Shown: piece after piece, positions 1-16,037 of the stretch | Layout of the letters: each line of letters begins with the position of its first letter | How positions within the stretch are numbered: position 1 is the first letter of the stretch | Source: a virus | Lineage: Duplodnaviria > Heunggongvirae > Uroviricota > Caudoviricetes | DNA: 16,037 nucleotides | Virus record (IMG/VR): IMGVR_UViG_2571042372_000005 | Strand: one strand, 5' to 3' | The notes under the pieces: model-generated | Told to the model about the DNA's origin: nothing | The model's input: only the letters and a program-made list of their open reading frames with translations | Database searches by the model: none | Program-made: the position numbers and the translations under genes

Positions 1-384
1 GAAACGACATTTGTGCTGGATGCTCTGGAGCAGGCGTTATGGGCCCGTCGACCGTCCGGCACGGTCCATCACAGTGATAAAGGTTCTCAGTATGTATCGC
101 TGGCCTACACACAGCGGCTTAAGGAAGCCGGATTACTGGCATCAACAGGAAGTACAGGCGACTCGTATGACAACGCGATGGCGGAGAGCATCAATGGTCT
201 TTACAAAGCGGAGGTAATACACCGTAAGAGCTGGAAAAACCGTGCAGAAGTGGAACTGGCCACACTCACGTGGGTGGACTGGTATAACAATCGACGATTG
301 CTGGAAAGGCTGGGCCATACTCCTCCGGCAGAAGCAGAAAAAGCTTATTATGCTTCCATCGGAAACGATGATCTGGCAGCCTGA
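1..384 (+). CDS. IS629 OrfB transposase (DDE integrase core), 5'-partial at window edge
   Basis: Frame open from base 1 ([31 protein letters not shown]...), same C-terminus as the complete OrfB at 5282..6172; stop at 382..384. Confidence 0.9.
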   Translation, partial: ETTFVLDALEQALWARRPSGTVHHSDKGSQYVSLAYTQRLKEAGLLASTGSTGDSYDNAMAESINGLYKAEVIHRKSWKNRAEVELATLTWVDWYNNRRLLERLGHTPPAEAEKAYYASIGNDDLAA

Positions 385-426
385 GTTCACAGATAAAACA
401 CTCTCCAGGAAACCCGGGGCGGTTCA
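1..426 (+). mobile_element. IS629-like (IS3 family) insertion sequence, copy A, partial: only the 3' 426 bp lies in the window
   Basis: 1..426 matches the reverse complement of 5240..5665 with 2 synonymous substitutions in the stretches compared by eye; ends in the terminal inverted repeat ...CCAGGAAACCCGGGGCGGTTCA at 426. Confidence 0.9.
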
Positions 427-1193
427 ATACGGGAGAACTCATAACCGCAGTCATGACATCTGCCGGAATAGTTCGATTGAATTTGTTTTAGCGCCGGATA
501 CAGTTCGCGGAATAATGCCTGTGAGCGGTTGGCATAATCCCATAGCCATACAAGGCTGTTTGCTTCTTTTGCAGAAAGCTCGTTGGTTTTCTTCTCTTGT
601 TTGCCGATGAACTCACCTTCAAGCACTACCCTGTGGATGTACTCTACTGCTTGTGGTATCTGAGATGCATCAAGCTCTTCAATACTTTCCACATTGAAAC
701 GCTGATGAATCATTGCATAAGCTTCTGGGTACATTAGATGCTTTTTGCTGACTAGCATATTTACAGCATCACGAAGCGGAGTCCTGTCATCAACAGATGT
801 TTTCTTCCGTGCATTTGCTGCCTCTCCCTTTGTCCAGTAGTCATGCAGCACAGTAAAGCATTCTTCCTGGTACTGAATCAGTTTATCGCGGATGTCAGCA
901 CGAACTTTCTCAGGGTTGATGCTGAACAGCCATCCATTTAACTTCTTCAAAGGAAGGCAGAGTAGCTTACGAAGCTTACCATCAGCGGCAACCATGTTCA
1001 TATGAACACAGTTGAATTTGCTAATCTGCTTCATGAGTTTTGTTTGCTGCGTTGACCAGCTCATTCCGAGGTTTTCAACGATTGGCTTCATCGCAACATA
1101 TGCAACTCCGGCAGCCATGGCGGTGATAATTTGCTGACCGTTGAATGGCACGTAAGAGGTGTTCACTGCTTCTAAAATTGCTATACTATTCAT
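427..1193 (-). CDS. ant: Phage antirepressor (Ant-like), 3'-truncated by IS629 copy A
   Basis: ORF 387..1259 reads on into the IS inverted repeat, so the native stop is missing. Likely start is ATG at 1193 ([10 protein letters not shown]...) behind GGAGAAAA; an upstream in-frame ATG at 1259 is the alternative. Position downstream of an Arc-like gene matches P22 immI. Confidence 0.55.
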
Positions 1194-1425
1194 GTTGGTT
1201 TTTCTCCACGGATTTACCGACAACCGAAGCCCTGACTGTTCCAGCAGTTGGGGCTTCACTGTTTTGATTTCTTTGCCGCATCAAGCATCACTTCTGAAAA
1301 CGTGCGCTTGCCACTGAATACTCTTTCTCTTCTCAATTTTTCGTTCGTGCCAAATGATTCGCCATGAACAAAATTTGGTCTTAAAATGGTAATCGCAATC
1401 TCTTTGACTACTGCATCCAAGCGAA

Positions 1426-1578
1426 TCACACCGTTACCCCCTCTCTCTTCAGGCTGTCTATCAGGCGCTTGATAACCTCTGAGTTAAACGACCTGCACTC
1501 TTCCTTTGCCCTGCTACCGATAGCATCCTTTAACGACTGCGGCATCCTTACCAAAATCTTACTTATTTCTTTCTCCAT
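1426..1578 (-). CDS. arc: Arc-like ribbon-helix-helix repressor (50 aa)
   Basis: MEKEISKILVRMPQSLKDAIGSRAKEECRSFNSEVIKRLIDSLKREG resembles P22 Arc as recalled (RS-NSE core, KxEG tail); GGAGGG 5 nt before the ATG at 1578. Confidence 0.7.
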   Translation of the reverse strand: MEKEISKILVRMPQSLKDAIGSRAKEECRSFNSEVIKRLIDSLKREGVTV

Positions 1579-1692
1579 GTTACCCTCCACGCAAACAACT
1601 CTTTTCGAATACAAAAGATAGCAAAGTGAGTATATCTAGTCAAAATTTTTTTGCATACACTTTGCTATCAAATTGAATACCAAAGGTGTTAT
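1579..1692. promoter_or_regulatory. Divergent arc-ant / mnt control region with a 12-bp perfect inverted repeat
   Basis: GATAGCAAAGTG (1617..1628) and CACTTTGCTATC (1658..1669) separated by 29 bp; TTGACT -35-like hexamer on the - strand at 1638..1643; TTGCAT at 1650..1655 on the + strand. Confidence 0.5.
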
Positions 1693-1941
1693 ATGGCAAA
1701 GGGTGTGTCAATTTCTCCAACTACGGTAAGAATCCCTGAATCTTTACGCGAGGCTCTTGCTGTCAGAGCATCAAAAAATGGTCGCTCTGTTAACTCCGAG
1801 ATCGTCATGATTTTGCAAGCCGCGATTGATGAAGATAGGTCGCCAAAGTCAGTTGAGTCATTTGCTCAGCAAGAAGCTGATAAATTCAAAGAGGCGCTAC
1901 TTGAGACGCTAAAGACCATGTATGCTAAGGATGAAAAATAA
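1693..1941 (+). CDS. mnt: Mnt-like ribbon-helix-helix repressor (82 aa)
   Basis: VRIPESLREALAVRASKNGRSVNSEIVMILQAAI matches the Mnt/Arc RHH core (NGRS-NSE); C-terminus ...LKTMYAKDEK resembles P22 Mnt as recalled; divergent from arc. Confidence 0.75.
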   Translation: MAKGVSISPTTVRIPESLREALAVRASKNGRSVNSEIVMILQAAIDEDRSPKSVESFAQQEADKFKEALLETLKTMYAKDEK

Positions 1942-2477
1942 TGCTGCACACAATTCATTTCTTATGCCCTGTTAACACTGCCACTGTTGGGCAACTTCAG
2001 AACCACTGTCTCACCGCATTATCTCAAGGCGCAACTGAATTAAATATCCATATATCAAGTCAGGGAGGGGAAACTGCTGCTGGCTTTACTGCGTATAACT
2101 TTCTTAAGTCACTCCCTGTTACCGTTAGAACTCACAACATAAGCAATGTTGAATCCATAGCTAATATCGTTTTCCTGGCTGGCTCAGAACGTTTCGCAAA
2201 CCCATTATCAAGATTCCTGTTACATCCTCTATTATGGTGCTTTGCCTCCCCAGCCGCCGACCATGCCAGATTGAGAGAGTACGGGAAATGCCTCGATAAC
2301 GATCTTGATCGCTTCGTTGAGACGTTCAATATCGACATCGGAACCCATATTAGGTGGGCATCCCTGATAGCAGACTCGACCATTTTGGATGCTAACAAGG
2401 CTCTTGAGCATGGCATAATTAATTCCATAAAAACTGCAAGGCTGGCATCCAATCAGGCAAACTGGTGGGTTGTTTGA
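1941..2477 (+). CDS. ClpP-fold (S14/S49-like) serine peptidase homologue lacking the ClpP N-terminal region
   Basis: By-eye alignment to E. coli ClpP: IHISSQGGETAAGFTAY vs INSPGGVITAGMSIY; VESIAN Ser aligns with the GQAASMG catalytic Ser; RF-NPLSRFLLHP vs RFCLPNSRVMIHQP keeps the His; a later Asp (ADSTILD) is a candidate third residue. Start ATG overlaps the mnt stop (TAATG). Confidence 0.6.
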   Translation: MLHTIHFLCPVNTATVGQLQNHCLTALSQGATELNIHISSQGGETAAGFTAYNFLKSLPVTVRTHNISNVESIANIVFLAGSERFANPLSRFLLHPLLWCFASPAADHARLREYGKCLDNDLDRFVETFNIDIGTHIRWASLIADSTILDANKALEHGIINSIKTARLASNQANWWVV

Positions 2478-2503
2478 TGGGTAAATCATGATTACTCCTT
2501 ATA

Positions 2504-2527
2504 AAAAACCCACCTGACGGTGGGTTT
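2504..2527. terminator. Intrinsic terminator between convergent genes (possibly bidirectional)
   Basis: AAAAACCCACC-tgac-GGTGGGTTT hairpin; on the - strand it follows the 2526 stop and is followed by a T-run. Confidence 0.7.
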
Positions 2528-2975
2528 AGTCAAACATAGTGTTTCTAAAGTCTCTCGCATACCCTGCTAACACTCTCATTCTATTATGATTGTTAGCAGA
2601 CATGTGAGCTACAGGATGAAAAAGAGCAATCAATGAATACCTGTTCTCATCAAAAAGATTTTGTGCATAAACGAGAGCGGTATTGGATGTTTTATGCCAC
2701 TGCAACTTTTGCGGTGTGCTGATATCTGTGCCATTTTTTATTGGCTCAAATTTATTTTCACCAATTGCTAAATGAAGGTGCATAAGGCCTGCATCTTCAA
2801 TATCAGGAGGTCGATGATAAGAGGTGTCTCTGCCAAAATAGCTGGGCAACGTTCCCGTAGACTTGTAGATGATAAAATCATCTACAAGTGTTTGTTTTAA
2901 ATCAGGAAACTCAACAAAAACCGGGGAGAAAAAATAGTCAAAACTATCCTGATTATATTCCACGGTTACTTGCAT
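2526..2975 (-). CDS. yafO: YafO-family toxin homologue (149 aa)
   Basis: Matches E. coli YafO as recalled: DFIIYKSTGTLPSYFGRD vs DFISYKRDGVLPDIFGRD; HLHLAIGEN vs HIHLANENN; ALVYAQNLFDE...LIALFHPVAHMSANNHNRM vs HLVYCQGAFDE...LIAILKPEPHKLARDNNQM. GAGG SD; starts 8 nt after the upstream stop. Confidence 0.65.
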   Translation of the reverse strand: MQVTVEYNQDSFDYFFSPVFVEFPDLKQTLVDDFIIYKSTGTLPSYFGRDTSYHRPPDIEDAGLMHLHLAIGENKFEPIKNGTDISTPQKLQWHKTSNTALVYAQNLFDENRYSLIALFHPVAHMSANNHNRMRVLAGYARDFRNTMFD

Positions 2976-2983
2976 GTTTTACC

Positions 2984-3550
2984 TCAGTGGAAGTTACCAG
3001 AGTGAAACACACGAGTCCCGTGCTCAGCAAGCGCACGCAAACCAGCCATATCTACGGAACTATCAAAAACAACCGGAACACATGAGCGTTGTTTAATAAG
3101 ACTATTCAGGTTGGTTACGGCAGATCTGGCATCAGCAACAACGATATAGATATCTCTTGCGATCTCTTTAAAATCAGCAGAAGCTTCTTTGAATACCGAT
3201 TTCATTGCCCCTTCAAGTCCTCTCAATTGATGCTCTATCAATCGAGACTTTTCTGGTTCAATGATAGACAACACATTGTCTACATTCTCATCGGTAGCGT
3301 TTGCAAGAACACGATAAGCGTATTTCAGCATTCGAGACAATTCTTTAATCGAAGACACCGCCTCATGAAGCTCATCATTAGCCCGTTCACTGCTGAATGA
3401 GGATTGATGGTAAGCGTGCTGAACGTTATCAGTAACAACCACCTCACAACTGAACGCAGAAGCTTGCTGTAATAGCAAACCTATTGCGACTCCAGCTTTG
3501 GCAGCGTTCAAGCTAAACATTTCATCAATCCCATTAGTCTCATTGCTCAT
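2984..3550 (-). CDS. Hypothetical 188-aa protein encoded immediately upstream of the YafO-like toxin; putative non-canonical antitoxin/partner
   Basis: AAGGAGG SD before the ATG at 3550 (the ORF-track start at 3580 lacks an SD); no RHH/HTH or YafN/Phd-like motif recognisable; same operon as the toxin. Confidence 0.5.
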   Translation of the reverse strand: MSNETNGIDEMFSLNAAKAGVAIGLLLQQASAFSCEVVVTDNVQHAYHQSSFSSERANDELHEAVSSIKELSRMLKYAYRVLANATDENVDNVLSIIEPEKSRLIEHQLRGLEGAMKSVFKEASADFKEIARDIYIVVADARSAVTNLNSLIKQRSCVPVVFDSSVDMAGLRALAEHGTRVFHSGNFH

Positions 3551-3725
3551 ACAAACCTCCTTCTTATCGGAGATTATCAATAGCTATGCATCCATTGAAT
3601 ACACGCTATGCGCAATAAGTTTACGTCACGTGATATCATTATGCAACCACCGTTCTATCACCGACTAACTTTACTCCCACTCCTATACATCATCTGGTAT
3701 CCTGCGCAAAACTAAGGAGGTTGGT

Positions 3726-4076
3726 GTGAATGCTCAGTCTGTCATCATGGTTTTCCTTGGGCTGATTGTCGCAAAACTATATCCAGACTGGTGGAAAGGG
3801 GCATTAGCTACTGTCGCCATCTATTTGCTTTTATCCATCGTTAAGCGATCACTCGCTGAGACCGTAAATCAAGCAAAACGTTTCTCATTTAAGAGTTTAA
3901 TAAACTATGTTACTGGGCTTATTTTTTGCCTTTCAATTCTGATCGCTTCGGCTTTTTTGCCCGTATCAATAGCTAATTTTTTTGGCGCACCATATGAGGT
4001 AGGTTATCTATTCTCTGTTTCCTGTCTTGCCATTGCTCTTCTTTACCTGTGGACGAGATCAAAGAATAAAAATTAG
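3726..4076 (+). CDS. Small integral membrane protein (116 aa, 3-4 predicted TM helices); GTG start
   Basis: AAGGAGG (3714..3720) 5 nt before GTG at 3726; hydrophobic stretches VIMVFLGLIVAKL, ATVAIYLLLSIV, LIFCLSILIASAFLPV, YLFSVSCLAIALLYLW; sits at the P22 sieA-equivalent position. Confidence 0.6.
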   Translation: MNAQSVIMVFLGLIVAKLYPDWWKGALATVAIYLLLSIVKRSLAETVNQAKRFSFKSLINYVTGLIFCLSILIASAFLPVSIANFFGAPYEVGYLFSVSCLAIALLYLWTRSKNKN

Positions 4077-4093
4077 CCATCCGTGGCTGCCAG

Positions 4094-5239
4094 TTATTGA
4101 GCTTCTTTTTGTGATGCCTGTGCGACTCTGGTGAGCGATTGTGTGACCGTACTGATCGCTCTGTCATATGCTGTGCTACCTTTTGGCGTATTTGCCAGAC
4201 GTAACAAGGCATTTCGTATAACAGGGCTTTCGTATGCCTTCGCAGCTCCTCCTACGACACCAGCAGCAGGAACAACAAACGCAGCCGTTTTTAGCATCCC
4301 CGCTAATACTGCTGCGTTTATGATGCCACCACCAACTAACAATCCATAAAGCTGCTGACCATTTAAGTTTTGAACGTTCGCTTTTGCCGCGTGTCTTGTA
4401 TCGTTGAGGTATTTAATAACGCCGTCCAGTTCCTTTCCATGTACGCCTTTAAAGAAAGTTGCTGATTGCTTCCTGTTCCGGTGTAACGCATTAATAAACT
4501 TTTCAACACTAATATTTCCAGACGGATCAGTCGCCTTATCTACAGCATTCTGAACTATGGCTGCTCGTGCGTTTTGCCTACCATTGTCATCCAGAAGCCT
4601 GTAAAGCTGAGAACGTTCTGATGGGTTTTGGCTAAAAACGAGTTTTGTTACATCCTCAGGTGTAGCCTTGCCGCTGGCTATTGCCTTTTGAACGCGCGTT
4701 CTTCCCATCATGTCATTGAATCTAGCCCATGAGCGATCAACCCTAGACATATTGGCAGCTTCTTCTGAGCCTAGTTTTTGGGATACTGCTTTTTTCATAT
4801 CCGCTGTATATGCCTTGTAGACAATATCGCTGGCTTTCTGGAGCGTGTCTTTATCAACAGTCTCGTTTGAATTCATGAACCGCTTTCGAAGGTCAGTTCT
4901 GTTTTCTCTCGCCAGACGCAGGTCATTGGGTCCGCTGGTGATATCGTCTTTAAATTGCTGCAAGACTTTTACCGCGGCTCTATCCTGAGATTTGCCCGGG
5001 CGGCTTAACACGGCAATCTGATTGTCGATAGCTTTTACCGTGTTTGAGAGATCGACAGGGGTATCCCCCATAGCGTCAATTATGCGGTTATATCGCTTTC
5101 CTGCTGCCTCAATGAATTTTTGTTGCCCTTTAGTCGCAGATTCATAAAGCTGTTTATCAGAAATGCCACCCAGACCATCGCTAAATGTTCTGACTAAATT
5201 TTCTCGTGCTTGTTGTTGATTCAGCCGATTCTTACCGGT
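4094..5239 (-). CDS. 5'-truncated phage structural-type protein, possibly an ejection/internal virion protein; N-terminus replaced by IS629 copy B
   Basis: The reading frame is open from the IS junction at 5239 down to the stop at 4094, beyond the first ATG at 5071; C-terminal hydrophobic Gly/Ala-rich segment. Function is inferred from position only. Confidence 0.4.
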   Translation of the reverse strand, partial: TGKNRLNQQQARENLVRTFSDGLGGISDKQLYESATKGQQKFIEAAGKRYNRIIDAMGDTPVDLSNTVKAIDNQIAVLSRPGKSQDRAAVKVLQQFKDDITSGPNDLRLARENRTDLRKRFMNSNETVDKDTLQKASDIVYKAYTADMKKAVSQKLGSEEAANMSRVDRSWARFNDMMGRTRVQKAIASGKATPEDVTKLVFSQNPSERSQLYRLLDDNGRQNARAAIVQNAVDKATDPSGNISVEKFINALHRNRKQSATFFKGVHGKELDGVIKYLNDTRHAAKANVQNLNGQQLYGLLVGGGIINAAVLAGMLKTAAFVVPAAGVVGGAAKAYESPVIRNALLRLANTPKGSTAYDRAISTVTQSLTRVAQASQKEAQ

Positions 5240-5265
5240 TGAACCGCCCCGGGTTTCCTGGAGAG
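5240..5265. repeat. IS629 terminal inverted repeat (orfB-proximal end)
   Basis: TGAACCGCCCCGGGTTTCCTGGAGAG; partner at 6524..6549. Confidence 0.8.
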
Positions 5266-5281
5266 TGTTTTATCTGTGAAC

Positions 5282-6172
5282 TCAGGCTGCCAGATCATCG
5301 TTTCCGATGGAAGCATAATAAGCTTTTTCTGCTTCTGCCGGAGGAGTATGGCCCAGCCTTTCCAGCAATCGTCGATTGTTATACCAGTCCACCCACGTGA
5401 GTGTGGCCAGTTCCACTTCTGCACGGTTTTTCCAGCTCTTACGGTGTATTACCTCCGCTTTGTAAAGACCATTGATGCTCTCCGCCATCGCGTTGTCATA
5501 CGAGTCGCCTGTACTTCCTGTTGATGCCAGTAATCCGGCTTCCTTAAGCCGCTGTGTGTAGGCCAGCGATACATACTGAGAACCTTTATCACTGTGATGG
5601 ACCGTGCCGGACGGTCGACGGGCCCATAACGCCTGCTCCAGTGCATCCAGCACGAATGTCGTTTCCATGGACGATGAGACCCGCCACCCCACGATGTATC
5701 CGGCAAACACATCAATGATGAACGCCACATAGACGAAGCCCCGCCATGTGCTGACGTAAGTAAAATCAGCCACCCACAGCTGGTCAGGTCGTTCTGCCAC
5801 GAACTGACGGTTTACGCGGTCGCCTGCGGCAACGGCTTTCCGGCTGATGGTCGTACGGACCTTTTTACCCCGGAGAACACCGGCAAGTCCCATAACCGCC
5901 ATGAGACGTGCCACAGTGCATCTGGCCACTCTGATACCTTCCCGTAACAACTGACGCCAGACTTTACGCACACCGTATACCTTGTGATTTTCATCGTATA
6001 CGCGCTGTATCTCTTTCTTCAGCCAGTCATCGCGCTGCGCACGGGCACTGCGTTTATCCGGATGATGTCGCTGTTGCTGACAGTGGTAATACGTTGACGG
6101 GGCAATATGCAGTTCGCTGCATAGCGGTCCGACCCCGTACTGCTCACGCAGCTTATCCAGCAGTGGCATCAT
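5282..6172 (-). CDS. IS629 OrfB transposase (DDE integrase core)
   Basis: 296-aa ORF in the -1 frame relative to orfA; IS3-family catalytic-core-like sequence ([10 protein letters not shown]...[15 protein letters not shown]). Confidence 0.9.
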
Positions 6173-6495
6173 TTTTTCCAGAGGCGGTCGAACTCCGCCT
6201 TCGCAAAATAAGCGGAAGCCTGGCGAAGGATATCGTTACTGCGGCGCAGTTCACGATTTTCACGTTCCAGCTCTTTCAGACGCTGACGTTCAGCGGTGGT
6301 GAGCCCTCCATCACCGCCCCCGGTATCCCGCTCATGCTGGCGAACCCAGACACGCAGAGTCTCCGGCGTACAGCCAATCTTTGGAGCAATGGAACAAATT
6401 GTCGCCCATTGTGAGTCATATTCGCTCTGACTTTCCAGAACCATACGGACTGCCCGTTGACGGACTTCGGGGGAAAAACGAGTATTTTTAGTCAT
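6169..6495 (-). CDS. IS629 OrfA (HTH/leucine-zipper transposase N-terminal protein)
   Basis: 108 aa, [21 protein letters not shown]...; ends in the A-run GGAAAAAATGA that overlaps the orfB start, the usual site of -1 frameshifting in this family. Confidence 0.9.
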
Positions 6496-6523
6496 CCTGT
6501 TTACCTCTTTCTCAGGAAGTTTA

Positions 6524-6549
6524 GTCTCCAGGATTCCCGGGGCGGTTCA
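6524..6549. repeat. IS629 terminal inverted repeat (orfA-proximal end)
   Basis: Reverse complement reads TGAACCGCCCCGGGAATCCTGGAGAC. Confidence 0.8.
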
Positions 6550-7705
6550 TGATGATTGAGTCTGCGTCCTGTTCAATGCTTCCTGAATCACGCAAATCTG
6601 CGTTTGTCGGGCGTTTGTTTGGTCGCTTCTCAACATCGCGTGAAAGCTGACTCAGGGAAATAACCGGTGTTTTCAGGTCTTTCGCCATCGCCTTCAGGCT
6701 TCCGGAGATGTGAGCAATTGCGAGGTCGTTGCGGTCTGCTTTCGGCTTCTCAATCAGGCCAAGATAATCCGCCATGATGAGTGAGAGGTTTGGATTTTCC
6801 TGTTTGTGCCGTTCTGCGATTGAGCGTATTTCTTCGACCGATAATCGCGAGGCATCGACTACCCATACATCCAAATCTGCAAGCTGACTCATGCCGTTAG
6901 CAACACGTGCCCAGCCCTCGTCATCCATCGATGCAGGATTTCGCAGTACGCTAACCGACATCCTCCCGGCGTTGGCAATGCTTCGCTCTGCAATCTGCAA
7001 TGCGCTCATTTCCATTGAGAAAATCAATACCCCGCGCCGGACGTCAGAACCAGGAATAACGCGGCTTGCAACGCCTTCGGCAATCTTCAGCGCCAGTTCG
7101 GTTTTCCCCATACCAGGACGAGCAGCGATTATCACCAGGTCTTCCGCGTTCATCCCTCCGGTGATGGCATCAAGTTCTTCGATTCCGGTCTTCAGGGTAT
7201 CGGACTCTTCTCCGTTCCTCAGACGCCTGTCAAGCGTGTCAGTGTAGTCGGTGATGATTTCCCCTAACCGTACAGGTTTAACCTCGTCACGGGGCTTTCT
7301 GATGGCTGAGAGACGTTTTACAAGTTCATCCATCGCCTGACTCGATGCGTCGATGGTTCCGCTTTGGATTGGTTCACGCATTTCATCCATGATTTCCAGC
7401 ACCAGACGGCGGTGATAGTTATCCGCGACCATTCCGGCATATCCCTTCAGGTTTGCGGCGCTCGGGCAGTTTTTGCTGGTCATCAGGATTGACGTGAAAT
7501 GCTCCTCTCCGCACGCCTCGGCAACCATCAGCGCGTCGATTAGGTTTCTGTTTCTCGCCTGCTTCCGGATAACCTCGAAGGCTTTCCGGTAGAGCGGAAT
7601 TGAAAACGCTTCCGGCTCCAGCGTTGCAAGAACGTCACTGGCGGTTGGAGTTAATCCACCAATCAGCAGGCCACCGATAACGCTCGCTTCGATATCCTGT
7701 CTCAT
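6550..7705 (-). CDS. DnaB-family replicative helicase (P22 gene-12-like), 3'-truncated by IS629 copy B
   Basis: Walker [12 protein letters not shown]; DnaB C-terminal motifs [36 protein letters not shown], after which the frame runs into the IS inverted repeat; about 45-60 C-terminal residues missing by comparison with E. coli DnaB. Start ATG overlaps the upstream stop (ATGA). Confidence 0.85.
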
Positions 7706-8649
7706 GCAATCCCCCTGTCTGCAAACTTCCCTTCCCGAACTCCCGTTAACGAGTCTTCTCTCAGCAGGTAATCAAAATCAGCCGTCCAGCCCGTGTCGTT
7801 GTCTCCGAAGTAAAACGGCTTGGCCTGATGCACAAACGCCCTGACATACGCTCTGAAACCGTCCACGTTTGGCGTTTTCAGTTGCGGGATGATTTTCTTC
7901 AGGCGGCGTTTTCGTTTCTCGTTGACCGCAACAGCGTGTGGCAGTCTGTCACCGACTTCGGTGTTGTAGGCGTTCAGGAAGGATTCGTAGTCGATTCGTT
8001 CTGCCTTGCGACGTTCAGGTTTAACCTGCCCATCGCCTCCCCCATTGGGGGGTAGGGGGGTATTATTTATATTCTTGTTAATACCTTCTTGTTCATGATG
8101 TGCGGTTGTTTGTGCGGCTTCATGTGCGCTTTCATGTGCGGCATGTACGCTGAAAGCCGCGCTATTGCTGGCTTCATCATGTGCGGCATCATGTGCGGTT
8201 GTTTGTGCGGCTTCATGTGCGGGTAAATTGTCCATTTTTTGAGCATATTCATGGTAATTTGTGATGGTTATCACACGGCCTTTTTGCTTCTCTCCATCAA
8301 TGGAGATCATCCCCTCTTTCACAAAAACCTGAAGCATCCGCTCAACCTGATCACGGCTTGCTGGCTTGCCATGTCTGTCGCATAACTGAAGACCTAAATC
8401 AGCTGCTGTCACAACCAGTTGACCGGGTTGCAGATGCCATTCATGACCTTTGAAATTCGCTTTGTATGGCTTTCTGGCGGCATTCAGGAGAAGGTTTTCC
8501 CACAGGGTGCGAAGATAAACATCTTTCGCCCATGACTGTTTCAGAATGCTCCGGTACAACGGAATGTAACCAGTTTTCTGGTTCTCCATCCTGTTGCTCC
8601 TGCGCTCGTGTGCGGCGCTGAAATCGTAGATTTTTGCTGTATTGCTCAT
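7702..8649 (-). CDS. Replication initiator (lambda O / P22 gene-18-like) containing the origin iterons
   Basis: N-terminus [10 protein letters not shown]... recalls lambda O (MTNTAKILNF...); internal reiterated [10 protein letters not shown] peptide corresponds to DNA iterons; translationally coupled to the helicase. Confidence 0.7.
8055..8222. repeat. Putative phage replication origin: two clusters of 12-bp-period iterons (8094..8222) with an adjacent AT-rich stretch (8055..8093)
   Basis: (C/T)ATGTGCGG repeated about 9 times; a 35-bp unit is near-perfectly duplicated (8094..8128 and 8187..8221); the AT-rich stretch lies downstream in the direction of O transcription, as in lambda ori. Confidence 0.6.
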
Positions 8650-8651
8650 AA

Positions 8652-8924
8652 CTACCTGCCTTGACGAAAGACCTTAAGAACATCGTTAAACTGACTTACG
8701 GATATGTCTTCTTTGAGAAGCTTTTCCAGAAATGCGTTTGGAATGAACGTATATCCCTCCTCTTTTGGTAGAGACGGGAGCAACGCCCTCGCCTCAGCCT
8801 TCAGAAGCTCAGTTCTGGCAACTTTCACAAAAGAGATTTGAGTTCTTTCATCAATGGAACGAAGGAAGCGCAAACGCTTAGCTTCTTTGTGTGTATCAGG
8901 TGGATTAAAGCCTTTGTTTCGCAT
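8652..8924 (-). CDS. Hypothetical protein (90 aa) between cII and the initiator gene
   Basis: ATG at 8924 with GAGG SD; the ORF-track 181-aa version overlaps cII in another frame and is probably an over-extension. Confidence 0.5.
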   Translation of the reverse strand: MRNKGFNPPDTHKEAKRLRFLRSIDERTQISFVKVARTELLKAEARALLPSLPKEEGYTFIPNAFLEKLLKEDISVSQFNDVLKVFRQGR

Positions 8925-8946
8925 ATAATTACCTCGTTGGATGTTG

Positions 8947-9240
8947 TTAAAATTCCATTTGTATTTGATCAGAACGCTCGGTTGCCGCCGGGCGTTTTTT
9001 ATTGGTGAGAATCGAAGCAACTTGTCGTGCCAATCGAGCCATGTCGTCGTCGACAACACCCCATTCAAGAACAGCAAGCAGCATTGAGAACTTTGGAATC
9101 CAGTCCCTCTTCCACCTGCTGATCTGCGACTTATCAACGCCCACAGCTTCCGCTGTCTTCTCAGTTCCAAGCATTGCGATTTTGTTAAGCAACGCACTCT
9201 CGATTCTTAGAGCCTCGTTGCGTTTGTTTGCACGAACCAT
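8947..9240 (-). CDS. cII: Transcriptional activator CII (97 aa), lambda-type
   Basis: MVRANKRNEALRIESALLNKIAMLGTEKTAEAVGVDKSQISRWKRDWIPKF...QIQMEF matches lambda CII as recalled, essentially residue for residue; upstream AAGGAAATACTTACATATG context also lambda-like. Confidence 0.9.
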   Translation of the reverse strand: MVRANKRNEALRIESALLNKIAMLGTEKTAEAVGVDKSQISRWKRDWIPKFSMLLAVLEWGVVDDDMARLARQVASILTNKKRPAATERSDQIQMEF

Positions 9241-9297
9241 ATGTAAGTATTTCCTTAACAAATAAGAAGTTATGCGCATCAACTTATGCGCGTTGTA

Positions 9298-9341
9298 TTC
9301 CCGCATTTCGGCGGGAATGAGGACCATGACTGTTAAAGAGC
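9298..9341 (-). promoter_or_regulatory. nutR (boxA + boxB hairpin)
   Basis: On the - strand: boxA-like GCTCTTTAACA (9331..9341), then boxB hairpin TTCCCGC-cgaaat-GCGGGAA (9298..9317); the same elements recur at nutL. Confidence 0.6.
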
Positions 9342-9348
9342 AATTTGC

Positions 9349-9534
9349 TTATGCCGCTTTGCGGTAAGCGCTTTCTTGATACTTCAGGGCGCCAGCTGTA
9401 ACGACTTCCAGTCGATAGGCGTCTTTCTCTGGGATGACTTCCTTCCACTGAGAGACTGCTGCGTCGCTAATGCCTAACGCTTTAGCTACAGCACGCTGGG
9501 TTCCGAAGTGGTCGATAACATCTTTCTTGTACAT
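9349..9534 (-). CDS. cro: Cro-like HTH repressor (61 aa)
   Basis: HTH QRAVAKALGISDAAVSQW; divergent from cI across an operator region; GGAG SD. Confidence 0.8.
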   Translation of the reverse strand: MYKKDVIDHFGTQRAVAKALGISDAAVSQWKEVIPEKDAYRLEVVTAGALKYQESAYRKAA

Positions 9535-9614
9535 AGACTCGCTCCGAAATTAAAGAACACTTAAATTATCCACTAAAGGAATCTTAAGTCAAGTTTATTT
9601 AAGATGTCTTAACT
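9535..9614. promoter_or_regulatory. oR / pR / pRM divergent control region
   Basis: pR on the - strand: -35 TTGACT (9587..9592), 16-17 bp spacer, -10 GATAAT (9565..9570). Recurrent operator-like motifs with a TTAAG/TTAAAT core (ACTTAAATT, ATCTTAAGT, TTTAAGAT). Confidence 0.6.
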
Positions 9615-10265
9615 ATGAAAACTCAATTGATGGGAGAGCGCATTCGCGCTCGGAGAAAAGAACTCAAGATCAGGCAGGCCGCACTTGGAAAGATGGTCGG
9701 CGTGTCTAATGTTGCCATATCTCAGTGGGAACGCTCTGAGACAGAGCCAAATGGAGAGAATCTTCTCGCCCTGGCTAATGCGTTGAAGTGTTCCCCTGAC
9801 TATCTGATGAAAGGAGAGGAAAGTCTTTCAAACATTGCCTATCACAGTAGGCATGATCCAAGAGGGTCATACCCTCTGATTAGCTGGGTGAGCGCAGGAT
9901 GCTGGATGGAAGCTGTAGAACCATATCATAAGCGTGCAATAGATAACTGGTACGATACAACCGTAGACTGTTCAGAAGATTCGTTTTGGTTGGACGTGAA
10001 GGGAGACTCAATGACGGCTCCGGCCGGTCTCAGTATCCCTGAAGGAATGATAATACTCGTCGATCCTGAAGTAGAGCCGCGTAACGGGAAACTGGTAGTT
10101 GCAAAGCTCGAAGGAGAAAACGAGGCAACTTTCAAGAAGTTAGTTATTGATGCAGGCAGGAAGTTTCTAAAACCACTTAACCCACAATATCCGATGATCG
10201 AGATCAACGGAAACTGCAAAATCATCGGCGTAGTTGTCGATGCAAAACTAGCAAACCTTCCATAA
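9615..10265 (+). CDS. cI: CI-type prophage repressor (HTH_XRE N-terminal domain + S24 LexA-like autopeptidase domain)
   Basis: HTH LKIRQAALGKMVGVSNVAISQWE; S24 Ser in GDSM and Lys in KKLV; 216 aa. Confidence 0.9.
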   Translation: MKTQLMGERIRARRKELKIRQAALGKMVGVSNVAISQWERSETEPNGENLLALANALKCSPDYLMKGEESLSNIAYHSRHDPRGSYPLISWVSAGCWMEAVEPYHKRAIDNWYDTTVDCSEDSFWLDVKGDSMTAPAGLSIPEGMIILVDPEVEPRNGKLVVAKLEGENEATFKKLVIDAGRKFLKPLNPQYPMIEINGNCKIIGVVVDAKLANLP

Positions 10266-10290
10266 GGGGGCATTCGCCCCTTTTTTTTTA
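10264..10290 (+). terminator. Intrinsic terminator after cI
   Basis: GGGGC-attc-GCCCC followed by T9. Confidence 0.85.
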
Positions 10291-10299
10291 TTTCCTTTA

Positions 10300-10392
10300 A
10301 AAATCAAAGCCAAACTTAAGTTACGAAAGAAAATTTAAGTTTTCTTCAAAAATGCTCTTGACCATTAATTAAAGAGATCTTAAATTTAAGCC
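10300..10392 (+). promoter_or_regulatory. pL promoter with oL operator repeats
   Basis: -35 TTGACC (10358..10363), 17-bp spacer, -10 TAAATT (10381..10386); operator-like AACTTAAGTT, AATTTAAGTT and ATCTTAAATTTAAG share the core seen at oR. Confidence 0.6.
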
Positions 10393-10432
10393 ATCAGCAG
10401 GACGCTGGAAGCCAAACGGAACAGATTGGCAG

Positions 10433-10476
10433 GCTCTTTAACATTGATGGGATTGTCCCGCCGAAATGCGGGAACC
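10433..10476 (+). promoter_or_regulatory. nutL (boxA + boxB hairpin)
   Basis: boxA-like GCTCTTTAACA (10433..10443), 12-nt spacer, boxB hairpin TCCCGC-cgaaat-GCGGGA (10456..10473), identical to the nutR boxB. Confidence 0.6.
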
Positions 10477-10786
10477 AAAGAGTAGTTGGCTTTGGGGTGA
10501 CGTGAAGTGCAGCTGCACGACGGCAACCGGAAGATAAGCACCCGGCGCGTCACCGCCAAAGTCAATTCCATAGGCGTTATGCAGCCGCCACCATATTCAA
10601 GAAAGCTGCACAAGAGGTAGGAGGATTTATGTGAATGCATAACTTCAAAACCGAGGTTAATTAAATCTCTCGATCCGAGCATCGACCTATTAGGTGGCGA
10701 GATGCTCTTTCTGCCCCTCAGTTCGAGGGGCCAGAAACCACTTTGCAATCACTATCAATTCCAAAGTTGTTTCATCGGAGGTCAAC

Positions 10787-11086
10787 ATGACAGTAGTCAT
10801 TACATATCTGGCTGACGATAACGCCAGAAATCGCCGCAGAGCACGCAGACAGGCTCAACGTGAACAGGCGATGCAAGAACAGCGACTGGCGCGAAAAATT
10901 GCGCTAAAGCTCTCTGGTTGCGTCAGAGCGGATAAAGCAGCATCACTCGGAATCCTTCGCTGCAAGAAGGCAGATGAAGTCGAGAGTAAACAGAATCGTA
11001 TTTACTACCGCAAGCCACGCAGTGAAATGGGTGTGACTTGTGTTGGTCGCCAGAAAATGAAATTAGGCAGCAAACCACTTATTTGA
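10787..11086 (+). CDS. N: N-type transcription antiterminator (99 aa)
   Basis: Arg-rich motif DNARNRRRARRQAQREQ near the N-terminus; C-terminus YYRKPRSEMGVTCVGRQKMKLGSKPLI resembles lambda N (YSKPGERGITCSGRQKIKGKSIPLI); GGAGG SD before the ATG at 10787. Confidence 0.85.
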   Translation: MTVVITYLADDNARNRRRARRQAQREQAMQEQRLARKIALKLSGCVRADKAASLGILRCKKADEVESKQNRIYYRKPRSEMGVTCVGRQKMKLGSKPLI

Positions 11087-11094
11087 GGTGATAT

Positions 11095-11565
11095 ATGACA
11101 AAATCATGGAGCGTACCTTTTCCTGAATCAGAAACTGAACATGATGGAATGCCTGTTTTCTGGAGATTCCAAGCGACAGTTGAAGAAGATGGAATCAAAA
11201 TATTCGCACTTCAATATATAGCTTTTCATCAGACAGAGCATTATGCATGGTTGGTTCCTGCGCATTGGATTGTTAATTTTAAACCAGCACCAAATCAGTG
11301 GTTACAGGAATGGAAACAAAGGAGAAATAGATATGCAATTAAGAAAGTAGCAAAAAATGCAGAAAGATCTTTTGCATTCCCGACGAAGAAACTTGCCATT
11401 GAAAGTTTATTGCGCCGGAAGAAATACCATTTGATGAGAATCAAACAAGATTTGGCTGTTGTATCAACTCTTGTTGATGGGATGAAGAATATTGATACAT
11501 CAACACCAGGTATTGAATATAACTTTGGACACAACCAAGAAACAGAAAACTGGGTGTTTTATTAG
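11095..11565 (+). CDS. Hypothetical protein (156 aa), AT-rich insert between N and the tL terminator
   Basis: GAGGTG SD 5 nt before the ATG; base composition visibly more AT-rich than flanking phage genes; no recognisable motif. Confidence 0.5.
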   Translation: MTKSWSVPFPESETEHDGMPVFWRFQATVEEDGIKIFALQYIAFHQTEHYAWLVPAHWIVNFKPAPNQWLQEWKQRRNRYAIKKVAKNAERSFAFPTKKLAIESLLRRKKYHLMRIKQDLAVVSTLVDGMKNIDTSTPGIEYNFGHNQETENWVFY

Positions 11566-11669
11566 TACGAATAAGCACTGTGTATTCATTCCAACGAGTG
11601 AATACACGGAGCAATGTCGCTCGTAACTAAACAGGAGCCGACTTGTTCTGATTATTGGAAATCTTCTTT

Positions 11670-11695
11670 GCCCTCCAGTGTGAGGGCTTTTTTAT
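11670..11695 (+). terminator. Intrinsic terminator (tL1-like)
   Basis: GCCCTC-cagtgt-GAGGGC followed by TTTTTTAT. Confidence 0.8.
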
Positions 11696-11759
11696 ATGCA
11701 TACCAATAACGCTTCACTCGAGGCGTTTTCGTTATGCAATCAAACAGAAGGAGCATCCT

Positions 11760-11930
11760 ATGCAACAGTTCGCTATTGCAGGGGCGGCATCGGTTCGCCC
11801 TTTCAACCCGATTTTATCGGTACAGCATTCACGAAAAAACATTTTAACCGGAGCAGACTTTAAACAACCAAGAATGAAAAGCTTGCTCGAAAAGCTTTGG
11901 GATATTTTGAAACAACAAGGCCGTCCATGA
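11760..11930 (+). CDS. cIII: CIII-like small protein (56 aa; putative FtsH inhibitor)
   Basis: MQQFAIAG... and ...SLLEKLWDILKQQGRP resemble lambda CIII as recalled (MQYAIAG...LIDILNQPGVP); AGGAG SD. Confidence 0.55.
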   Translation: MQQFAIAGAASVRPFNPILSVQHSRKNILTGADFKQPRMKSLLEKLWDILKQQGRP

Positions 11931-12085
11931 GTTTTACGGATAACTGGTCAGACGAAGAATTCATTCGTCAGATAAAAGAATTAATCGGTAACGAAGGAGA
12001 TATTCATGTCACTTGCAACCACAGTGAAGGAGAGCAAGTTACAGAGACGCATGTACACGCAGAAAGCTCTCTGGTATCGCCATAA
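11927..12085 (+). CDS. Hypothetical small protein (52 aa)
   Basis: ATGA start/stop overlap with the cIII-like gene; sits at the kil-equivalent position; no homology recognised. Confidence 0.35.
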   Translation: MSFTDNWSDEEFIRQIKELIGNEGDIHVTCNHSEGEQVTETHVHAESSLVSP

Positions 12086-12186
12086 TGGTGACCGCGAAGG
12101 AATGCGGGTATGCCTTAATTTGTCCCGAGTCGAAGTATTAAATCAGCGTTATTTCCTTGGGCCGTGTCCATTCTGAGAGCAATCAT

Positions 12187-12792
12187 ATGAGCAAAGAATT
12201 TTACGCAAGACTGGCAGCTATTCAGGAGAATCTGAACGCGCCAAAGAATCAGTACAACTCATTCGGCAAATATAAATACAGAAGCTGCGAAGATATTCTT
12301 GAAGGCGTTAAGCCGTTACTGAACGGTCTGTTTTTATCAATCAGCGATGAAGTTGTGTTGATTGGTGATCGGTATTACGTGAAAGCCACGGCAACTATTA
12401 CCGATGGCGAAAACAGTCATACGGCAACCGCTCTTGCACGAGAGGAAGAAAGCAAGAAAGGAATGGATTCTGCACAAGTTACGGGAGCTACAAGCTCTTA
12501 TGCACGCAAGTATTGCCTCAATGGTTTGTTCGGCATTGATGATGCGAAAGATGCAGATACAGACGAGCATAAACATCAGCAGAACGCAGCAGCAAAGCAA
12601 TCAAAACCATCACTTACACCTGAACAGGTTCTAAAAGCATTCACTGACGCAGCAATGCAGAAAAACACCGTAGAAGAGCTTAAACAGGCGTTCGCCAAAG
12701 CGTGGAAGATGCTCGAAGGGACGCCGGAGCAGCACAAAGCGCAGGACGTTTACAACATCAGACGAGACGAATTAGAAGGGGCAACTGCTTAA
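12187..12792 (+). CDS. erf: Erf-family single-strand annealing recombinase (P22 Erf-like)
   Basis: MSKEFYARLAAIQENLNAPKNQYNSFGKYKYRSCEDILEGVKPLL... matches P22 Erf as recalled. Confidence 0.75.
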   Translation: MSKEFYARLAAIQENLNAPKNQYNSFGKYKYRSCEDILEGVKPLLNGLFLSISDEVVLIGDRYYVKATATITDGENSHTATALAREEESKKGMDSAQVTGATSSYARKYCLNGLFGIDDAKDADTDEHKHQQNAAAKQSKPSLTPEQVLKAFTDAAMQKNTVEELKQAFAKAWKMLEGTPEQHKAQDVYNIRRDELEGATA

Positions 12793-13175
12793 TGGCACAT
12801 TCGATTACAGTAAGACTAAACAAACCCGCAAGAGAGTTTCAGGGCGGGGAAAATATCGGATTCAACATCCGTGCTGGCGTTCAGTATTACGATCGCCAGA
12901 CAAAAAAGAAAGAATGGACAAACTACAGCGCCGTTGTATTTGCCAAGCCGGGAGCGCAAGCGGATTACTATCGTAGCGTTCTGGTTGAAGGAGGCATTGT
13001 AGAAATTACCGGAGAAAACATCAGGGTTGATGTTTATCAGGGGCAAAATGGTCAATCAATCACTCTTGAATTACTGAATGCAAAGATTGGATTTGCAACT
13101 TCAGGAAACAGCCAACAGCAGCAAAGTAGCAATCATCAAAATAATCCTGAATACGACGATTCCATCCCATTCTGA
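12792..13175 (+). CDS. ssb: Single-stranded DNA-binding protein-like (127 aa)
   Basis: C-terminal Gln/Asn-rich linker ending YDDSIPF, the SSB acidic-tip signature (E. coli SSB ends DDDIPF); TAATG overlap with erf. Confidence 0.6.
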   Translation: MAHSITVRLNKPAREFQGGENIGFNIRAGVQYYDRQTKKKEWTNYSAVVFAKPGAQADYYRSVLVEGGIVEITGENIRVDVYQGQNGQSITLELLNAKIGFATSGNSQQQQSSNHQNNPEYDDSIPF

Positions 13176-13198
13176 TTTAGAAAAATAAGGATTTAATT

Positions 13199-13495
13199 AT
13201 GCCAGCGCCTTTGTATGGTGCGGATGACCCGCGCCGCTGTTCCGGCAATTCCGTATCGGAGGTGCTGGATAAATTCAGAAAAAACTACGATCGAATAATG
13301 TCTCTACCGCAGGAAACGAAAGAGGAAAAGGAATTTCGCCACTGTATATGGCTTGCAGAGAAAGAAGAACGCGAGCGAATTTACCAGACATCAATCCGAC
13401 CATTCCGCAAAGCCACATATACCCACTTCCCTGAATATATCGACCCGCGCCTGCGTAATTACCGCTCACGCTATGGCGCTATCAGTAATGACTGA
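13199..13495 (+). CDS. Hypothetical protein (98 aa); the position after the recombination genes suggests an Abc/anti-RecBCD-type accessory gene, but this is unverified
   Basis: AAGGA SD; no motif recognised. Confidence 0.4.
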   Translation: MPAPLYGADDPRRCSGNSVSEVLDKFRKNYDRIMSLPQETKEEKEFRHCIWLAEKEERERIYQTSIRPFRKATYTHFPEYIDPRLRNYRSRYGAISND

Positions 13496-13589
13496 GGAAT
13501 TTACCATGAGAGGACTTGCTTAAGAGAAAGAGTTTCGGTTCTGTTAATGACAACAAATATCTGAATGCGATGTGGCGGAGTGGGAAGAA

Positions 13590-14108
13590 ATGAAACAAAT
13601 GTCACTAATTGAGATGGATGGTTTTCTGAAAGGTAAATGCATCCCAAGTGATTTAAAGGTTAACGAAACAAACGCTGAATACCTTGTCCGTAAGTTCGGT
13701 GAACTTGAATCAAAACTGGAAACGGCGTTGCGGGAGTGTAGTTCTGCTGGAATCACGATTGATAACCTTGAGGCTAAATGCGCGAAGATGGCTGCTGAAA
13801 ATACCTCACTTAAGCAATCTGAGAAGGAATTTAATGACTTTTGTCGTGAGGAGTTTAGCGAATGGGAAGATGATGTTACTGAAACCCCAGCCACCGATGC
13901 TTTTCTGGCTGAAGTGCGGGCGCAGGGGGTGGATGCTGCTATAGAAGCTGCAAAAAATCTGGTGGCCCAAGAATATGAGTATAAGGATTTCAAAGCGGCG
14001 CAGAGTGATTGCTGTATGCACCCTGGTTCAGACCTGGTAGGGAAGGTTGAAATGACTGAGTGGTTAGTTGACTTTGCTGCCCAGCTTCGCAAAGGAGGCA
14101 ACCAGTGA
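13590..14108 (+). CDS. Hypothetical acidic coiled-coil protein (about 172 aa)
   Basis: GGAG 9 nt before the ATG at 13590; an in-frame GTG at 13572 is the alternative start. Confidence 0.45.
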   Translation: MKQMSLIEMDGFLKGKCIPSDLKVNETNAEYLVRKFGELESKLETALRECSSAGITIDNLEAKCAKMAAENTSLKQSEKEFNDFCREEFSEWEDDVTETPATDAFLAEVRAQGVDAAIEAAKNLVAQEYEYKDFKAAQSDCCMHPGSDLVGKVEMTEWLVDFAAQLRKGGNQ

Positions 14109-14404
14109 CTGTATGTCTTATTGATAAACGTCGACGTGGGCAACAAATACCATCTGTTGAAATGCCGAATCACACATGGTTTTGCGTACTTGATATCGAT
14201 GGTATGGATACGTTGGTTGACACTCGTCATTACTGCGATACCGCAACAGCTACTCCGGCGAAAGCAAAGAAAATGGCTGCTCTGATAGAAAACTGGACTC
14301 CACCTGATGGTTGGTGCAATGGGAATGATCGAGATTGGCACGAAAAAATGAAGGGCTATATCTGCGATTTTTTACGTAAATGCAACGGCTTCAGGGGGAT
14401 GTGA
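14105..14404 (+). CDS. Hypothetical protein (99 aa), GTG start
   Basis: AAGGAGG SD 6 nt before GTG at 14105; GTGA overlap with the upstream stop. Confidence 0.45.
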   Translation: MTVCLIDKRRRGQQIPSVEMPNHTWFCVLDIDGMDTLVDTRHYCDTATATPAKAKKMAALIENWTPPDGWCNGNDRDWHEKMKGYICDFLRKCNGFRGM

Positions 14405-14405
14405 T

Positions 14406-14978
14406 ATGACCAAAATTAACTATCAGGCACTGCGTGAGGCGGCAGAACGTGCAATTCCGGCAATGGAACGCCTGTTAATGTTGCCAGTTGATGATGATTT
14501 GTTAAGTGAACAGGAACTTAAGGATTACGGTGTGGATATTGATGCGCTCAACGCCTTCAAATTTCTGACCGGACCAGAAACCGTGCTGGCGCTGCTGGAT
14601 GAACGGGAAAGAAACCAGCAATACATCAAACGCCGCGACCAGGAGAACGAGGAAATTGCGCTAACGGTAGGGAAGCTGCGCGTTGAGCTGGAAGCTGCAG
14701 AGAAGCGCATTGCAGAACTGGAAGCCGAACCTGTAAGCCAAACTTACAAGTTGAACGAGCTGTCGGGCAACTATCCGGTAACTCCGGATGGTTGGATAAG
14801 CTGTAGTGAGCGAATGCCCGCTCAAGATGATTGGATTTTAATTTATTCAAAGCACGGCGAGTATATGGCAGGACAGGTACAAGGGGAATACGTGGAGTTG
14901 AGCGACGGCACTTTATCGTGGTTAGGGAACGCCTTGTACTGGATGCCTCTACCGGAACCGCCGCAGGAGGTTAATTGA
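14406..14978 (+). CDS. Ea22/Ead-like protein with a C-terminal DUF551-type domain
   Basis: Coiled-coil N-terminal half (LRVELEAAEKRIAELEAE); C-terminal ...WISCSERMPAQDDWILIYS...LSWLGNALYWMPLPEPP resembles DUF551 as recalled. Confidence 0.5.
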   Translation: MTKINYQALREAAERAIPAMERLLMLPVDDDLLSEQELKDYGVDIDALNAFKFLTGPETVLALLDERERNQQYIKRRDQENEEIALTVGKLRVELEAAEKRIAELEAEPVSQTYKLNELSGNYPVTPDGWISCSERMPAQDDWILIYSKHGEYMAGQVQGEYVELSDGTLSWLGNALYWMPLPEPPQEVN

Positions 14979-15262
14979 TGGTCTCCTTCGCGAAATATAC
15001 GATTATTGACTGGATAGCATTCATTCAGGTTTTGCTCATCTGGTTTTATATGGCTTACAGGAGTGGACAGTGGATTGTCAGTGTAGCCTGTAGCAATGGA
15101 TGGCGTTGGTGGAACCGAAAGAATAAAAAAGCGCTGGCCTTGGCTTCGTTTTACGAAGCATTCAATCTTAACAGTCTTCAGCCTGGTTTTGTCGTTGTAG
15201 TCACCACTCAAAGCGGCATGACGATACAAATTCACAAGCCAAAGGAGGAAGGTCGTGGCTAA
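14978..15262 (+). CDS. Hypothetical small membrane protein (94 aa)
   Basis: AGGAGG 7 nt before the ATG; hydrophobic N-terminus YTIIDWIAFIQVLLIWFYMAY. Confidence 0.45.
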   Translation: MVSFAKYTIIDWIAFIQVLLIWFYMAYRSGQWIVSVACSNGWRWWNRKNKKALALASFYEAFNLNSLQPGFVVVVTTQSGMTIQIHKPKEEGRG

Positions 15263-15539
15263 CCTGCAACTTGCCGTTAAAGGTGAATACTTCGATGCCA
15301 TGATTCGCGGAGAGAAAACGGAAGAGTATCGCCTGTGTAATGACTACTGGAATAAGCGAATTATGTTCCGCGAGTATGACCGCCTGATTATCACAAAGGG
15401 ATATCCGAAGCGCGACGATTCCAGCCGCAGAATTGACGTCCCGTATGACGGATATGAAATCAAGACAATCACACATCCGCACTTCGGCGATAAACCGGTA
15501 AAGGTGTTCGCTATAAAGGTGAATATCGACAATGAATGA
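15255..15539 (+). CDS. Hypothetical protein, possibly ASCH/PUA-like (DUF3850-type); GTG start
   Basis: AAGGAGGAAGG before GTG at 15255; motifs GEYFDAMIRGEKTEEYR and YDRLIITKGY recall ASCH-domain phage proteins. Weak. Confidence 0.35.
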   Translation: MANLQLAVKGEYFDAMIRGEKTEEYRLCNDYWNKRIMFREYDRLIITKGYPKRDDSSRRIDVPYDGYEIKTITHPHFGDKPVKVFAIKVNIDNE

Positions 15540-15611
15540 TAATCCTCGCACTCGCGGGGATTTCTTTTATCTGAACTCGCTACGGCGGGTTTTGTTTTAT
15601 GGAGATGATAA

Positions 15612-15779
15612 ATGCACTTCCGAGTCACAGGTGAATGGAATGGAGAGCCATTCAACAGAGTTATCGAAGCAGAGAACATCAACGACTGCTATGACCACTG
15701 GATGCTGTGGGCGCAGATAGCACATGCAGACGTAACTAATATTCGAATTGAAGAACTGAAAGAACACCAAGCCGCCTGA
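15612..15779 (+). CDS. Hypothetical small protein (55 aa), not in the supplied ORF track because it is under 60 aa
   Basis: GGAG SD 7 nt before ATG at 15612; the TGA stop lies inside the terminator hairpin at 15768..15792; preferred over the overlapping 15532..15720 ORF. Confidence 0.4.
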   Translation: MHFRVTGEWNGEPFNRVIEAENINDCYDHWMLWAQIAHADVTNIRIEELKEHQAA

Positions 15780-15792
15780 TGGCGGTTTTTTA
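15768..15792 (+). terminator. Intrinsic terminator
   Basis: AAGCCGCC-tgat-GGCGGTT followed by TTTTTTAT. Confidence 0.65.
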
Positions 15793-15836
15793 TTGCCTGA
15801 TTTGCAGGTTCGATTCCCTATTCGGAGATAGCACTC

Positions 15837-16037
15837 ATGCAACACGAACTACAACCTGATTCACTGGTTGATTTGAAATTCATCATGGCCGATACTGGCT
15901 TCGGTAAAACCTTCATCTATGACCGGATTAAGTCCGGCGACCTGCCAAAAGCCAAAGTTATCCACGGGCGAGCAAGATGGTTATATCGTGACCATTGTGA
16001 ATTCAAAAATAAGCTCTTAAGCCGCGCCAATGGGTAA
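15837..16037 (+). CDS. xis: AlpA/Xis-like winged-helix DNA-binding protein (putative excisionase)
   Basis: ...DLKFIMADTGFGKTFIYDRIKSGDLPKAKVIHGRARWLYRDHCEF resembles AlpA/excisionase HTH; last gene of the pL operon, where xis precedes int in lambdoid phages. Confidence 0.55.
   Translation: MQHELQPDSLVDLKFIMADTGFGKTFIYDRIKSGDLPKAKVIHGRARWLYRDHCEFKNKLLSRANG

Follow-up and report, generated by a model that had tools for sequence, protein, structure and literature searches.

Two copies of IS629 face each other across 4.8 kb of immunity and toxin genes in the window, the whole 16,037-nt stretch of viral DNA analysed here. This geometry raises the question of whether the pair and its cargo form a mobile unit or an invertible segment, or whether the arrangement has another origin. 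We consider it very probable that the two copies are the scars of two deletions in a CUS-3-like prophage that has decayed through IS629. The segment surviving between them is native to the prophage and has flipped in at least one relative.

The locus is a CUS-3-like prophage at argW

The window belongs to a CUS-3-like, P22-like prophage that sits at argW in K1-type extraintestinal E. coli, is specific for the K1 capsule and carries neuO. King's 2007 work is said to have placed the CUS-3 neuO prophage at argW-dsdC. In the genomes of relatives, the window is placed between argW-intS and torI-dsdC, and it matches AH20K059, AHB12 and B20123 save at positions 12 and 24. The (AAGACTC)n tract of neuO lies in the left flank, just outside the window, with 38 heptamers in AH20K059 and 9 in GCA_964046725. 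The tailspike gene also sits to the left of the window and is annotated as an endosialidase in FY26 and BEN5202.

CUS-3 integrates at argW-dsdC, and CUS-3-like phages are prone to decay, often losing structural genes (PMC9659370). CUS-3 and the prophage studied here have in common the argW-intS...torI-dsdC site, a P22-like gene order, an endosialidase tailspike and, in neuO, a contingency tract of heptanucleotides (PMC9659370). Sequenced phages carry a different cargo between mnt and gp16. Window positions 427-5239 are covered to at most 44% by the best record in the phage collection.

Both IS629 copies are full-length and apparently functional

Copy B (5240..6549, minus strand) is a complete 1310-bp element, with its IRR at 5240 and its IRL at 6549. 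On the same strand it encodes orfB (5282-6172; 296 aa) and orfA (6169-6495; 108 aa), and an RNA family match places an ALIL frameshift pseudoknot at 6098-6214 (120.2 bits). PGAP labels the two frames with "programmed frameshift", and their products carry the HTH_Tnp_1, HTH_21, rve and rve_3 domains. The terminal inverted repeats are both intact and imperfect. They start TGAACCGCCCCGGG and match at 30 of 40 terminal positions, the first 14 being identical. The length fits the ~1310 bp of IS629, and 1304 of 1310 positions (99.5% at the nucleotide level, against a 95% threshold for assignment to IS629) are identical to an element annotated "IS3 family IS629" in phage Stx2_499 (LC567824).

Repeat and IS alignment identify copy A (1..426, plus strand) as the 3' 426 nt of the same element (IS coordinates 885-1310), that is, the orfB end and the IRR. 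The inverted repeat in the window spans 1-427 and 5239-5665, the extra base at each end being a chance match. The IRR/orfB ends of both copies point inward, with the coordinates and orientations that the original prediction had given. That prediction had also proposed extending the sequence leftwards to look for the outer end of copy A. In the source scaffold and in relatives copy A is full length, with an IRL that adjoins a 208-nt remnant of the tailspike gene and with no target-site duplication. Both copies are full-length and apparently functional.

In the window, two synonymous differences separate copy A from copy B: positions 12 and 24 read T,T in one and C,A in the other, and the 100% identity given by the repeat search is a rounded value. 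The earlier reading took these as a sign that the duplication was not very recent, a conclusion that we reject. A 100-N gap in scaffold KI929791.1 (GCA_000522365.1) ends 1 nt before the window, so that the variant bases lie at a contig end in a collapsed repeat. In the contig across the gap, variant bases are confined to the final 17 nt and fall on IS positions 881 and 896. All three variant bases agree with an IS629 isoform of 96% identity. Copy A is identical to copy B in 9/9 gap-free relatives with the sequence checked. Because these closed relatives carry identical copies, the two differences cannot date the copies; they are due to an artefact of assembly or to a patch of conversion and do not represent divergence.

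The enclosed segment is native prophage DNA

The segment between the copies begins with ant' (427..1193, minus strand), a P22-type antirepressor gene with P22_AR_N/C domains from which the final ~136 nt are missing. The open frame continues into copy A up to position 387. It is followed by the sar antisense RNA of the immI region (1194..1260, plus strand; Rfam RF00262, 83.9 bits). Next come a 57-aa frame from the ORF list between arc and ant (1256..1429, minus strand), which has no family match in annotation or domain search, and arc itself, encoding an Arc-like RHH repressor (1426..1578, minus strand). A mnt-like gene for a second Arc/RHH repressor (1693..1941, plus strand) completes the region; annotation and domain search support both repressor genes. 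The gene order and the sar RNA, arc, Mnt-like RHH and Ant P22_AR_N/C features are those of P22 immI (mnt-arc-sar-ant). The difference is that ant here has lost its 3' end to IS629.

Beyond mnt, the position of sieA in P22 holds a ClpP-like gene, a YafO module and a gene for a small membrane protein. The ClpP-like gene (1941..2477, plus strand; CLP_protease domain) is a moron. The YafO-family toxin gene (2526..2975, minus strand; PF13957, YafO_toxin, 78.9 bits) has an upstream partner of 188 aa (2984..3550, minus strand) without a family match in annotation or domain search. The ORF list and annotation place the small membrane protein (109-116 aa) at 3726..4076 on the plus strand. The last gene before copy B is a pseudogene of gp16, the P22 ejection protein (4094..5239, minus strand), which keeps its 3' 1146 nt and has lost its 5' 867 nt. 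Apart from sar and the 57-aa frame, these are the genes that the original prediction had listed between the two copies, down to the truncated virion gene. On the far side, copy B is flanked by a DnaB-type replicative helicase gene (6550..7705, minus strand) without its 3' ~221 nt. When the ClpP-like, YafO, 188-aa, membrane and 57-aa proteins were run through PADLOC, no significant match emerged; its sole hit, a weak ZorA match (E = 0.004), is regarded as chance.

Over its inner 4,815 bp, the segment matches the intact S88 prophage at 100% identity and in the same gene order. It is evidently surviving phage DNA, made up of immI and the morons between mnt and gp16, and was not imported.

Each copy replaces a block of prophage genes

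The prophage of strain S88 served as the reference for the deletions, as a proxy for the ancestor rather than the ancestor itself. Against it, copy A stands in place of ~2,974 bp, which held the 3'-terminal ~136 nt of ant and the endosialidase tailspike gene almost in full. For copy B the missing stretch is ~20,130 bp, from the 5' part of gp16 through the 3' end of the helicase gene, and every gene for head, packaging and lysis has gone with it, as have Q and the nin genes. The flanks of each copy are colinear and on the same strand in S88, giving the junctions 17027/IS/20002, where position 20002 is the ant'/copy A junction, and 24814/IS/44945. The outer flanks of the whole IS-segment-IS unit are ~27.9 kb apart in the S88 prophage.

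Neither copy is flanked by a target-site duplication (GTC/ATA at copy A, GGT/TGA at copy B), while simple IS629 insertions in sister prophages have duplications of 3 bp. The deletions account for this absence. The two copy B junctions each fall 1-2 bp from an independent simple IS629 insertion in the homologous gene of an unrelated strain (gp16 in ETEC1731, the helicase gene in O157:H7 BB24-1), as genuine insertion junctions would be expected to do.

How the large deletions arose is suggested by a third IS, in repO. In GCA_014140775 and GCA_964044125 this IS has the duplication AAG and the orientation of copy B, and GCA_964039765 carries the exact junctions of the recombined product (46711/IS/24814). 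FDAARGOS_1301 was considered as an instance of the same deletion as GCA_964039765 and was rejected, its repO junction being 2 bp away.

Based on this case, we propose the following pathway. The two IS629 copies would have arrived in the prophage by independent insertions of opposite orientation (step 1). A second IS629 in the same orientation would then insert nearby, and homologous recombination between the direct copies would delete the DNA between them (step 2). Recombination of this kind would leave one intact IS without a target-site duplication. Direct-copy recombination is most likely for both large deletions, judging by the repO example. The identical 1.3-kb inverted repeats, 4.8 kb apart, allow host homologous recombination to flip the segment, as has happened in at least one sequenced relative (step 3).

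The deletions could instead have been made directly by the IS629 transposase acting from one IS end, possibly aided by the IS-excision enhancer IEE, a possibility that we hold to be real although clearly the less likely one. A passage of PMC9943667, citing Kusumoto 2011, documents adjacent deletions of a few nt to >40 kb for IEE with IS629. One-ended, transposase-mediated adjacent deletion would give identical junctions. The deletion end points also vary by lineage on both sides of each IS, with the IS and its orientation retained. Moreover, searches with the outer junctions found no precursor with two direct IS copies for either of the large deletions (2,974 and 20,130 bp); they matched only the same lineage and near-coincident independent insertions. 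AH19K002 was tried as a precursor and rejected, since its IS near the helicase gene sits between ninB and a downstream gene, off the junction. Against a transposase-made deletion, the repO step, the only one for which both states are seen, is an insertion followed by direct-copy recombination, and both copy B junctions lie at sites of independent simple insertions. IEE events, furthermore, typically excise the IS itself, whereas both copies here are intact.

The unit does not behave as a composite transposon

The original prediction offered two behaviours for the pair, a composite transposon or a substrate for inversion by homologous recombination. For the first, both IS629 copies and the intervening 4.8 kb would make up one mobile unit of 7.4 kb that moved, or could move, via its outer IRL ends. 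Only geometry speaks for it, namely two complete, near-identical inverted IS copies around a toxin/immunity segment, much as in Tn10/IS10 and Tn5/IS50, where two inverted IS copies surround a few kb of non-IS genes. In contrast to Tn10 and Tn5, this unit has no duplication and no second location, and its cargo is in its native place. The outer flanks share no duplicated bases (..ATCAGTC before the unit, TGATGAT.. after it). Flanks and cargo are colinear parts of one prophage, the cargo matching S88 without a difference.

IS3-family transposition normally pairs IRL with IRR, but both outer ends here are IRL. All occurrences of the unit, 4 among RefSeq complete genomes and 11 among long contigs, are at argW, and plasmid and phage searches returned no plasmid record and no phage record with at least 80% of the 4.8-kb segment. 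We therefore regard movement as a unit as highly improbable. The inverted pair came about as a by-product of two distinct histories, each of insertion and deletion. The part of the original prediction concerning a transposon falls with the missing duplication and the single location, and the part concerning inversion stands on GCA_964046725.1. A search of other genomes for 427..5239 flanked by IS629 in the opposite orientation, which it had also suggested, found the segment only at argW, and flipped between its IS629 copies in that assembly. Of the findings that it had named as unfavourable, copy A proved to be neither truncated nor lacking its outer repeat, while the segment did always occur in the same context.

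The segment has inverted in a sister genome

In GCA_964046725.1, located by exact-protein look-up, the four junctions are re-paired as 17027(+)/IS/24814(-) and 20002(-)/IS/44945(+). The tail remnant is thereby joined through an IS to gp16', and ant' through an IS to helicase'. The inner 4,813 nt are the reverse complement of window positions 427..5239, and inverting AH20K059 in silico reproduces the assembly exactly over 8,756 nt. This one assembly supports the IS629 pair as a substrate for inversion by homologous recombination. The inverted state was found in none of 5,426 RefSeq complete genomes, of which only 3-4 carry this IS629 pair, with a 3,310-nt query consisting of the ant' flank, the whole IS and the helicase flank. 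A shorter junction query of 600 nt (IS end plus flank) was uninformative for inversion, because identical IS copies put each inner junction in both orientations; it matched the gp16'/IS junction and revealed ETEC1731. Inversion, together with deletion, is also seen at another inverted IS629 pair of this prophage (BEN5202 versus FY26).

These features are those of RecA-type inversion between inverted IS copies, with an exact reciprocal exchange in identical 1.3-kb repeats and both orientations among isolates. Compared with IS-pair inversions in general there is nothing distinctive, the segment being small (4.8 kb) and inside a dead prophage. The flip is probably neutral.

Two further explanations of the inverted pair are scarcely credible. 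In one, intramolecular replicative transposition of a single IS629 would have produced an inverted second copy and an inverted segment in one step. The copies are identical in closed relatives, and an inverted pair is the classic product of such an event. However, the segment has the orientation of the intact prophage in the window and in 14/15 assemblies, the two deletions are left unexplained, and a passage of bioRxiv 10.1101/2023.06.07.543989 describes IS3-family transposition as copy-out-paste-in, not cointegrate-type replication. The other, a programmed switch in which the orientation of immI and the toxin genes is regulated and has a phenotype, would fit the natural occurrence of both orientations, but annotation and domain search reveal no site-specific invertase gene within the segment or next to it, entire IS elements form the repeats, 1 of ~15 assemblies shows the inverted state, and IS copies insulate both sides so that inversion alters no promoter-gene connection.

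Decay by IS629 and what is retained

The two deletions have left the prophage grounded, unable to replicate or form virions. The decayed prophage keeps intS/torI, neuO, the immunity genes and the ClpP-like/YafO morons. Ooka's 2009 work reportedly described IS629 insertions and IS-mediated deletions in O157:H7 prophages. Similar events in O157:H7 prophages are given by Rump 2011 (PMC3271280). The element is the same there, as are the preference for prophage DNA, the inactivation of genes and the deletions beside a retained IS. In contrast to those cases, the host here is K1-type extraintestinal E. coli, the target is a CUS-3-like P22-type prophage, and sister genomes directly record a deletion step and an inversion. 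The literature describes the decay of CUS-3-like prophages without a mechanism, whereas the scars here are IS629 copies.

Two side observations concern the distribution of insertions and losses. At four sites, IS629 insertions are only 1-4 bp apart, namely the 5' end of the ClpP-like gene, gp16, the helicase gene and repO. These coincidences are independent, in unrelated strains, and involve both isoforms and both orientations. The core of ClpP-like, YafO and membrane-protein genes, and neuO, were never lost to the deletions that approach from both sides.

The overall pattern is ordinary prophage decay, which is already known biology. We think it unlikely that strong IS629 target hot spots in genes of P22-like and lambdoid prophages, combined with toxin-penalised loss, make this a semi-directed domestication of the prophage and not random erosion. 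Such target hot spots, if true, are so far undescribed.

The importance of the locus beyond careful bookkeeping is slight, with a deletion step and an inversion documented in sister genomes. It cautions that an inverted IS pair around genes does not amount to a transposon without a target duplication or a second location, and that single-base differences between repeat copies near the ends of draft contigs are unfit for dating those copies. For the biology of these prophages, the locus is a clear sequence-level case of one IS family grounding a prophage while the host retains neuO, the immunity genes and the toxin module.

Two IS629 copies in a CUS-3-like prophage

The window is identical to scaffold KI929791.1 of GCA_000522365.1 and, except at positions 12 and 24, to E. 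coli AH20K059, AHB12, and B20123. In these four genomes the locus lies between yfdC-tRNA-Arg(argW)-intS and torI-dsdC. Close to the window, on its left, lie two features: an acyltransferase gene that carries a long (AAGACTC)n tract, and a tailspike gene of which the last 208 nt remain. Relatives annotate that tailspike gene as an endosialidase. The argW site, the acyltransferase gene, and the tailspike remnant match the neuO-carrying, K1-specific, P22-like CUS-3-type prophage, which is located at argW-dsdC and has been described as 'prone to decay' (PMC9659370; PMC13001214). The neuO heptanucleotide tract has 38 copies in AH20K059 (~10500-10770 of the fetched locus L001) versus 9 in GCA_964046725 (~3570-4283 of L023), genomes that are otherwise near-identical. 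Between strains, the acyltransferase gene is annotated at lengths from 336 up to 1050 nt. Both kinds of variation fit a contingency locus already known to be phase-variable.

A repeat scan found a single long inverted repeat in the window, 1-427 versus 5239-5665. Reading of the ends and direct comparison of the copies place copy A at 1..426 (+) and copy B at 5240..6549 (-), with the right inverted repeats (IRR), the orfB ends, pointing inward as originally predicted. Copy B is 1310 bp long with TGAACCGCCCCGGG at both termini, encodes orfA (108 aa) and orfB (296 aa), and contains the ALIL frameshift pseudoknot (6098-6214; Rfam, 120 bits). It is identical at 1304 of 1310 positions to an element of phage Stx2_499 annotated 'IS3 family IS629', so the assignment to IS629 is correct. 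Genomes carrying the pair have 13-21 chromosomal places each that match the IS end.

Each copy replaces prophage DNA

IS-free versions of the prophage occur in S88 and many other strains (APEC O1 and further genomes), with the gene order intS, neuO, tailspike, ant, arc, mnt, ClpP-like, YafO, membrane protein, gp16, gp20, gp7, head, portal, terminase, lysis, Q, nin, helicase, repO, cII, cro, cI and so on. We placed 80 nt from either side of every IS on the S88 reference. The junctions map to 17027 and 20002 for copy A and to 24814 and 44945 for copy B, and all four flanks keep the strand and order of S88. Each copy therefore stands in place of prophage DNA. At copy A the missing stretch is ~2,974 bp, nearly all of the tailspike gene plus the 3'-terminal ~136 nt of ant. 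At copy B it is ~20,130 bp, running from the first 867 nt of gp16 through all morphogenesis, lysis, and late-regulation genes to the 3'-terminal ~221 nt of helicase. Both sizes are accurate to ±1 nt because one base is common to the IS end and the flank. No target-site duplication is present at copy A (GTC/ATA) or copy B (GGT/TGA); simple insertions of this IS in sister prophages (E10, FY26, GCA_014140775, CP041526, and O157 BB24-1) have clean 3-bp duplications.

The inter-copy segment (4,815 bp) matches S88 at 100% identity. Open reading frames, annotation of relatives, and a domain search bear out the predicted gene content: truncated P22-type ant, arc, a gene for an Mnt-like RHH protein, a ClpP-like gene with a Clp-protease domain (5' end at ~1941), a YafO-family toxin gene with an upstream gene for a 188-aa partner, a gene for a small membrane protein, and the 3' 1146 nt of the gp16 ejection-protein gene, cut off on its 5' side at the 5239/5240 junction. 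Between arc and the truncated ant lies a full-length sar antisense RNA (1194-1260, +; Rfam RF00262, 83.9 bits), so the immI regulatory module is intact except for the C-terminus of Ant. PADLOC and Pfam returned no function for the 188-aa YafO partner or the membrane protein. To the right of copy B, within the Phage_rep_O replication-protein gene, 8094-8221 contains four direct repeats that resemble iterons (CATSATGTGCGG..-type units, 35-nt register), where phage replication probably starts.

The segment between the copies is inverted in one related assembly

The pair had been proposed as a substrate for inversion or as a composite transposon, and only the first proposal is supported. A whole-IS query with flanks found the inverted state in 0 of 5,426 RefSeq complete genomes. 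An exact-protein look-up turned it up in GCA_964046725.1 (L023), whose left IS joins 17027(+) to 24814(-) and whose right IS joins 20002(-) to 44945(+). The inner 4,813 nt is the reverse complement of window 427..5239, 8,730 nt on the right side equals the window from 6550 on, and AH20K059 inverted in silico matches L023 exactly over 8,756 nt. Barring an assembly error, L023 is exactly what reciprocal recombination within the two inverted IS copies would produce. The inverted state accounts for 1 of 11 long contigs, or ~1 in 15 with the RefSeq genomes added. A comparable event is seen at another inverted IS629 pair of this prophage, in BEN5202: a 3-bp duplication (18877-18879) has been divided between the two copies and the enclosed tailspike fragment is inverted relative to FY26, with an extra 1.6-kb deletion.

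As for a composite transposon, no shared duplication flanks the whole IS-segment-IS unit, whose outer flanks are ~27.9 kb apart in the intact phage, and the DNA enclosed is the phage's own, in its original place. The junction between the IS and truncated ant is carried by only 4 RefSeq complete genomes and, in a larger assembly collection, by 23 contigs (11 of them >1 Mb); every locus fetched from the >1 Mb contigs is at argW. At least 80% of the inter-copy segment was found in no plasmid and no phage record searched. By the criterion first set for it, that the context is always the same, the composite-transposon reading fails.

Origin of the deletions

GCA_014140775 and GCA_964044125 have the arrangement of the window plus a third IS629 in repO, oriented like copy B and flanked by a 3-bp duplication (46711-46713). 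In GCA_964039765 the junctions are exactly 46711|IS|24814, and the helicase remnant and half of repO are gone. Judged by these junctions, GCA_964039765 is the product of recombination between the direct repO copy and copy B, with the states before and after both visible. A near-identical deletion in FDAARGOS_1301 has a junction 2 bp off and is a separate event.

By analogy with repO, each large deletion would have followed from a nearby IS629 insertion in the same orientation and recombination between the direct copies; the 2,974-bp and 20,130-bp deletions probably arose this way. Consistent with this route, each copy B junction has, 1-2 bp away, an independent simple IS629 insertion in the homologous gene of an unrelated strain: ETEC1731 for gp16 and O157:H7 BB24-1 for helicase (duplication CAT). 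A two-copy precursor of the large deletions was searched for and none was found. One-ended adjacent deletion, associated with transposase or IEE, is a less likely source of the scars; it is documented for IS629 (PMC9943667) and would leave identical scars.

In other lineages (AH19K002, Eco_23-2678, FDAARGOS_1300, MS8345, E12053, and E10), this prophage carries IS629 at other positions and its deletions end elsewhere; it has thus been hit repeatedly. In the tailspike/ant region of AH19K002 (L006 5427-5452), 26 nt of the IRR end recur, unchanged, immediately after the IS, followed by the flank seen in Eco_23-2678; this duplicate looks like the remnant of an IS629 inserted into the end of another. 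B20123 has a third IS629 copy in intS joined to emrK (L004 12001-13310), indicating inversion of the whole remnant plus dsdCXA-emrY, and E12053 (L015 13518-14827) has a deletion from the gp7-like gene to within dsdA. Both are larger IS629-mediated rearrangements of the same locus.

Independent IS629-family insertions lie 1-4 bp apart at four places, in unrelated strains, both isoforms, and both orientations (fetched loci L007, L010, L011, L015, L019, L022, L024, and L027). These are the 5' end of the ClpP-like gene (window ~1941; S88-reference 21541-43, 21542-44, and 21544), gp16 (5239/5240; 24810, 24811-13, and 24814), helicase (6549/6550; 44943-45 versus 44945), and repO (~8320; 46711-13 versus 46713). 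No target consensus among these sites was apparent by eye.

Differences between the copies

The two copies had been judged not to be a very recent duplication because of synonymous substitutions. The differences are present at positions 12 and 24 and are synonymous (TTT/TTC, Phe; GCT/GCA, Ala), but they do not support the age inference. The window starts 1 nt past a 100-N scaffold gap inside copy A (KI929791.1, L021). The contig across the gap ends in the same IS, with variant bases confined to its last 17 nt (IS positions 881 and 896). At both contig ends, bases of another isoform occur only in the terminal 17-24 nt, a pattern typical of collapsed repeats in draft assemblies; the three variant bases (881, 896, and 908) agree exactly with a 96%-identical IS629 isoform found, for example, in E10, and adjoining diagnostic sites on both sides have the common state. 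Copies A and B are identical in all nine gap-free relatives whose sequences were checked. The best reading of the differences is that a repeat collapsed where a contig ends, or at most that a short conversion patch is present, and they carry no information on the age of the copies.

A decayed prophage with a retained core

Among about 10 junction states examined, deletions come near the core of ClpP-like, YafO, 188-aa partner, and membrane-protein genes (window ~1941..4300; S88-reference 21544..23869) from both sides and none enters it. Likewise, all of the decayed variants examined retain neuO. Possible causes are toxin-antitoxin addiction, selection, and, given the small sample, chance. The consistent survival of this core and the recurrent near-coincident IS629 sites, the latter because IS629 target specificity has been called unknown in published work (PMC3271280), are the only mildly unexpected features, and neither is established. 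At this locus a CUS-3-like prophage has been grounded and bears two IS629 deletion scars. None of its components or processes is new: prophage targeting by IS629, deletion and inversion mediated by IS elements, and decay of CUS-3-like prophages are all known.

Follow-up and report, generated by a model that had tools for sequence, protein, structure and literature searches.

The segment from position 1194 to about 1263 of the window (the whole 16,037-nt stretch of DNA that was analysed), read on the + strand, is, to judge from sequence comparison, the sar gene of a P22-like immI (immunity I) region, an assignment to which we give a probability of roughly 95%. The initial annotation had noticed here a hairpin with a T-rich tail, antisense to the ribosome-binding region of ant, and had proposed a sar-like RNA. 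This is borne out by a full-length match to the Rfam sar family on the + strand and by near-identity to the sar annotated in phages P22 and epsilon34: the hairpin and its tail are the sar of P22, an element already described, in a nearly unchanged copy. The present locus leaves the understanding of sar as it was and its value lies in annotating the element correctly. For these E. coli prophages RefSeq lists protein genes only and leaves sar unlabelled, though Rfam detects it.

In P22, Mnt and Arc repress the promoter Pant, and ant mRNA arises also from read-through of the late operon (PMC2629481, PMC13397905, PMC12111858). The sar RNA is transcribed in the opposite direction from Psar, is complementary to the ant leader and its Shine-Dalgarno sequence, and blocks ant translation (PMC2629481, PMC13397905). 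It is ~68-69 nt long; its repression of ant by pairing is known (Liao et al. 1987, Wu et al. 1987, Schaefer & McClure 1997, as cited in PMC2629481) and it is seen in small-RNA sequencing reads (PMC13397905), while the sar of UAB_Phi20 was detected by RT-qPCR (PMC12111858). At the locus of the window, the sequence, the fold, the promoter and terminator motifs, the complementarity and the surrounding immI genes are shown directly; from homology with P22 we infer that the RNA is transcribed, where precisely it ends, and that it represses ant. An extended -10 Psar within the first ant codons would give rise to an RNA of ~70 nt starting at G1194, the base that adjoins the ant ATG, and termination would take place at the 14-bp hairpin 1226..1257 with its U-rich tail. 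Such an RNA would be fully complementary to the ant mRNA leader (-1 to about -70), would display the sequence CUCC in its first loop, and would pair with ant mRNA coming from Pant or from late-operon read-through. Occlusion of the ribosome-binding site would then lower the amount of Ant, and a prophage-type repressor would be spared antirepression.

The Rfam family of sar RNA, RF00262, matches 1194..1260 (+) over the full length of its model (1-68 of 68) with 83.9 bits (E 1e-16), the gathering score of the family being 43. It is one of the two matches that exceed their gathering score in a scan of the whole window. A permissive scan of 1000..1800 brings only two additional matches. One is a reverse-strand echo of RF00262 (16.5 bits) that comes from hairpin 2. 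The other, ctRNA_pGA1 (RF00236), was rejected as a family assignment: with 26.1 bits it falls short of its gathering score of 45, and it resembles the window through its terminator hairpin only. Our own covariance model, R1, scores 101.3 bits across 1194..1263.

Nucleotide comparison leads to the same element. BLAST finds 1100..1700 to be 100% identical in E. coli S88, APEC O1 and ATCC 11775, among others, and the immI segment is matched in 370 of 5426 complete E. coli genomes (~7%). Identity to phage phiv205-1 is 99.7% over 1100..1700 and 100% over 1140..1280; to epsilon34, 98% over 1100..1258 and 97.5% over 1140..1258; to P22, 89% over 1102..1258 and 94% over 1141..1258. Over 1159..1257, which takes in Psar and sar as far as hairpin 2, five positions differ from P22, namely the last base of the -35 hexamer, one base of loop 1, a G-U to G-C change in stem 1, and two bases of loop 2. 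Transfer of the annotations of P22 (BK000583) and epsilon34 to the window puts Psar at 1159..1187, sar at 1194..1263 and the terminator at 1226..1263 (Table 1). The gene order mnt / Pant / arc / (ORF57) / sar / ant is that of an immI region, with P22_AR_N and P22_AR_C domains in ant and an Arc domain in each of the two genes that resemble arc and mnt.

Table 1. Features of the immI segment and its borders, with window coordinates and the basis of each assignment
Feature	Position	Strand	Basis
3' end of IS3-family element inserted in ant	1..425	+	annotated IS3 family transposase; antirepressor 'missing C-terminus'
ant (antirepressor), ATG 1193..1191	426..1193	-	Pfam P22_AR_N 3e-45, partial P22_AR_C
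Putative Psar, -35 hexamer GTGTTC (P22: GTGTTA), within ant codons 10-12	1159..1164	+	mapping from P22 BK000583 (L007 619..647) and epsilon34
Putative Psar, extended -10 TGcTATACT, within ant codons 2-5 (N-S-I-A)	1179..1187	+	alignment
sar antisense RNA (predicted extent, 5' end G1194)	1194..1263	+	RF00262, own model R1 and P22 misc_RNA mapping
Stem-loop 1, anti-Shine-Dalgarno in loop	1194..1221	+	GUUGGU 1194..1199 with ACCGAC 1216..1221; MFE fold
CUCC of sar loop 1 (anti-Shine-Dalgarno)	1204..1207		read from sequence; - strand reads GGAG, the ant Shine-Dalgarno
Stem-loop 2, sar intrinsic terminator hairpin (predicted)	1226..1257	+	14 bp, loop UCCA; fold and terminator scan
U-rich terminator tail ACUGUUUUG (predicted)	1258..1266	+	non-homologous to P22 tail AACUUUACG
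ORF57, hypothetical protein, GTG start, 57 codons	1256..1429	-	annotated in S88 and phiv205-1, WP_000620145.1; phrog_17642 1e-43
arc-type repressor gene	1426..1578	-	Pfam Arc 5e-12; 32% identity to P22 Arc; annotated Arc family protein
Pant-like promoter (TTGACT, 17 nt, TATCTT, with TG), upstream of arc	1615..1643	-	promoter scan
mnt-type repressor gene, divergent from arc	1693..1941	+	Pfam Arc 1e-10; phrog_2685 1e-31

A putative Psar is found in the first codons of ant, convergent with the Pant-like promoter, which occupies the position of Pant/Pmnt in P22 and epsilon34. In the epsilon34 record the corresponding element carries the label 'promoter located by similarity with P22 Psar'. Psar is absent from the hits of a generic sigma-70 scan because its -35 hexamer fits TTGACA at only two of six positions, one fewer than in P22. 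Its -10 region is conserved: among homologues, TGCTA is invariant (13/13) and the full TGCTATACT is present in ten of 13. Upstream of this motif the sequence is unrelated to that of the window in CUS-3, PhiR12_4, EC.P3 and Emek, and TGCTATACT is retained also where the N-terminus of ant differs. A promoter embedded in ant predicts that synonymous sites of the gene would be conserved there.

The bases of the hairpin had been read correctly from the start, with GAAGCCC at 1226..1232, GGGGCTTC at 1250..1257 and the tail ACTGTTTTGATTTCTTTG at 1258..1275. The two arms do pair; the stem is longer than the 7-8 bp first assigned to it, since 1226..1239 pairs with 1244..1257 in 14 base pairs, 7 of them G-C, closing a loop of 4 nt. 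Taken alone, a terminator pattern of this kind is at chance level, with one found in a 1.1-kb stretch against 1.0 +/- 1.1 expected in shuffled sequence. The folding that had been proposed as a check gives, for 1194..1266, two hairpins with a free energy of -32.4 kcal/mol (z -6.4); shuffled versions of this segment average -15.6 +/- 2.6 kcal/mol and none of 200 dinucleotide shuffles equals the native fold. The two stem-loops have the layout of sar RNA, the 5' one bearing the anti-Shine-Dalgarno and the 3' one G+C-rich and followed by U residues. On the opposite strand, the GGAG of ant (1207..1204) lies 10 nt ahead of the ATG, at the ribosome-binding site annotated in P22 record X01916. The tail of sar is antisense to the final codons of ORF57 (K-Q-stop). 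The 5' end and the extent of sar follow the P22 annotation, while the 3' end, at 1260..1266, is only predicted because the tail is non-homologous to that of P22.

Conservation of the fold was followed in the window and 12 homologues from phages of Salmonella, E. coli, Cronobacter, Edwardsiella and Erwinia. Folded singly, all 13 sequences form two hairpins and 12 share the same architecture, in which the first bases of the RNA and those immediately ahead of hairpin 2 form the 5' helix; Edwardsiella phage GF-2 is the exception, with a shorter local hairpin as its 5' helix. A covariance model built from four close copies was used to align the homologues, keeping matches at E <= 0.001; a threshold of E <= 1 drew in reverse-strand matches. 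In the resulting alignment of the 13 homologues 98.1% of pair cells hold standard pairs, and compensatory changes are seen in nine of the 20 pairs, including all six of stem 1. These values are never attained in 500 column shuffles, and 3' partners slid out of register are paired at 35-47%. This alignment is itself fitted to the structure, and the single-sequence folds are an independent support for the same fold; on a plain MAFFT alignment RNAalifold recovers hairpin 2 alone, stem 1 being misaligned. A sar-like RNA lies between arc and ant of Erwinia phage Midgardsormr38 (L015 756..825, +). The Rfam scan at E <= 0.01 missed it and our own model finds it with 27.8 bits (E 2e-4); both of its hairpins show compensatory changes, and the TGCTATACT promoter element is present here as well. 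Because it was found by our own model alone, the family extends past the reach of the Rfam model.

The strand on which this structure acts deserves consideration, since the hairpins could instead serve in the sense (-) leader of the arc-ant mRNA, governing translation of ant, processing or stability of the message, with no need of an antisense RNA. The complement of the hairpin folds as well, into an interrupted stem of 7+4 pairs, and the target of any antisense RNA necessarily bears the mirror image of its structure. We nonetheless hold this explanation to be very improbable. Hairpin 2 is nearly invariant in the family, and its U-G, G-U and U-G pairs, which are kept in 9-12 of the 13 homologues, become A-C mismatches on the complementary strand, as do several such pairs of stem 1. 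Folding of the - strand gives z -2.2, a weak value next to the -6.4 of the + strand, and the covariance model of the Rfam family likewise separates the two strands, with 16.5 against 83.9 bits. Conserved G-U pairs and a weak - strand fold together argue that the selected structure is that of the + strand RNA. The conserved extended -10 is directed into the + strand, and a U-tract follows the hairpin on this strand only; without one on the - strand, transcripts from Pant and from the late operon should read through into ant.

Two points about the ant leader raised in the initial annotation needed correction. Arithmetically, the roughly 230 bp given for the stretch from arc to the ATG at 1193 are right (1194..1425 is 232 nt), but this is not an unusually long intergenic gap because ORF57 fills it. 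The start of this ORF overlaps the arc stop codon (1426..1428) as GTGA, with AGGGGG ~6 nt upstream, and its own stop TGA (1258..1256) overlaps the final two bases of hairpin 2. What is left between ORF57 and ant is an intercistronic region of 62 nt (1194..1255), compared to 68 nt in P22; sar fills both, reaching from the ant ATG to the stop of the upstream ORF. ORF57 is a putative coding sequence. A Pfam search of its product returns no family, tblastn against phages finds it in phiv205-1 only, and a search of 5.8 billion proteins gives only 10 near-identical clusters. An ORF57-sar arrangement occurs also in Klebsiella aerogenes, beside an ant of the KilA-N type. The two ORF57 copies differ at 11 positions, distributed 6/2/3 over the three codon positions and amounting to 8 non-synonymous and 3 synonymous codons, a pattern from which purifying selection on ORF57 is not evident.

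The second correction concerns the start of ant, for which position 1259, a GTG, had been raised as an alternative. The hairpins would then be part of the coding sequence and have no meaning at the RNA level. The ant frame is indeed open from 1259 in the window, as it is in some genomes only, and this GTG overlaps the ORF57 stop as GTGA. We find the idea barely credible in the light of the homologues: in P22, PhiR12_4, ES2, SEN22 and the Erwinia phage, in-frame stops fall between the hairpin and the ATG, and the lengths of the leaders differ among homologues by numbers that are not multiples of 3. The motif M-(N/K/T/S)-S-(I/L)-A at the ATG is conserved, the GGAG stands at the same distance from it as the ribosome-binding site of P22, and RefSeq as well as the P22 and epsilon34 records annotate the ATG start. 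The ant gene starts at ATG 1193..1191.

Homology to P22 and epsilon34 ends at 1258, directly after hairpin 2, and both the tail of sar and the sequence upstream belong to another module. Different phages carry unrelated small ORFs at this place, with 57 codons here, 73 in Emek and 611R6 (phrog_11805; L006 1657..1878 and L014 734..955) and 89 in EC.P3 (phrog_27312; L005 1579..1848). All of them share bases with the arc stop codon and extend to the sar hairpin, where they end, showing that the arc/sar junction is a slot for the insertion of unrelated small ORFs. Hairpin 2 is near-invariant though the genes flanking it differ on both sides across phages. In CUS-3 an annotated 'boundary sequence' starts 10 nt after the ant start codon and spans the sar region. 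Hairpin 2, located at the breakpoint 1258, may be a recombination linker through which immI modules (arc, ORF57, orf73, orf89 and several types of ant) are shuffled. On the other side of the region, the first base of a gene for a ClpP-like serine protease (1941..2477, +) is also the final one of the mnt-like stop codon (TAATG, 1939..1943), and this overlap suggests that the two are probably co-transcribed. A gene for a YafO-family toxin (2526..2975, -) adjoins the ClpP-like gene on the opposite strand. Neither belongs to the immI region of P22.

BLAST assigns the window to a P22-like (Lederbergvirus) prophage of E. coli, a decayed remnant devoid of morphogenesis genes. An IS3 element cuts ant after codon 256, removing the last 45 codons; the ORF continues into the IS and stops at 387. 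Intact ant has 300 codons in S88 and phiv205-1, and identity to the intact S88 prophage begins at 426. Of 5426 complete E. coli genomes, only 4 have this exact IS3-ant junction. FDAARGOS_1301, the nearest complete genome, shares 99.97% identity over window positions 1..6550 and carries the immI segment between two inverted IS3 copies, within a remnant beside tRNA-Arg and intS in which the genes for injection and replication are truncated and those for head and tail are missing. Inverted IS3-family copies are also found in the window, at 1..425 and 5239..6556, with an ALIL frameshift pseudoknot at 6098..6214 (120 bits); the second copy abuts a truncated gene for a DnaB-like helicase (6521..7705, -). 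A segment of 1.76 kb (6551..8314), which codes for the greater part of the DnaB-type helicase and for a portion of a replication-initiation protein (7702..8649, -), is missing from the FDAARGOS_1301 chromosome, elsewhere 99.97-99.99% identical. Its presence in one and absence from the other indicate different IS3-associated deletions in the two strains.

The sar element is intact here, but because IS3 truncates ant and the prophage is a remnant, its target in cis is probably dead. Its cis function is probably vestigial and any role left to it would be in trans. A possible, though doubtful, extension of this view is that the element is sar by descent and a functionless relic in the window, persisting only because the decay is recent. 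The cut at 425/426 that deprives ant of part of P22_AR_C, the position of the segment between two IS3 copies among truncated neighbours, and the rarity of the junction, which points to a recent event, are all in agreement with it. On the other hand, neither sar nor its promoter and terminator show any damage, all three being identical to their counterparts in the intact S88 prophage and in phiv205-1, and an RNA that acts in trans has no need of a local ant. The question touches present-day function only and leaves the identity of the element as sar unaffected. A more daring proposal, which we regard as unlikely, is that the intact Psar-sar provides trans-acting RNA immunity against incoming P22-like phages sharing the ant leader. 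A sar encoded by a remnant would then dampen Ant synthesis by the incoming phages and thereby have an RNA immunity function. The linker role of hairpin 2 considered above is a related possibility, likewise unlikely.

The sar of the window resembles that of P22 in starting beside the ant ATG and running to the stop codon of the upstream gene, in having an extended -10 promoter within ant, and in its two-hairpin fold with an anti-Shine-Dalgarno in loop 1; the stem sequence of hairpin 2 is identical. The two differ in the last base of the -35 hexamer and in the tail, ACUGUUUUG in the window and AACUUUACG in P22. The upstream gene is an orphan ORF of 57 codons here, whereas it is arc in P22, and the Arc and Mnt proteins of the window are only 32-35% identical to their P22 counterparts. 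The window differs furthermore by its E. coli host and by its ant cut by IS3. The sar of epsilon34 (NC_011976, annotated as misc_RNA) shows three differences across 1159..1257, of which the first precedes the RNA and the others fall within stem 1 and loop 2, and has arc directly upstream, as in P22, where the window has ORF57. The E. coli phages phiv205-1 and vB_EcoP-611R6 are sar carriers too, the slot ORF of 73 codons in 611R6 being unrelated to ORF57. Lambda OOP, P22 sas and ctRNA_pGA1 are likewise short structured RNAs that end with an intrinsic terminator and pair with an overlapping mRNA, but they share no homology with the sar of the window.

What the first reader, a model, noticed from the sequence alone, without database searches (positions are those of the whole stretch)
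1579..1692. 12-bp perfect inverted repeat spaced 29 bp in the arc/mnt divergent promoter region
GATAGCAAAGTG and CACTTTGCTATC flank the candidate promoter hexamers for both arc-ant and mnt. The arms are longer and further apart than a single RHH operator, so they may be two operator sites bound cooperatively or a looping element.
Basis: seen in the sequence. Interest (0 to 1): 0.4.

Follow-up and report, generated by a model that had tools for sequence, protein, structure and literature searches.

The report
Twin repressor sites in phage switch
The 12-base inverted repeat is real and is most likely a pair of repressor-binding sites, one on each of two back-to-back promoters, in a so far unstudied variant of the classic phage P22 antirepressor (immI) switch carried by a decayed E. 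coli prophage.

Summary
Confirmed: GATAGCAAAGTG (1617-1628) and CACTTTGCTATC (1658-1669) are perfectly complementary with 29 nt between them. That is about 0.07 expected per random 16-kb window and 8e-4 per random 114-bp spacer.

The locus is a complete P22-type immI region: an Mnt-like gene, an Arc-like gene, sar RNA and ant. It lies in an IS-riddled P22-like E. coli prophage remnant.

The left arm lies in the spacer and -10 of a strong leftward Pant-like promoter. The right arm overlaps every candidate mnt promoter.

In eight operator types from related phages the two sites stay mirror images, although their sequence changes on both sides. Their centres are always 36 bp apart. Each arm is the well-kept outer half plus core of an Omnt-like 8-N-8 unit.

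P22 has one compact palindrome covering both overlapping promoters. Here the promoters stand back to back and the site is present twice.

Best reading: twin operators that let one ribbon-helix-helix repressor shut both operons by blocking RNA polymerase. Which repressor reads them (Mnt-like, Arc-like or both) is not settled.

Looping between the arms is not supported, because 36 bp is 3.4 helical turns. This is a new variant of a known kind, of modest interest.

The parts
1617..1628 (.). Left arm GATAGCAAAGTG. On the Pant sense (minus) strand it reads CACTTTGC-TATC, i.e. 8 nt of spacer including a TG at -15/-14, plus the first 4 nt of the -10 hexamer.
1658..1669 (.). Right arm CACTTTGCTATC, the mirror copy. 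It overlaps every candidate mnt promoter element.
1617..1633 (.). Inferred left operator unit O_L, GATAGCAA-A-GTGAGTAT (8-N-8, centre 1625). The outer half is good; the inner half keeps only GTG (local symmetry 2/8).
   Evidence: by analogy with the palindromic units of types S, J, K and D
1653..1669 (.). Inferred right operator unit O_R, GCATACAC-T-TTGCTATC (centre 1661; local symmetry 3/8).
1615..1643 (-). Pant-like promoter: -35 TTGACT (1643-1638), 17-nt spacer, TG, -10 TATCTT (1620-1615). Predicted start near 1608. It drives arc, orf57 and ant.
   Evidence: 12-15 bits in all types; 21/29 identical to the P22 Pant core
1644..1652 (.). A/T tract (AAATTTTTTT) between the -35 regions. Part of the block AGTCAAARTTTTTTTG, conserved in types W, E, D, S and S2. 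Possibly an UP-like element of Pant (inference).
1651..1679 (+). Candidate mnt promoter elements, all weak. (a) -35-like TTGCAT 1651-1656 with TTGAAT/TGAATA at 1673-1679. (b) TGcTATCAA 1663-1671, the mirror image of Pant's extended -10. (c) The invariant TACACT 1656-1661.
   Evidence: sequence reading; mirror of Pant
1600..1618 (.). Pseudo-palindrome TCTTTTCGA-A-TACAAAAGA (7 of 9 pairs), centre 1609, over the predicted Pant start. Same place as P22 Omnt and as the clear palindromes TGTGAATCACA (type E) and TGTGATATCACA (type D), 16 bp from the O_L centre. Candidate second operator, weakly supported.
   Evidence: sequence reading
1677..1688 (+). Arm-like third copy ATACCAAAGGTG over the mnt ribosome-binding site, with one extra base. 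It is a clean copy in type E (TTATCACGGTG) and type S (CTACAGCGTG). In this window it is not above chance on its own. It is also part of the direct repeat GAATAC(A/C)AAAG at 1607-1617 and 1675-1685.
1429..1578 (-). Arc-like ribbon-helix-helix gene (50 aa). Recognition strand S-K-I-L-V-R-M-P.
1693..1941 (+). Mnt-like ribbon-helix-helix gene (82 aa) with an Mnt-type C-terminal helix region. Recognition strand S-P-T-T-V-R-I-P.
1256..1429 (-). orf57 (PHROG 17642, unknown function) between arc and sar/ant. Absent from P22.
1194..1260 (+). sar antisense RNA (Rfam RF00262, 83.9 bits, E 2e-17).
387..1193 (-). ant antirepressor gene (P22_AR_N and P22_AR_C domains). It departs from the 300-aa homologue after about residue 256, at an IS transposase fragment.

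Best explanation
The two arms are twin operator sites of the immI switch of a P22-like prophage.

The region holds two back-to-back divergent promoters. One is a strong leftward Pant-like promoter for arc-orf57-ant. The other is a weak rightward promoter for mnt and the ClpP-like gene.

Each arm is the well-conserved outer half plus the CA(A/C)-N-GTG core of a roughly 17-bp Omnt-like unit. Each lies over the -10 and spacer of one promoter. The inverted orientation and the fixed spacing therefore follow from the mirror arrangement of the promoters.

A ribbon-helix-helix repressor encoded next door binds each unit on its own, as a dimer of dimers, and keeps RNA polymerase from starting at both promoters. 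This does with two copies what the single Oarc does in P22, where the two promoters overlap completely.

Shown: the repeat, the genes, the Pant-like promoter, the conserved and co-varying symmetry, the constant 36-bp spacing, and the homology with the P22 Pant/Oarc core.

Inferred: that protein binds there, the position of the mnt promoter, and which protein binds. My split is Mnt-like about 45%, Arc-like about 30%, both about 25%.
For: Repeat real and non-random.

Complete immI gene set around it: Arc-like and Mnt-like RHH genes, P22-type Ant, sar RNA.

Left arm lies inside TTGACT-17-TATCTT with TG, the only strong promoter call in the region, and that promoter is conserved in all types.

Fifteen distinct sequences of five operator types were aligned:
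- 86% of arm positions are complementary, against 72% after shuffling (0 of 500 shuffles reach it) and 13-59% when the partner is slid.
- 5 of 12 positions changed on both sides.
- The one position that is usually not complementary is the centre N of CAC-N-GTG, as expected for a protein dyad.

Unrelated contigs with the same central 16-mer have 1-7 of 12 matches at the arm positions, plus one low-complexity A/T stretch with 9.

Unit centres are 36 bp apart in eight types whose central sequences differ.

In types S, J, K and D the units are clear 8-N-8 palindromes like P22 Omnt.

The Pant core is 21/29 identical to P22, and the stretch 1618-1638 is 14/21 identical to Oarc.

In P22, Arc at one operator represses both divergent overlapping promoters, and RHH proteins bind at least as a dimer of dimers (PMC2724298).

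For the Mnt-like assignment:
- The arm word GATATCA(A/C) is nearly constant in types W, E, D and Proteus. Their Mnt strands share P-x-[T/S/G]-[V/L]-R, while their Arc strands differ widely (KILVR, DCIVR, KLQLR).
- The core resembles the Omnt core CCAC-G-GTGG.
Against: No binding or transcription data exist for this operator type. The literature held here says only the P22 version has been studied (PMC2629481).

In this window the local symmetry of each 8-N-8 unit is poor (2/8 and 3/8). A symmetric dimer of dimers would have only one good half-site per unit.

Seven of the 12 arm bases (TGnTATC) could be kept by promoter function alone.

The mnt promoter is weak by every scan and cannot be placed. 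The claim that the right arm blocks it rests on its overlap with all candidates.

Identical arms would make a maintenance repressor shut off its own gene as tightly as ant.

The assignment to Mnt-like or Arc-like is contradictory:
- Position and sequence homology with P22 point to Arc.
- Constancy of the arm word across different Arc strands points to Mnt.
- The extra copies in this window are not above chance.
Confidence: 0.6

Rival explanations
1. Split operator with bridging. The two identical outer half-sites are the two halves of one operator. A single Mnt-like tetramer, or two repressors touching each other, holds both arms at once. This bends or wraps the intervening 29 bp, which carries the -35 regions and the A/T tract, so one complex shuts both promoters cooperatively.
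For: In this window the long-range symmetry is perfect (12/12) while the local symmetry of each unit is the lowest of all types (2/8, 3/8). The Mnt-like protein keeps the Mnt-type C-terminal region, matched to residue 74 of 1mnt. The arm spacing is invariant in eight types. An A4T7 tract lies between the arms.
Against: Where the units are palindromes and their dyads are unambiguous, the centres are 36 bp apart. That is 3.4 turns, so the sites face nearly opposite sides. A loop of about 40 bp is far below what free DNA allows. Mirror-image promoter geometry explains the constant spacing without any contact. Most copies of this same operator type have unequal arms (11/12).
Confidence: 0.08
2. 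Promoter by-product. The repeat only reflects two mirror-image extended -10 promoters (TGnTATC...) derived from a duplicated promoter module, and no repressor reads the arms. The real operators lie elsewhere, for example at the 1600-1618 palindrome and the segment next to the Pant -35.
For: TGcTATC makes up 7 of the 12 bases in both arms, and the scan flags the TG for Pant. Arm position 5 (the n of TGn) is the freely polymorphic one. The segment between the left arm and the -35 is the same in types W and E, which share the Arc strand, and differs in D and S.
Against: CAC/GTG at the inner end of both arms is invariant in types W, E, D, S and S2. It lies at -20 to -18, where sigma-70 promoters have no element. 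Type S keeps the symmetry with a different -10 start and no TGn geometry. Copies of the same word occur away from -10 positions, in the mnt leader and at the Pant start, in types E, S, J and K. No good promoter exists on the mnt side that would demand the sequence.
Confidence: 0.12
3. Nucleic-acid hairpin. The arms pair in single-stranded DNA (cruciform) or in read-through late RNA on the minus strand, where the stem is followed by TTTTGTATT. The hairpin would act as a terminator, pause or processing site before ant and tailspike.
For: The folded DNA strand gives -12.5 kcal/mol, z = -4.1 against shuffles. A T-rich run follows the stem on the minus strand. In P22, late transcription reads through this region and is thought to be modulated there (PMC2629481).
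Against: Both arms lie upstream of the predicted start sites of both local promoters. The loop is 29 nt, the stem has 5 G-C pairs, and no terminator-like site is called. In relatives the stem would carry a mismatch at arm position 9 in 9 of 15 sequences, exactly at the dyad centre of each site. That fits protein sites and not pairing. No Rfam family matches there.
Confidence: 0.04
4. Chance repeat in an A/T-rich spacer.
For: The spacer is 32% GC and full of short A/T words. Looser copies of the arm word are not enriched in the window (6 found, 5.3 expected).
Against: 8e-4 per random spacer. The symmetry is conserved with changes on both sides and with fixed spacing across phage types.
Confidence: 0.01

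Closest known systems
Phage P22 immI control region: Pant/Pmnt with the Arc operator (Oarc)
   Same: Same gene set and order (mnt, divergent promoters, arc, sar, ant). A repressor site lies between -35 and -10 of Pant and runs into the -10. The Pant core is 21/29 identical and Oarc versus 1618-1638 is 14/21 identical. There is a symmetric element whose two halves each touch the -10 of one promoter. One site design is able to shut both operons (PMC2724298).
   Different: P22 has one compact palindrome (17-nt arms, 4 nt apart) inside two fully overlapping promoters, with -35 outside and -10 inside. Here the promoters are back to back, with -10 outside and -35 inside. Predicted starts are about 70 bp apart if the mnt promoter mirrors Pant, and the site is present twice, 41 bp start to start. 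There are no inverted TAGA boxes 5 bp apart. The Arc strand is K-I-L-V-R against Q-F-N-L-R in P22.
Phage P22 Mnt operator (Omnt, AGGTCCAC-G-GTGGACCT)
   Same: 8-N-8 design with a CAC-N-GTG core, seen clearly in relatives: GCCTACAC-T-GTGTAGCA in type S and CACTACAT-T-ATGTAGAT in type K. The Mnt-like protein has the same domain layout.
   Different: Omnt is one perfect palindrome placed over the Pant start. The arms here lie over the -10 and spacer of both promoters, and in this window only the outer half-site is good (CAA-A-GTG; local symmetry 2-3 of 8). The Omnt position itself is occupied by another element (1600-1618).
AmrZ at amrZ1 (Pseudomonas; Arc-family dimer of dimers)
   Same: The Arc-like protein matches AmrZ (E 1e-5) and has the same kind of strand: Lys, hydrophobic, Arg (K7-L9-R11 against K18-V20-R22). 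The AmrZ site TGGC-AAAAC-GCC has an A-tract between half-sites, a little like TAGC-AAAGT-G in the arm (PMC3325190).
   Different: The second AmrZ-style half-site (GCC-like, 5 bp away) is absent from the arms. This resemblance is a lead only.
Omega repressor heptads (WATCACW) of pSM19035 (recalled from memory, not tested)
   Same: Relatives of type E, D and Proteus build their sites from (A/T)ATCAC(A/C) words in direct and inverted order. The Mnt-like strand T-V-R resembles the omega T-V-R strand.
   Different: The words here are about 11 bp apart or arranged around a central base, not contiguous 7-bp arrays. In this window the word is ATAGCAA, not ATCAC.

Membership tests
P22-type immI (immunity I) region | Divergent mnt and arc-ant operons encoding two ribbon-helix-helix repressors | tested here: met
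   ORFs at 1429-1578(-) and 1693-1941(+). Pfam Arc PF03869 at 5e-12 and 1e-10. PDB hits to Arc (1arr family) and Mnt (1mnt, 2e-6)..
P22-type immI (immunity I) region | P22-type antirepressor gene downstream of arc | tested here: met
   P22_AR_N 4e-45 and P22_AR_C 3e-22. The gene is cut short by an IS.
P22-type immI (immunity I) region | sar antisense RNA just upstream of the ant start | tested here: met
   Rfam RF00262, 83.9 bits against a gathering score of 43, at 1194-1260(+).
P22-type immI (immunity I) region | Position inside the late operon of a P22-like phage, between DNA-transfer genes and tailspike | tested here: met
   Relatives L001 and L004 read tailspike-ant-orf-arc/mnt...DNA transfer protein. 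In the window a DNA-transfer fragment lies at 4094-5071, and the tailspike side is replaced by an IS.
P22-type immI (immunity I) region | Fully overlapping Pant and Pmnt sharing one Oarc in a common spacer | tested here: not met
   Pant -35 and -10 lie at 1643-1615. No plus-strand promoter shares that spacer. The symmetric element is split, with 29 nt between the arms, against 4 nt in P22.
Arc-type operator (as P22 Oarc) | 21-bp site with inverted 4-bp boxes (TAGA/TCTA) separated by 5 bp | tested here: not met
   No TAGA/TCTA pair and no box-N5-box symmetry around either arm (sequence reading). Box rule taken from PMC2724298.
Arc-type operator (as P22 Oarc) | Lies between -35 and -10 of Pant | tested here: met
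   The left arm plus the adjoining 9 nt fill the Pant spacer. 14/21 identical to Oarc in the gap-free register.
Mnt-type operator (as P22 Omnt) | Two inverted 8-bp half-sites around one central base, with a CAC-N-GTG core | tested here: inconclusive
   Met in relatives (6/8 symmetric in types S, K and D). In the window only 2/8 and 3/8, with core CAA-A-GTG.
Mnt-type operator (as P22 Omnt) | Bound by the Mnt tetramer | not testable with these tools
   Needs EMSA or footprinting.
Intrinsic terminator or regulatory hairpin | G+C-rich stem, short loop, T run, located in a transcript; pairing kept by compensatory change | tested here: not met
   29-nt loop and no terminator call. Upstream of both predicted starts. 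The central stem position is mismatched in 9 of 15 relatives.

The most novel reading that the evidence does not exclude
The arms are the two halves of one split operator. A single Mnt-like tetramer, or an Arc-Mnt assembly, grips both identical outer half-sites across 41 bp and wraps the A/T-tract DNA that carries both -35 regions. One small repressor complex would then lock two divergent promoters in a micro-loop. This window's type, with perfect long-range symmetry and almost no local symmetry, would be the extreme form of that design.
Probability: 0.08. Interest if true: 0.7.

Novelty: new variant of a known kind. Interest (0 to 1): 0.35.

Why it matters
P22 immI, Arc and Mnt are textbook models for beta-sheet DNA recognition and for promoter competition. 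As far as the held literature shows, only the P22 version has been studied.

The comparison here shows that many P22-like prophages of E. coli and relatives use a different wiring:
- About 115 of 5,426 complete E. coli genomes carry this type. The type in O157:H7 is a sister.
- The promoters stand back to back.
- The operator is present two to four times at fixed spacing.
- In several types the Arc and Mnt recognition strands are nearly identical, so both should compete for the same sites.

That gives a natural series of matched repressor and operator variants. The series can be used to test recognition rules of ribbon-helix-helix proteins and how antirepressor release is timed. For this window alone it is a sensible, expected regulatory element in a decayed prophage, not a surprise.

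Tried and rejected
1. Assigning the arms to one repressor by co-variation.
- First comparison, types W and E: same Arc strand, different Mnt, arms differ CAA against CAC. This pointed to Mnt.
- Adding types D, Proteus, G and J showed that CAA also occurs with an E-like Mnt (Proteus type 2). It also showed that types G and J share the Mnt strand but differ in the arm word. The simple correlation fails, and I kept only a weak lean to Mnt.

2. Looking for natural recombinants with the same Arc and other Mnt types. A scan with the Arc alignment found none beyond W and E.

3. Extra copies of the arm word in the window. With up to 2 mismatches there are 6 hits against 5.3 expected. The copy over the mnt start codon is therefore not supported on its own.

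4. Placing the mnt promoter. The consensus scan finds none. A weight-matrix scan gives only weak, non-conserved candidates. I list three and do not choose.

5. A 16-bp pseudo-palindrome TGAGTATATCTAGTCA (1627-1642, 6/8) as an Arc site. It fits types W and E and not D or S, but it is not above chance. Kept only as a remark.

6. Box-N5-box (Arc, CopG, AmrZ style) symmetry around the arms: none.

7. Primary papers on Mnt quaternary structure and Arc/Mnt specificity (PMC30133, PMC286564) are not held.

8. The genome-contig scan gave only five loci, which were of little use.

Full report
OBSERVATION. The window holds GATAGCAAAGTG at 1617-1628 and its exact reverse complement CACTTTGCTATC at 1658-1669, with 29 nt between them. 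The reported span 1579-1692 is the whole spacer between the arc-like start (1578, minus strand) and the mnt-like start (1693). Perfect 12-mer inverted repeats with a gap of 60 nt or less are expected 0.07 times per random window of this composition. In random 114-bp spacers of the local 32% GC they occur in 0.08% of trials. The repeat does not extend beyond 12 bp here.

WHAT SURROUNDS IT.
- On the left, on the minus strand: a 50-aa Arc-family gene (Pfam Arc 5e-12; PDB pArc, AmrZ, Arc), a 57-aa ORF of unknown function, and a P22-type antirepressor gene.
- On the right: an 82-aa gene with an Arc-type N-terminus and an Mnt-type C-terminus (best PDB hit 1mnt, 2e-6).
- Rfam finds the P22 antisense RNA sar at 1194-1260 with 83.9 bits.

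This is therefore a complete P22-type immI region. The DNA is 100% identical to E. coli ATCC 11775 and 98% identical to the Lederbergvirus phage phiv205-1. About 115 of 5,426 complete E. coli genomes carry this type at 90% identity or more.

The prophage in the window is a remnant. The ant gene departs from its 300-aa homologue after about residue 256, at an IS transposase fragment. A second transposase joins a DNA-transfer gene fragment to replication genes.

PROMOTERS. The only strong sigma-70 match is on the minus strand: TTGACT (1643-1638), 17 nt, TATCTT (1620-1615), preceded by TG. A weight-matrix scan gives it 12-15 bits in every related type. Read on that strand, the left arm is CACTTTGC-TATC, which is eight spacer bases including the TG plus the first four bases of the -10.

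The mnt side has no good promoter in any type. There are three candidates:
- TTGCAT (1651-1656) with a poor -10 16-17 nt downstream.
- TGcTATCAA (1663-1671), the mirror image of Pant's extended -10.
- The invariant TACACT (1656-1661).

The right arm overlaps all three. A weak mnt promoter agrees with P22, where the two promoters overlap and so should compete for polymerase (overlap: PMC2724298; competition is my own knowledge).

COMPARATIVE EVIDENCE. I collected the arc-mnt spacer from phage, prophage and IMG/VR contigs.

Five operator types share the central block AGTCAAARTTTTTTTG. It holds the Pant -35 and an A/T tract. Their arms differ:
- Type W (this one): GATA[G/T]CAAAGTG.
- Type E (phage 611R6, O157:H7 EDL933): [C/G]ATATCAC-N-GTG.
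- Type D: AGTATCATCGTG / GATATCACAGTG.
- Types S and S2: TACTACAC-N-GTG / TGCTACACAGTG.

On 15 distinct sequences, 86% of arm positions are complementary. That compares with 72% after shuffling (0 of 500 shuffles reach it) and 13-59% when the partner is slid by 1-3 columns. Five of the 12 positions changed on both sides. Unrelated contigs that share the central 16-mer by chance have 1-7 of 12 matches at the arm positions, plus one low-complexity A/T stretch with 9.

The one position that is usually not complementary (9 of 15 sequences) is the base between CAC and GTG. That is the centre of a small dyad inside each arm. It is what a protein site predicts, and it is what a hairpin would avoid.

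With three more types whose central sequence differs (J, K and Proteus type 2), the distance between the two dyad centres is 36 bp in all eight.

ANATOMY. In types S, J, K and D the sites are plain 8-N-8 palindromes of the P22 Omnt kind. Examples are GCCTACAC-T-GTGTAGCA and CACTACAT-T-ATGTAGAT, each 6 of 8 symmetric.

Seen this way, each 12-bp arm of the window is the outer half-site (GATAGCAA), the central base, and the first three bases (GTG) of the inner half. The inner halves (GTGAGTAT; GCATACAC) are poor copies. Local symmetry is only 2/8 and 3/8, the lowest of all types, while the long-range symmetry is the highest (12/12).

Within type W, position 5 of the arm is G or T. Only about 15 of 67 fetched copies are perfect.

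Relatives carry further copies of the same word:
- In the mnt leader: type E TTATCACGGTG, type S CTACAGCGTG.
- At the Pant start: type S GCTACACCGTG; types J and K CTACATAATGTAG; types E and D TGTGA(A/TA)TCACA.

In the window the corresponding elements are ATACCAAAGGTG (1677-1688) and the pseudo-palindrome TCTTTTCGAATACAAAAGA (1600-1618, 7 of 9 pairs, centre 16 bp from the left unit as in types E and D). Neither is above chance on its own.

COMPARISON WITH P22. Without gaps, the stretch from the Pant -10 to the -35 is 21/29 identical to P22. The 21 bp at 1618-1638 are 14/21 identical to Oarc. The left arm is therefore the positional and sequence homologue of one half of the Oarc region.

The architecture differs, however. 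P22 and type 5 prophages have one compact palindrome (17-18-nt arms, 3-4 nt apart) that contains both promoters, with each -10 next to the other promoter's -35. Here, and in types E and S, the arms are 29 nt apart. The -35 regions lie inside and the -10 regions outside. If the mnt promoter mirrors Pant, the starts are about 70 bp apart. The inverted TAGA boxes of Oarc are absent.

In P22, Arc bound to one operator represses both promoters (PMC2724298). With the promoters pulled apart, the same logic needs two sites in mirror orientation. That is what is seen.

WHICH REPRESSOR. This is not settled.

For the Arc-like protein:
- The homology with Oarc.
- The P22 logic of one protein shutting both promoters.
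- The segment between the left arm and the -35 is the same in types W and E, which share the Arc strand ([K/R]ILVRMP), and differs in types D and S.

For the Mnt-like protein:
- The 8-N-8 design with a CAC-N-GTG core resembles Omnt.
- The arm word GATATCA(A/C) is nearly constant in types W, E, D and Proteus. Their Mnt strands all read P-x-[T/S/G]-[V/L]-R, whereas their Arc strands differ widely (KILVR, DCIVR, K[L/F]QLR).

In types S, S2, G, H and J the Arc and Mnt N-terminal arms and strands are almost the same (for example VRDIAPLGIRIP and ARDISPLGIRIP). The same holds for type K as far as it was read. Both proteins should therefore read the same sites there.

An early, simpler correlation (CAA with the type W Mnt) broke down when more types were added. 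I put Mnt-like at about 45%, Arc-like at about 30%, and both at about 25%.

The Arc-like strand K-I-L-V-R resembles that of AmrZ (K-F-V-V-R). AmrZ binds DNA as a dimer of dimers with a hydrophobic residue in the middle contact position (PMC3325190). The leucine at the place of P22 Arc Asn11 therefore does not argue against DNA binding.

LOOPING OR COOPERATION BETWEEN THE ARMS. This is answered by each arm belonging to its own unit. The dyads are 36 bp apart, which is 3.4 turns, so bound proteins would face nearly opposite sides. About 40 bp is far too short for a free loop. The constant spacing is explained by the promoter geometry. I keep bridging as the most novel reading not excluded (8%), because this type combines perfect long-range symmetry with very weak local symmetry.

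OTHER RIVALS.
- Promoter elements alone (TGnTATC is 7 of the 12 bases) could explain part of the repeat. They do not explain the invariant CAC/GTG at -20 to -18, the symmetry in type S with a different -10, or the copies away from -10 positions. I give this 12%.
- A hairpin is unlikely. It folds at -12.5 kcal/mol, z -4.1. But the arms lie upstream of both predicted starts, the loop is 29 nt, no terminator is called, and relatives would have a central mismatch. I give this 4%.
- Chance is excluded by the comparative data.

NOVELTY AND LIMITS. Reviews of P22-like genomes state that only the P22 version of this region has been studied (PMC2629481). Recent E. coli work notes non-identical mnt-arc-ant loci with unexpected expression: no detectable mnt RNA in a Kapi1 lysogen, and a viable mnt deletion in Gally. 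I did not determine which operator type those phages carry.

The split, repeated-operator architecture is thus a new variant of a known kind. No binding or transcription was measured.

Noticed in passing
window 1194-1260 (+): Full-length match to the P22 antisense RNA sar (RF00262, 83.9 bits). It lies between orf57 and the ant ATG at 1193, so ant translation control by antisense RNA is probably retained.
   Followed up: partly
window 13-384 and 387-1193: The antirepressor gene departs from its 300-aa homologue after about residue 256, next to an IS transposase fragment (rve domains). Ant is probably truncated or inactive in this prophage.
   Followed up: yes
window 4094-10265: The prophage is a remnant. 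The C-terminal part of a DNA-transfer protein (4094-5071) is followed by a transposase (5282-6172). Then come early genes: a DnaB-like helicase, an O-like initiator and a CI-like repressor at 9615-10265. An IS-mediated deletion appears to have removed most late genes.
   Followed up: partly
window 1939-2477 (+): The mnt stop overlaps the ATG of a ClpP-family protease-like gene (TAATG). That gene would be co-expressed with the maintenance repressor from the mnt promoter, which is odd cargo for a lysogenic operon. Phage records annotate it as 'head maturation protease'.
   Followed up: no
window 1256-1429 (-): A 57-aa ORF (PHROG 17642, unknown function) is inserted between arc and sar/ant. It is absent from P22, and a 73-aa counterpart exists in the O157-type loci.
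   Followed up: no
window 2526-2975 (-) and 2861-2889: A YafO-family toxin-like gene lies next to the immI region. Inside it is the only other long perfect inverted repeat of the window (13-bp arms, 3-nt loop).
   Followed up: no
window 1429-1578 (-), residues 7-11: The Arc-like protein has Leu where P22 Arc has Asn11. This is the residue whose N11L change gives the fold-switching Arc mutants (from memory). Its strand K-I-L-V-R looks like that of AmrZ (K-F-V-V-R).
   Followed up: partly
loci L295, L193, L299-L304, L309-L311: In several related immI types the Arc and Mnt proteins have almost identical N-terminal arms and recognition strands, and all operator copies share one word. A dimeric and a tetrameric repressor would then compete for the same sites, unlike in P22.
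   Followed up: partly
locus L076 (IMGVR_UViG_2675903675_000003), about 857-1443: A P22-like arc faces two tandem mnt paralogues, one P22-like and one of the window's family. The operator at the Omnt position is a hybrid (TGTATCAC-G-GTGGTCTT) with one half-site of each kind.
   Followed up: no
locus L297 (E. coli ST131 strain 4993), 439-590: An Arc gene keeps the N-terminal strand MKVKTLRMP of its operator type, while the rest of the protein is replaced by a diverged sequence. This is a natural swap that keeps recognition strand and operator together.
   Followed up: no
window 1607-1617 and 1675-1685: Direct repeat GAATACAAAAG / GAATACCAAAG (10 of 11), one copy at the predicted Pant start and one over the mnt ribosome-binding site. 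It is not part of the inverted repeat and is unexplained.
   Followed up: partly

Follow-up and report, generated by a model that had tools for sequence, protein, structure and literature searches.

A short ClpP paralogue of the PpClpP1 type overlapping mnt in the immI region of a defective P22-like Escherichia coli prophage

The immI region and the mnt-clpP junction

The window, i.e., the whole stretch of 16,037 nt that we analyzed, is a defective P22-like E. coli prophage, a deletion derivative situated between intS and dsdC. Several complete genomes match this 16-kb stretch at 100% identity. Two IS3-family copies are present, one ending at ~384 and the other lying at ~5282-6495; through them, ant has lost its 3' end, and all that stood between the injection-protein and replicative helicase genes is gone. 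Apart from the IS damage, the immI region is canonical, and its layout equals that of the annotated P22 record (Table 1). The truncated ant product also matched the PHROG family anti-repressor Ant (1.2e-85), and RefSeq flags the gene as incomplete; the sar RNA is placed as in P22. The 57-aa ORF between arc and ant had no match in a Pfam search, and was found in 7 related cassettes. The divergent control region contains a 12-nt inverted repeat, GATAGCAAAGTG (1617-1628) and CACTTTGCTATC (1658-1669), and the promoter scan placed a Pant-like promoter on the minus strand at 1643-1615; we read this region by comparison with P22, whose record annotates Pant, Pmnt, Oarc, and Omnt.

Table 1. Features of the immI region in the window, with the evidence for each.
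Feature	Position	Strand	Evidence
ant (antirepressor), 3' end cut by the IS3-family element ending at ~384	387..1259	-	Pfam P22_AR_N 4e-45, P22_AR_C 3.4e-22
sar antisense RNA	1194..1260	+	Rfam RF00262, 83.9 bits vs gathering score 43, E 3.9e-17
57-aa ORF between arc and ant, hypothetical	1256..1429	-	ORF list; RefSeq WP_000620145.1
arc (Arc repressor)	1426..1578	-	Pfam Arc 9.6e-12; RefSeq CDS limits
Divergent arc/mnt control region	1579..1692	.	Repeat search, promoter scan, analogy with P22
mnt-like maintenance repressor, 82 aa	1693..1941	+	Pfam Arc 9.5e-11
Short ClpP paralogue (PpClpP1 type), 178 aa	1941..2477	+	Pfam CLP_protease 2.2e-11
Bidirectional terminator hairpin, AAACCCACC-TGAC-GGTGGGTTT	2506..2527	.	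RNA folding

The mnt-like ORF was aligned with 14 Mnt alleles and with P22 Mnt. Its product is 36.5% identical to the annotated P22 protein over residues 11-79, which cover 84% of the length, and also has a weak match to FitA-like_RHH; the allele from Pectobacterium matches Pfam Repressor_Mnt. Judged from its sequence, with a ribbon-helix-helix (RHH) N-terminus and a C-terminal helical tail, it is a true Mnt homologue, and we read it as the ordinary immI repressor because the rest of immI is in place, from ant and the sar RNA to arc and the divergent control region. The first-pass annotation had placed a repressor-protease pair inside immI, and the genes around the pair bear this placement out.

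The mnt stop codon TAA (1939-1941) and the ATG of the clpP-like gene (1941-1943) share one A, giving the TAATG overlap that had been described at first reading. A Shine-Dalgarno sequence, AAGGA, lies at 1927-1931 within the last mnt codons, 9 nt 5' of the clpP-like ATG. The TAATG junction was identical in 47/47 loci bearing an intact ClpP-like gene at ≥80% identity, across 14 Mnt alleles, among which the RHH N-terminus takes at least six different forms, the P22 type being one. In these ≥80% copies, the conserved junction sequence reads ...ATGTATG(C/G)TAAGGATGA(A/T)AAATAATG. Since the overlap is the same in 47 loci with 14 distinct Mnt alleles, it is not a product of chance. One locus additional to the 47, L056, carries a 1-nt deletion that moves the mnt stop.

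The hairpin at 2506-2527 serves as the end of the mnt-clpP unit and, from the other side, of the YafO-like gene, which is convergent. Its folds have energies of -17.6 and -18.8 kcal/mol (z -2.95 and -3.25), and the same 42 bp are annotated as 'terminator' in phage Emek; a simple terminator scan did not list this hairpin, which is supported by RNA folding. A consensus scan found no promoter for the protease gene inside mnt, a weak negative given that the same scan missed the terminator hairpin. Because the scan showed no promoter-like site in mnt and a terminator directly follows the gene, transcription from Pmnt is most likely, and by the P22 paradigm the clpP-like gene would be translated together with Mnt, i.e., in the lysogen. 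RefSeq labels the pair as 'Arc family DNA-binding protein' and 'ATP-dependent Clp protease proteolytic subunit' (WP_000903306.1).

The interval from mnt to gene 16 is variable in content. In the window it holds a YafO-family toxin pair, in one sister prophage a Panacea-domain pair, and in another a P63C protein without the protease. In P22, the mnt transcript includes orf59a as a second small gene before the mnt terminator, and sieA lies just beyond; sieA is found in only a third of P22-like phages (PMC10883804). Since the interval is variable and orf59a belongs to the P22 mnt transcript, the ClpP paralogue can be seen as filling an in-operon slot behind mnt. The most economical reading, we infer, is that through its fusion to mnt an accessory gene comes to be expressed from Pmnt specifically in the lysogen.

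Fold, active site, and docking surface of the 178-aa protein

We searched the 178-aa protein against profile and structure collections, and the ClpP fold named in the first-pass annotation was supported by both. The Pfam CLP_protease model (PF00574; MEROPS S14 fold) gave 44.4 bits against a cut-off of 20.2. An AF2 model of the protein (pLDDT 93.9), when compared by Foldseek, superposed on 9uxt_A with a TM score of 0.93, an rmsd of 1.7, and 38% identity. TM scores were ~0.83 for the canonical ClpPs of E. coli (1yg6) and S. aureus and ~0.8 for 4ryf and 4u0g, and the best viral model reached ≤0.85 at ≤25% identity. Likewise, a profile built from 54 relatives found 9UXT ('Clp protease') as its best structure at E 1.6e-51, with canonical ClpPs at 1e-13 or weaker.

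The 9UXT entry is PpClpP1 of Pseudomonas plecoglossicida (PLoS Pathog 2026, PMC12900304). PpClpP1 is a homotetradecamer with a truncated N-terminus and an axial pore of 42.7 A; S73 and H96 of its 'Ser-His-Pro' site are essential, the third residue is dispensable, and its peptidase activity is 13-fold weaker than that of the canonical paralogue (PMC12900304). PpClpP1 does not bind ClpX, but forms stable hetero-tetradecamers with canonical ClpP, upon which ClpX-dependent degradation is raised (PMC12900304). When purified from E. coli, PpClpP1 was a homotetradecamer according to the authors, who do not mention that E. coli ClpP co-purified (PMC12900304).

In the alignment with E. coli ClpP, Ser72 (in VESIAN, codon 2154-2156) and His95 (codon 2223-2225) of the window protein correspond to S97 and H122, and both residues are invariant in 149/149 family representatives. 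The claim that the ClpP catalytic site is kept thus stands for Ser and His and fails for the third triad residue: the Asp171 column has Ser146 in the window protein and G, A, R, E, Q, S, or P across the 149 representatives. Since Asp171 is not kept, the whole family is of the Ser-His type. The protein begins at about ClpP residue 24 (mature numbering) or 38 (precursor numbering), with 39 E. coli ClpP residues preceding its residue 2 in the alignment; the axial loop is absent, as had been stated from the sequence before.

The pocket of E. coli ClpP that receives the IGF/LGF loop is formed by Y60, Y62, F82, I90, M92, F112, L114, and L189. At these positions, the window protein has N35, H37, S57, H65, I67, F85, N87, and K164, respectively, and the F82 column is always occupied by a small residue among the 149 representatives. 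By this alignment, the protein is without the hydrophobic docking pocket for ClpX and ClpA. Its scores against the NCBIfam ClpP equivalog models were 19-40 bits, compared with cut-offs of 228-361. Because it has no catalytic Asp and no axial loops, has lost the pocket, and misses the equivalog cut-offs, we class it from its sequence as a ClpP-family peptidase, but not as a ClpP orthologue.

The clpP-like gene is under strong purifying selection, with a dN/dS of 0.06-0.08 relative to the Pectobacterium copy; dS is saturated for relatives at ≤75% identity, so that only this 80% pair is usable for the estimate.

Distribution and gene contexts of the short-ClpP family

An exhaustive profile search returned 246 clusters (50% identity) at E ≤1e-30, mostly of 180-200 aa; 149 of these are the representatives compared above. 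Members in Pseudomonas, Azotobacter, Massilia, and Nitrospiria are chromosomal stand-alone genes and are not in defence islands, and the Enterobacterales clade, together with one Chromobacterium member, is prophage-borne. The short-ClpP family is broad and mostly chromosomal.

We examined ~100 loci, which split cleanly into copies at ≥80% and at ≤75% identity. The ≥80% copies, from E. coli, Salmonella, and Pectobacterium, are preceded by a Mnt-type ORF in all 47 intact loci and occur in two settings: a P22-like immI region (tailspike-ant-arc-mnt-clpP...gene 16), and an ant-arc-mnt-clpP cassette inserted between the lambda-like tail genes K and L, whose right edge lies 57 nt past the protease stop. 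The ≤75% copies, from Leclercia, Klebsiella, Proteus, Pantoea, E. coli, and others, are lone genes opposite in strand to their neighbours and have their own upstream regions. Most of them occupy the lambda bor site, upstream of terS, and converge on spanin/Rz genes; others occur either with N on one side and the early-left operon on the other, or flanked by tail-fibre and lysis genes. Beside the ≤75% copies, neither an RHH partner nor an ant, arc, or mnt neighbour was found among the loci examined. The synteny survey thus divides what had been proposed: the mnt fusion is kept in every intact ≥80% copy and is absent from the ≤75% copies, and the idea of repressor and protease as a conserved two-part module does not survive, the more distant homologues standing alone.

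These contexts also bear on whether the pair is a type II toxin-antitoxin system, in which the Mnt-like RHH protein would be an antitoxin neutralizing a protease toxin. The antitoxin-first order, the stop/start overlap, the RHH fold with its FitA-like_RHH match, and the adjoining toxin-antitoxin genes are in keeping with such a system. However, the would-be antitoxin is homologous to Mnt over its full length and sits in a complete immI region, most lineages have no RHH partner (the gene is single and chromosomal in Pseudomonas, Azotobacter, and Massilia), and PpClpP1 could be expressed in and purified from E. coli. We rejected this explanation because the homologues, whether ≤75% copies or chromosomal members, stand alone with no RHH or other small partner, and we consider it extremely improbable.

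At ≥95% identity, the gene is present in 128/5426 complete E. coli genomes (~2.4%), and the type strain is a carrier, as are many isolates of the ExPEC/APEC groups. Among isolated phages, it occurs in just six genomes, labelled 'hypothetical' or, wrongly, 'head maturation protease', as in the phiv205-1 record. The latter label raises the alternative that the gene is a displaced ClpP-like head-maturation protease, or an inert remnant. Its best PHROG match is indeed 'head maturation protease' (phrog_94, 7.3e-21), and the phiv205-1 annotation agrees with it. However, the NCBIfam model Clp_rel_HeadMat (NF045542) gave only 49.3 bits against a cut-off of 120, and the closest relatives, including the nearest structures, are cellular short ClpPs. 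Moreover, in podo-, sipho-, and myovirus-type prophages alike, the gene is outside the late operons and opposite to them, with immI, lysis, early, or tail neighbours, and P22-type capsids, which mature without a protease, need none. An inert remnant, in turn, is at odds with the low dN/dS. On the NCBIfam score, the gene contexts, and the nearest structures, we rejected the head-protease reading; the remaining chance that the gene is a displaced head protease or a remnant is very small, and the earlier view that its function is not morphogenetic holds.

Other features of the cassettes concern a closer association with the switch. As an integral part of immI, the protease would back Mnt in lysogens by removing, directly or via host ClpXP, Ant that leaks through or some other protein of the switch. 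Consistent with this, ant-(sar)-arc-mnt-clpP travels as one cassette in the P22-like setting and between lambda-like K and L, with the terminator after the protease as its right edge, and the mnt fusion is kept over the 14 Mnt alleles. In some sister cassettes, an ORF resembling the ClpX zinc finger lies between arc and ant, and one locus (L040) has both this ORF and the ClpP paralogue; in the window, the ClpX zinc-finger ORF is absent and its slot is taken by the unrelated 57-aa ORF. On the other hand, many immI regions do without the clpP-like gene, including those of P22 and E. coli 14EC017, the ≤75% relatives never adjoin ant, arc, or mnt, the antirepressor differs in type between cassettes (P22_AR or Bro-N), and we found no literature that links Ant to Clp proteolysis. 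We therefore regard an integral role in immI as distinctly unlikely. Nevertheless, since the ant-arc-mnt-clpP cassette moves whole between P22-like and lambda-like genomes, the functional tie to immI could be closer than the term 'accessory gene' implies.

Proposed role and comparison with known systems

We regard the clpP-like gene as a prophage accessory gene ('moron'), and neither as a head protease nor as one half of a repressor-protease system. A moron is expected to vary in presence, to be unrelated to the modules around it, to have its own terminator, and to be expressed from the prophage; variable presence, varied slots, and a terminator were observed here, and expression in the lysogen would follow from the Pmnt fusion. 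It is probable, in our judgment, that the gene encodes a functional short ClpP of the PpClpP1 type, carried as a prophage accessory gene on the Pmnt transcript and acting via host ClpP. The product would be an N-terminally truncated serine peptidase with a functional Ser72-His95 dyad and without the catalytic Asp, axial loops, or IGF-loop pocket, and would be made from Pmnt along with Mnt in the lysogen. By analogy with PpClpP1, its assembly would be a wide-pore ring or tetradecamer built on heptamers, and its peptidase activity would be weak. The window protein itself would be unable to dock ClpX or ClpA, and would most likely stack on a host ClpP ring, so that, for as long as the prophage resides in the cell, host ClpXP/ClpAP would differ in activity or specificity. 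Because identity to PpClpP1 is only 38%, both the oligomeric state and the co-assembly with E. coli ClpP are extrapolations. By the same analogy, the prophage may adjust the protein-degradation machinery of its host through a short ClpP. Candidate benefits, which are not exclusive, are the exclusion of other phages, the safeguarding of lysogeny, and host fitness, the last having a parallel in the alternative ClpPs of Pseudomonas (PMC13056064).

A regulatory or defence role for the gene, which the first-pass annotation had suggested, is possible. In its specific form, the defence proposal takes the product to be a superinfection-exclusion or anti-phage effector, i.e., a lysogen-expressed, ATPase-independent, wide-pore protease that would degrade incoming-phage proteins, such as those for ejection (in unfolded form), scaffolding, or replication, either alone or via host ClpXP. 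The gene lies between mnt and gene 16, where P22 has sieA, toxin-antitoxin-like pairs occupy the same interval (YafO here, a Panacea-domain protein in a sister prophage), and free-standing relatives sit in classic prophage-expressed slots. However, a search with the PADLOC-DB 2.0 models returned 0 families at E up to 0.1, and with no PADLOC match we rejected a known defence system; in addition, the same slots also hold conversion genes unrelated to defence, and the wider family is mostly chromosomal and outside defence islands. We rate an anti-phage effector as unlikely. This proposal overlaps with the accessory short ClpP described above, in that it names a purpose and not a different molecule.

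A more far-reaching version of the accessory short ClpP can be formulated, to which we give little credence. The phage-borne ClpP ring would stack on the host ring in the lysogen and re-tune ClpXP/ClpAP, with the purpose of excluding other phages or of holding the antirepressor switch in the off state, and the ClpX zinc-finger-like ORF on the lytic arc-ant arm of some sister cassettes would act as a decoy; immI would then both control Clp proteolysis and be controlled by it.

The short-ClpP family, the concept of an alternative ClpP subunit, and the RefSeq name of a ClpP subunit are already known. We found no description in the full-text literature of the phage-borne clade, its placement in prophage-expressed slots, or the mnt fusion; searches for phage or prophage ClpP paralogues, immI with Clp, and antirepressor with ClpXP yielded only papers on P22 SieA and Pseudomonas ClpP as relevant, and phages are not mentioned in the PpClpP1 paper (PMC12900304). 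Recent work (2025-2026) on ClpP2 of P. aeruginosa and ClpP1 of P. plecoglossicida points to alternative ClpP subunits as a means by which bacteria adjust regulated proteolysis, and one short-ClpP lineage has been captured by temperate phages of Enterobacterales. Should co-assembly with host ClpP prove true, lysogenic conversion would here take a new form, directed at the protease core of the host, and a Ser72Ala lysogen would be a simple genetic handle on Clp proteolysis in prophage maintenance and phage exclusion. The analysis also corrects a recurring mis-annotation, as 'head maturation protease' or as plain 'ATP-dependent Clp protease proteolytic subunit'.

Several known systems share features with the locus. 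Phage head-maturation proteases (NF045542; PHROG 94) have in common with the window protein the ClpP fold, Ser-His chemistry, the lack of an ATPase-docking N-terminus, and being phage-encoded. However, they belong to the head module, where their neighbours are portal, scaffold, and capsid genes, and fusions with scaffold or capsid are frequent among them, whereas the window gene lies in lysogeny or accessory slots, in phages that build their capsids without a protease.

The immI operon of P22 (mnt-orf59a) is alike in architecture: ant, sar, and arc are present, the control region is divergent, and mnt precedes a second gene and then a terminator, all upstream of gene 16. The second gene is the 59-aa orf59a in P22 and the mnt-overlapping ClpP paralogue here, and the sieA slot of P22 is taken by the YafO-like pair and a small membrane protein instead.

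Morons of the lambda bor type, which lie after Rz, have the same position as the ≤75% relatives, convergent with spanin genes and upstream of terS. Unlike them, the window copy lacks a separate promoter region and would be expressed via the mnt operon. The Bor protein, a lipoprotein of the outer membrane, is unrelated in sequence to the ClpP paralogue.

The alternative ClpPs, namely P. aeruginosa ClpP2, Listeria ClpP1, and M. tuberculosis ClpP1P2, follow the same concept, in which an atypical second subunit, functional only together with a canonical ClpP ring, modulates ClpXP via hetero-tetradecamers (PMC13056064, PMC12451819). They are similar in fold (TM ~0.8 to 4ryf and 4u0g), but belong to other sequence families and are host-encoded, and most of them keep more of the N-terminus. 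To our knowledge, no paralogue of these types is phage-borne.

PpClpP1 (180 aa) and the window protein are alike in length, N-terminal truncation, the positions of Ser and His, a third residue other than Asp (Pro151 in PpClpP1, Ser146 in the window protein), and the lack of ClpX-docking elements. The possibility that PpClpP1 is itself prophage-borne was rejected on its chromosomal context: it is a stand-alone chromosomal gene beside stress genes, whereas the window copy is prophage-borne and fused to mnt.

Transfer of the immI cassette and its Clp-related genes

Phage PhiR12_1 (L002) carries a complete ant-arc-mnt-clpP cassette, clpP being its copy of the protease gene, inserted on the opposite strand and flanked by the lambda-like tail genes K and L. 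The same placement and orientation were found in L030, L038 and L043-L047; immI cassettes therefore transfer as a unit among podovirus and siphovirus genomes. The overlap of the mnt stop with the start of the protease gene has only one exception among the mnt-fused loci: the IMG/VR copy L056 has lost a single A from the AAAAATAATG junction, which displaces the mnt stop and abolishes the 1-nt overlap.

In some immI cassettes arc and ant are separated by a 60-aa ORF, a stand-alone homologue of the C4 zinc-finger that forms the N-terminal domain of ClpX (Pfam zf-C4_ClpX, 7.6e-11). This ORF, present together with the ClpP paralogue in one IMG/VR locus, L040, is a second Clp-related accessory gene of immI, in its lytic arm. 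The arc-ant slot of the window is filled by an unrelated 57-aa ORF.

Coordinates of features in the window and in compared loci
Feature	Locus	Position	Strand	Remark
ClpX zinc-finger ORF, 60 aa	L013	3055-3237	-	Pfam zf-C4_ClpX
ClpX zinc-finger ORF, 60 aa	L040	3307-3489	-	Pfam zf-C4_ClpX
57-aa ORF	window	1256-1429	-	arc-ant slot
Inverted repeat, arms	window	1617-1628 and 1658-1669		arc-mnt intergenic region
Imperfect third copy	window	1693-1707		overlaps mnt start
Two-gene pair	window	2526-2975 and 2984-3580	both -	convergent with protease gene
Predicted membrane protein, 116 aa	window	3726-4076	+	directly before truncated gene 16 homologue
IS3-family copies, two	window	1-384 and about 5282-6495		bracket immI-accessory segment
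ALIL frameshift pseudoknot	window	6098-6214	-	Rfam, 120 bits
ant-arc-mnt-clpP cassette	L002	3606-5618	opposite	between genes K and L
Klebsiella homologue	L004-L007	5001-5717		called as 238 aa
Junction with single-A deletion	L056	about 3495-4281		mnt stop shifted

Putative operators and gene starts

The arc-mnt intergenic region of the window contains a perfect 12-nt inverted repeat (GATAGCAAAGTG / CACTTTGCTATC), whose arms lie 29 nt apart, as well as the imperfect third copy. These copies are probably the Mnt/Arc operators of the window's immunity type. Free-standing homologues share a near-palindrome, ATGAAA(A/T)TATTTCAT, about 90-130 nt upstream of the gene (L004, L064-L070, L072, L073, L098 and L101), directly followed in L072, L073, L098 and L101 by the -35-like hexamer GTTGAAT. 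This element may be the operator of a promoter belonging to the accessory gene itself. For the Klebsiella homologue, the called start lies about 60 codons upstream of the conserved one, MIHTVHF, in the alignment. The extended N-terminus probably results from a wrong start call that takes in the gene's own promoter region.

Prophage deletion and downstream accessory genes

The two IS3-family copies explain why the 3' end of ant and every virion and lysis gene are missing. About 23 kb separate the mnt-clpP pair from the early region in E. coli DSM 30083T; the prophage there therefore appears to be without the window's deletion.

Between mnt and gene 16, the convergent pair encodes a 198-aa protein (phrog_8416), then a homologue of YafO-family toxins (Pfam YafO_toxin, 3.4e-22; under the NCBIfam equivalog cut-off). 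The upstream phrog_8416 partner is not a YafN-like antitoxin, and the two genes may together form a TA or defence pair of an atypical kind within the mnt-gene 16 hot spot. The 116-aa predicted membrane protein, which had no Pfam or PHROG match, could be an exclusion protein; the interval it occupies is that of sieA in P22.

Follow-up and report, generated by a model that had tools for sequence, protein, structure and literature searches.

The window, a stretch of 16,037 nucleotides from the virus record IMGVR_UViG_2571042372_000005, carries on its minus strand a two-gene cassette of about 1.05 kb, in which a gene for a 188-aa protein (the partner) is followed by a gene for a 149-aa toxin of the YafO family. 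The cassette and its flanks contain the following features.

2526..2975, minus strand: toxin gene, YafO family, 149 aa, identified by its PF13957 match and by alignment with K-12 YafO
2984..3550, minus strand: partner gene, 188 aa, putative cognate antitoxin or controller of the YafO toxin, from the ORF translation
2976..2989, minus strand: coupling junction CAC-TGA-GGTAAAAC-ATG, read from the sequence
3455..3520, minus strand: signal-peptide-like or weakly hydrophobic segment, codons 11-32 of the partner (MFSLNAAK-AGVAIGLLL-QQASA/F), from hand-made descriptors
3551..3562, minus strand: partner ribosome-binding site, AAGGAGG at 3556-3562, 5 nt ahead of the ATG at 3550, from the sequence
2500..2527, minus strand: intrinsic terminator, a bidirectional hairpin shared with the convergent mnt/ClpP-like unit, from RNA folding
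3563..3725, no strand: intergenic region upstream of the pair, divergent from a 116-aa gene, from the sequence

The original prediction had recognised the 149-aa product by eye as a YafO homologue along its length, and the profile search leaves little to add to this: the protein scores 78.9 bits on Pfam PF13957, whose cut-off is 25 (E 3.4e-22), with a match covering positions 3-101 of the 101 in the profile, and it aligns over its full length with K-12 YafO at 38% identity. PF13957 is also present in all 16 close homologues of the toxin, and an alignment of 12 sequences including K-12 YafO has 20 invariant columns, among them D33, F34, Y37, P44, F47, G48, R49, D50, Y53, H66, H68, Q92, Y103, E110 and H124. 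The protein is phrog_1651 among the PHROGs and WP_001198454.1 in RefSeq, where it is named 'type II toxin-antitoxin system YafO family toxin'. It stays below the cut-off of the NCBIfam equivalog NF007377, which denotes orthology to K-12 YafO (79 bits vs 153), and has a clade-specific insertion of ~12 residues in its N-terminal part relative to K-12 YafO; judged by its sequence, it belongs to a YafO clade distinct from the K-12 protein and marked by this insertion. The AF2 model (pLDDT 52) is too poor to confirm a RelE-like fold, sequence search found no solved structure for the YafO family, and hand-made N-terminal descriptors revealed no export signal in the toxin. As a YafO-family endoribonuclease, the toxin would be expected to cleave mRNA on translating ribosomes and to stop protein synthesis. 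Growth inhibition by such translation-dependent cleavage is known for K-12 YafO only (PMC2814082).

For the partner, searches of Pfam, NCBIfam, PADLOC and PDB returned no match, and across 21 members of its family Pfam gave no hit in any, with nothing consistent from NCBIfam or PADLOC. The partner profile aligns with YafN at an hhalign probability of 0.1%, and homology to YafN was rejected on this value. The upstream protein had been described from the outset as lacking an RHH/HTH or Phd fold, a description borne out by these searches, and a DNA-binding domain of the kind used for type II autoregulation is not detectable by Pfam in the 21 members. The AF2 model of the partner (pLDDT 73) consists of six helices and is all-helical, so that the modelled protein is a folded bundle larger than its toxin and not a short disordered antitoxin. 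The large folded bundle and the lack of a DNA-binding domain count against reading the partner as a typical type II antitoxin. Conserved motifs are GLL[LM]QQ (residues 24-29), QLRGLEG (108-114), A..ARSA..LN.LI.Q (139-154) and L..LA.HG..VF.SG.FH (171-188). The family is rare: clustering at 90% identity gives 6 clusters, and at 50% there are 23 representatives in 1.84 billion proteins; its PHROG, 8416, is listed as of unknown function. PADLOC-DB v2.0 returns nothing for the toxin and, for the partner, just a coiled-coil-level match (E 0.004, 14 bits) to the tail of ZorA, and the pair is not recognised as a defence system. Our literature search found no paper naming or testing the family; in the E. 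coli phage PhiR40_1 the depositor labelled the partner 'YafM antitoxin', and the same search found no published basis for the label.

The 8-nt gap between the two genes, and hence their place in a shared operon with the partner upstream, can be read directly from the sequence, as the original prediction had it. The Shine-Dalgarno sequence of the toxin, TGAGGT (2981-2986), is formed by the final His and stop codons of the partner together with GG, and the toxin ATG lies 5 nt past it. This arrangement of stop codon plus GG recurs in all 17 junctions shown, with a TTG toxin start in 9 of them. Exactly 8 nt separate the two genes in each of the 26 viral and metagenome loci, and among the genome loci this spacing holds for at least 6/7. 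[quoted passage not shown] That terminator, already called strong from the letters alone, folds into a hairpin of -15.5 kcal/mol (z -2.46) with a 9-bp stem, a GUCA loop and a U-run, and in phage HK639 a terminator is annotated at the equivalent position.

Upstream of the pair, the intergenic region 3563..3725 is presumably the site of the promoter or promoters, and the scan of it found no sigma-70-like site scoring at least 9/12, the candidates picked by eye reaching just 6-7/12. It contains an 8-bp palindrome, TCACGTGA, which is expected by chance, and two copies of a 10-nt direct repeat. At the DNA level the cassettes resemble one another within the two ORFs only, the homology ending at the ORF boundaries, and for this reason we rejected a third component in the form of an upstream sRNA, an operator or a small ORF; a ParD-like gene precedes the cassette at one locus only (L043). 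The ClpP-like neighbour was likewise rejected as a part of the module, since it is missing from HK639, from loci L003, L005 and L006 and from the Pseudomonas contexts.

In every one of the 39 other loci examined, the gene next upstream of a YafO gene encodes a partner homologue. This adjacency holds in 26/26 viral and metagenome loci, in 7/7 GTDB genomes (Serratia, Pluralibacter, Enterobacter, Buttiauxella, Xenorhabdus, Stutzerimonas and one Enterobacterales MAG), in 3 of 3 additional phages, where hhalign gave 99.2, 95.8 and 86.6%, and for the 3/3 most divergent representatives of the partner family. The GTDB contigs were scanned with the narrow peptide pattern PxYFGRD[TA]xY, which samples this toxin clade and not the whole YafO family. 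Carriers include the E. coli phages HK639 and PhiR40_1, Pseudomonas phages, Klebsiella phage-plasmids and IMG/VR, metagenome and GTDB contigs, and among E. coli the cassette is found in prophages of ExPEC and APEC K1-type strains. In a tblastn of the partner against 50,697 phage records, HK639 and D14L were the only matches. The same pair is present in an intact S88 prophage and in HK639, which forms plaques.

The slots occupied by the cassette vary. In HK639 and L005 it adjoins the tape-measure gene among siphovirus tail genes, in L003 it precedes the tape-measure gene, with head and tail genes around it, in L006 between the Q antiterminator and the holin, and in Pseudomonas phage D14L near the integrase; in four of five contexts it is co-oriented within a late operon, and in HK639 a long gap precedes it. 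The varied slots, together with the ORF-confined DNA homology, indicate from sequence comparison that the cassette is mobile as a unit. In the window it was originally placed in the position that P22 uses for sieA. This is right as to the region, for the window is part of a degraded, P22-like E. coli prophage and the cassette occupies its immI/sieA region, with gene 16 on one side and mnt on the other. The argument from the slot is nevertheless weaker than it was put, since the true sieA position and orientation are taken by the neighbouring gene for a 116-aa membrane protein (3726-4076, plus strand), and the slots elsewhere are different.

Of 55 E. coli genomes with the pair, 54 have both ORFs undamaged and 99.5-100% identical, and in the sole broken copy it is the toxin that is frameshifted while the partner is intact. 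The window prophage itself has been heavily deleted by two IS3 copies and has lost its virion and replication genes, yet the pair is intact. Homologues of the pair are under purifying selection across genera; dN/dS of the partner is 0.12 where it can be calculated, and its dN is 2-3 times that of the toxin. Faster evolution of the antitoxin than of the toxin is the usual pattern in TA systems.

The N-terminus of the partner deserves separate attention, and its likeness to a signal peptide was missed in the first reading of the locus. In the window it has a 17-aa uncharged stretch with a 9-residue Kyte-Doolittle mean of 2.54, a hydrophobic moment of 0.14, a summed Hessa dG of +4.0 and an ASA/F site, followed by the conserved Cys35; the h-region (AGVAIGLLL) and the ASA/F site fit a signal peptide, whereas the 18-residue n-region is acidic. 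Across the family the uncharged stretch spans 15-27 aa, with a hydrophobic moment of ~0.1, a summed Hessa dG of +1.5 to +7, an n-region whose charge is in most cases +1 to +3 and a small-x-small site that is not directly followed by K/R. Distant homologues and the PhiR40_1 protein have, by eye and by descriptors, classic n-h-c N-termini with a conserved AxA site, as well as Cys pairs. The partner N-terminus thus looks like a Sec signal peptide, clearly so in the distant members. Several other kinds of segment were considered and rejected: a stable transmembrane anchor on the summed Hessa dG of the family, an amphipathic surface helix on its low hydrophobic moment, a lipobox because the conserved Cys is preceded by one of S, H, P, Y, C and N, and a Tat signal because L014, L019 and L030 are the only aligned members with a twin arginine and the window clade has none. 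The mature part of most members contains two Cys, Cys35 being fixed and its likely mate located at 123, 105 or 157 depending on the subgroup, a pairing that suggests a disulfide.

What is the function of this pair then? The best reading of these data appears to be that the partner represents a new antitoxin family in a TA-like phage cassette, and we put at roughly 0.55 the probability that it acts there as the cognate neutraliser of the YafO toxin. Because phages consistently carry the two genes as a pair, the likely role of the partner is that of the toxin's antidote, and the cassette probably serves abortive infection or addiction. The sequence analysis itself shows how the genes are arranged, the family of the toxin, the coupling junction, the strict co-inheritance, the purifying selection and the relative rates of evolution, whereas we infer that the toxin is toxic, that the partner binds and neutralises it directly, what triggers its release and what the pair does for its carrier. 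The original suggestion of a non-canonical TA or abortive-infection module thus stands as a putative one, backed by the 39/39 co-occurrence and the conserved junction, while PADLOC remains blank for it and the upstream scan gave no promoter from which a lysogen would express it. We propose that the pair would be a self-contained, horizontally mobile two-gene accessory cassette of phages (a 'moron') acting like a TA pair, in which the ~190-aa helical partner would replace the small Phd-type YafN antitoxin of chromosomal yafNO. Translation of the toxin would be coupled to that of the partner and held at a lower level by the Shine-Dalgarno sequence built on the stop codon and, often, by a weak TTG start. 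As long as the prophage is expressed, the partner would keep the toxin inactive; if its supply fails, either by host shut-off by an infecting phage or by loss of the element, the toxin would be freed and the cell arrested, so that an infection would be aborted and/or the prophage stabilised.

The signal-peptide-like N-terminus complicates a simple type II antitoxin reading, because export would remove the partner from the compartment of the toxin and this is hard to reconcile with a cytoplasmic antitoxin. It is conceivable, with odds clearly below even, that the partner is instead a Sec-targeted envelope protein, either periplasmic or held by a weak signal-anchor or SAR-like tether, and that the cassette couples the YafO RNase in the cytoplasm to an envelope-facing factor, which might exclude superinfecting phages or sense either phage entry or the state of the membrane. 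In a variant of this, the toxin would be restrained only by the cytoplasmic pool of precursor and export itself would provide the 'lability'. The classic N-termini of the distant members and PhiR40_1, descriptors across the family that are closer to those of a signal peptide than to those of a buried amphipathic helix or a stable transmembrane one, and the paired Cys of most members speak for an envelope location. The slots do so as well: HK97 gp15 is an envelope-acting exclusion moron in a slot comparable to that of the cassette, and in related phages such slots hold envelope-acting exclusion genes such as P22 sieA (PMC10883804). However, in the window's own subgroup the n-region carries a net charge of -2 and Cys35 is the only conserved Cys, and GLL[LM]QQ is among the best-conserved segments of the partner in the enterobacterial clade. 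Such strong conservation is unusual for a mere signal peptide. AF2 moreover packs the N-terminal helix (pLDDT 73-81), one member without any hydrophobic segment (P0040) still directly precedes a YafO gene, strict translational coupling is what would be expected for a stoichiometric intracellular complex, and a phrase search of the literature found no exported antitoxin for a cytoplasmic toxin. The more specific version, a Sec-targeted controller (with a cleavable signal or a weakly hydrophobic, releasable SAR-like anchor) of cytoplasmic YafO, in which the restraining protein constantly leaves the cytoplasm or is held at the energised membrane, export flux or membrane state replaces proteolysis as the switch and the cassette, carried by phages of Enterobacterales and Pseudomonas, senses the envelope or PMF to trigger abortive infection, we regard as rather improbable, at about one chance in a handful.

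A role in lytic growth, with the YafO-like RNase as a phage regulator of host or phage mRNA and the partner as its chaperone, activator or specificity factor, appears unlikely. It would fit the co-orientation of the cassette inside a late operon in most contexts, the failure to find a promoter upstream and the large, folded partner, whereas the antitoxin-first order, the TTG starts and the coupling junction point to a toxin kept below its partner. The pair also stays intact in a prophage without virion and replication genes, the only natural knockout hits the toxin, and the terminator directly after the pair together with the upstream gap in HK639 fits the layout of an autonomous moron. That the pair is non-functional debris of a decaying prophage, as the IS3-mediated deletions in the window might suggest, is very improbable, and conservation has in effect refuted it: the two ORFs are undamaged and nearly identical in almost all E. 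coli genomes carrying them, purifying selection extends across genera, and the pair resides in the intact S88 prophage and in HK639.

YafO is among the least understood toxins of the RelE superfamily, its ribosome dependence included. The cassette defines a second, phage-borne YafO module with an exclusive partner family that is unnamed in Pfam and NCBIfam. If the partner is an antitoxin, several 'orphan YafO toxin' annotations (e.g. PMC10449497) would be resolved and a new antitoxin fold would be added. If it is truly exported, a translation-arresting toxin would be linked to the cell envelope, which is undescribed for TA systems, and there would be a testable route to superinfection sensing by prophage cassettes.

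Among the closest known systems is yafN-yafO of the K-12 dinB operon, with which the cassette shares a PF13957 toxin (with common FGRD, His, Tyr and Glu positions) and a gene order in which the toxin follows its partner closely, after 2 nt in K-12 and 8 nt in the phage cassette. The partners differ, as YafN has 97 aa whereas the phage partner has 188, is all-helical, is not of the YafN/Phd/YefM type, lacks a detectable DNA-binding domain and has the signal-peptide-like N-terminus; the phage toxin in turn has the ~12-residue insertion and falls short of the K-12 equivalog cut-off. In addition, K-12 yafNO is a fixed, SOS-regulated chromosomal locus (PMC2814082), while the cassette is phage-borne and mobile. 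A known toxin fold preceded by an unrelated upstream protein also characterises the RelE/ParE systems with swapped antitoxins (Leplae 2011; NetFlax 2023). YafO toxins were paired with Phd or with untested guilt-by-association partners by Leplae 2011 (PMC3141249), and the SLING survey of E. coli (PMC10790755) assigns 13 clusters of partners to YafO_toxin, of which only 8% were known, while the main text of the NetFlax 2023 paper does not mention YafO; the ~190-aa partner family is neither named, validated nor described in these three studies. An export-signal-like N-terminus was not among the features of described type II antitoxins found by phrase search of the literature.

P22 SieA and HK97 gp15 resemble the cassette in occupying the same kind of slots (the interval from gene 16 to mnt in P22-like phages for SieA; for gp15 a place next to the tape-measure gene, as the cassette has in HK639, an HK97-like siphovirus), in being accessory genes probably expressed in the lysogen and in that the partner may face the envelope. 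In contrast to the cassette, they are single integral membrane proteins without an RNase companion, and the hydrophobic segment of the partner, with a summed dG of +4, is too weak for a stable transmembrane helix; no sequence relationship between the partner and SieA or gp15 was detected (its PHROG is of unknown function and the phage tblastn gave the two matches above). Finally, in toxin-antitoxin-chaperone (TAC) systems with a SecB-like chaperone, a RelE-superfamily toxin is tied to protein export (PMC11980606), a conceptual parallel only, which bears on a reading of the partner as a Sec-targeted controller. TAC systems have three genes and a cytoplasmic antitoxin with a C-terminal chaperone-addiction tag, whereas the phage cassette has two genes, no SecB-like protein and the export-like signal on the partner itself.

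The original prediction of a YafO-type toxin paired with an unrecognised 188-aa protein covers exactly two minus-strand ORFs, and both identities stand. The 149-aa product scores 78.9 bits in an HMM search against Pfam YafO_toxin (cut-off 25) and aligns end to end with K-12 YafO (taken from NC_000913) at 38% identity; 20 columns, among them FGRD (47–50), H66, H68, Y103, E110 and H124, are invariant across twelve diverse sequences. It falls below the NCBI equivalog cut-off for K-12 YafO (79 vs 153 bits) and has an N-terminal insertion of ~12 residues, which places it in a separate YafO clade. Sequence and profile searches of the PDB found no YafO-family structure, and the AF2 model of the toxin (pLDDT 52) is too weak for use. 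RefSeq names the toxin 'type II toxin-antitoxin system YafO family toxin' and the partner 'hypothetical protein'. Neither the partner nor 20 relatives match anything in Pfam, NCBIfam or PADLOC, the partner-family profile shows no relation to YafN (hhalign 0.1%), and the function of its PHROG family (8416) is not known. The family has few members (6 clusters at 90% identity among 5.8 billion proteins; 23 representatives at 50% identity among 1.84 billion), with conserved motifs GLL[LM]QQ, QLRGLEG, A..ARSA..LN.LI.Q and the C-terminal L..LA.HG..VF.SG.FH. AF2 predicts six helices for the partner, with a pLDDT of 73 overall, ~90 in the core (residues 60–150) and low values in the variable linker (residues 36–53).

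Features of the window
1–384 and 5282–6495: IS3-family copies, bracketing large deletions of the P22-like prophage
1941–2477, plus strand: ClpP-like protein, 178 aa (Pfam CLP_protease, 44 bits; phrog_94 'head maturation protease')
2500–2527, minus strand: terminator hairpin of the pair, 9-bp stem then U-run, −15.5 kcal/mol
2526–2975, minus strand: toxin gene, 149-aa ORF
2984–3550, minus strand: partner gene, 188-aa ORF, ATG at 3550
3726–4076 (RefSeq 3747–4076), plus strand: strongly hydrophobic protein, 109–116 aa, transcribed away from the pair and towards the gp16 remnant

The genes are separated by 8 nt, as predicted, and from the junction sequence, CAC-TGA-GGTAAAAC-ATG, the Shine-Dalgarno sequence of the toxin gene is made of the last partner codon, the stop codon and GG. 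This stop-plus-GG junction was present in all 17 cases inspected, nine of which have a TTG start in the toxin gene. A 198-aa version of the partner starting at TTG was dropped as superfluous, since the ATG at 3550 already has a consensus AAGGAGG ending 5 nt before it. The toxin stop codon overlaps the terminator hairpin, which had been anticipated after the pair and which a simple terminator scan did not report because it over-extended the stem. Locus L013 has another copy of this hairpin, 41 nt long and 100% identical, ~1.2 kb downstream of the cassette (6227–6267), and the element may thus be a small terminator that is portable. At locus L017 (5011–5051), otherwise dissimilar in context, the hairpin follows the toxin at 81% identity.

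Every partner homologue that could be placed is directly followed by a YafO-family gene, and this extends to P0042, P0040 and P0033, the most divergent representatives. In IMG/VR, metagenomes, phage HK639 (gp17/gp18) and Pseudomonas phage vB_PaeS-D14L the pair is present at 26 of 26 loci, each with a gap of exactly 8 nt. It is also present at all seven loci found in GTDB species genomes (Serratia, Pluralibacter, Enterobacter, Buttiauxella, Xenorhabdus, Stutzerimonas and one MAG). Three more phages were reached via the toxin, YMC11/02/R656, PhiR40_1 and the Klebsiella phage-plasmid pJN2-26, and their upstream proteins (180–205 aa) match the partner profile with 95.8, 99.2 and 86.6% probability, respectively. 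The slots vary by phage (P22 immI; siphovirus tail genes beside the tape-measure gene in HK639 and locus L005; head/tail genes upstream of the tape-measure gene in locus L003; between Q antiterminator and holin; beside the integrase), and DNA similarity among cassettes stops at the ORF boundaries. Partner dN is 2–3 times that of the toxin; comparisons with unsaturated synonymous sites give the partner a dN/dS of 0.12. Among 5,426 complete E. coli genomes, 55 carry the pair at at least 99.5% identity and 4 a 70%-identical version; the sole disrupted copy is that of strain SF-088, where the toxin gene is frameshifted and the partner gene intact. Three places in NZ_CP025328.1 (ExPEC XM) and two in NZ_CP042246.1 (PU-1) match the pair region, so one strain can hold several cassette variants in different prophages. 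At L043, a metagenomic myovirus-like contig and the only locus with such a gene, an 83-aa ParD_antitoxin-family gene (2122–2373) lies 128 nt upstream of the pair; in that lineage it could serve as a third component, or it could be an orphan with no relation to the pair.

A gene order with the antitoxin first, toxin translation that is both coupled and attenuated, exclusive horizontal co-inheritance, a faster-evolving partner and toxin-only decay point to a toxin–antitoxin system. On these sequence features we propose, with a probability of about 0.55, that the partner would neutralise the YafO RNase as its cognate antagonist and that the cassette would be a phage moron serving abortive infection and/or prophage addiction; toxicity, binding, trigger and lysogenic expression are properties that we infer for the pair. 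The non-canonical toxin–antitoxin or abortive-infection module originally envisaged is thereby supported in part, by coupling, co-inheritance and rates, whereas PADLOC gave no match and a scan of the window detected no promoter upstream of the pair.

Could the partner instead be a factor that faces the envelope, with the RNase as its cytoplasmic counterpart? We consider this less likely than the antitoxin reading. In distant members and in the protein of E. coli phage PhiR40_1 the N-termini resemble, by eye, textbook Sec signal peptides (for example MNLSLRHCLAGILSRGVLSVPLFA/AD, ..LAQPGAMA/ETF and MNPFNAITFAALCGPLACPAAMA/QE). Across ~42 partner sequences the uncharged stretch spans 15–27 residues, and the N-terminal segment is neither amphipathic (hydrophobic moment ~0.1) nor a stable transmembrane helix (summed Hessa dG +1.5 to +7). 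In most sequences the n-region carries a charge of +1 to +3, and K/R are absent after the putative cleavage site. Readings of the segment as a lipobox, a Tat signal or a stable transmembrane helix were rejected. The 'mature' part of most members contains two cysteines, Cys35 and a mate at 123, 105 or 157 by subgroup, a pattern that suggests a disulfide. At the corresponding place in the enterobacterial clade, which includes the window protein, an n-region of 18 residues is followed by an apolar core of nine (AGVAIGLLL), then QQ-[small]-x-A and a conserved Cys. However, the n-region of the window partner is acidic (−2), the conservation of GLL[LM]QQ is unusually high for a signal peptide, and AF2 places the N-terminal helix against the bundle. 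An exported partner could not be an ordinary type II antitoxin. The PhiR40_1 partner (locus L039, PV340560.1, 222–761) has a very clear signal-peptide-like N-terminus and lies 16 nt from its toxin. Published work describes yafM as a REP-associated transposase. The depositor's label for the PhiR40_1 protein is 'YafM antitoxin', for which we found no published support in the literature.

The cassette resides in a defective P22-like prophage at argW/intS of ExPEC/APEC-type E. coli; strain AH20K059 is 100% identical to the window, and the immI region is also found in intact prophages of the K1 ExPEC/APEC strains S88 and APEC O1. The intact prophage presumably resembles the K1-specific P22-like phage CUS-3, and no CUS-3 record was matched in the phage collection. 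In S88 it has an acyltransferase beside intS and a long tailspike (locus L001, 7904–8239 and 8946–11891, outside the window). The two IS3 copies removed most virion and some replication genes. One deletion extends from the tailspike to the C-terminus of ant; the other takes in the N-terminus of gp16 and every virion gene upstream of it and reaches the C-terminus of the helicase. The accessory genes of immI were spared, and the pair is intact. The gene order in immI is ant remnant (−), 57-aa hypothetical (−), arc (−), mnt (+), ClpP-like (+), YafO (−), partner (−), 116-aa hydrophobic protein (+) and gp16 remnant (−). P22 keeps sieA between gene 16 and mnt. The pair had been assigned to this position and does lie in the interval, but the sieA-like place and orientation belong to the 116-aa membrane protein. 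AAGGAGG 5 nt ahead of GTG 3726 suggests the longer start for the latter, which has no Pfam or PHROG match and no tblastn match among 50,697 phage records, and is a candidate new superinfection-exclusion protein. The ClpP-like gene begins at the stop codon of its mnt-like neighbour, an Arc-family gene (1693–1941), has candidate Ser, His and Asp residues (..VESIAN.., ..LLHPL.., ..IADST..) and converges on the pair, sharing its hairpin. To our knowledge a prohead protease of the ClpP type is not used by P22-type virions, which makes the gene an accessory one of immI; as it is missing from the other cassette contexts, we leave it out of the module.

The closest known system is K-12 yafNO (PMC2814082), which has the toxin family in common with the cassette and differs in partner, regulation and genomic habitat. 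Leplae et al. list YafO toxins whose partner is Phd or an untested guilt-by-association sequence (PMC3141249), and the E. coli SLING survey found YafO with 13 partner clusters, 8% of them known (PMC10790755); neither describes the 188-aa family. The main text of the NetFlax paper does not mention YafO, and in P. aeruginosa prophage surveys the toxin is given as an orphan (PMC10449497). The cassette is a well-delimited candidate that is cheap to test, and its main value lies in the signal-peptide anomaly and in giving a name to the partner family associated with YafO. The chance that the localisation of the partner makes the mechanism itself new is not negligible. Partner swapping is a known theme, and here a known toxin is joined to a new, exclusive and uncharacterised partner family.

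Follow-up and report, generated by a model that had tools for sequence, protein, structure and literature searches.

A small predicted membrane protein in the sieA slot of a CUS-3-type prophage as a candidate non-homologous analogue of SieA

In this study, we analysed a 16,037-nucleotide stretch of viral DNA (IMG/VR record IMGVR_UViG_2571042372_000005, the whole of which is called the window here) around a small open reading frame, orf116. The window corresponds to a CUS-3-type (P22-like) E. coli prophage in degraded form, and its bases 2400–5200 recur with 100% identity in K1/ExPEC/APEC chromosomes, for example those of S88 and APEC O1. The counterpart in S88 is an intact P22-like prophage at tRNA-Arg/intS, with the order tailspike, Ant, two Arc-family proteins (Arc/Mnt), ClpP-like protein, YafO-family toxin, 188-aa protein, orf116, gp16, gp20, gp7 and head genes, so that the site of orf116 has gene 16 on one side and the immI region on the other and no lysis genes beside it. 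In the window, the CUS-3-type gene 16, which codes for a DNA-ejection protein, is retained as a 3′ part of 325 codons on the minus strand (4094–5071), assigned from the RefSeq annotation of S88 ('P22-gp16 family phage DNA ejection protein'), from co-occurrence and from the identity profile. IS3-family copies cut the gene at 5071 and fuse the remnant to a truncated dnaB-like gene, an exact arrangement found in only about three complete genomes. Though the IS elements have wrecked the virion genes, orf116 itself is intact. On its other side, and divergent from it, runs the operon of the 188-aa protein and the YafO-like toxin, which starts with an ATG at 3550 preceded by an AAGGAGG of its own, leaving the 175-bp intergenic region (3551–3725) that the earlier note had described.

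orf116 (3726–4076, plus strand) starts with GTG, ends with TAG and encodes 116 residues predicted to form a polytopic membrane protein, an assignment drawn from the open reading frame list, hydropathy, AlphaFold2 helices, dN/dS values and homologues. The Shine-Dalgarno sequence AAGGAGG can be read directly at 3714–3720, with a spacer of 5 nt to the GTG, and GGAGG is kept upstream of the homologues in Yersinia, in Edwardsiella and at one further locus (L022). Kyte-Doolittle windows of 19 residues gave three segments at or above 1.6 (residues 26–44, 65–83 and 92–110) and a borderline N-terminal one at 1.57, and AlphaFold2 placed four helices (3–18, 23–49, 55–85 and 90–115) at low confidence, with a pLDDT of 57–64 in both of two runs using 6 and 10 sequences. 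The protein is hydrophobic and, by prediction, helical in character. Invariant residues cluster in the first helix and the turn that follows it (V15, K17, L18, Y19 and P20), with others at F53, Y61, G64, L65, F67, P79, L108 and R111. Nei-Gojobori comparison with the Yersinia copy yielded a dN/dS of 0.11–0.14 at a dS of about 1.3, with values of 0.3–0.5 for closer pairs; orf116 is under purifying selection. The reading frame and the strong ribosome-binding site with GTG start of the earlier note were confirmed, its three to four hydrophobic helices agree with these predictions, and reading frame and GTG start together lie far beyond chance.

RefSeq/PGAP annotates the start at a downstream ATG (3747), which gives a protein of 109 aa. 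The GTG at 3726 is the better supported start, since an MN(A/G)Q(x)(V/I)I N-terminus is kept in ATG-starting relatives of 35–39% identity, since homology between alternative alleles of the locus reaches exactly this GTG, and since a reading frame begins at this GTG in at least 119 IMG/VR stretches that carry the 22-nt leader described below.

The sieA-equivalent position claimed in the earlier note was borne out by synteny comparison with P22. Like SieA of types A–C, which lies between genes 16 and 9 and is convergent with gene 16 (Leavitt et al. 2024, PMC10883804), orf116 sits between the gene 16 and gene 9 homologues in the same place and orientation and with homologous flanks; the stop codon of P22 sieA (164 aa) is 22 bp from that of the convergent gene 16, and the corresponding distance for orf116 is 17 bp. 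Likeness extends to the expression signals. The 34 nt which end in the orf116 GTG (TGGTATCCTGCGCAAAACTAAGGAGGTTGGTGTG, 3695–3728, plus strand) are identical at 33 of 34 positions to those ending in the GTG of P22 sieA, leader, ribosome-binding site and start codon being near-identical, and the leader of the HS1 type-B sieA aligns with them too. This sieA leader occurs once in the window, where no chance match is expected, and was found in 73 isolated-phage records, including P22 (at sieA), HK620 (at the hkcB/hkcC junction) and epsilon34 (gene 14). Its first nine nucleotides, TGGTATCCT (3695–3703, plus strand), resemble an extended −10 element (TGn followed by TATCCT) and are present in 13 of 13 representative upstream sequences although they lie outside the 22-nt pattern used for searching; divergence among these sequences sets in immediately upstream. 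Such conservation suggests an extended −10 promoter core, and the element is our candidate for the promoter of the slot. A consensus promoter scan of the plus strand gave no canonical sigma-70 −35/−10 pair for orf116, and the annotated putative PsieA of P22 (−31 to −61) has no conserved counterpart ahead of orf116.

At its 3′ end, the slot is bounded by a hairpin, AGCCA-TCCG-TGGCT (4075–4088, no strand assigned), which overlaps the orf116 stop codon, lies where orf116 and gene 16 converge, between their stop codons, and was called terminator-like on the minus strand; the exact motif is GCCATCCGTGGC at 4076–4087. Its counterparts are GCCGTCCTTGGC after P22 sieA and in Yersinia and ACCATCCATGGT in L022, with homologous hairpins in two more loci (L024 and L026). 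Positional equivalence of orf116 and sieA is not, in itself, proof of functional equivalence.

Allelic replacement at this slot could be followed in E. coli. Among 5,426 complete genomes, the C-terminal part of the CUS-3-type gene 16 is found in 405, orf116 in 227 and a 204-aa gene that replaces it in 102. The islands of E. coli I2, with orf116 (L020), and MDR_56, with the 204-aa gene (L021), are collinear on both flanks, on one side as far as GGGTTGGTGTGA and on the other beginning with the stop codon and hairpin: identity runs through ...GCTAAAGGGAGGGTTGGTGTGA, is lost at the second codon and is back at TAG/TAA followed by GCCATCCATGGCTAACC. The 204-aa protein is a SieA homologue, as it is recognised by the SieA profile in hhalign (97%, E 3.5e-11), is 34% identical to HS1 SieA over 118 residues and carries NRYPGEA. 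In these E. coli islands, the entire coding sequence of orf116, with the start and stop codons as its limits, is thus exchanged for that of a genuine SieA homologue. A third allele, in D72 and CREC-591, follows the same leader and GTG AAT with a 132-aa protein that has a signal-peptide-like N-terminus. Gene 16 copies that are 95% identical are paired elsewhere with the 204-aa SieA homologue or with the secreted 132-aa protein.

The exchange is not restricted to these three alleles. Scanning IMG/VR with the 3′-terminal 22 nt of the leader returned at least 119 stretches, and among the matches listed the reading frames at the leader GTG belong to at least 12 unrelated families of 62–164 aa, including SieA, orf116, N-terminally anchored coiled-coil proteins, secreted proteins and peptides with two transmembrane segments. 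A hydrophobic 19-mer at or above 1.6 is present in 9 of the 12 families listed, two more have hydrophobic or signal-peptide-like N-termini by inspection, and one (140 aa) looks soluble. Most of these reading frames are convergent, among the matches listed, with a gene 16 of the P22, HS1 or CUS-3 type, and the hairpin follows 7 of the 12 families listed, with G–C or T–A as its outer pair. Cargo that is mostly membrane-bound or secreted, all behind one leader, is consistent with a slot reserved for proteins which act on the envelope. In Yersinia, two units are stacked, the order being leader-like sequence, a secreted 108-aa reading frame, hairpin, Shine-Dalgarno sequence and orf116; the junction after the 108-aa frame is TAG-CCTTCCATGG-CTATCTGGAGGTTGATGTG, whose final GTG is the orf116 start, and the same junction stands ahead of a different short hydrophobic reading frame at two other loci (L049 and L074).

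We tentatively propose that the sieA locus, in P22-like phages and in satellite-like islands bearing ejection genes, is a cassette-exchange hot spot, in which a leader of about 35 nt and a 3′ hairpin enclose at least 12 unrelated reading frames (62–204 aa), nearly all for membrane or periplasmic proteins, as units that can be stacked. SieA would then be the one characterised cargo and orf116 a new Sie family, inherited together with the CUS-3-type gp16 channel protein and perhaps matched to it, while the other cargo would form an undescribed reservoir of entry-exclusion proteins; we regard this wider picture as plausible and still short of probable. High flux in the ant moron of P22-like phages was reported before (Villafane et al. 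2008, PMC2629481), with CUS-3, UTI-1 and APEC-1 sharing a six-gene type made up of genes of unknown function (PMC2629481, PMC8022706), and orf116 belongs to the six genes predicted for this type (PMC2629481). The published account describes gene content; what the present analysis adds is the constant leader and start codon with swapped coding sequences, the 3′ hairpin as a boundary and the allelic relation to sieA, and we found no description of orf116 itself or of this architecture in the literature searched. With a constant leader followed by a variable reading frame, the slot also provides an easy sequence handle by which many more candidate entry blockers could be collected from prophages. 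Genes of the slot would influence to which temperate and therapeutic podophages the K1/ExPEC and APEC strains, in which the prophage is common, are susceptible.

Homologues of orf116 were found in Escherichia, Salmonella, Edwardsiella, Yersinia and metagenomes with 35–99% identity, all of them convergent with gene 16. They form 19 clusters at 90% identity, and a profile search of 1.84 billion proteins gave 7 orf116-like representatives at 50% identity. The Edwardsiella copy is 87% and the Yersinia copy 71% identical to orf116 at the amino acid level, and the metagenomic relatives 35–39%. At 14 IMG/VR loci and in S88, the stop codon of the convergent CUS-3-type gene 16 is always 17–25 bp from orf116. 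The gene 16 neighbours of the Yersinia, Edwardsiella and metagenomic copies belong to the CUS-3 clade as well, being 60–79% identical in the C-terminal part, whereas gp16 of P22 or HS1 is only about 30% identical to the CUS-3-type in this part. Every orf116 locus examined therefore lies beside a gene 16 of the CUS-3 clade, even where orf116 identity has dropped to 35%. This linkage may merely reflect adjacency. orf116 is common in ST95/K1 ExPEC and APEC genomes. A tblastn search of 50,697 records of isolated phages, CUS-3 evidently not among them, gave no homologue, and a scan of GTDB species representatives found none.

Taking position, signals and alleles into account, we propose with moderate confidence that orf116 occupies the sieA slot as a prophage moron gene with expression of its own and that its product is an inner-membrane entry-exclusion protein, a non-homologous analogue of SieA. 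This reading is the best supported one because of the positional, regulatory and allelic equivalence with SieA, the constant partnership with an ejection gene and the bias of the cargo towards the envelope. The superinfection-exclusion factor suggested in the earlier note thus stands as the favoured interpretation on the strength of slot, leader and coding-sequence exchange, with the amendment that orf116 has no detectable homology to SieA or to any other characterised exclusion protein. For SieA, an inner-membrane protein, phage mutations that allow escape from exclusion are located in the C-terminal regions of gp16 and gp20, and the gene alone with 85 bp of upstream DNA is sufficient for exclusion (PMC10883804). 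We infer expression in the lysogen, promoter, topology, exclusion activity and target of orf116 as follows. The gene would be transcribed against the late operon from its short leader (TGGTATCCT, AAGGAGG, GTG), and the product would insert into the inner membrane with roughly four helices, the basic loop of residues 40–57 and the C-terminal tail facing the cytoplasm and the invariant KLYPD(W)W turn facing the periplasm. There it would shield the lysogen by stopping the DNA of infecting phages at the inner membrane, the most likely target being the conduit which the ejection proteins gp7, gp20 and gp16 form in P22-like phages, as has been shown for SieA.

With SieA, orf116 would share the small size, the predicted polytopic character and, in the model, a loop and a tail that are basic and cytoplasmic. 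Among the genes of the slot, sieA alone has a known function. If orf116 does the job of SieA, it would provide a second, independent handle on inner-membrane crossing by P22-like phages, structurally unrelated and of half the size, and the changes in escape mutants could be located in gp16 and gp20 of the CUS-3 type. Blocking of DNA translocation across the inner membrane is also thought to be the action of T4 Imm and HK97 gp15, which are short integral membrane proteins of moron type encoded by phages or prophages. orf116 resembles them as a short predicted membrane protein encoded by a moron-type gene, but differs in phage group, helix number and genomic setting, and searches of Pfam, PHROGs and PADLOC gave no match to connect them.

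It is possible, though in our view rather unlikely, that orf116 is instead an envelope moron with a role in host fitness, such as membrane stress tolerance or serum survival and colonisation in K1/ExPEC, at a site which merely tolerates insertions. The ant moron is in rapid flux and its genes are of unknown and probably non-identical function (PMC2629481), orf116 is frequent in the ST95/K1 ExPEC and APEC genomes and it has no homology to any defence protein, all of which would suit a fitness role. Against it stand the exact exchange with a SieA homologue under identical signals and an occurrence across several genera and satellite-like islands which follows no particular host pathotype and is always by the ejection-protein genes; the cargo families, moreover, are short envelope proteins of the kind typical of entry blockers.

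We consider it unlikely that orf116 is a membrane-damaging abortive-infection or holin-like effector that stays silent or harmless until infection. The idea draws on the small size and strong hydrophobicity of the protein, on Abi genes located near orf116 in islands and on a match to Phage_holin_3_6, but this match (E 0.065, 13.7 bits) is far below the cut-off of 28.4 bits, orf116 had no PHROG match, and the fold search gave no significant holin, the best Foldseek hit of the orf116 models against BFVD having an E-value of 0.39. Nor is orf116 part of any lysis cassette, its neighbours being gene 16 and the immI region, and a strong, constitutive-looking ribosome-binding site and the lack of a co-travelling partner regulator are at odds with a silenced effector. 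Searches of Pfam, PHROG, PADLOC and NCBIfam assigned orf116 to no family and returned only sub-threshold noise. The Pfam result says nothing about SieA membership, since P22 SieA itself has 0 matches and PF26849 is not in the set searched, and PADLOC-DB 2.0, with 0 families at E ≤ 0.1 for orf116, has no model for P22 SieA and does not cover Sie proteins. A GtrA-like flippase, a prophage-borne protein type of about 120 aa with four transmembrane helices, is not indicated either, as the GtrA profile gave no match at E ≤ 1 and orf116 has no gtrB or gtrC neighbours.

Quite improbable is the alternative that orf116 is a true SieA homologue, strongly diverged and shortened, which has lost the C-terminal cytoplasmic motif. 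It would explain the identical slot and flanks, and the C-terminal halves are similarly laid out as loop, transmembrane helix, turn, transmembrane helix and tail; in addition, BLASTP and hhalign both choose residues 51–87 of orf116 against 67–111 of SieA, where 'FS-x5-N' precedes a transmembrane helix. However, BLASTP of orf116 against P22 SieA gave an E-value of only 0.29, and hhalign of the orf116 alignment against that of SieA types A and B a probability of 1.1%. After addition of the 204-aa allele the score was 15.6 (probability about 1%), which is inside the null distribution of 300 column shuffles (mean about 13, standard deviation 2.6, maximum 20–24), and remote homology via the 'FS-x5-N' stretch was rejected on the basis of this shuffle control. 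The profile search of 1.84 billion representatives likewise returned orf116-like proteins only and no SieA. FxRYPxEAxxFNK, the C-terminal cytoplasmic motif conserved in SieA types A–C (PMC10883804), corresponds in our SieA alignment to the invariant residues F145, R147, Y148, P149, E151, A152, F155, N156 and K157; it is absent from orf116, whose C-terminus reads ...LLYLWTRSKNKN without RYPxEA. Homology between the alleles, furthermore, ends exactly at the start and stop codons. On these comparisons, orf116 is not a member of the SieA family (PF26849): at 116 aa it is shorter than the 162–212 aa of SieA, it shows no sequence homology, it has no long cytoplasmic segment and, unlike SieA, it occurs only with gene 16 of the CUS-3 clade.

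The strict linkage to, and co-divergence with, the CUS-3-clade gene 16 would also be expected if orf116 were a protector or assembly partner of the adjacent pore-forming gp16 in the lytic cycle of the prophage itself. We hold this to be very unlikely, since orf116 is antisense to the late operon, since a 95% identical gene 16 is found with the 204-aa SieA homologue or the 132-aa protein in its place, and since P22 hybrids with only genes 7, 20 and 16 of CUS-3 are viable (PMC10883804).

Hardly credible, finally, is an accessory role in the YafO-like toxin–antitoxin operon with co-regulation via the 175-bp intergenic region, which the divergent arrangement and an intergenic palindrome in the window might suggest and which is contradicted by the comparative context, as the toxin pair is missing beside orf116 at many loci, cross-context DNA homology ends about 36 nt before the GTG and the palindrome is not above chance. 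The pair adjoins orf116 at 6 of 15 E. coli and viral loci (L001–L005 and L015). It is absent beside orf116 at L006, L007, L008–L014, L018–L020, L022, L024, L026 and L027 and at the Yersinia, Edwardsiella and metagenomic loci, so that neither conserved co-occurrence nor conserved co-orientation was found; orf116 has an obligate partner in gene 16 and occurs independently of the toxin pair. The functional link between the two that the earlier note had considered is consequently not upheld, gene 16 being the neighbour which is always there.

Of the regulatory features listed in the earlier note, the 8-bp palindrome TCACGTGA is indeed present at 3626–3633, overlapped by TGATATCA at 3631–3638, but a palindrome of this length turns up at least once in 47% of shuffled versions of the 175 bp, and the window mean is 0.53 per 175 bp. 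The minus-strand hexamers TTGCAT (3647–3642; ATGCAA on the plus strand) and TAAACT (3623–3618; AGTTTA on the plus strand) are likewise present with an 18-bp spacer, but are weak, matching the consensus at 3 of 6 and 4 of 6 positions, and the pair was not called in the promoter scan. The conserved block upstream of orf116 starts only at about 3690; the palindrome lies outside it and was, also in view of its chance frequency, rejected as an orf116 operator. Since the palindrome region is common only to loci with the toxin pair, namely the window type and L005, palindrome and hexamers belong to the toxin module, and we assign 3551–3690 (minus strand) to the upstream region of the 188-aa/YafO-like operon, a neighbouring module outside the orf116 unit. 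In L005 the palindrome is kept and the putative −10 hexamer reads TAGAAT, and in L006 a P63C-domain gene takes the place of the 188-aa/YafO pair.

The 22-nt sieA leader was found upstream of at least 12 unrelated families of short ORFs, mostly encoding membrane or secreted proteins, in the IMG/VR loci L030–L148 of our comparison set, and phage records additionally place it at the hkcB/hkcC junction of HK620 and at gene 14 of epsilon34. One of the proteins encoded behind it, 62 aa in length, is probably the 'orf62' of phages L and ST64T. Besides orf116 and the 204-aa SieA homologue, a third allele of the slot could be assigned in E. coli D72 and CREC-591 (loci L028/L029, 2540–2938), where a 132-aa protein (WP_001426179) carrying a Sec-type signal peptide (…LLFASFGANA|EC…) is encoded, which is related to a 129-aa family, the second commonest cargo among the viral-contig matches listed.

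Many slot ORFs carry a short, conserved GC hairpin at their stop codon, [G/A/T]CC[A/G/T]TCCNTGG[C/A], located at 4075–4088 in the window, at 7951–7975 in the stacked Yersinia locus L018 and also in comparison loci L049 and L074. In stacked arrays, the hairpin is followed by CTATCTGGAGGTT(G/A)AT(G/A)TG and then by a second ORF. Terminator, RNA stability element and recombination anchor are all candidate roles for this hairpin.

A sieA-slot gene is furthermore found in chromosomal islands, namely in E. coli KOr019 (L027; NZ_CP091665, 8264–24851), Edwardsiella (L019, 2663–16022), E. coli I2 and MDR_56 (L020/L021) and comparison locus L014, together with homologues of P22 ejection-protein genes (DUF2824/gp14-like, gp7, gp20 and a 701-aa gp16). 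The remaining content of these islands is satellite-like, comprising integrase remnants, AlpA, PerC, Abi, a TOPRIM-DUF927 primase, a TerS-like gene and SSB, and none of them contains capsid, portal or tailspike genes. The islands may be satellites providing their own ejection proteins, or they may be prophage remnants fused with another element.

Divergently from orf116, the minus strand of the window (2526–3550) encodes a YafO-family toxin (PF13957, E 3e-22) preceded by a 188-aa protein (phrog_8416), which is not a YafN-type antitoxin, is without a Pfam family and is possibly a non-canonical antitoxin. Two 8-bp palindromes that overlap each other, TCACGTGA and TGATATCA, occupy 3626–3638 between the weak minus-strand hexamers of this operon and are kept in comparison locus L005 despite differing bases nearby; they could constitute an operator of the toxin operon, but are statistically unremarkable.

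Two IS3-family copies are present in the window, at 1–386 and at about 5100–6500, the internal one connecting gene 16, truncated at 5071, to a dnaB-like helicase gene (6521–7705) that is likewise truncated. The deletion at this internal junction has removed every head, tail, lysis and nin gene. The prophage is defective but still has immC, immI, the toxin pair, the ClpP-like gene and orf116. The ClpP-like gene, which encodes a 178-aa ClpP-family protease (PF00574, E 2e-11), resides on the plus strand of the ant moron (1651–2477) together with a 96-aa Arc/Mnt-like gene (PF03869), whose stop overlaps its start. This pairing is unusual; some related loci (L005, L007) have it in truncated form or lack it.

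Follow-up and report, generated by a model that had tools for sequence, protein, structure and literature searches.

A complete IS629 marks the scar of a 20-kb deletion in a P22-like prophage at argW of Escherichia coli

Introduction

The locus considered here lies in a 16,037-nucleotide stretch of caudoviricete DNA (IMG/VR record IMGVR_UViG_2571042372_000005), hereafter the window, in which an insertion sequence at positions 5240-6549 stands between two truncated genes. IS-bounded deletions without target-site duplications are textbook events, and the order of genes in P22 runs from replication through nin, Q, lysis, terminase, portal, scaffold, capsid, gp4/10/26/14/7/20/16 and immI (mnt, arc, ant) to the tailspike. 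The initial annotation, drawn from the letters of the window, took the arrangement for an IS-mediated deletion or rearrangement within such a map. The question was what had been lost at this copy of the element, which we call copy B (copy A lies at the window start), and by what route.

Results

The element and its flanks

Copy B is 1310 bp long, with its transposase genes on the minus strand. Its 25-nt terminal inverted repeats, IRR at the orfB end (5240-5264, TGAACCGCCCCGGGTTTCCTGGAGA) and IRL at the orfA end (6525-6549), match at 23 of 25 positions (92% complementary), in keeping with what characterizes IS629, a length of about 1310 bp and imperfect repeats of about 25 bp that begin TG and end CA. 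Both of its reading frames are intact: orfA (6169-6495, minus strand; 108 aa, Pfam HTH_Tnp_1) overlaps orfB (5282-6172, minus strand; 296 aa, Pfam rve, the DDE core, with HTH_21 and rve_3) at 6169-6172. An ALIL programmed -1 frameshift pseudoknot spans 6098-6214 on the same strand (Rfam RF01497, 120.2 bits, E=3e-32). As references for identity, set at 95% or more, we used depositor-annotated elements; a copy that PGAP labels "IS629 family" proved to be partial. Copy B was 99.5% identical over 1310 bp to elements deposited as "IS3 family IS629" from Stx phages (LC567824.1, LC567828.1), 100% identical to the IS in a phage 21 int record, and 96.2% identical to O157 copies named IS1203 by PGAP; other copies of the element in sister genomes were likewise 100% identical. 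Considering its length, its inverted repeats, its two frames with their frameshift signal and its identity to annotated elements, assignment of copy B to IS629 of the IS3 family is justified, and the first description of a complete 1310-bp IS with intact inverted repeats stands. Its ends are fixed to the base, as 100%-identical copies elsewhere diverge from the window exactly at 5239/5240 and 6549/6550.

The left flank of copy B ends in CTTACCGGT and the right flank begins with TGATGATTG. The last triplet kept on the left, GGT (5237-5239; intact site ttcttaccggt/tccaaaaaa), belongs to a gp16-like gene and is presumably half of a former duplication, whereas the first triplet kept on the right, TGA (6550-6552; intact site gatagagca/tgatgattgag), belongs to a helicase gene and differs from its counterpart on the left. 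A search of these flanks for a 3- or 4-bp target duplication found none, as had been claimed from the sequence. Simple insertions of the same element at related loci carry 3-bp duplications (TAC, ACA, ATA, CGG, CAT, CTA), and for this reason the absence at copy B is meaningful; it is explained by deletion and is no argument against the identity of the element as IS629.

Both genes abutting copy B are remnants on the minus strand. On the right, a DnaB-type replicative helicase gene retains its 5' part (6550-7705; 385 codons, with DnaB and DnaB_C domains) and has lost 221 bp at its 3' end; the DnaB_C profile is matched only to position 209 of 255, and the open frame continues into the IS, where it reaches a stop at 6521. 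On the left is the 3' remnant (4094-5239; 381 codons plus stop) of a gene for a DNA-transfer/injection protein of 670 aa in full length, which has lost 867 bp at its 5' end. The remnant matches positions 269-667 of the 668 in PHROG 770 ("DNA transfer protein") and is labeled "injection protein, missing N-terminus" by PGAP, and in intact relatives the gene occupies the P22 gp16 position, directly after a gp20-like ejection protein. The partners of copy B are thus the two that had been proposed at the outset, a DnaB-like helicase without its C-terminus and a virion-type gene without its N-terminus.

Inside the O-like replication protein gene (Pfam Phage_rep_O) we saw two repeat clusters at window 8094-8221 that share a 12-nt unit ending TGTGCGG. 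These are probably the iterons of the prophage origin, kept despite the truncated helicase gene.

The intact counterpart and the missing interval

The whole window matches three complete E. coli chromosomes, namely AH20K059 (from blood, Melbourne), OZ546967, and B20123 (from seawater, Ireland), and it differs from AH20K059 by only two bases (window 12 and 24, both in copy A). The prophage lies between tRNA-Arg (argW)/intS and torI/dsdC, and many ExPEC and APEC genomes, including APEC O1 and ATCC 11775, have an intact P22-like prophage at the argW locus. We used that of APEC O1 (NC_008563.1, 2570223-2610311; hereafter L005) as the coordinate reference for all scars. It shares the integration site and gene order of the prophage in the window, with only two mismatches and two gaps over the right 9.5 kb, but it has no IS629 and still contains both of the lost segments, 20,130 bp at copy B and 2,974 bp at copy A.

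Alignment of the flanks with this intact prophage, the check that the initial annotation had proposed, located the missing segment. Window 427-5239 corresponds to L005 11880-16692 (4,813 bp) and window 6550-8728 to L005 36823-39001, in both cases at 100% identity, on the same strand and collinear, and the interval absent at copy B is L005 16693-36822, exactly 20,130 bp with 29 whole annotated CDSs. The lost genes are two small genes downstream of the helicase; ninB, ninE, ninX, ninF, a KilAC antirepressor, a DUF1364 gene, rusA, and ninH; Q, the holin, endolysin and Rz-type lysis genes, and rha; both terminase subunits (small and large), the portal, the scaffold, the major capsid protein of P22 type, gp4, and gp10; and three further virion genes with the gp20-like ejection protein. 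These are exactly the nin, Q, lysis, terminase and head functions that had been predicted to lie between the two flanks. Annotation of the APEC O1 counterpart confirms the P22 (Lederbergvirus-type) gene order, and the P22-like assignment is also backed by P22_AR domains in ant and by the PHROG 770 match of the gene in the gp16 position.

We have almost no doubt that the P22-like prophage at argW has undergone a 20,130-bp deletion, with copy B at the scar. Three independently assembled complete genomes agree on its junctions to the base, and a fourth, FDAARGOS_1301, shares the left one. A search of E. coli genomes with a synthetic query for the reciprocal junctions (helicase 3' end-TGA-IRR and IRL-GGT-gp16 5' end), in which a perfect match would rank top, found none in AH20K059, OZ546967 or B20123. 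Since the reciprocal junctions are absent from genomes that have the window arrangement, the segment was deleted and not moved. The collinear, 100%-identical flanks and this result support the proposal of an IS-mediated deletion that left the prophage defective; a matching duplication, which had been named as counting against it, is absent from the flanks.

Copy A and the retained segment

Copy A (1-426, plus strand) is cut by the start of the window, is inverted relative to copy B, and is itself a scar without duplication, at the junction of the P22-type antirepressor gene ant and the tailspike gene. Beside it lies the 5' remnant of ant (427-1193, minus strand; P22_AR_N, with P22_AR_C truncated), which has lost 136 bp of its 3' end. 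In AH20K059 copy A is complete, with flanks GTC and ATA, and joins ant to the last 207 bp of the tailspike gene, so that the prophage has lost its tailspike as well; the scar corresponds to the loss of L005 8906-11879 (2,974 bp).

At IS positions 403 and 415 (window 24 and 12) copy A has the bases of a 97.9%-identical IS629 variant (found in AH19K002, L003:23071-24380), and at IS positions 229 and 364 it has type-1 bases. Copy A in the source strain is therefore a chimera with a crossover between IS positions 364 and 403, which shows that homologous exchange between IS copies has taken place in that strain. The chimera possibly also reflects another rearrangement, beyond the left end of the window.

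Between the two IS copies, window 1426-4076 holds immI (arc and a second Arc-family, mnt-like gene) together with cargo consisting of a ClpP-like protease (1941-2477), a YafO-family toxin (2526-2975) with a 198-aa ORF upstream, and small hypothetical genes. These accessory genes survive in every deletion variant that we saw among the sister strains. Overall, the remnant keeps int, a xis-like torI, the immunity region, erf, anti-RecBCD, immI (mnt/arc), and the cargo genes; with replication, lysis, packaging and head functions gone, and the tailspike gone through copy A, it is defective.

Scars in sister strains

In sister strains of the window lineage the IS is of one and the same type, with 0-1 differences over its 1310 bp, and several of these strains have scars of their own in this prophage. 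The scar in FDAARGOS_1301 (L005 16692/38591) shares its gp16 junction exactly with the window (16692/36823); the second junction is displaced by 1,768 bp, into the O-like replication gene. Such a nested pair has the form expected of an adjacent deletion, but another insertion with subsequent recombination would fit it too. Other scars were found in MS8345 (L005 15747/34313), in FDAARGOS_1300 (15753/32769), in AH19K002 (21226/28057, in the opposite orientation, and 9214/12177), and in BEN5202, where the helicase 3' end (ending at L005 36823) is joined via the IS to erf. None of the scar copies in sister strains has a duplication. Simple insertions with duplications numbered three in this prophage, one in erf (ACA), one flanked by ATA, and the 97.9% variant copy upstream of ninB (TAC), so that among prophage IS copies in the lineage those without duplication outnumber simple insertions by about nine distinct junctions to three. 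IS629-anchored loss of prophage parts has thus occurred at least eight or nine times in this one lineage.

We considered whether these scars could be traced to fewer events. A single ancestral insertion with deletions in both directions does not account for all of them, as BEN5202 and AH19K002 keep intact DNA at the required site and the AH19K002 copy is in the opposite orientation. Nor do we favor common descent of the helicase junctions in BEN5202 and the window: with the last base of the BEN5202 flank and the first base of the window flank both at 36823, the pair would imply a 1-bp duplication. The two junctions are probably independent, as otherwise a 2-bp loss would be needed.

Some of the sister-strain copies have features of their own. 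In AH19K002 (L003), a complete IS629 at the ant junction is directly followed, at 5041-5066, by a 26-nt exact tandem duplicate of the IS terminus (CTCTCCAGGAAACCCGGGGCGGTTCA); this solo end suggests that one IS inserted into or beside another and that most of one copy was then lost. In MS8345 (L010), the two scar copies (7118-8426 and 12522-13830) are 1309 bp long and share a 1-nt deletion in a C5 run (IS position ~1078), and the copy inserted in erf is intact. We did not use the shared deletion as evidence of copying or conversion between IS copies, as a sequencing error is also conceivable in such a C5 homopolymer.

Recurrent insertion at both breakpoints

Both breakpoints of the copy B deletion coincide with sites at which IS629 or IS1203 has integrated recurrently and in the same orientation. 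On the gp16 side (L005 16690-16693, equivalent to window 5237-5239), a simple IS1203 insertion in the pig ETEC strain ETEC1731 has the orientation of copy B, lies 1 bp from the breakpoint and is flanked by a CGG duplication; the gp16 homolog that it interrupts, which belongs to an unrelated element, is diverged, with identities of 95% and 88% for the parts to either side of the IS. On the helicase side (L005 36821-36825, equivalent to window 6550), O157:H7 BB24-1 and two further O157 genomes have a simple insertion with a CAT duplication, in the orientation of copy B and 2 bp from the breakpoint, in a helicase homolog that is 98% identical. ERL05-1306 has another simple insertion, again in the copy B orientation, 45 bp from the helicase breakpoint with a CTA duplication, and the helicase junction of BEN5202 is at the BB24-1 position.

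At the 3' end of the DnaB-type helicase gene we therefore count at least four apparently independent events (the window lineage, BEN5202, the O157 BB24-1 group, and ERL05-1306), and in gp16-type genes two events 1 bp apart (the window lineage and ETEC1731). This coincidence with independent insertion sites argues that the two deletion endpoints were set by target preference of the transposase and not by random breakage. The gp16 target CGGTTCCA is similar to CGGTTCA, the terminus of the IS, and it is possible that this likeness is what attracts the element. The recurrence across pathotypes of orientation-specific IS629 sites in helicase and gp16 genes is the only point here that is mildly new.

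The ETEC1731 element that carries the gp16 homolog is small and integrase-bearing, lies between dinD and yicC (L006 14240-33621), and contains a gp20 homolog and a TOPRIM/DUF927 primase-like gene but no head genes. It looks satellite-like, or else like a decayed element with P22-type ejection genes.

Discussion

Route to the deletion

The route that we favor, by a modest preference, is insertion of two IS629 copies in direct orientation followed by homologous recombination between them. One IS629 would have entered the helicase gene in its 3' part and duplicated TGA there, and another would have entered the gp16-like gene in the same orientation and duplicated GGT; the predicted parental junctions are GGGGCGGTTCA-GGT-TCCAAAAAAAGG and GATAGAGCA-TGA-TGAACCGCCCC. 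Host recombination of the RecA type between the direct 1.3-kb copies would then have excised the interval and one copy of the IS, leaving a single hybrid IS with the GGT half on its left and the TGA half on its right, GGT[IS]TGA, in a remnant that would be unable to replicate, lyse, package or build particles. The junction has what recombination predicts, a single intact IS, flanks collinear with the undeleted genome, and no duplication. Because the insertions near both sites share the orientation of copy B, two such insertions would form direct repeats and give exactly this arrangement after recombination, and the simple insertions with 3-bp duplications in sister strains (erf, ACA; ATA) indicate that insertion into this prophage is frequent. 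The chimera at copy A, a product of homologous exchange between IS copies in the source strain, also favors the two-step route. In addition, IS3-family elements transpose by copy-out-paste-in, a mechanism that restores the donor and of itself removes no flanking DNA (reviewed in bioRxiv 10.1101/2023.06.07.543989).

Among 5,426 complete E. coli genomes we found neither the two-copy parental state nor a simple insertion at the exact predicted sites, and scanning IMG/VR and the JGI metagenomes for the exact patterns gave no intermediate at these sites; the nearest to the parental state were the near-site insertions, 1-2 bp off and in other pathotypes. We consider the absence of the two-copy state from these samples to be weak evidence against the two-step route. 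Also counting against it, copy B is 100% identical to the sister copies and has no internal sign of a hybrid, and both the excess of duplication-free copies over simple insertions and the nested junction in FDAARGOS_1301 are also predicted by deletion in one step.

Such a one-step, transposase-mediated adjacent deletion is a substantial possibility, if one that we hold to be less probable. Here a single IS629 at the gp16 or the helicase site would attack the other site in cis, possibly through a tandem-dimer/circle-junction synapse or a "sloppy" first strand transfer with help from the IS-excision enhancer (IEE), and the IS would stay at its original outer junction while the DNA up to the new target was deleted. 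The FDAARGOS_1301 pair, with identical gp16 junctions and different second junctions, is of the kind that this would produce; scar copies outnumber simple insertions in the prophage; and some sister-strain breakpoints lie 4-6 bp apart (15747 vs 15753; 8901 vs 8905), resembling nibbling from the IS ends. There is experimental precedent as well, in transposase-dependent deletions beside an intact IS3 seen even without IEE (PMC8860574) and in IS629/IEE deletions adjacent to the IS that range from a few nucleotides to >40 kb (PMC9943667). The preference for site and orientation would guide intramolecular strand transfer equally well. However, since copy-out-paste-in regenerates the donor, an extra, undefined resolution step is required, and the products described for IEE generally lack the IS and are joined at microhomologies, whereas here both IS ends are intact to the base. 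No feature of the end product demands the one-step route.

An extension of this alternative gives more weight to the shared sites. The helicase 3' end and mid-gp16 would be sequence- and orientation-specific IS629 hot spots hit independently in EHEC, ETEC, APEC and ExPEC, and one-step joining by transposase at these spots, rather than recombination between chance insertions, would bring about convergent and rapid disarmament of prophages in IS629-rich lineages. We think this unlikely.

It is very improbable that the segment was not deleted at all, having been inverted or translocated via the inverted copy A or another IS629 so that the late genes now lie elsewhere in the chromosome, and this explanation is already largely refuted. 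Copy A is indeed inverted relative to copy B, and an IS-bounded inversion does occur in the lineage (the emrK'-IS-'intS junction of B20123); against this, the 4.8 kb that separates copies A and B has kept its ancestral orientation, neither a helicase 3' end-IS nor an IS-gp16 5' end junction was seen in any genome with the window arrangement, and the argW and dsdC chromosomal flanks are in place in AH20K059. We also rejected an inversion between copies A and B as the cause of the missing duplication, given the ancestral orientation of the 4.8-kb segment and the fact that the reverse complement of 427-429 is not TGA. The B20123 junction itself (L004 5001-6310) is a third IS629, flanked by ATG and ATC without a duplication, that joins a truncated emrK to a 5'-truncated intS; in B20123, accordingly, the entire prophage remnant and dsdCXA-emrY would have been inverted together between IS copies.

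An assembly artefact, in which collapse across two IS629 copies created a false junction, is scarcely credible: IS copies are classic collapse points of short-read assemblies, but three complete genomes produced by separate projects (Australia, Ireland, and one other) agree in these junctions to the base, and a fourth shares the left one.

Relation to known systems

Deletion in the P22-like prophage, by two insertions and recombination or otherwise, has close parallels. Inactivation and deletion of O157:H7 prophage genes by IS629 is well documented (Ooka et al. 2009 and Kusumoto et al. 2011, as cited in PMC9943667 and PMC4587872). As described in these sources, that system has the same element (99.5% identity), the same preference for prophages, and genes interrupted or deleted with the IS at the junction; it differs from ours in that the prophages there are lambdoid and in EHEC, whereas here the prophage is P22-like, lies at argW and belongs to E. 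coli of the extraintestinal/avian-pathogenic type. The IS is, moreover, retained here with both ends intact, unlike IEE-type excision products. Kanai et al. 2022 (PMC8860574) likewise obtained deletions of various lengths from the inverted repeat of an IS3-family element, some of which left the IS intact without IEE, but in a plasmid assay with induced transposase and with deletions under 2 kb.

In the context of experimental evolution, the IS150-mediated rbs deletions of the Lenski long-term lines reportedly arise by a new insertion that then recombines with a resident copy. They resemble the present case in involving an IS3-family element, reportedly with a resident IS as anchor, variable far endpoints, and a single IS without duplication left behind; the difference is that their resident copy is known from the ancestor, whereas here a single-copy ancestor is unsampled at either site.

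The copy B scar is therefore a known kind of event, in a newly and fully mapped example from an ExPEC/APEC P22-like prophage. In practical terms its value is modest: the junctions can serve as markers, specific to the clone, of a sublineage of ExPEC/APEC rich in IS629, and the series of sister-strain scars is a natural data set on how IS3-family elements make flanking deletions. The scar opens no new question, and losses of this kind are an ordinary and well-known means by which bacteria cripple resident viruses; it is a clean example of how an expanding IS turns an inducible P22-like prophage into a fixed remnant that keeps its immunity, recombination and cargo genes.

Follow-up and report, generated by a model that had tools for sequence, protein, structure and literature searches.

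A probable replication origin of 12-nt direct repeats within the initiator gene of a CUS-3-type, P22-like lambdoid phage

Introduction

The origin of lambdoid phages is defined as a set of iterons bound by the initiator O, together with an AT-rich tract, in the middle of gene O (PMC7466680). Phages lambda, P22 and L each carry different repeats within the gene (PMC8022706), and in lambda it is the N-terminal domain of O that binds the origin (PMC2629481). The window analysed here, the whole of a 16,037-nucleotide stretch of DNA from a virus of the Caudoviricetes (IMG/VR record IMGVR_UViG_2571042372_000005), carries an array of 12-nt repeats in the middle of an initiator gene, and raises the question of whether the array is an origin of this kind or a repetitive stretch of coding sequence. 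We conclude, from comparisons among related sequences, that a CUS-3-type, P22-like lambdoid phage very likely has its replication origin in the region of the array, within the initiator gene, and that the repeated units are its putative initiator sites.

Results

The initiator gene and its neighbourhood

The array lies in a gene whose product carries a Phage_rep_O domain (Pfam PF04492; residues 20-132, E=3e-15) and is 100% identical to that of gene O of the P22-like coliphage CUS-3; the gene is 98-99% identical in the isolated phages HF4s, Gally and JEP4 and in about 60 records of Stx2a-converting phages. The order of the genes is cI, cro, cII, O and a gene for a DnaB-type helicase, with the cI-type repressor gene divergent, so that a Phage_rep_O-type initiator in an early-right operon is followed by the gene of its helicase or loader partner, as in lambdoid phages with an in-gene origin. 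The genes and domains referred to below are the following:

7702..8649, minus strand: initiator gene (O / gp18-like, 315 aa), containing the putative origin (ORF and Pfam match)
8254..8592, minus strand: N-terminal domain (aa 20-132), a predicted winged helix-turn-helix and proposed reader of the iterons, with A82 and D100 linked to specificity (Pfam, AlphaFold2 model and co-variation with the iterons)
7705..8082, minus strand: C-terminal domain of the initiator (aa 190-315), proposed helicase-recruiting module (homology of the C-domain and comparison of neighbouring genes)
6521..7705, minus strand: DnaB-type replicative helicase gene, 3'-truncated (Pfam DnaB and DnaB_C, the latter at profile positions 2-210 of 255)

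Anatomy of the repeat array

The array occupies nt 427-555 of the 948-nt gene, and is thus located mid-gene, between the N- and C-terminal domains. Eight good copies of the unit stand in strict 12-nt phase, in clusters of four and four, and are joined by one degenerate copy; their common core is TGTGCG(G/C) on the plus strand and CCGCACA(T) on the coding (minus) strand. The parts of the array are:

8176..8223, minus strand: first iteron cluster (cluster 1), whose four 12-nt units read CCCGCACATGAA GCCGCACAAACA ACCGCACATGAT GCCGCACATGAT on the coding strand
8143..8175, minus strand: 33-nt spacer, on the coding strand GAAGCCAGCAATAGCGCGGCTTTCAGCGTACAT, in which the conserved core is CCAGYAATGGCGCGGCYT and the ninth, degenerate copy is GCGTACATG
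8095..8142, minus strand: second iteron cluster (cluster 2), whose four 12-nt units read GCCGCACATGAA AGCGCACATGAA GCCGCACAAACA ACCGCACATCAT on the coding strand
8097-8105, plus strand: copy GATGTGCGG
8109-8117 and 8202-8210, plus strand: copies TTTGTGCGG
8121-8129, plus strand: copy CATGTGCGC
8133-8141, 8178-8186, 8190-8198 and 8214-8222, plus strand: copies CATGTGCGG
8142-8150, plus strand: degenerate ninth copy CATGTACGC, at a 9-nt offset

A prior inspection of the DNA by itself (hereafter the sequence-only reading) had described about nine copies of (C/T)ATGTGCGG at a spacing of 12 bp. Nine copies are indeed present where it had placed them, but only five of the nine are exact and the ninth is out of phase; this last copy, at the end of the spacer, reads GCGCACATG, with a full core, in 17 of 65 related haplotypes. 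The two clusters that had been proposed were recovered, and so was the near-perfect duplication, given as 35 bp, in which 8094-8129 and 8187-8222, offset by 93 nt, agree at 34/36 positions (31 exact). The repeats are also translated as a reiterated linker, as had been claimed, and the 10-residue peptide in question occurs twice in the 315-aa product.

The core is over-represented: CCGCACA is found eight times in the 16-kb window where 2.06 occurrences are expected, none of 200 shuffles reached eight, and seven of the eight copies fall within 124 nt. A lone copy near the 5'-end of the gene (8609-8615) is not conserved among relatives. No unit contains an inverted repeat, save for a TCATGA palindrome that ends the last unit (8093-8098); the inverted repeats found otherwise in the region extend across units or the spacer, or belong to the arm to the right of the array. 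At 12 nt, the units do not conform to the lambda type of iteron, with dyad units of about 18-19 bp in four to six copies at a spacing of about two turns.

In the spacer, inspection by eye revealed no DnaA box or IHF site, and an Rfam search of the region found no RNA family. A dyad in the spacer, AAGCC/GGCTT, was considered as a structural hairpin and dropped, as its folding was no better than that of shuffled controls (z = -0.9 and -0.4); what looked like a compensatory change in this dyad between the window and phage Mulock (see below) fails in other loci.

The AT-rich tract and the G/C-rich element

The stretch directly promoter-distal to the repeats is AT-rich, and beyond it lies a G/C-rich element:

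8061..8096, no strand assigned: AT-rich tract (80.6% A+T), proposed DNA-unwinding element
8039..8060, no strand assigned: G/C-rich element (C6TAC6AATG5), CCCCCCTACCCCCCAATGGGGG on the coding strand, with a CCCCCA/TGGGGG inverted repeat

Both had been noticed in the sequence-only reading, the former as an AT-rich stretch following the repeats and the latter as a G-rich tract, CCCATTGGGGGGTAGGGGGG, at 8041-8060, and both are as it described them. The tract of 36 nt has 80.6% A+T against 53.7% for the window, and only 8 of the 16,002 windows of 36 nt reach 80%; it carries an inverted repeat, GGTATTA/TAATACC, and the direct repeats TTCTTGTTAAT / TTCTTGTTCAT at a distance of 14 nt. From gene nt 554 (position 8096 of the window) to 602, an interval spanning the AT-rich tract and C6TAC6, there are no segregating sites among 65 related haplotypes. 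When compared with shuffled sequences, the G/C-rich element and the inverted repeat of the AT-rich tract fold somewhat better (z = -2.1 and -3.0); no role was assigned to the latter, which is not conserved in relatives.

A homologous G/C-rich element is found inside the annotated rep_origin of P22, which in record OQ031658 lies in gene 18 and takes in repeats of the GGTAAAAC type, followed by an AT-rich stretch and CCCCCTTACCCCCTAAAGGGGG. The element is also present in phage mEp213 and in a contig labelled Staphylococcus phage SA 1298 Kay (L005), both of which share the C-domain of the window initiator. This P22/HK97-type right arm, formed by the AT-rich tract, CCCCC(N)..GGGGG and a homologous C-domain, is thus common to the window, mEp213, P22 and L005, and is absent from the lambda-type genes of Mulock and of the Yersinia phage considered next. 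The G/C-rich element may well form the right-hand boundary of the proposed origin.

Repeats and right arm are exchanged separately

The initiator protein is a mosaic, as revealed by tblastn. Residues 3-143 are 81% identical to the product of Klebsiella phage Mulock and 74% identical to that of Yersinia phage vB_YenM_210.17, in both of which the rest of the initiator is an unrelated, lambda-type C-domain and the next gene codes for a lambda-P-type loader. Residues 190-315, on the other hand, are 97% identical to initiators of the mEp213, HK544 and ST104 type and 60% identical to P22 gp18; these proteins have N-domains that differ from that of the window, and the next gene codes for a DnaB-type helicase. 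The repeats follow the first of these relationships: CCGCACA units are found in Mulock (4+4) and in vB_YenM_210.17 (3+3), despite the lambda-type right arm (lambda-like in Mulock), C-domain and P, and are missing from mEp213 and P22, which have other repeats instead but retain the AT-rich tract and the C5..G5 element. The sequence of the repeats therefore co-varies with the N-terminal and not with the C-terminal domain, and the AT-rich tract and C5..G5 element track the latter. The sequence-only reading had staked itself on the repeats being present in homologous initiators; they are present where the N-domain is shared, and are replaced by other repeats where it differs.

Layout of the array in a wider sample

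Scans with the N-domain covered a single genome for each species together with three viral contig sets. Units were parsed in the window and in 31 related loci (N-domain identity of at least 64.8%), which represent many genera of Enterobacterales, among them Klebsiella, Yersinia, Xenorhabdus, Enterobacter, Brenneria, Sodalis, Proteus and Pantoea. Of these 32 sequences, 31 have an array of the form n x 12 nt + 33 nt + n x 12 nt; the remaining locus is incomplete, as it ends after cluster 1. In the 31 sequences with both clusters delimited, n is 3 in 26 and 4 in five, the two clusters are never unequal and the spacer is exactly 33 nt. Variation in copy number, which the sequence-only reading had suggested looking for among related prophages, is seen only at this distance, as 3+3 against 4+4; it is absent from the 78 close genes of E. 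coli and Salmonella (the window included), all of which, at full length, measure 948 nt.

The layout extends beyond the repeat family itself. Loci with N-domains only 47-52% identical carry unrelated repeats in 12-nt phase (CCATCCGAT.., GAGGTAACAAA.., GTCGAA..) in the same two-cluster arrangement, and the distance between repeats is 69 nt in both of the distant loci counted (L004 and L005). The core of the spacer, CCAGYAATGGCGCGGCYT, is kept in most distant relatives with unrelated iterons. The peptides encoded by distant relatives are quite different (PDEPCDKPSD, EVTKQVSNEVT), and still the 12-nt phasing, the two clusters and the spacer are the same.

The array is constrained as DNA

The first codon of the unit encodes Pro, Ala, Thr, Ser, Gly, Tyr or Asn, yet all 199 units have C as the third base of this codon. 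The alanine codons are all GCA or GCG (183/183), GCC and GCT never being used, and the third codon is CAT (His) in 174 of the 199. The mean information at codon positions 1, 2 and 3 is 1.54, 1.47 and 1.42 bits in cluster 1 and 1.52, 1.56 and 1.40 bits in cluster 2, as compared with 1.44, 1.70 and 0.81 bits over 70 N-domain codons of these genes. Since third positions are not relaxed in the array, selection acts on its nucleotide sequence, and the constraint is on the DNA, not on the peptide.

Among 65 near-identical haplotypes, 10 of 56 core positions in the array are segregating sites, against 34 of 73 non-core positions, and the nucleotide diversity is 0.008 for the core and 0.050 outside it. 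The non-core positions of the array are, in themselves, a hot spot of substitution.

A synonymous base of the iteron matches a residue of the initiator

The third, synonymous position of the Ala codon corresponds to base 6 of the unit, and each locus has there either A in all its units or G in all of them (A-type units, CCGCACAT; G-type units, CCGCGCAT). Gene conversion among the repeats could contribute to this uniformity within a locus; the variable positions, though, are not homogenised. When 30 N-domains were aligned, only two columns separated the A and G classes perfectly: residue 82 (Ala or Pro against Ser) and residue 100 (Asp against His). Among unique haplotypes, CGCACA accompanies Asp100 in all 110 cases and CGCGCA accompanies His100 in all 37, which makes 147 of 147 overall, in relatives that are not fully independent of one another. 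The A-type (Asp) group comprises 26 distinct helix-turn-helix segments and the G-type (His) group 23, and the two classes are not separate clades, with identities between them of up to 98% over residues 20-76. In one locus (L023), the left part of the gene and the wing segment are A-like, whereas the iterons, like the helix-turn-helix segment, are G-type. On the DNA, the wing segment sits between the helix-turn-helix and the iterons; because it is A-like in this locus, the match between residue 100 and base 6 is not one of simple linkage and survives recombination.

An AlphaFold2 model of the N-domain, built from an alignment of 28 sequences and of moderate confidence only (pLDDT 73, pTM 0.63), has helices at 82-88 and 99-112 followed by a beta-hairpin (115-129), as in a winged helix-turn-helix. 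Residue 82 lies at the N-terminus of helix 2 in this model, and residue 100 at that of helix 3, the recognition helix. The best matches of a Foldseek search of the PDB were winged helix-turn-helix proteins, CRP, MarR and CodY, all of them weak (E >= 5e-3). A sequence search of PDB chains with the whole initiator gave no match, and there is therefore no solved homologue by which to place the contact residues. On balance we favour, with some reserve, the view that residue 100 reads base 6.

State of the prophage in the window

The copy of the phage represented in the window is a remnant. Similarity to CUS-3 ends at position 6548, within the helicase gene, and no nin, Q or lysis sequence of CUS-3 was found to the left of this point. 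The ORF of the helicase encodes 394 aa, compared with 458 aa in CUS-3, and the end of its DnaB_C domain is missing. The truncated gene abuts an IS3-family element (5282-6495) with an ALIL frameshift pseudoknot, and the gene past the element is annotated as 'injection protein' (P22 gp16-family in related records). The same exact junction occurs in three of 5,426 complete E. coli genomes. Because the helicase gene is truncated by the insertion sequence, the copy in the window is probably silent: its origin is intact in sequence but is probably inactive unless another phage supplies the helicase.

Discussion

The proposed origin compared with known systems

The resemblance to the lambda origin, proposed from the layout in the sequence-only reading, holds for the position, the order of the parts and the AT-rich tract; it does not hold for the units, which are asymmetric direct repeats of 12 nt and not 18-bp dyads. 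As do the annotated iterons of lambda and the rep_origin of P22, with which a comparison had been recommended, the array lies between a DNA-binding N-domain and a partner-specific C-domain. In the lambda record, four 18-bp iterons are found at nt 349-433 of the 900-nt gene O, followed by an AT-rich tract; there, as here, the repeats are mid-gene sites for the initiator (putative sites in the window) that are translated as a linker between domains, and the N-terminal domain of the protein is specific for the origin and the C-terminal domain for the partner. The lambda iterons, however, are spaced by 20-24 bp and contrast with eight or nine asymmetric 12-nt repeats in two clusters around a conserved 33-nt spacer; the lambda right arm is unlike C6TAC6AATG5; and the partner P loads the DnaB of the host, whereas the window encodes a DnaB-type helicase of the phage.

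The origin in gene 18 of P22, which belongs to the same group of phages as the window (Lederbergvirus), is closer on the right, with a C-domain 60% identical, a homologous AT-rich tract and CCCCC..GGGGG, and the DnaB-type helicase gene 12 adjacent, but its N-domain has no similarity to that of the window detectable by tblastn, and its iterons are units of about 20 bp built on GGTAAAAC..TTTACC (PMC8022706). In gene 18 of phage L, six imprecise 11-bp repeats, TGTCCAACGGA, were proposed as an origin from sequence alone (PMC8022706); phage L thus shares short direct repeats within a P22-like gene 18, but differs in the sequence of the repeats and the type of initiator, and two clusters with a spacer were not reported for it. 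Mulock and vB_YenM_210.17 have the same family of N-domain, the CCGCACA units of 12 nt, the two clusters and the 33-nt spacer, and differ in the lambda-type right arm and C-domain and the lambda-P-type loader. In plasmid iteron origins (for example RK2, pPS10 and F), much as proposed for the window, winged-helix Rep monomers occupy direct, non-palindromic repeats beside an AT-rich unwinding element; plasmid iterons, however, are about 17-22 bp long and lie outside the rep gene, and no sequence relationship was found in the PDB sequence search.

A model for the probable origin and its alternatives

The anatomy of the region, its constraint at the level of DNA, its co-variation with the N-domain and the modular exchange of its parts are features of the sequences themselves; by analogy, binding, unwinding, helicase loading and origin firing would take place as follows. 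The initiator would bind through its N-domain, a predicted winged helix-turn-helix, probably head to tail on the asymmetric 12-bp units, eight or nine in number (core CCGCACAT), in two equal clusters flanking the fixed 33-bp spacer. Base 6 would be read by residue 100, where the recognition helix begins. The nucleoprotein complex would then destabilise the adjacent tract of 36 bp and 81% A+T, bounded by the G/C-rich inverted repeat, and the C-terminal domain would recruit the phage's own DnaB-type helicase, as in P22, and not a lambda-P-type loader. The G/C-rich element may bound the unwound region or contribute to helicase loading. Monomers arranged head to tail are probable, rather than dimers as on the lambda iterons, because the units have no dyad symmetry; since they are unlike the dyad-symmetric 18-bp iterons of lambda, this mode of binding is nevertheless a guess. 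The conserved element of the spacer has no place in the proposed mechanism.

That the repeats are a coding feature only, an Ala/His-rich flexible linker between domains that was expanded by slippage and has no role as DNA, is highly improbable. A linker would suit their location between two folded domains, their translation as (P/A/T/S)-A-H-x repeats with A-H in most units, and the many substitutions that the peptide tolerates, but it would not demand an invariant third base in codon 1 (199/199) across seven amino acids, Ala codons restricted to GCA and GCG and His almost only as CAT, nor third positions as conserved as the first and second, unlike those of the flanking N-domain. It would also leave aside the synonymous base that changes together with a residue of the helix-turn-helix in all 147 haplotypes, and the distant relatives in which the peptide is quite different, yet phasing, two-cluster layout and spacer are kept. 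Hardly any credence is due to the proposal that the region is mainly a recombination joint between exchangeable modules, with repeats that persist because they promote shuffling. Similarity does switch here, from an N-domain and iterons of the Mulock type to the mEp213/P22 type from residue 190 onward, and the non-core positions are a hot spot of substitution; module boundaries are, however, expected from the two-domain design of O and compatible with origin function, and conservation of the core, a fixed spacer, equal clusters and co-variation with the helix-turn-helix would go unaccounted for.

It is also unlikely, if less so, that the units bind the initiator mainly for control (autoregulation of O, 'handcuffing' in copy-number control or exclusion of related phages) and that replication starts elsewhere. 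Co-variation speaks to the specificity of binding and not to firing, and plasmid iterons are known to do both jobs. Yet the units directly abut a nearly invariant tract of 81% A+T and a G/C-rich element found within the annotated P22 origin, and their layout parallels that of lambda, whose in-gene iterons are the origin; control alone is the less likely role because the adjacent AT-rich tract is invariant and the right arm is homologous to that of the P22 origin. The lone CCGCACA near the 5'-end of the gene, which could be read as a regulatory site, is not conserved in relatives. Near the replication genes there is no other repeat array and no comparably AT-rich tract; the only further ones, at 10281-10353, fall within a stretch that adjoins the repressor gene and is annotated as a boundary sequence in the CUS-3 record.

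Returning to the array as an origin, its features can be joined into a more specific picture, which we offer tentatively and regard as possible rather than probable: an origin complex unlike that of lambda, in which winged-helix monomers sit head to tail on asymmetric sites phased by 12 bp; the clusters are obligatorily equal (3+3 or 4+4); the fixed 33-bp element is possibly bound by a second factor, of the host or of the phage; and Asp or His at position 100 alone sets the specificity for A or G at base 6, thus defining replicon groups that are exchanged as a small cassette of helix-turn-helix and iterons.

Significance

An origin within the initiator gene is, as a principle, textbook knowledge; what is new, as far as our literature search reached, is the sequence and geometry of this family of iterons. 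No annotation of an origin is present in the records retrieved for this type of initiator (CUS-3, and the stretches retrieved of Mulock and vB_YenM_210.17), and the search, which covered CUS-3, HK620, Sf6 and the Eru replication types of Stx phages, found no description of the origin, although a prior mention in the CUS-3 genome paper is possible; iterons are not mentioned in the Eru papers on Stx phages. Three features go beyond the known picture, namely clusters that are always equal in size, a fixed and conserved spacer of 33 nt and a hot spot of substitution at the non-core positions.

The general picture of lambdoid replication is unchanged. This type of initiator is, however, widespread, in P22-like phages of E. 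coli and Salmonella (CUS-3, HF4s, Gally, JEP4) and in about 60 records of Stx2a-converting phages, and a related N-domain occurs in prophages of Klebsiella, Yersinia, Xenorhabdus, Enterobacter, Brenneria, Sodalis, Proteus and Pantoea. The natural 'specificity swap', in which Asp or His at position 100 goes with A or G at base 6, makes the recognition of DNA by the initiator directly testable. Mapping of the origin would allow its correct annotation and the definition of groups of replicon specificity, including those of the Shiga-toxin phages, whose replication drives the production of the toxin.

Genomic context of the initiator gene

The window carries a prophage remnant whose similarity to phage CUS-3 ends at position 6548, within the gene (6521-7705) for the DnaB-type helicase, the 3' end of which is truncated by an element of the IS3 family. 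Among the 5,426 complete genomes of E. coli, only three share the exact junction. Sequences corresponding to the nin, Q and lysis regions of CUS-3 were looked for to the left of 6548 and none was found. The IS3-family element and the ORFs nearby are as follows.

Features to the left of the helicase gene
1941-2477, plus strand, Clp-protease-like ORF
2526-2975, minus strand, YafO-family toxin ORF
4094-5071, gene annotated as 'injection protein', on the far side of the IS; P22 gp16-family in related records
5282-6172, orfB of the IS3-family element
6098-6214, ALIL frameshift pseudoknot of the IS3-family element
6169-6495, orfA of the IS3-family element

The YafO-family toxin and Clp-protease-like ORFs (1941-2975), flanked by the ant region on one side and the injection-protein gene on the other, may belong to the accessory cargo of the prophage. 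Further left, within 387-1260, a P22-type antirepressor gene, ant (P22_AR_N and P22_AR_C domains), overlaps the sar antisense RNA (Rfam RF00262, 1194-1260, 83.9 bits), which indicates that the remnant retains an immI-like region.

Sequence variants of the initiator gene

In two related viral contigs, L048 and L067, the C-tract (equivalent to about 8047-8060 of the window) is shorter by one C and reads ACCCCCTACCCCCC, and the initiator gene is thereby frameshifted, leaving an ORF of 675 nt; the missing C reflects either a sequencing error in the homopolymer or a natural slip that inactivates the gene. A further record, L005 (OR850084, 'Staphylococcus phage SA 1298 Kay'), is a 2.7-kb contig which carries an enterobacterial-type O initiator and a DnaB-type helicase. 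The C-terminal part of its initiator is nearly identical to that of the window, and the record is very likely a contaminant or a mislabelled contig from wastewater.

The initiator gene carries an extra CCGCACA close to its 5' end (8609-8615; gene nt 35-41), where the repeat core encodes AAHE. This copy has no counterpart in the Klebsiella phage Mulock or in the Yersinia phage vB_YenM_210.17, and for this reason it is probably a chance match and not an autoregulatory site.

Polymorphism was assessed in the window and L044-L123, among which 78 near-identical genes (window included) represent 65 distinct haplotypes. Within 8110-8229 (gene nt 421-540), segregating sites concentrate at the non-core positions of the iteron array; there are 43 in these 120 nt, compared with 8-10 for every 60 nt of the C-domain, and many of those in the array are nonsynonymous. 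That the N-domain shows low diversity is in part an ascertainment effect, since the loci were selected by their match to this domain.

Architecture of the iteron array

The spacer between the two iteron clusters (8143-8175, and the same place in the related loci L002-L043) is 33 nt long at every locus that allowed a measurement. Most of the distant relatives with unrelated iterons retain the spacer core, CCAGYAATGGCGCGGCYT, and conservation in the spacer is as high at third codon positions as at the other two. The spacer also contains an inverted near-copy of an iteron junction (AAGCCGC, 8154-8160, versus GCGGCTT, 8114-8120); its computed hairpin potential was not significant.

The number of units is always equal in the two clusters (window and L002-L036), with 3+3 units in 26 sequences and 4+4 in five, including the window; unequal clusters (3+4) were never seen among these 31 sequences. 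The 4+4 loci are dispersed over the N-domain tree, and the two clusters of one locus resemble each other unit by unit. That the clusters are always equal and mutually similar suggests either conversion between them or selection for symmetry.

Follow-up and report, generated by a model that had tools for sequence, protein, structure and literature searches.

HK620-type boxB hairpins at the predicted nutL and nutR sites of a CUS-3/HK620-like prophage

Two identical hairpins lie on opposite strands on either side of a phage repressor gene. The question is whether they are the nut sites of an N antitermination system, and whether they form with the N protein encoded nearby a specificity pair of their own. 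The window, which here means the whole stretch of DNA analysed (16,037 nucleotides; Caudoviricetes, IMG/VR record IMGVR_UViG_2571042372_000005), is 99% identical between 6548 and 15817 to CUS-3, a P22-like prophage of E. coli K1. The hairpins are very probably nutL and nutR of a lambda-type N system in a CUS-3/HK620-like (P22-like) E. coli prophage, with a pair of boxB and arginine-rich motif (ARM) that belongs to the HK620 type and is unlike those of lambda, P22 and phage 21.

The two nut sites and the N protein

The features of the region are listed below.

8947..9240, minus strand: cII of the lambda type, first gene after nutR (PF05269 Phage_CII, E=5e-48)
9274..9291, minus strand: hairpin GCGCAU-AAGUUG-AUGCGC with a U-rich tail, between nutR and cII, read from the sequence
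9297..9318, minus strand: nutR boxB hairpin AUUCCCGC-CGAAAU-GCGGGAAU, core 18-mer at 9299-9316, identical to the annotated HK620 nutR
9331..9341, minus strand: nutR boxA (GCUCUUUAACA), exact match, with a U before it at 9342
9349..9534, minus strand: cro, P22 Cro family (PF14549 P22_Cro, E=8.7e-28)
9565..9592, minus strand: pR-like promoter TTGACT-16-GATAAT (promoter scan, 10/12 matches)
9615..10265, plus strand: prophage repressor of the cI/C2 type, with HTH (HTH_3, PF01381) and S24 peptidase (Peptidase_S24, PF00717) domains
10358..10386, plus strand: pL-like promoter TTGACC-17-TAAATT (promoter scan)
10433..10443, plus strand: nutL boxA (GCUCUUUAACA), exact match
10456..10473, plus strand: nutL boxB hairpin UCCCGC-CGAAAU-GCGGGA, exact match, predicted fold, identical to the annotated HK620 nutL
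10787..11086, plus strand: gene of the N antitermination protein, 99 aa (translation; phrog_271 'anti-termination protein N-like', E=2.9e-36)
11670..11727, plus strand: two hairpins resembling intrinsic terminators, past N in the pL operon (terminator scan, consensus matches)

An earlier note on this DNA had claimed a boxA-like element and the same hairpin, TCCCGC-CGAAAT-GCGGGA, at both sites, with nutR on the minus strand and nutL on the plus strand. Each element indeed has exactly two matches in the window. For the hairpin (TCCCGCNNNNNNGCGGGA) these are 10456-10473 on the plus strand, where it reads TCCCGCCGAAATGCGGGA, and 9299-9316 on the minus strand, the reverse complement of which is the same 18-mer; the hairpin pattern was found 0 times in 200 dinucleotide-preserving shuffles. 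The exact matches of boxA (GCTCTTTAACA) are located at 10433-10443 (plus) and 9341-9331 (minus), and the hairpins start 12 and 14 nt downstream of boxA on the same strand at the two sites. Both boxA elements agree with the consensus (about GCUCUUUAA) and with its usual place just upstream of boxB.

The sites, their strands and the order of boxA and boxB were correctly assigned in the earlier note. The repressor gene at 9615-10265, which is P22 C2-like, is situated between nutL and nutR; cro is divergent from it, and an intrinsic-terminator-like site (10264-10283) lies 3' of the repressor gene. The pL-like and pR-like promoters are the only sigma-70-like promoter matches within 8700-11500, and nutL and nutR point away from the immunity region, with one of these promoters upstream of each. 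The pL transcript would start at about 10393, and the nutL boxA follows 40 nt later, which is the same distance as for the annotated boxA-L of phage 21. On the other side, cro is the first gene of the pR transcript and is upstream of nutR, the boxA of which starts 8 nt past the cro stop codon. Thus, short stable hairpins with a loop in the 4-7 nt range are present in both early transcripts, after pL and before N, and after cro and before cII. The arrangement is that of canonical nutR and nutL sites, since boxA and hairpin are found downstream of pL and pR, before N and between cro and cII.

Both boxB hairpins correspond to the predicted minimum-free-energy RNA structure; the nutL stem has 6 bp and the nutR stem 8 bp (AUUCCCGC/GCGGGAAU, 9297-9318). 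A helix that would occlude boxA at nutL was also considered, in which GCUCUUU could pair with AAAGAGU just past boxB in the minimum-free-energy fold. It was rejected because its fold has a z-score of only -0.89, no counterpart is present at nutR, and an insertion of about 251 nt splits the two strands in at least 15 loci. No nut-site family exists in Rfam, and a search of the whole window at E<=1 matched only the sar RNA and an IS3 frameshift pseudoknot, at other places.

Between nutR and cII, the hairpin at 9274-9291 may occupy the region equivalent to tR1, which is annotated between nutR and cII in the HK620 and phage 21 records. Downstream of N, the first terminator-like hairpin (11670-11687) consists of GCCCTCCAGTGTGAGGGC followed by TTTTTT, and the second is located at 11708-11727; both are candidates for read-through by N-modified RNA polymerase.

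The predicted N is a small protein with an N-terminal Arg-rich motif, LADDNARNRRRARRQAQREQ, which is encoded at about 10808-10867, and it has known N homologues. Its C-terminus matches lambda N in the cryo-EM complex PDB 6GOV (chain N) with E=1.2e-3, and the Pfam N_peptide model gave a sub-threshold score (19.4 bits against a cutoff of 27.9). The earlier note also held that boxB differs from the GCCCT-gaaga-AGGGC of lambda and that the Arg-rich motif differs from that of lambda N. The first point is borne out by the lambda nutL (GCCCTGAAGAAGGGC) and nutR (GCCCTGAAAAAGGGC) sequences and the second by the translation: when NARNRRRARRQAQ is aligned against AQTRRRERRAEKQAQ of lambda, Ala is found at the position of lambda Trp18, and the ARM of the window N is without any Trp.

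The HK620 type and its distribution

The GenBank record of HK620 (AF335538) annotates 'nutL; putative N-utilization leftward' and 'nutR', in which boxA, spacer and boxB are identical to those of the window, and the first 55 residues of HK620 N are identical to the window N. The hairpin UCCCGC-CGAAAU-GCGGGA at both nut sites is combined in the window with the ARM ...YLADDNARNRRRARRQAQREQ..., which together define the HK620 type. The N/nut pair of the window is therefore of the HK620 type, which is already known at least as a putative annotation and is common in E. coli. The nutL and 5' segment of N are shared with HK140, HK630, mEp213, CUS-3 and several Stx1a-converting phages at 95-99% identity. 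Moreover, the 168-nt pL leader with nutL is present in 1029 of the 5426 complete E. coli genomes (581 records at an identity of at least 95%).

No paper describing or testing the HK620-type boxB or ARM was found in the searchable literature, including searches with the boxB string as DNA, RNA and reverse complement. The N of H-19B has been studied experimentally, and its ARM is 12-RSRRRER-18 (PMC3526286); these data are not transferable to the window N because the ARM differs. In the genome paper of epsilon34, divergent N-termini of N were treated as predicted new boxB specificities (PMC2629481), and that reasoning follows the same logic as is applied here to the window N/nut.

The distribution of the hairpin was surveyed in IMG/VR, where 207 exact copies occur in 120 loci. 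All except one are preceded by boxA (206/207); the exception (L008) is in an unrelated context and was taken as a chance or unrelated occurrence. Only two spacer families were found among the copies, the nutL-type TTGATGGGATTG and the nutR-type GTCATGGTCCTCAT. The N genes downstream of nutL in these hairpin-selected loci carry ...YLADDNARNRRRARRQAQREQ... or a near variant, and the C-terminal halves of N are mosaic (phage-21-like, H-19B/P22-like and others).

The reverse selection, by the ARM (...NARNRRRARRQAQREQ...), gave 79 N genes. The exact nutL hairpin accompanies 75 of them, with an invariant nutL boxA across these 75 loci; the earlier note would have been contradicted had the hairpins not been kept among phages of one N type. 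In the four exceptions the whole site is missing; they were taken as truncated or rearranged loci and do not count as counter-examples. One (L180) has too little upstream sequence, one (L174) has unrelated DNA immediately upstream of N, and in the other two (L146 and L162) the homology ends exactly at boxB and the 251-nt insert is present. This insert has no Rfam match, and its folding energy is ordinary (z = -0.15).

A third set of loci was chosen by the shared pL leader CAGATTGGCAGGCTCTTTAAC, irrespective of hairpin or ARM. The pairings in this set are HK620 boxB with HK620 ARM, GCGCU-GACAA-AGCGC with P22 ARM, and CUCAAC-CUAACC-GUUGAG with phage 21 ARM. Among the roughly 190 loci typed on this scaffold, no mixed pairing of the three types was found. 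Most of the loci surveyed are close relatives, and the raw counts are therefore not independent events. Seven further scaffold loci are untyped, since the regular expression found no N, and two of the seven represent a fourth type, in which boxB GGGGAUGAUUCGUCCCC occurs with ARM MKAREIRKLERARKH. Genome contigs (7 loci, one genome per species) supplied phage-21-type and P22-type comparisons. Thus, boxB and ARM vary together, and further N types each have their own boxB. The same boxB pair also flanks at least 8 different, unrelated immunity cassettes, and therefore nutR tracks N across a highly exchangeable interval.

The comparison across lambdoid phages that the earlier note had suggested is in its favour: the hairpin is kept with the same N type, and is absent with a P22-type or phage-21-type ARM in the same scaffold. 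Its proposal of a distinct N/nut specificity pair is supported by this strict co-inheritance of the ARM with both boxB hairpins and by covariation in the stems, and such a pair is accordingly predicted here on comparative grounds.

Constraint on the RNA and the competing readings

More divergent relatives, probably of other enterobacteria, have an N that is only about 50-60% identical. The ARM core NRRR[AE][RK]R and the loop are retained in them, and the stems vary. The stem variants include G-C to A-U, U-A to U·G and U-A to C-G changes as well as extended stems. Among 12 distinct hairpins, which are interrelated sequences picked by a filter of at least 6/8 pairs that inflates the percentage paired, changes are found on both sides in 4 of the 8 stem pairs. 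Covariation scored 0.32, compared with 0.19 for shuffles (0/500 shuffles reached 0.32), and slid controls gave 0.13 or less. In one nutR lineage, the third stem pair counted from the loop is a C·C or C·A mismatch.

The loops were compared as well. In two loci (L266 and L267), the loops of which were read with no loop filter, the ARM core is unchanged, and the loops are AGAGAU at nutL and CGCAAU at nutR. The inner four bases, GAAA in the common CGAAAU, GAGA and GCAA, all fit GNRA, and they are flanked by C·U, or once by A-U. These variants suggest a GNRA tetraloop with a non-canonical closing pair. A tentative proposal is that the HK620-type boxB may be such a tetraloop and not a true hexaloop, closed by C·U or A-U and read by the Trp-less ARM NRRR[AE][RK]R, which might represent a further orthogonal peptide/RNA pair beside those of lambda, P22 and phage 21. 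Phage-21-like loops, CUUACA or CUGACA, are found in close relatives with the ARM AK[MA]RYRARR, a hint that the loop class, GNRA-type or CUNAC-type, might go with the second residue of the RRR triplet (Arg or Tyr).

The only serious alternative is that the N/nut pair is a true one with overlapping specificity, such that the window N and lambda- or P22-type N may recognise each other's boxB. The lambda boxB pentaloop has a GNRA-like fold, which the loop variants GAAA, GAGA and GCAA also fit. The ARMs can be aligned and share the core RRRxRR with lambda; going by the title of a published paper, the boxB requirements of P22 overlap those of lambda. However, the lack of any mixed ARM/boxB combination on the common leader scaffold argues against such overlap, as do the Ala at the position of Trp18 and a stem sequence, loop length and closing pair that are unlike those of lambda. 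Overlapping specificity is thus considered unlikely, and a distinct HK620-type pair is preferred.

Much less probable is that the hairpins are generic RNA elements unrelated to N recognition, such as intrinsic terminators, RNase III sites or Rho-loading sites. The hairpins are GC-rich, and rutA and rutB are annotated on the flanks of lambda nutR. However, both the sequence and the terminator scan show no U-tract 3' of the nutL or nutR hairpin; moreover, the loop is invariant, boxA always precedes it at a fixed spacing, and the hairpin type switches with the N ARM and not with the neighbouring genes.

The least probable reading is that the repeats act as DNA, either as a recombination boundary or as a protein-binding palindrome: the copies are inverted and bracket an exchangeable immunity cassette, mosaic junctions directly adjoin the nut modules, and the CUS-3 record labels the cI-to-N interval 'boundary sequence', but the copies always lie in the sense direction of the transcript, downstream of boxA, the hairpins of other N types differ and occupy equal positions, and the U·G wobbles in the stems fit only the transcribed RNA sense strand, since the opposite strand would have C·A mismatches there, which argues for an RNA element over a DNA palindrome. 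The short nut homology may aid module exchange as a side effect.

Proposed mechanism and comparison with known systems

With the hairpins taken as nutL and nutR, the mechanism would follow those of lambda, P22 and phage 21. The pL and pR transcripts would carry boxA (GCUCUUUAACA, the NusB/NusE site) and, 12-14 nt later, the boxB hairpin. The N-terminal Arg-rich helix of N (…NARNRRRARRQAQREQ…) would bind the loop and upper stem of boxB, and the phage-21/lambda-like C-terminal part might engage NusA and RNA polymerase. The modified polymerase would then pass tR1 to transcribe cII and the replication genes, and pass the tL terminators to reach the early-left genes. Nus dependence and an absence of cross-reaction with other N types would be expected by the same analogy.

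The analysis fixes the annotation of pL, pR, nutL, nutR and N in the window and identifies the prophage as CUS-3/HK620-like. The current understanding of N antitermination is unchanged, and the element is a real but ordinary member of the lambdoid N/nut systems. The HK620-type pair is abundant among prophages of E. coli, some of them Stx1a phages. It could serve as an additional orthogonal tethering pair, and could also be used to test how ARM peptides read GNRA-type loops.

Compared with HK620, the window has the same genomic placement of N, nutL and nutR. HK620 has a different cI and cro, whereas the immunity region of the window is P22 C2/Cro-like, as in CUS-3. The HK620 N ends with ...CLPNVAIYAAGYRKSKQLTAR, whereas the C-terminus of the window N is phage-21/lambda-like; the N leader of the window also contains an extra insert of about 205 nt (10567-10771).

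The comparison with phage 21, for which the record is fully annotated, is the clearest one. Phage 21 shares the site positions and a boxB hexaloop with the window. The two N proteins are 68% identical overall and about 92% identical over residues 34-99, whereas residues 1-33, including the ARM, are replaced. From the annotated pL start of phage 21 through boxA, the two pL leaders agree at all 57 nt; they differ only over the spacer and boxB, after which the match resumes, and nutR has the same pattern. On these alignments, three separate patches (the N ARM, the nutL boxB and the nutR boxB) are changed together relative to phage 21 within a near-identical scaffold, which makes the locus a clean natural case of modular co-replacement. 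In phage 21 the ARM reads GTAKSRYKARRAELIAERR. The boxB hairpin of its nutL is CUCAAC-CUAACC-GUUGAG and that of its nutR is CACC(U)-CUAACC-(G)GGUG; these two stems differ from each other, whereas those of the window are identical. The window has neither the CUAACC loop nor the TAKSRYKARR motif of the phage 21 class.

P22 (gp24/nut) shares its leader scaffold and its N-terminal extension, MTV(I/V)..., with the window, and the immunity genes of the window are P22-like. Its ARM (GNAKTRRHERRRKLAIER) and its boxB (GCGCU-GACAA-AGCGC) are different.

The lambda system has the same architecture, a homologous C-terminus of N and the common ARM core RRRxRR, and both loops are purine-rich and GNRA-like. 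Its boxA is CGCUCUUA, and its boxB, GCCCU-GAA(G/A)A-AGGGC, has a 5-bp stem with a pentaloop. Lambda N is without the 10-residue N-terminal extension, and has Trp18, which is without an equivalent in the window N. The window is thus outside the lambda class, which combines GCCCU-GAARA-AGGGC with a Trp18-containing ARM.

Insertions around nutL and in the N leader

An insertion of about 251 nt was found exactly 3' of the nutL boxB, with the arrangement ...GCGGGAAC^TGAGTTTAACC...GTGTGAGT^CAAAGAG... (^ marks the junctions). At least 15 viral contigs carry it, as do several complete E. coli genomes; among the carriers are the IMG/VR viral loci L021, L046, L105, L146 and L162 (L162:165-427) and the E. 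coli genome matches H41-H49. The 5' half of nutL is absent in both L162 and L146, and the C-terminus of a different N gene lies upstream in L162. The insertion had no match in Rfam, and its folding energy is unremarkable (z = -0.15).

In the nutL of the window (10433-10482), the boxA sequence GCUCUUU could pair with AAAGAGU directly 3' of boxB, and the hairpin would then be enclosed. No equivalent helix was found at nutR. The pairing is probably fortuitous, because its fold shows no significant gain over shuffled sequences and the 251-nt insertion splits the helix in many loci.

Relative to HK620, the N leader of the window contains an insert of about 205 nt, which is shared with CUS-3 and is located there inside the annotated 'bsq5 boundary sequence'. 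The features are:

10567-10771, N-leader insert
about 10714-10732, GC-rich hairpin GCCCCTCAGTTCGAGGGGC within the insert, with no U-tract

The IS3-family element and the state of the prophage

The following features were identified in the window:

about 5249-6548, IS3-family insertion sequence, with the Rfam frameshift pseudoknot RF01497 (120 bits)
6214-6098, - strand, ALIL pseudoknot of this element
6521-7705, P-type replicative helicase gene, adjoined by the element
near 405-417, - strand, second copy of the IS terminal sequence CCGGGTTTCCTGGAGAGTG (IS-end-like, 417-399)
1194-1260, + strand, sar antisense RNA of the P22 immI (ant/arc/mnt) region (RF00262, 83.9 bits)

The helicase gene is apparently truncated by the IS element, and the homology to CUS-3 ends at 6548. 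The sar RNA and the immC region are located on opposite sides of the element. Given the second copy of the terminal sequence, it is likely that the prophage has been rearranged or is defective.

In the viral locus L095, nutR lies about 2.9 kb upstream of its own nutL, and its boxB is broken within the loop (TCCCGCCG^TGAACCGCCCCGGGTTTCCTGG...). The sequence that breaks it is a match to the IS end found in the window, and this nutR looks like a natural IS knockout.

Variation of boxB and further N/nut types

One nutR lineage (L014/L260, L049/L306/L307, L262, L277 and L266/L267) has the form GCUCCC[GA]C-loop-G[CU][ACC]GGAGC, and base pair three, counted from the loop, is always mismatched as C·A or C·C. 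The nutL partner is fully paired; the internal mismatch in nutR may be tolerated or functional.

Other N/nut types were also found in the IMG/VR loci, and in each of them nutL and nutR both carry a boxB particular to that type:

L252, L264, L273, L274 and L296, fourth type, Arg-rich motif (ARM) MKAREIRKLERARKH paired with GGGGAUGAUUCGUCCCC
L279-L294, further type, N-terminus ...SVSRRYLKRGELIAKRRAE... paired with UCUCCCGC-CCUU-GUGGGAGA
L261, L263 and L265, further type, ARM AK[MA]RYRARR paired with CUUACA or CUGACA loops

Clearly, many more ARM/boxB pairs exist in nature than the three with structural studies.

Follow-up and report, generated by a model that had tools for sequence, protein, structure and literature searches.

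A Gene Exchanged with orf28-ral Directly Behind N in Lambdoid Phages and Its Possible Role as an Early Host-Interference Protein

Organization of the Locus

The DNA analyzed here, referred to below as the window, is a stretch of 16,037 nucleotides from a virus of the Caudoviricetes (IMG/VR record IMGVR_UViG_2571042372_000005). It comprises the immunity and early region of a P22-like or lambdoid prophage, and the closest phage overall is CUS-3. The features surrounding the gene of interest are collected in Table 1. A preliminary description made from the sequence had placed a gene of 156 amino acids after N at 11095–11565, and an open reading frame is found exactly there, on the plus strand. 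It begins 8 nt after N, and its Shine–Dalgarno sequence overlaps the N stop codon. The N-type gene itself and the gene annotated as N in CUS-3 are 98% identical. Its product also matches the Pfam N_peptide family weakly, at a level below the Pfam threshold.

The promoter-like site downstream of the repressor gene is the sole such site that consensus scans found upstream of N and the 156-aa gene, and from its position we take it to be pL. Farther along, the boxA-like and boxB-like elements constitute a candidate nutL (10703–10731) by analogy to lambdoid nut sites. There is no terminator between N and the 156-aa gene. The strong terminator that the preliminary description had reported after the gene is present as a 6-bp G+C stem (11670–11687) followed by a T6 run ending at 11693, and records of HK97, HK106 and phage 21 mark its homologous counterpart as a rho-independent terminator.

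Beyond the terminator, the cIII-like gene has an 83% DNA match to the cIII region of 933W; family searches with it gave no match. Its end overlaps the next small open reading frame (11927–12085) by ATGA, at the place where the homology to CUS-3 and HK97 resumes. No kil homolog of the CUS-3/HK97 type was seen between these two frames.

Several other features were observed elsewhere in the window. An IS3-family insertion sequence occupies 5240–6549, with 25-nt terminal inverted repeats (TGAACCGCCCCGGG...), orfA at 6169–6495 (HTH_Tnp_1) and orfB at 5282–6172 (rve). The repeats are, we presume, of the IS629/IS1203 type. Since the element extends, at its right end, over the 3′ terminus of the gene for the DnaB-like helicase (6521–7705, minus strand), the replication module of the prophage is probably disrupted. 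An Arc/ribbon-helix-helix gene (1651–1941, plus strand) lies directly upstream of a frame encoding a ClpP-like protease (1941–2477, plus strand; E = 2e-11), and a YafO-family toxin gene (2526–2975, minus strand) adjoins a frame of 198 aa (2984–3580, minus strand). The genes in 1651–3580 may represent toxin–antitoxin or other accessory modules in the prophage.

Table 1. Features of the early leftward region of the window, in order of position.
Feature	Coordinates	Strand	Basis or remark
cI/c2-type repressor gene	9615–10265	+	Peptidase_S24 and HTH
Strong terminator after cI/c2	10264–10283	+	Isolates downstream genes from pRM transcription
pL-like sigma-70 promoter, TTGACC-17-TAAATT	10358–10386	+	Consensus scans; downstream of the cI/c2 terminator
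Candidate nutL, boxA-like TGCTCTTT	10703–10710	+	Read from the sequence; putative, lambdoid nut-site analogy
Candidate nutL, boxB-like hairpin GCCCCTC-AGTTC-GAGGGGC	10713–10731	+	Putative, lambdoid nut-site analogy
N-type transcription antiterminator gene, 99 aa	10787–11086	+	PHROG 271, E = 2.9e-36
Left junction TGAGGTGATATATG, N stop codon overlapping Shine–Dalgarno, then ATG	11084–11097	+	Identical in 4 phages
156-aa gene	11095–11565	+	ATG start; end coordinate includes the stop
Right junction, conserved 121-bp boundary block	11575–11695	+	Pairwise mapping; RNA fold z = −4.9
12-bp hairpin, 4-nt loop, no U tract	11580–11607	+	Minimum-free-energy and centroid structures
Intrinsic terminator GCCCTC-CAGTGT-GAGGGC, then T6	11670–11693	+	First terminator after N
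cIII-like gene, 56 aa	11760–11930	+	First gene beyond the terminator; translation, similarity, position
arf, erf, SSB-like gene, abc2	After the cIII-like gene	+	–

Cassette Boundaries

The 156-aa gene is an exact allelic cassette that replaces orf28-ral, with or without a further open reading frame, between two conserved junctions. The window shares the left junction letter for letter with CUS-3, phage 21 and HK106; immediately past the ATG, the sequences part ways. Different first cargo genes open at that common ATG, phage by phage. In phage 21 and CUS-3, the ATG opens a very acidic orf28-like peptide of 28 aa (MEEEFEEFEEHPQDVMEQYQDYPYDYDY) ahead of ral. The right junction is a 121-bp block that is found at 95% identity or better in 325 phage records, irrespective of the gene that precedes it. 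The block is composed of the 12-bp hairpin, a second stem and the terminator, and it folds far better than shuffled sequence (Table 1). The hairpin is invariant across four phages, and it could stabilize the 3′ end of the mRNA or be a processing site. As a whole, the block delimits the cassettes that are exchanged; stabilizing or processing the mRNA that carries N and the cargo may be a further role. An Rfam scan of 10200–12200 returned nothing real.

Pairwise mapping against CUS-3 shows where the exchange occurred. Homology to the window extends over 8500–11097 (98%) and 11575–11693 (97.5%), and then from 11927 on (99.9%), with the left segment stopping at 11097, which is the ATG of the 156-aa gene. 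The slot in CUS-3 is occupied by a 28-codon acidic frame of the lambda orf28 type, ral, and a hydrophobic frame of 140 aa (PHROG 3054). In phage 21, the slot contains orf28-ral, and the 121-bp block sits between ral and ea10, as it also does in the lambda imm21 hybrid. The N-to-ea10 interval of lambda contains sieB, orf28 and ral, and the corresponding ral–ea10 gap is present. HK97 and 933W share little with the window beyond 11033–11695 (the gene and the block, preceded by the final 54 nt of N), where the identity is 98%. In HK97, homology also takes in 11696–11753 and the recombination region erf-abc2; in 933W, there is a weak match over cIII. The segment 11696–11926 is a third mosaic patch. 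Mosaic joints within the 3′ end of N have already been noted for P22 and L (PMC8022706).

The preliminary description had called the gene an insertion into the interval where lambda carries genes of the ral/sieB type. The interval is indeed the same one, since this slot carries orf28-ral in CUS-3 and phage 21, and the gene does lie after N and before the terminator. However, comparison of the N-to-cIII interval across related phages gives sharp cassette boundaries at 11097 and 11575, and what is found is a cassette swapping with orf28-ral rather than a plain insertion. The socket behind N accepts at least four alternative cargoes: the 156-aa gene; orf28-ral; orf28-ral plus a membrane frame; and HK106_042 (83 aa). 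We considered HK106_042/VT2-Sakai p20 as a truncated copy of the 156-aa gene and rejected this for want of any similarity. CUS-3 ORF 0047 was likewise rejected as a relative because it is unrelated.

Base Composition

The low GC content that was apparent by eye relative to the neighboring genes holds up when computed. The GC content of the gene is 36.7%, versus a mean of 46.3% for the window. Segments of 471 nt with GC this low make up 0.46% of all such segments, and every one of them overlaps the gene. The GC3 is 29%, versus 39–57% for the adjacent genes; therefore, the bias lies in the choice of codons and not in amino acid content alone. Homologs in six of the six other contexts examined also have a GC content below that of their flanks.

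Distribution and Conservation

The 156-aa gene is gene 45 of HK97 (gp45) and L0079 of 933W, and it belongs to PHROG 1636; the frame downstream of N in H-19B is likewise the same gene. The identity to these named members is 98% in DNA and 98–99% in protein, and gp45 and L0079 are encoded directly after N. Its product and WP_000167596.1 (E. coli ATCC 11775) are 100% identical, and the protein matches the PHROG 1636 profile from end to end (residues 1–156 on profile positions 1–156 of 156; E = 1.1e-111). The gene is present at 95–99% DNA identity in 80 phage records, mostly Stx1 or Stx2 phages. Among the 5,426 complete genomes of E. coli, 598 (11%) carry it, with up to 4 copies per genome. Full-length orthologs with 55–85% identity occur in Salmonella, Cronobacter, Rosenbergiella, Pectobacterium, Brenneria and Symbiopectobacterium. 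Every source annotates the gene as a hypothetical or prophage protein, and consequently membership in PHROG 1636 conveys no function. A search of the literature under the known identifiers found no paper naming the gene.

This is a real gene under strong purifying selection (dN/dS 0.03–0.07). Near-identical copies differ by 5–9 synonymous and 1–2 nonsynonymous changes, corresponding to dN/dS of 0.03–0.05, and the comparison of the Brenneria and Pectobacterium copies gives 0.07.

The cassette travels independently of the phage backbone. At 98% DNA identity, it is found behind different N alleles and together with different immunity regions. The recombination modules beside it are Erf/Abc2 in the window and in HK97, Gam/Bet/Exo in 933W, and Bet in 683R2. 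Such freedom from the N allele, the immunity region and the recombination module is typical of a host-directed accessory gene.

Protein Fold and Superfamily

The protein is soluble and has no transmembrane segment; the maximum Kyte–Doolittle mean over 19 residues is 0.56, far below transmembrane values. It is basic (pI 9.3), with acidic ends and a net charge of +13 in residues 61–131. An exhaustive profile search recovered 87 relatives, of which about 70 are 115–170 aa in length and align over most of that length at about 20–25% identity. All 74 of the 74 aligned members match PHROG 1636, and most match PHROG 13631 as well. The earlier remark that no motif could be recognized agrees with Pfam, NCBIfam and PADLOC, none of which had a usable match for the protein or for any of the 74 relatives. 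The lone match in PADLOC-DB v2 was a stray one to Cas1_II (E = 0.018, 12 bits, 45 residues), and an identity with a known anti-phage defense protein was rejected.

Supplying AlphaFold with a deeper alignment raised the pLDDT from 64 to 96, with a pTM of 0.83. The predicted fold consists of a long beta-hairpin (19–30, 33–46), strands at 50–55 and 83–86, two short helices, a 33-residue helix at 98–130 and an ordered C-terminal tail. The strands make up a four-stranded sheet, and the helix is basic at R107–R115. The only positions close to invariance in the superfamily are G33, T47, K87 and A101, which form no catalytic constellation. The paucity of invariant positions argues for a binding protein rather than an enzyme. 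Of the sensitive profile and structure searches that the preliminary description had recommended, that of BFVD returned uncharacterized phage proteins only. Sequence and profile searches of the PDB reached a best E-value of 0.36–0.67, which is at the level of noise. No solved structure matches the predicted fold, and this includes the solved anti-defense proteins. Clear homology to a housekeeping phage protein was likewise not found in PHROGs, Pfam or the PDB. The protein therefore appears, as modeled, to be a soluble, basic alpha/beta protein with a confidently predicted fold unlike any solved structure. Its structural relatives include proteins of N4-like and Vi1-like phages, which are virulent.

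Genomic Neighborhoods of Relatives

The superfamily is phage-specific. Its members come from lambdoid, P22-like and Stx phages, as well as from phages of Proteobacteria and Bacteroidota that are more distant. The remote relatives are embedded in stretches of small early genes. The ortholog (about 60% identity) is found directly upstream of xis-int in prophages of Brenneria and Pectobacterium. In Salmonella phage NX263 and related metagenomic contigs, it is the first gene of an early operon and is followed by a ParB-like gene. A DNA methyltransferase is encoded within a few genes of the relative in 4 of about 9 non-lambdoid contexts, which is a raw count over few contexts. In Pantoea phage LIET2 (locus L024, 1965–3865) and Klebsiella phage phi_KPN_H2 (locus L025, 2090–5296), it is a PHROG 757 methyltransferase two genes upstream; in prophage L013 and Pseudomonas phage Medea1, it is a cytosine methyltransferase in the same operon. 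In phi_KPN_H2, the genes after the relative include a SLOG gene (YAcAr), a NADAR gene and a ParB-like gene. The cluster surrounding the relatives in phi_KPN_H2 and LIET2 looks like an early counter-defense cluster. The methyltransferase neighbors hint at restriction evasion or counter-defense through a weak association. No conserved partner gene was found beside the remote relatives; only the PHROG 757 methyltransferase and the ParB-like PHROG 1033 recur.

Expression

A consensus scan found no sigma-70-like site between pL and the start codon of the 156-aa gene, even at a relaxed setting of at least 8 of 12 matches. Since a scan of this kind would miss noncanonical or activator-dependent promoters, the outcome is suggestive rather than conclusive. 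Within that scope, the lack of another promoter-like site and the 8-nt spacing from N support the earlier proposal that the gene is expressed from pL. Given that the gene has no recognizable promoter of its own, that a terminator follows cI, and that none separates N from the gene, transcription should accompany that of N once pL fires, and antitermination should not be needed. The gene should therefore be immediate-early, driven by pL, and silent in a repressed prophage.

Proposed Function

The reading we favor, to which we give somewhat less than even confidence, is that the gene encodes an immediate-early, pL-driven host-interference or counter-defense protein that acts by binding. The product would be made along with N from a pL transcript ending at the first terminator. 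It would appear in the first minutes after infection or induction, prior to N-dependent antitermination, and would be absent from a repressed prophage. The gene is a mobile accessory cassette that alternates with orf28-ral in the slot between N and the terminator. Its product would most likely act on the host and not on the machinery of the phage itself. By binding stoichiometrically to a protein or nucleic acid of the host, it would neutralize an early barrier to the phage DNA. That barrier might be restriction or another nuclease-type defense, or the cell might be conditioned in some other way. The timing, the host target and the counter-defense role are what we infer; the case for counter-defense is assembled from the timing, the exact allelism with ral, the independence from the phage backbone, the solubility, the lack of a catalytic signature and the neighborhoods of the remote relatives.

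No annotated homolog or experiment assigns a function to the gene, and the protein has no sequence or fold similarity to Ral, to Ocr/ArdA or to solved anti-defense proteins. The ral region has been treated as a phage “accessory region” that contains counter-defense genes and abortive-infection triggers, and the 156-aa gene is absent from the 200-gene accessory set of that study (Silas et al., bioRxiv 10.1101/2023.04.06.535777). Position alone leaves the direction of action unsettled because the slot in lambda also holds a defense gene, sieB. The preliminary description had allowed for either exclusion or anti-restriction. Anti-restriction fits, on grounds of position, timing and neighborhood, while exclusion by the prophage is disfavored, as set out below.

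Two alternatives would have the protein act on the phage itself, and the independence of the gene from the phage backbone is a poor fit to both. The first is that it regulates phage development, as an RNA- or DNA-binding factor tuning N antitermination, the stability of the pL transcript or the lysis–lysogeny decision, and we regard this as unlikely. The second is that it is an accessory DNA-transaction protein, which would aid early replication or recombination or protect incoming ends in a role like that of ea10/ssb, Gam or Abc. The location in the early-left operon beside recombination genes, the basic character of the protein, and the recurrence of a ParB-like gene (PHROG 1033) next to relatives in NX263 and phi_KPN_H2 speak for such a role. 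However, the presence of the gene does not depend on which kind of recombination module accompanies it, searches of PHROGs, Pfam and the PDB revealed no resemblance to the SSB, Gam, Abc or NinB families, and most lambdoid phages do without it, since only 80 of the 325 records having the boundary block carry the gene. A DNA-transaction role is, in our estimation, quite unlikely.

The third alternative is a prophage-encoded exclusion or abortive-infection gene of the sieB/rex kind, which would be expressed in the lysogen and block superinfecting phages. It draws on the presence of lambda sieB in the same interval, on the AT-rich, atypical and thus moron-like composition, and on the frequency of the gene among prophages of E. 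coli. But expression in a lysogen is hard to arrange with pL repressed, no promoter-like site after it, and a strong terminator blocking transcription from cI. Moreover, there is no transmembrane segment, PADLOC yields no real match, and some of the structural relatives belong to the virulent N4-like and Vi1-like groups. Homology to SieB or Esc was rejected directly: BLASTP gave no meaningful alignment, hhalign with the 74-sequence profile gave a probability of 0.7%, and the tblastn match was out of frame. We consider prophage exclusion improbable. The least likely alternative is a host-takeover toxin or growth modulator, Kil-like and without a role in immunity, for which the immediate-early timing and the general argument that essential machinery of the host is a frequent target of small early proteins from phages can be cited, but which has no specific evidence behind it and would join kil-type genes that the phage and its relatives already carry in the same operon.

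Returning to counter-defense, a broader and more doubtful proposal is that PHROGs 1636, 13631, 25384 and 28215 form a phage-wide family of immediate-early counter-defense proteins that are not DNA mimics and have a fold unseen among solved structures. It is possible, with the same degree of doubt, that such a protein, for example a basic one that works by binding, blocks a system of the restriction or nuclease kind or redirects it, thereby doing the job of Ral by another mechanism.

What is distinctive about the gene is the combination of a confidently predicted fold that has no solved relative with a very wide distribution. It is carried by HK97, 933W, H-19B, many other Stx1 and Stx2 phages, and prophages in about one of every nine complete E. 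coli genomes, and despite this it has no name, domain family or structural relative. If the timing is as we suppose, it is one of only two proteins, the other being N, made before antitermination in such phages, and it would therefore act when infection or induction is most vulnerable. Should its function be counter-defense, the known anti-immunity proteins of phages would gain a new fold and a new mechanism, with consequences for the host range of Stx phages and for how successfully they induce. The cassette structure also makes the slot a clean natural “expression socket”, which eases the comparison of alternative cargo genes.

Comparison with Known Systems

Ral (66 aa in lambda and phage 21) is the closest counterpart by location. 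It occupies the identical slot, from the stop/Shine–Dalgarno/ATG junction to the 121-bp terminator block, and, like the 156-aa gene, it would be transcribed early from pL. Both genes are nonessential cargo that swaps between near-identical phages. In phage 21 and CUS-3, it is preceded by the 28-aa acidic frame, which is the one that uses the shared ATG. So the 156-aa gene resembles ral in lying within the pL operon between N and the ral–ea10 block, but the resemblance does not extend to the protein, which has no sequence similarity to Ral, differs in length and belongs to a different PHROG. As a tblastn query, lambda Ral recovers the ral genes of CUS-3 and phage 21 and nothing significant in the window, and it has no match at E ≤ 1e-3 in the 933W, 683R2, HK97 and HK106 loci.

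SieB of lambda and P22, with its antagonist Esc, comes from the same genomic interval; in lambda, its gene follows N and precedes ral. Lysogens express SieB, which is a membrane protein, and lambda SieB is predicted to be hydrophobic at its N-terminus. In contrast, the 156-aa protein has no transmembrane segment, its gene has no promoter of its own, and there is no profile similarity between the two.

Morons, as defined by Hendrix and Juhala for HK97 and HK022, are said to consist of a promoter, a gene and a terminator with atypical base composition. The 156-aa gene is moron-like in its atypical AT-rich composition, in the terminator that follows it, and in its presence or absence between close relatives. 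It differs in having no promoter of its own and in that the terminator belongs to the backbone block common to the 325 records rather than to the cassette. The DNA mimics Ocr and ArdA are strongly acidic, whereas the 156-aa protein is basic and has neither homology nor a fold match to them; its basic character indicates that it is not a DNA mimic.

The accessory-region genes of Silas et al. are of the same class as the 156-aa gene, i.e., variable, nonessential early genes that share the accessory region with ral. One of them, orf184, triggers gop-beta-cII (Silas et al., bioRxiv 10.1101/2023.04.06.535777); it encodes an unrelated acidic protein of 107 aa. Finally, HK97 gp45, 933W L0079 and the H-19B frame, all of PHROG 1636, are the same gene in the same position after N with the same hairpin–terminator block, and there is no substantive difference between them and the gene in the window. 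The 156-aa gene is thus an already catalogued, uncharacterized member of the variable early accessory genes of lambdoid phages.
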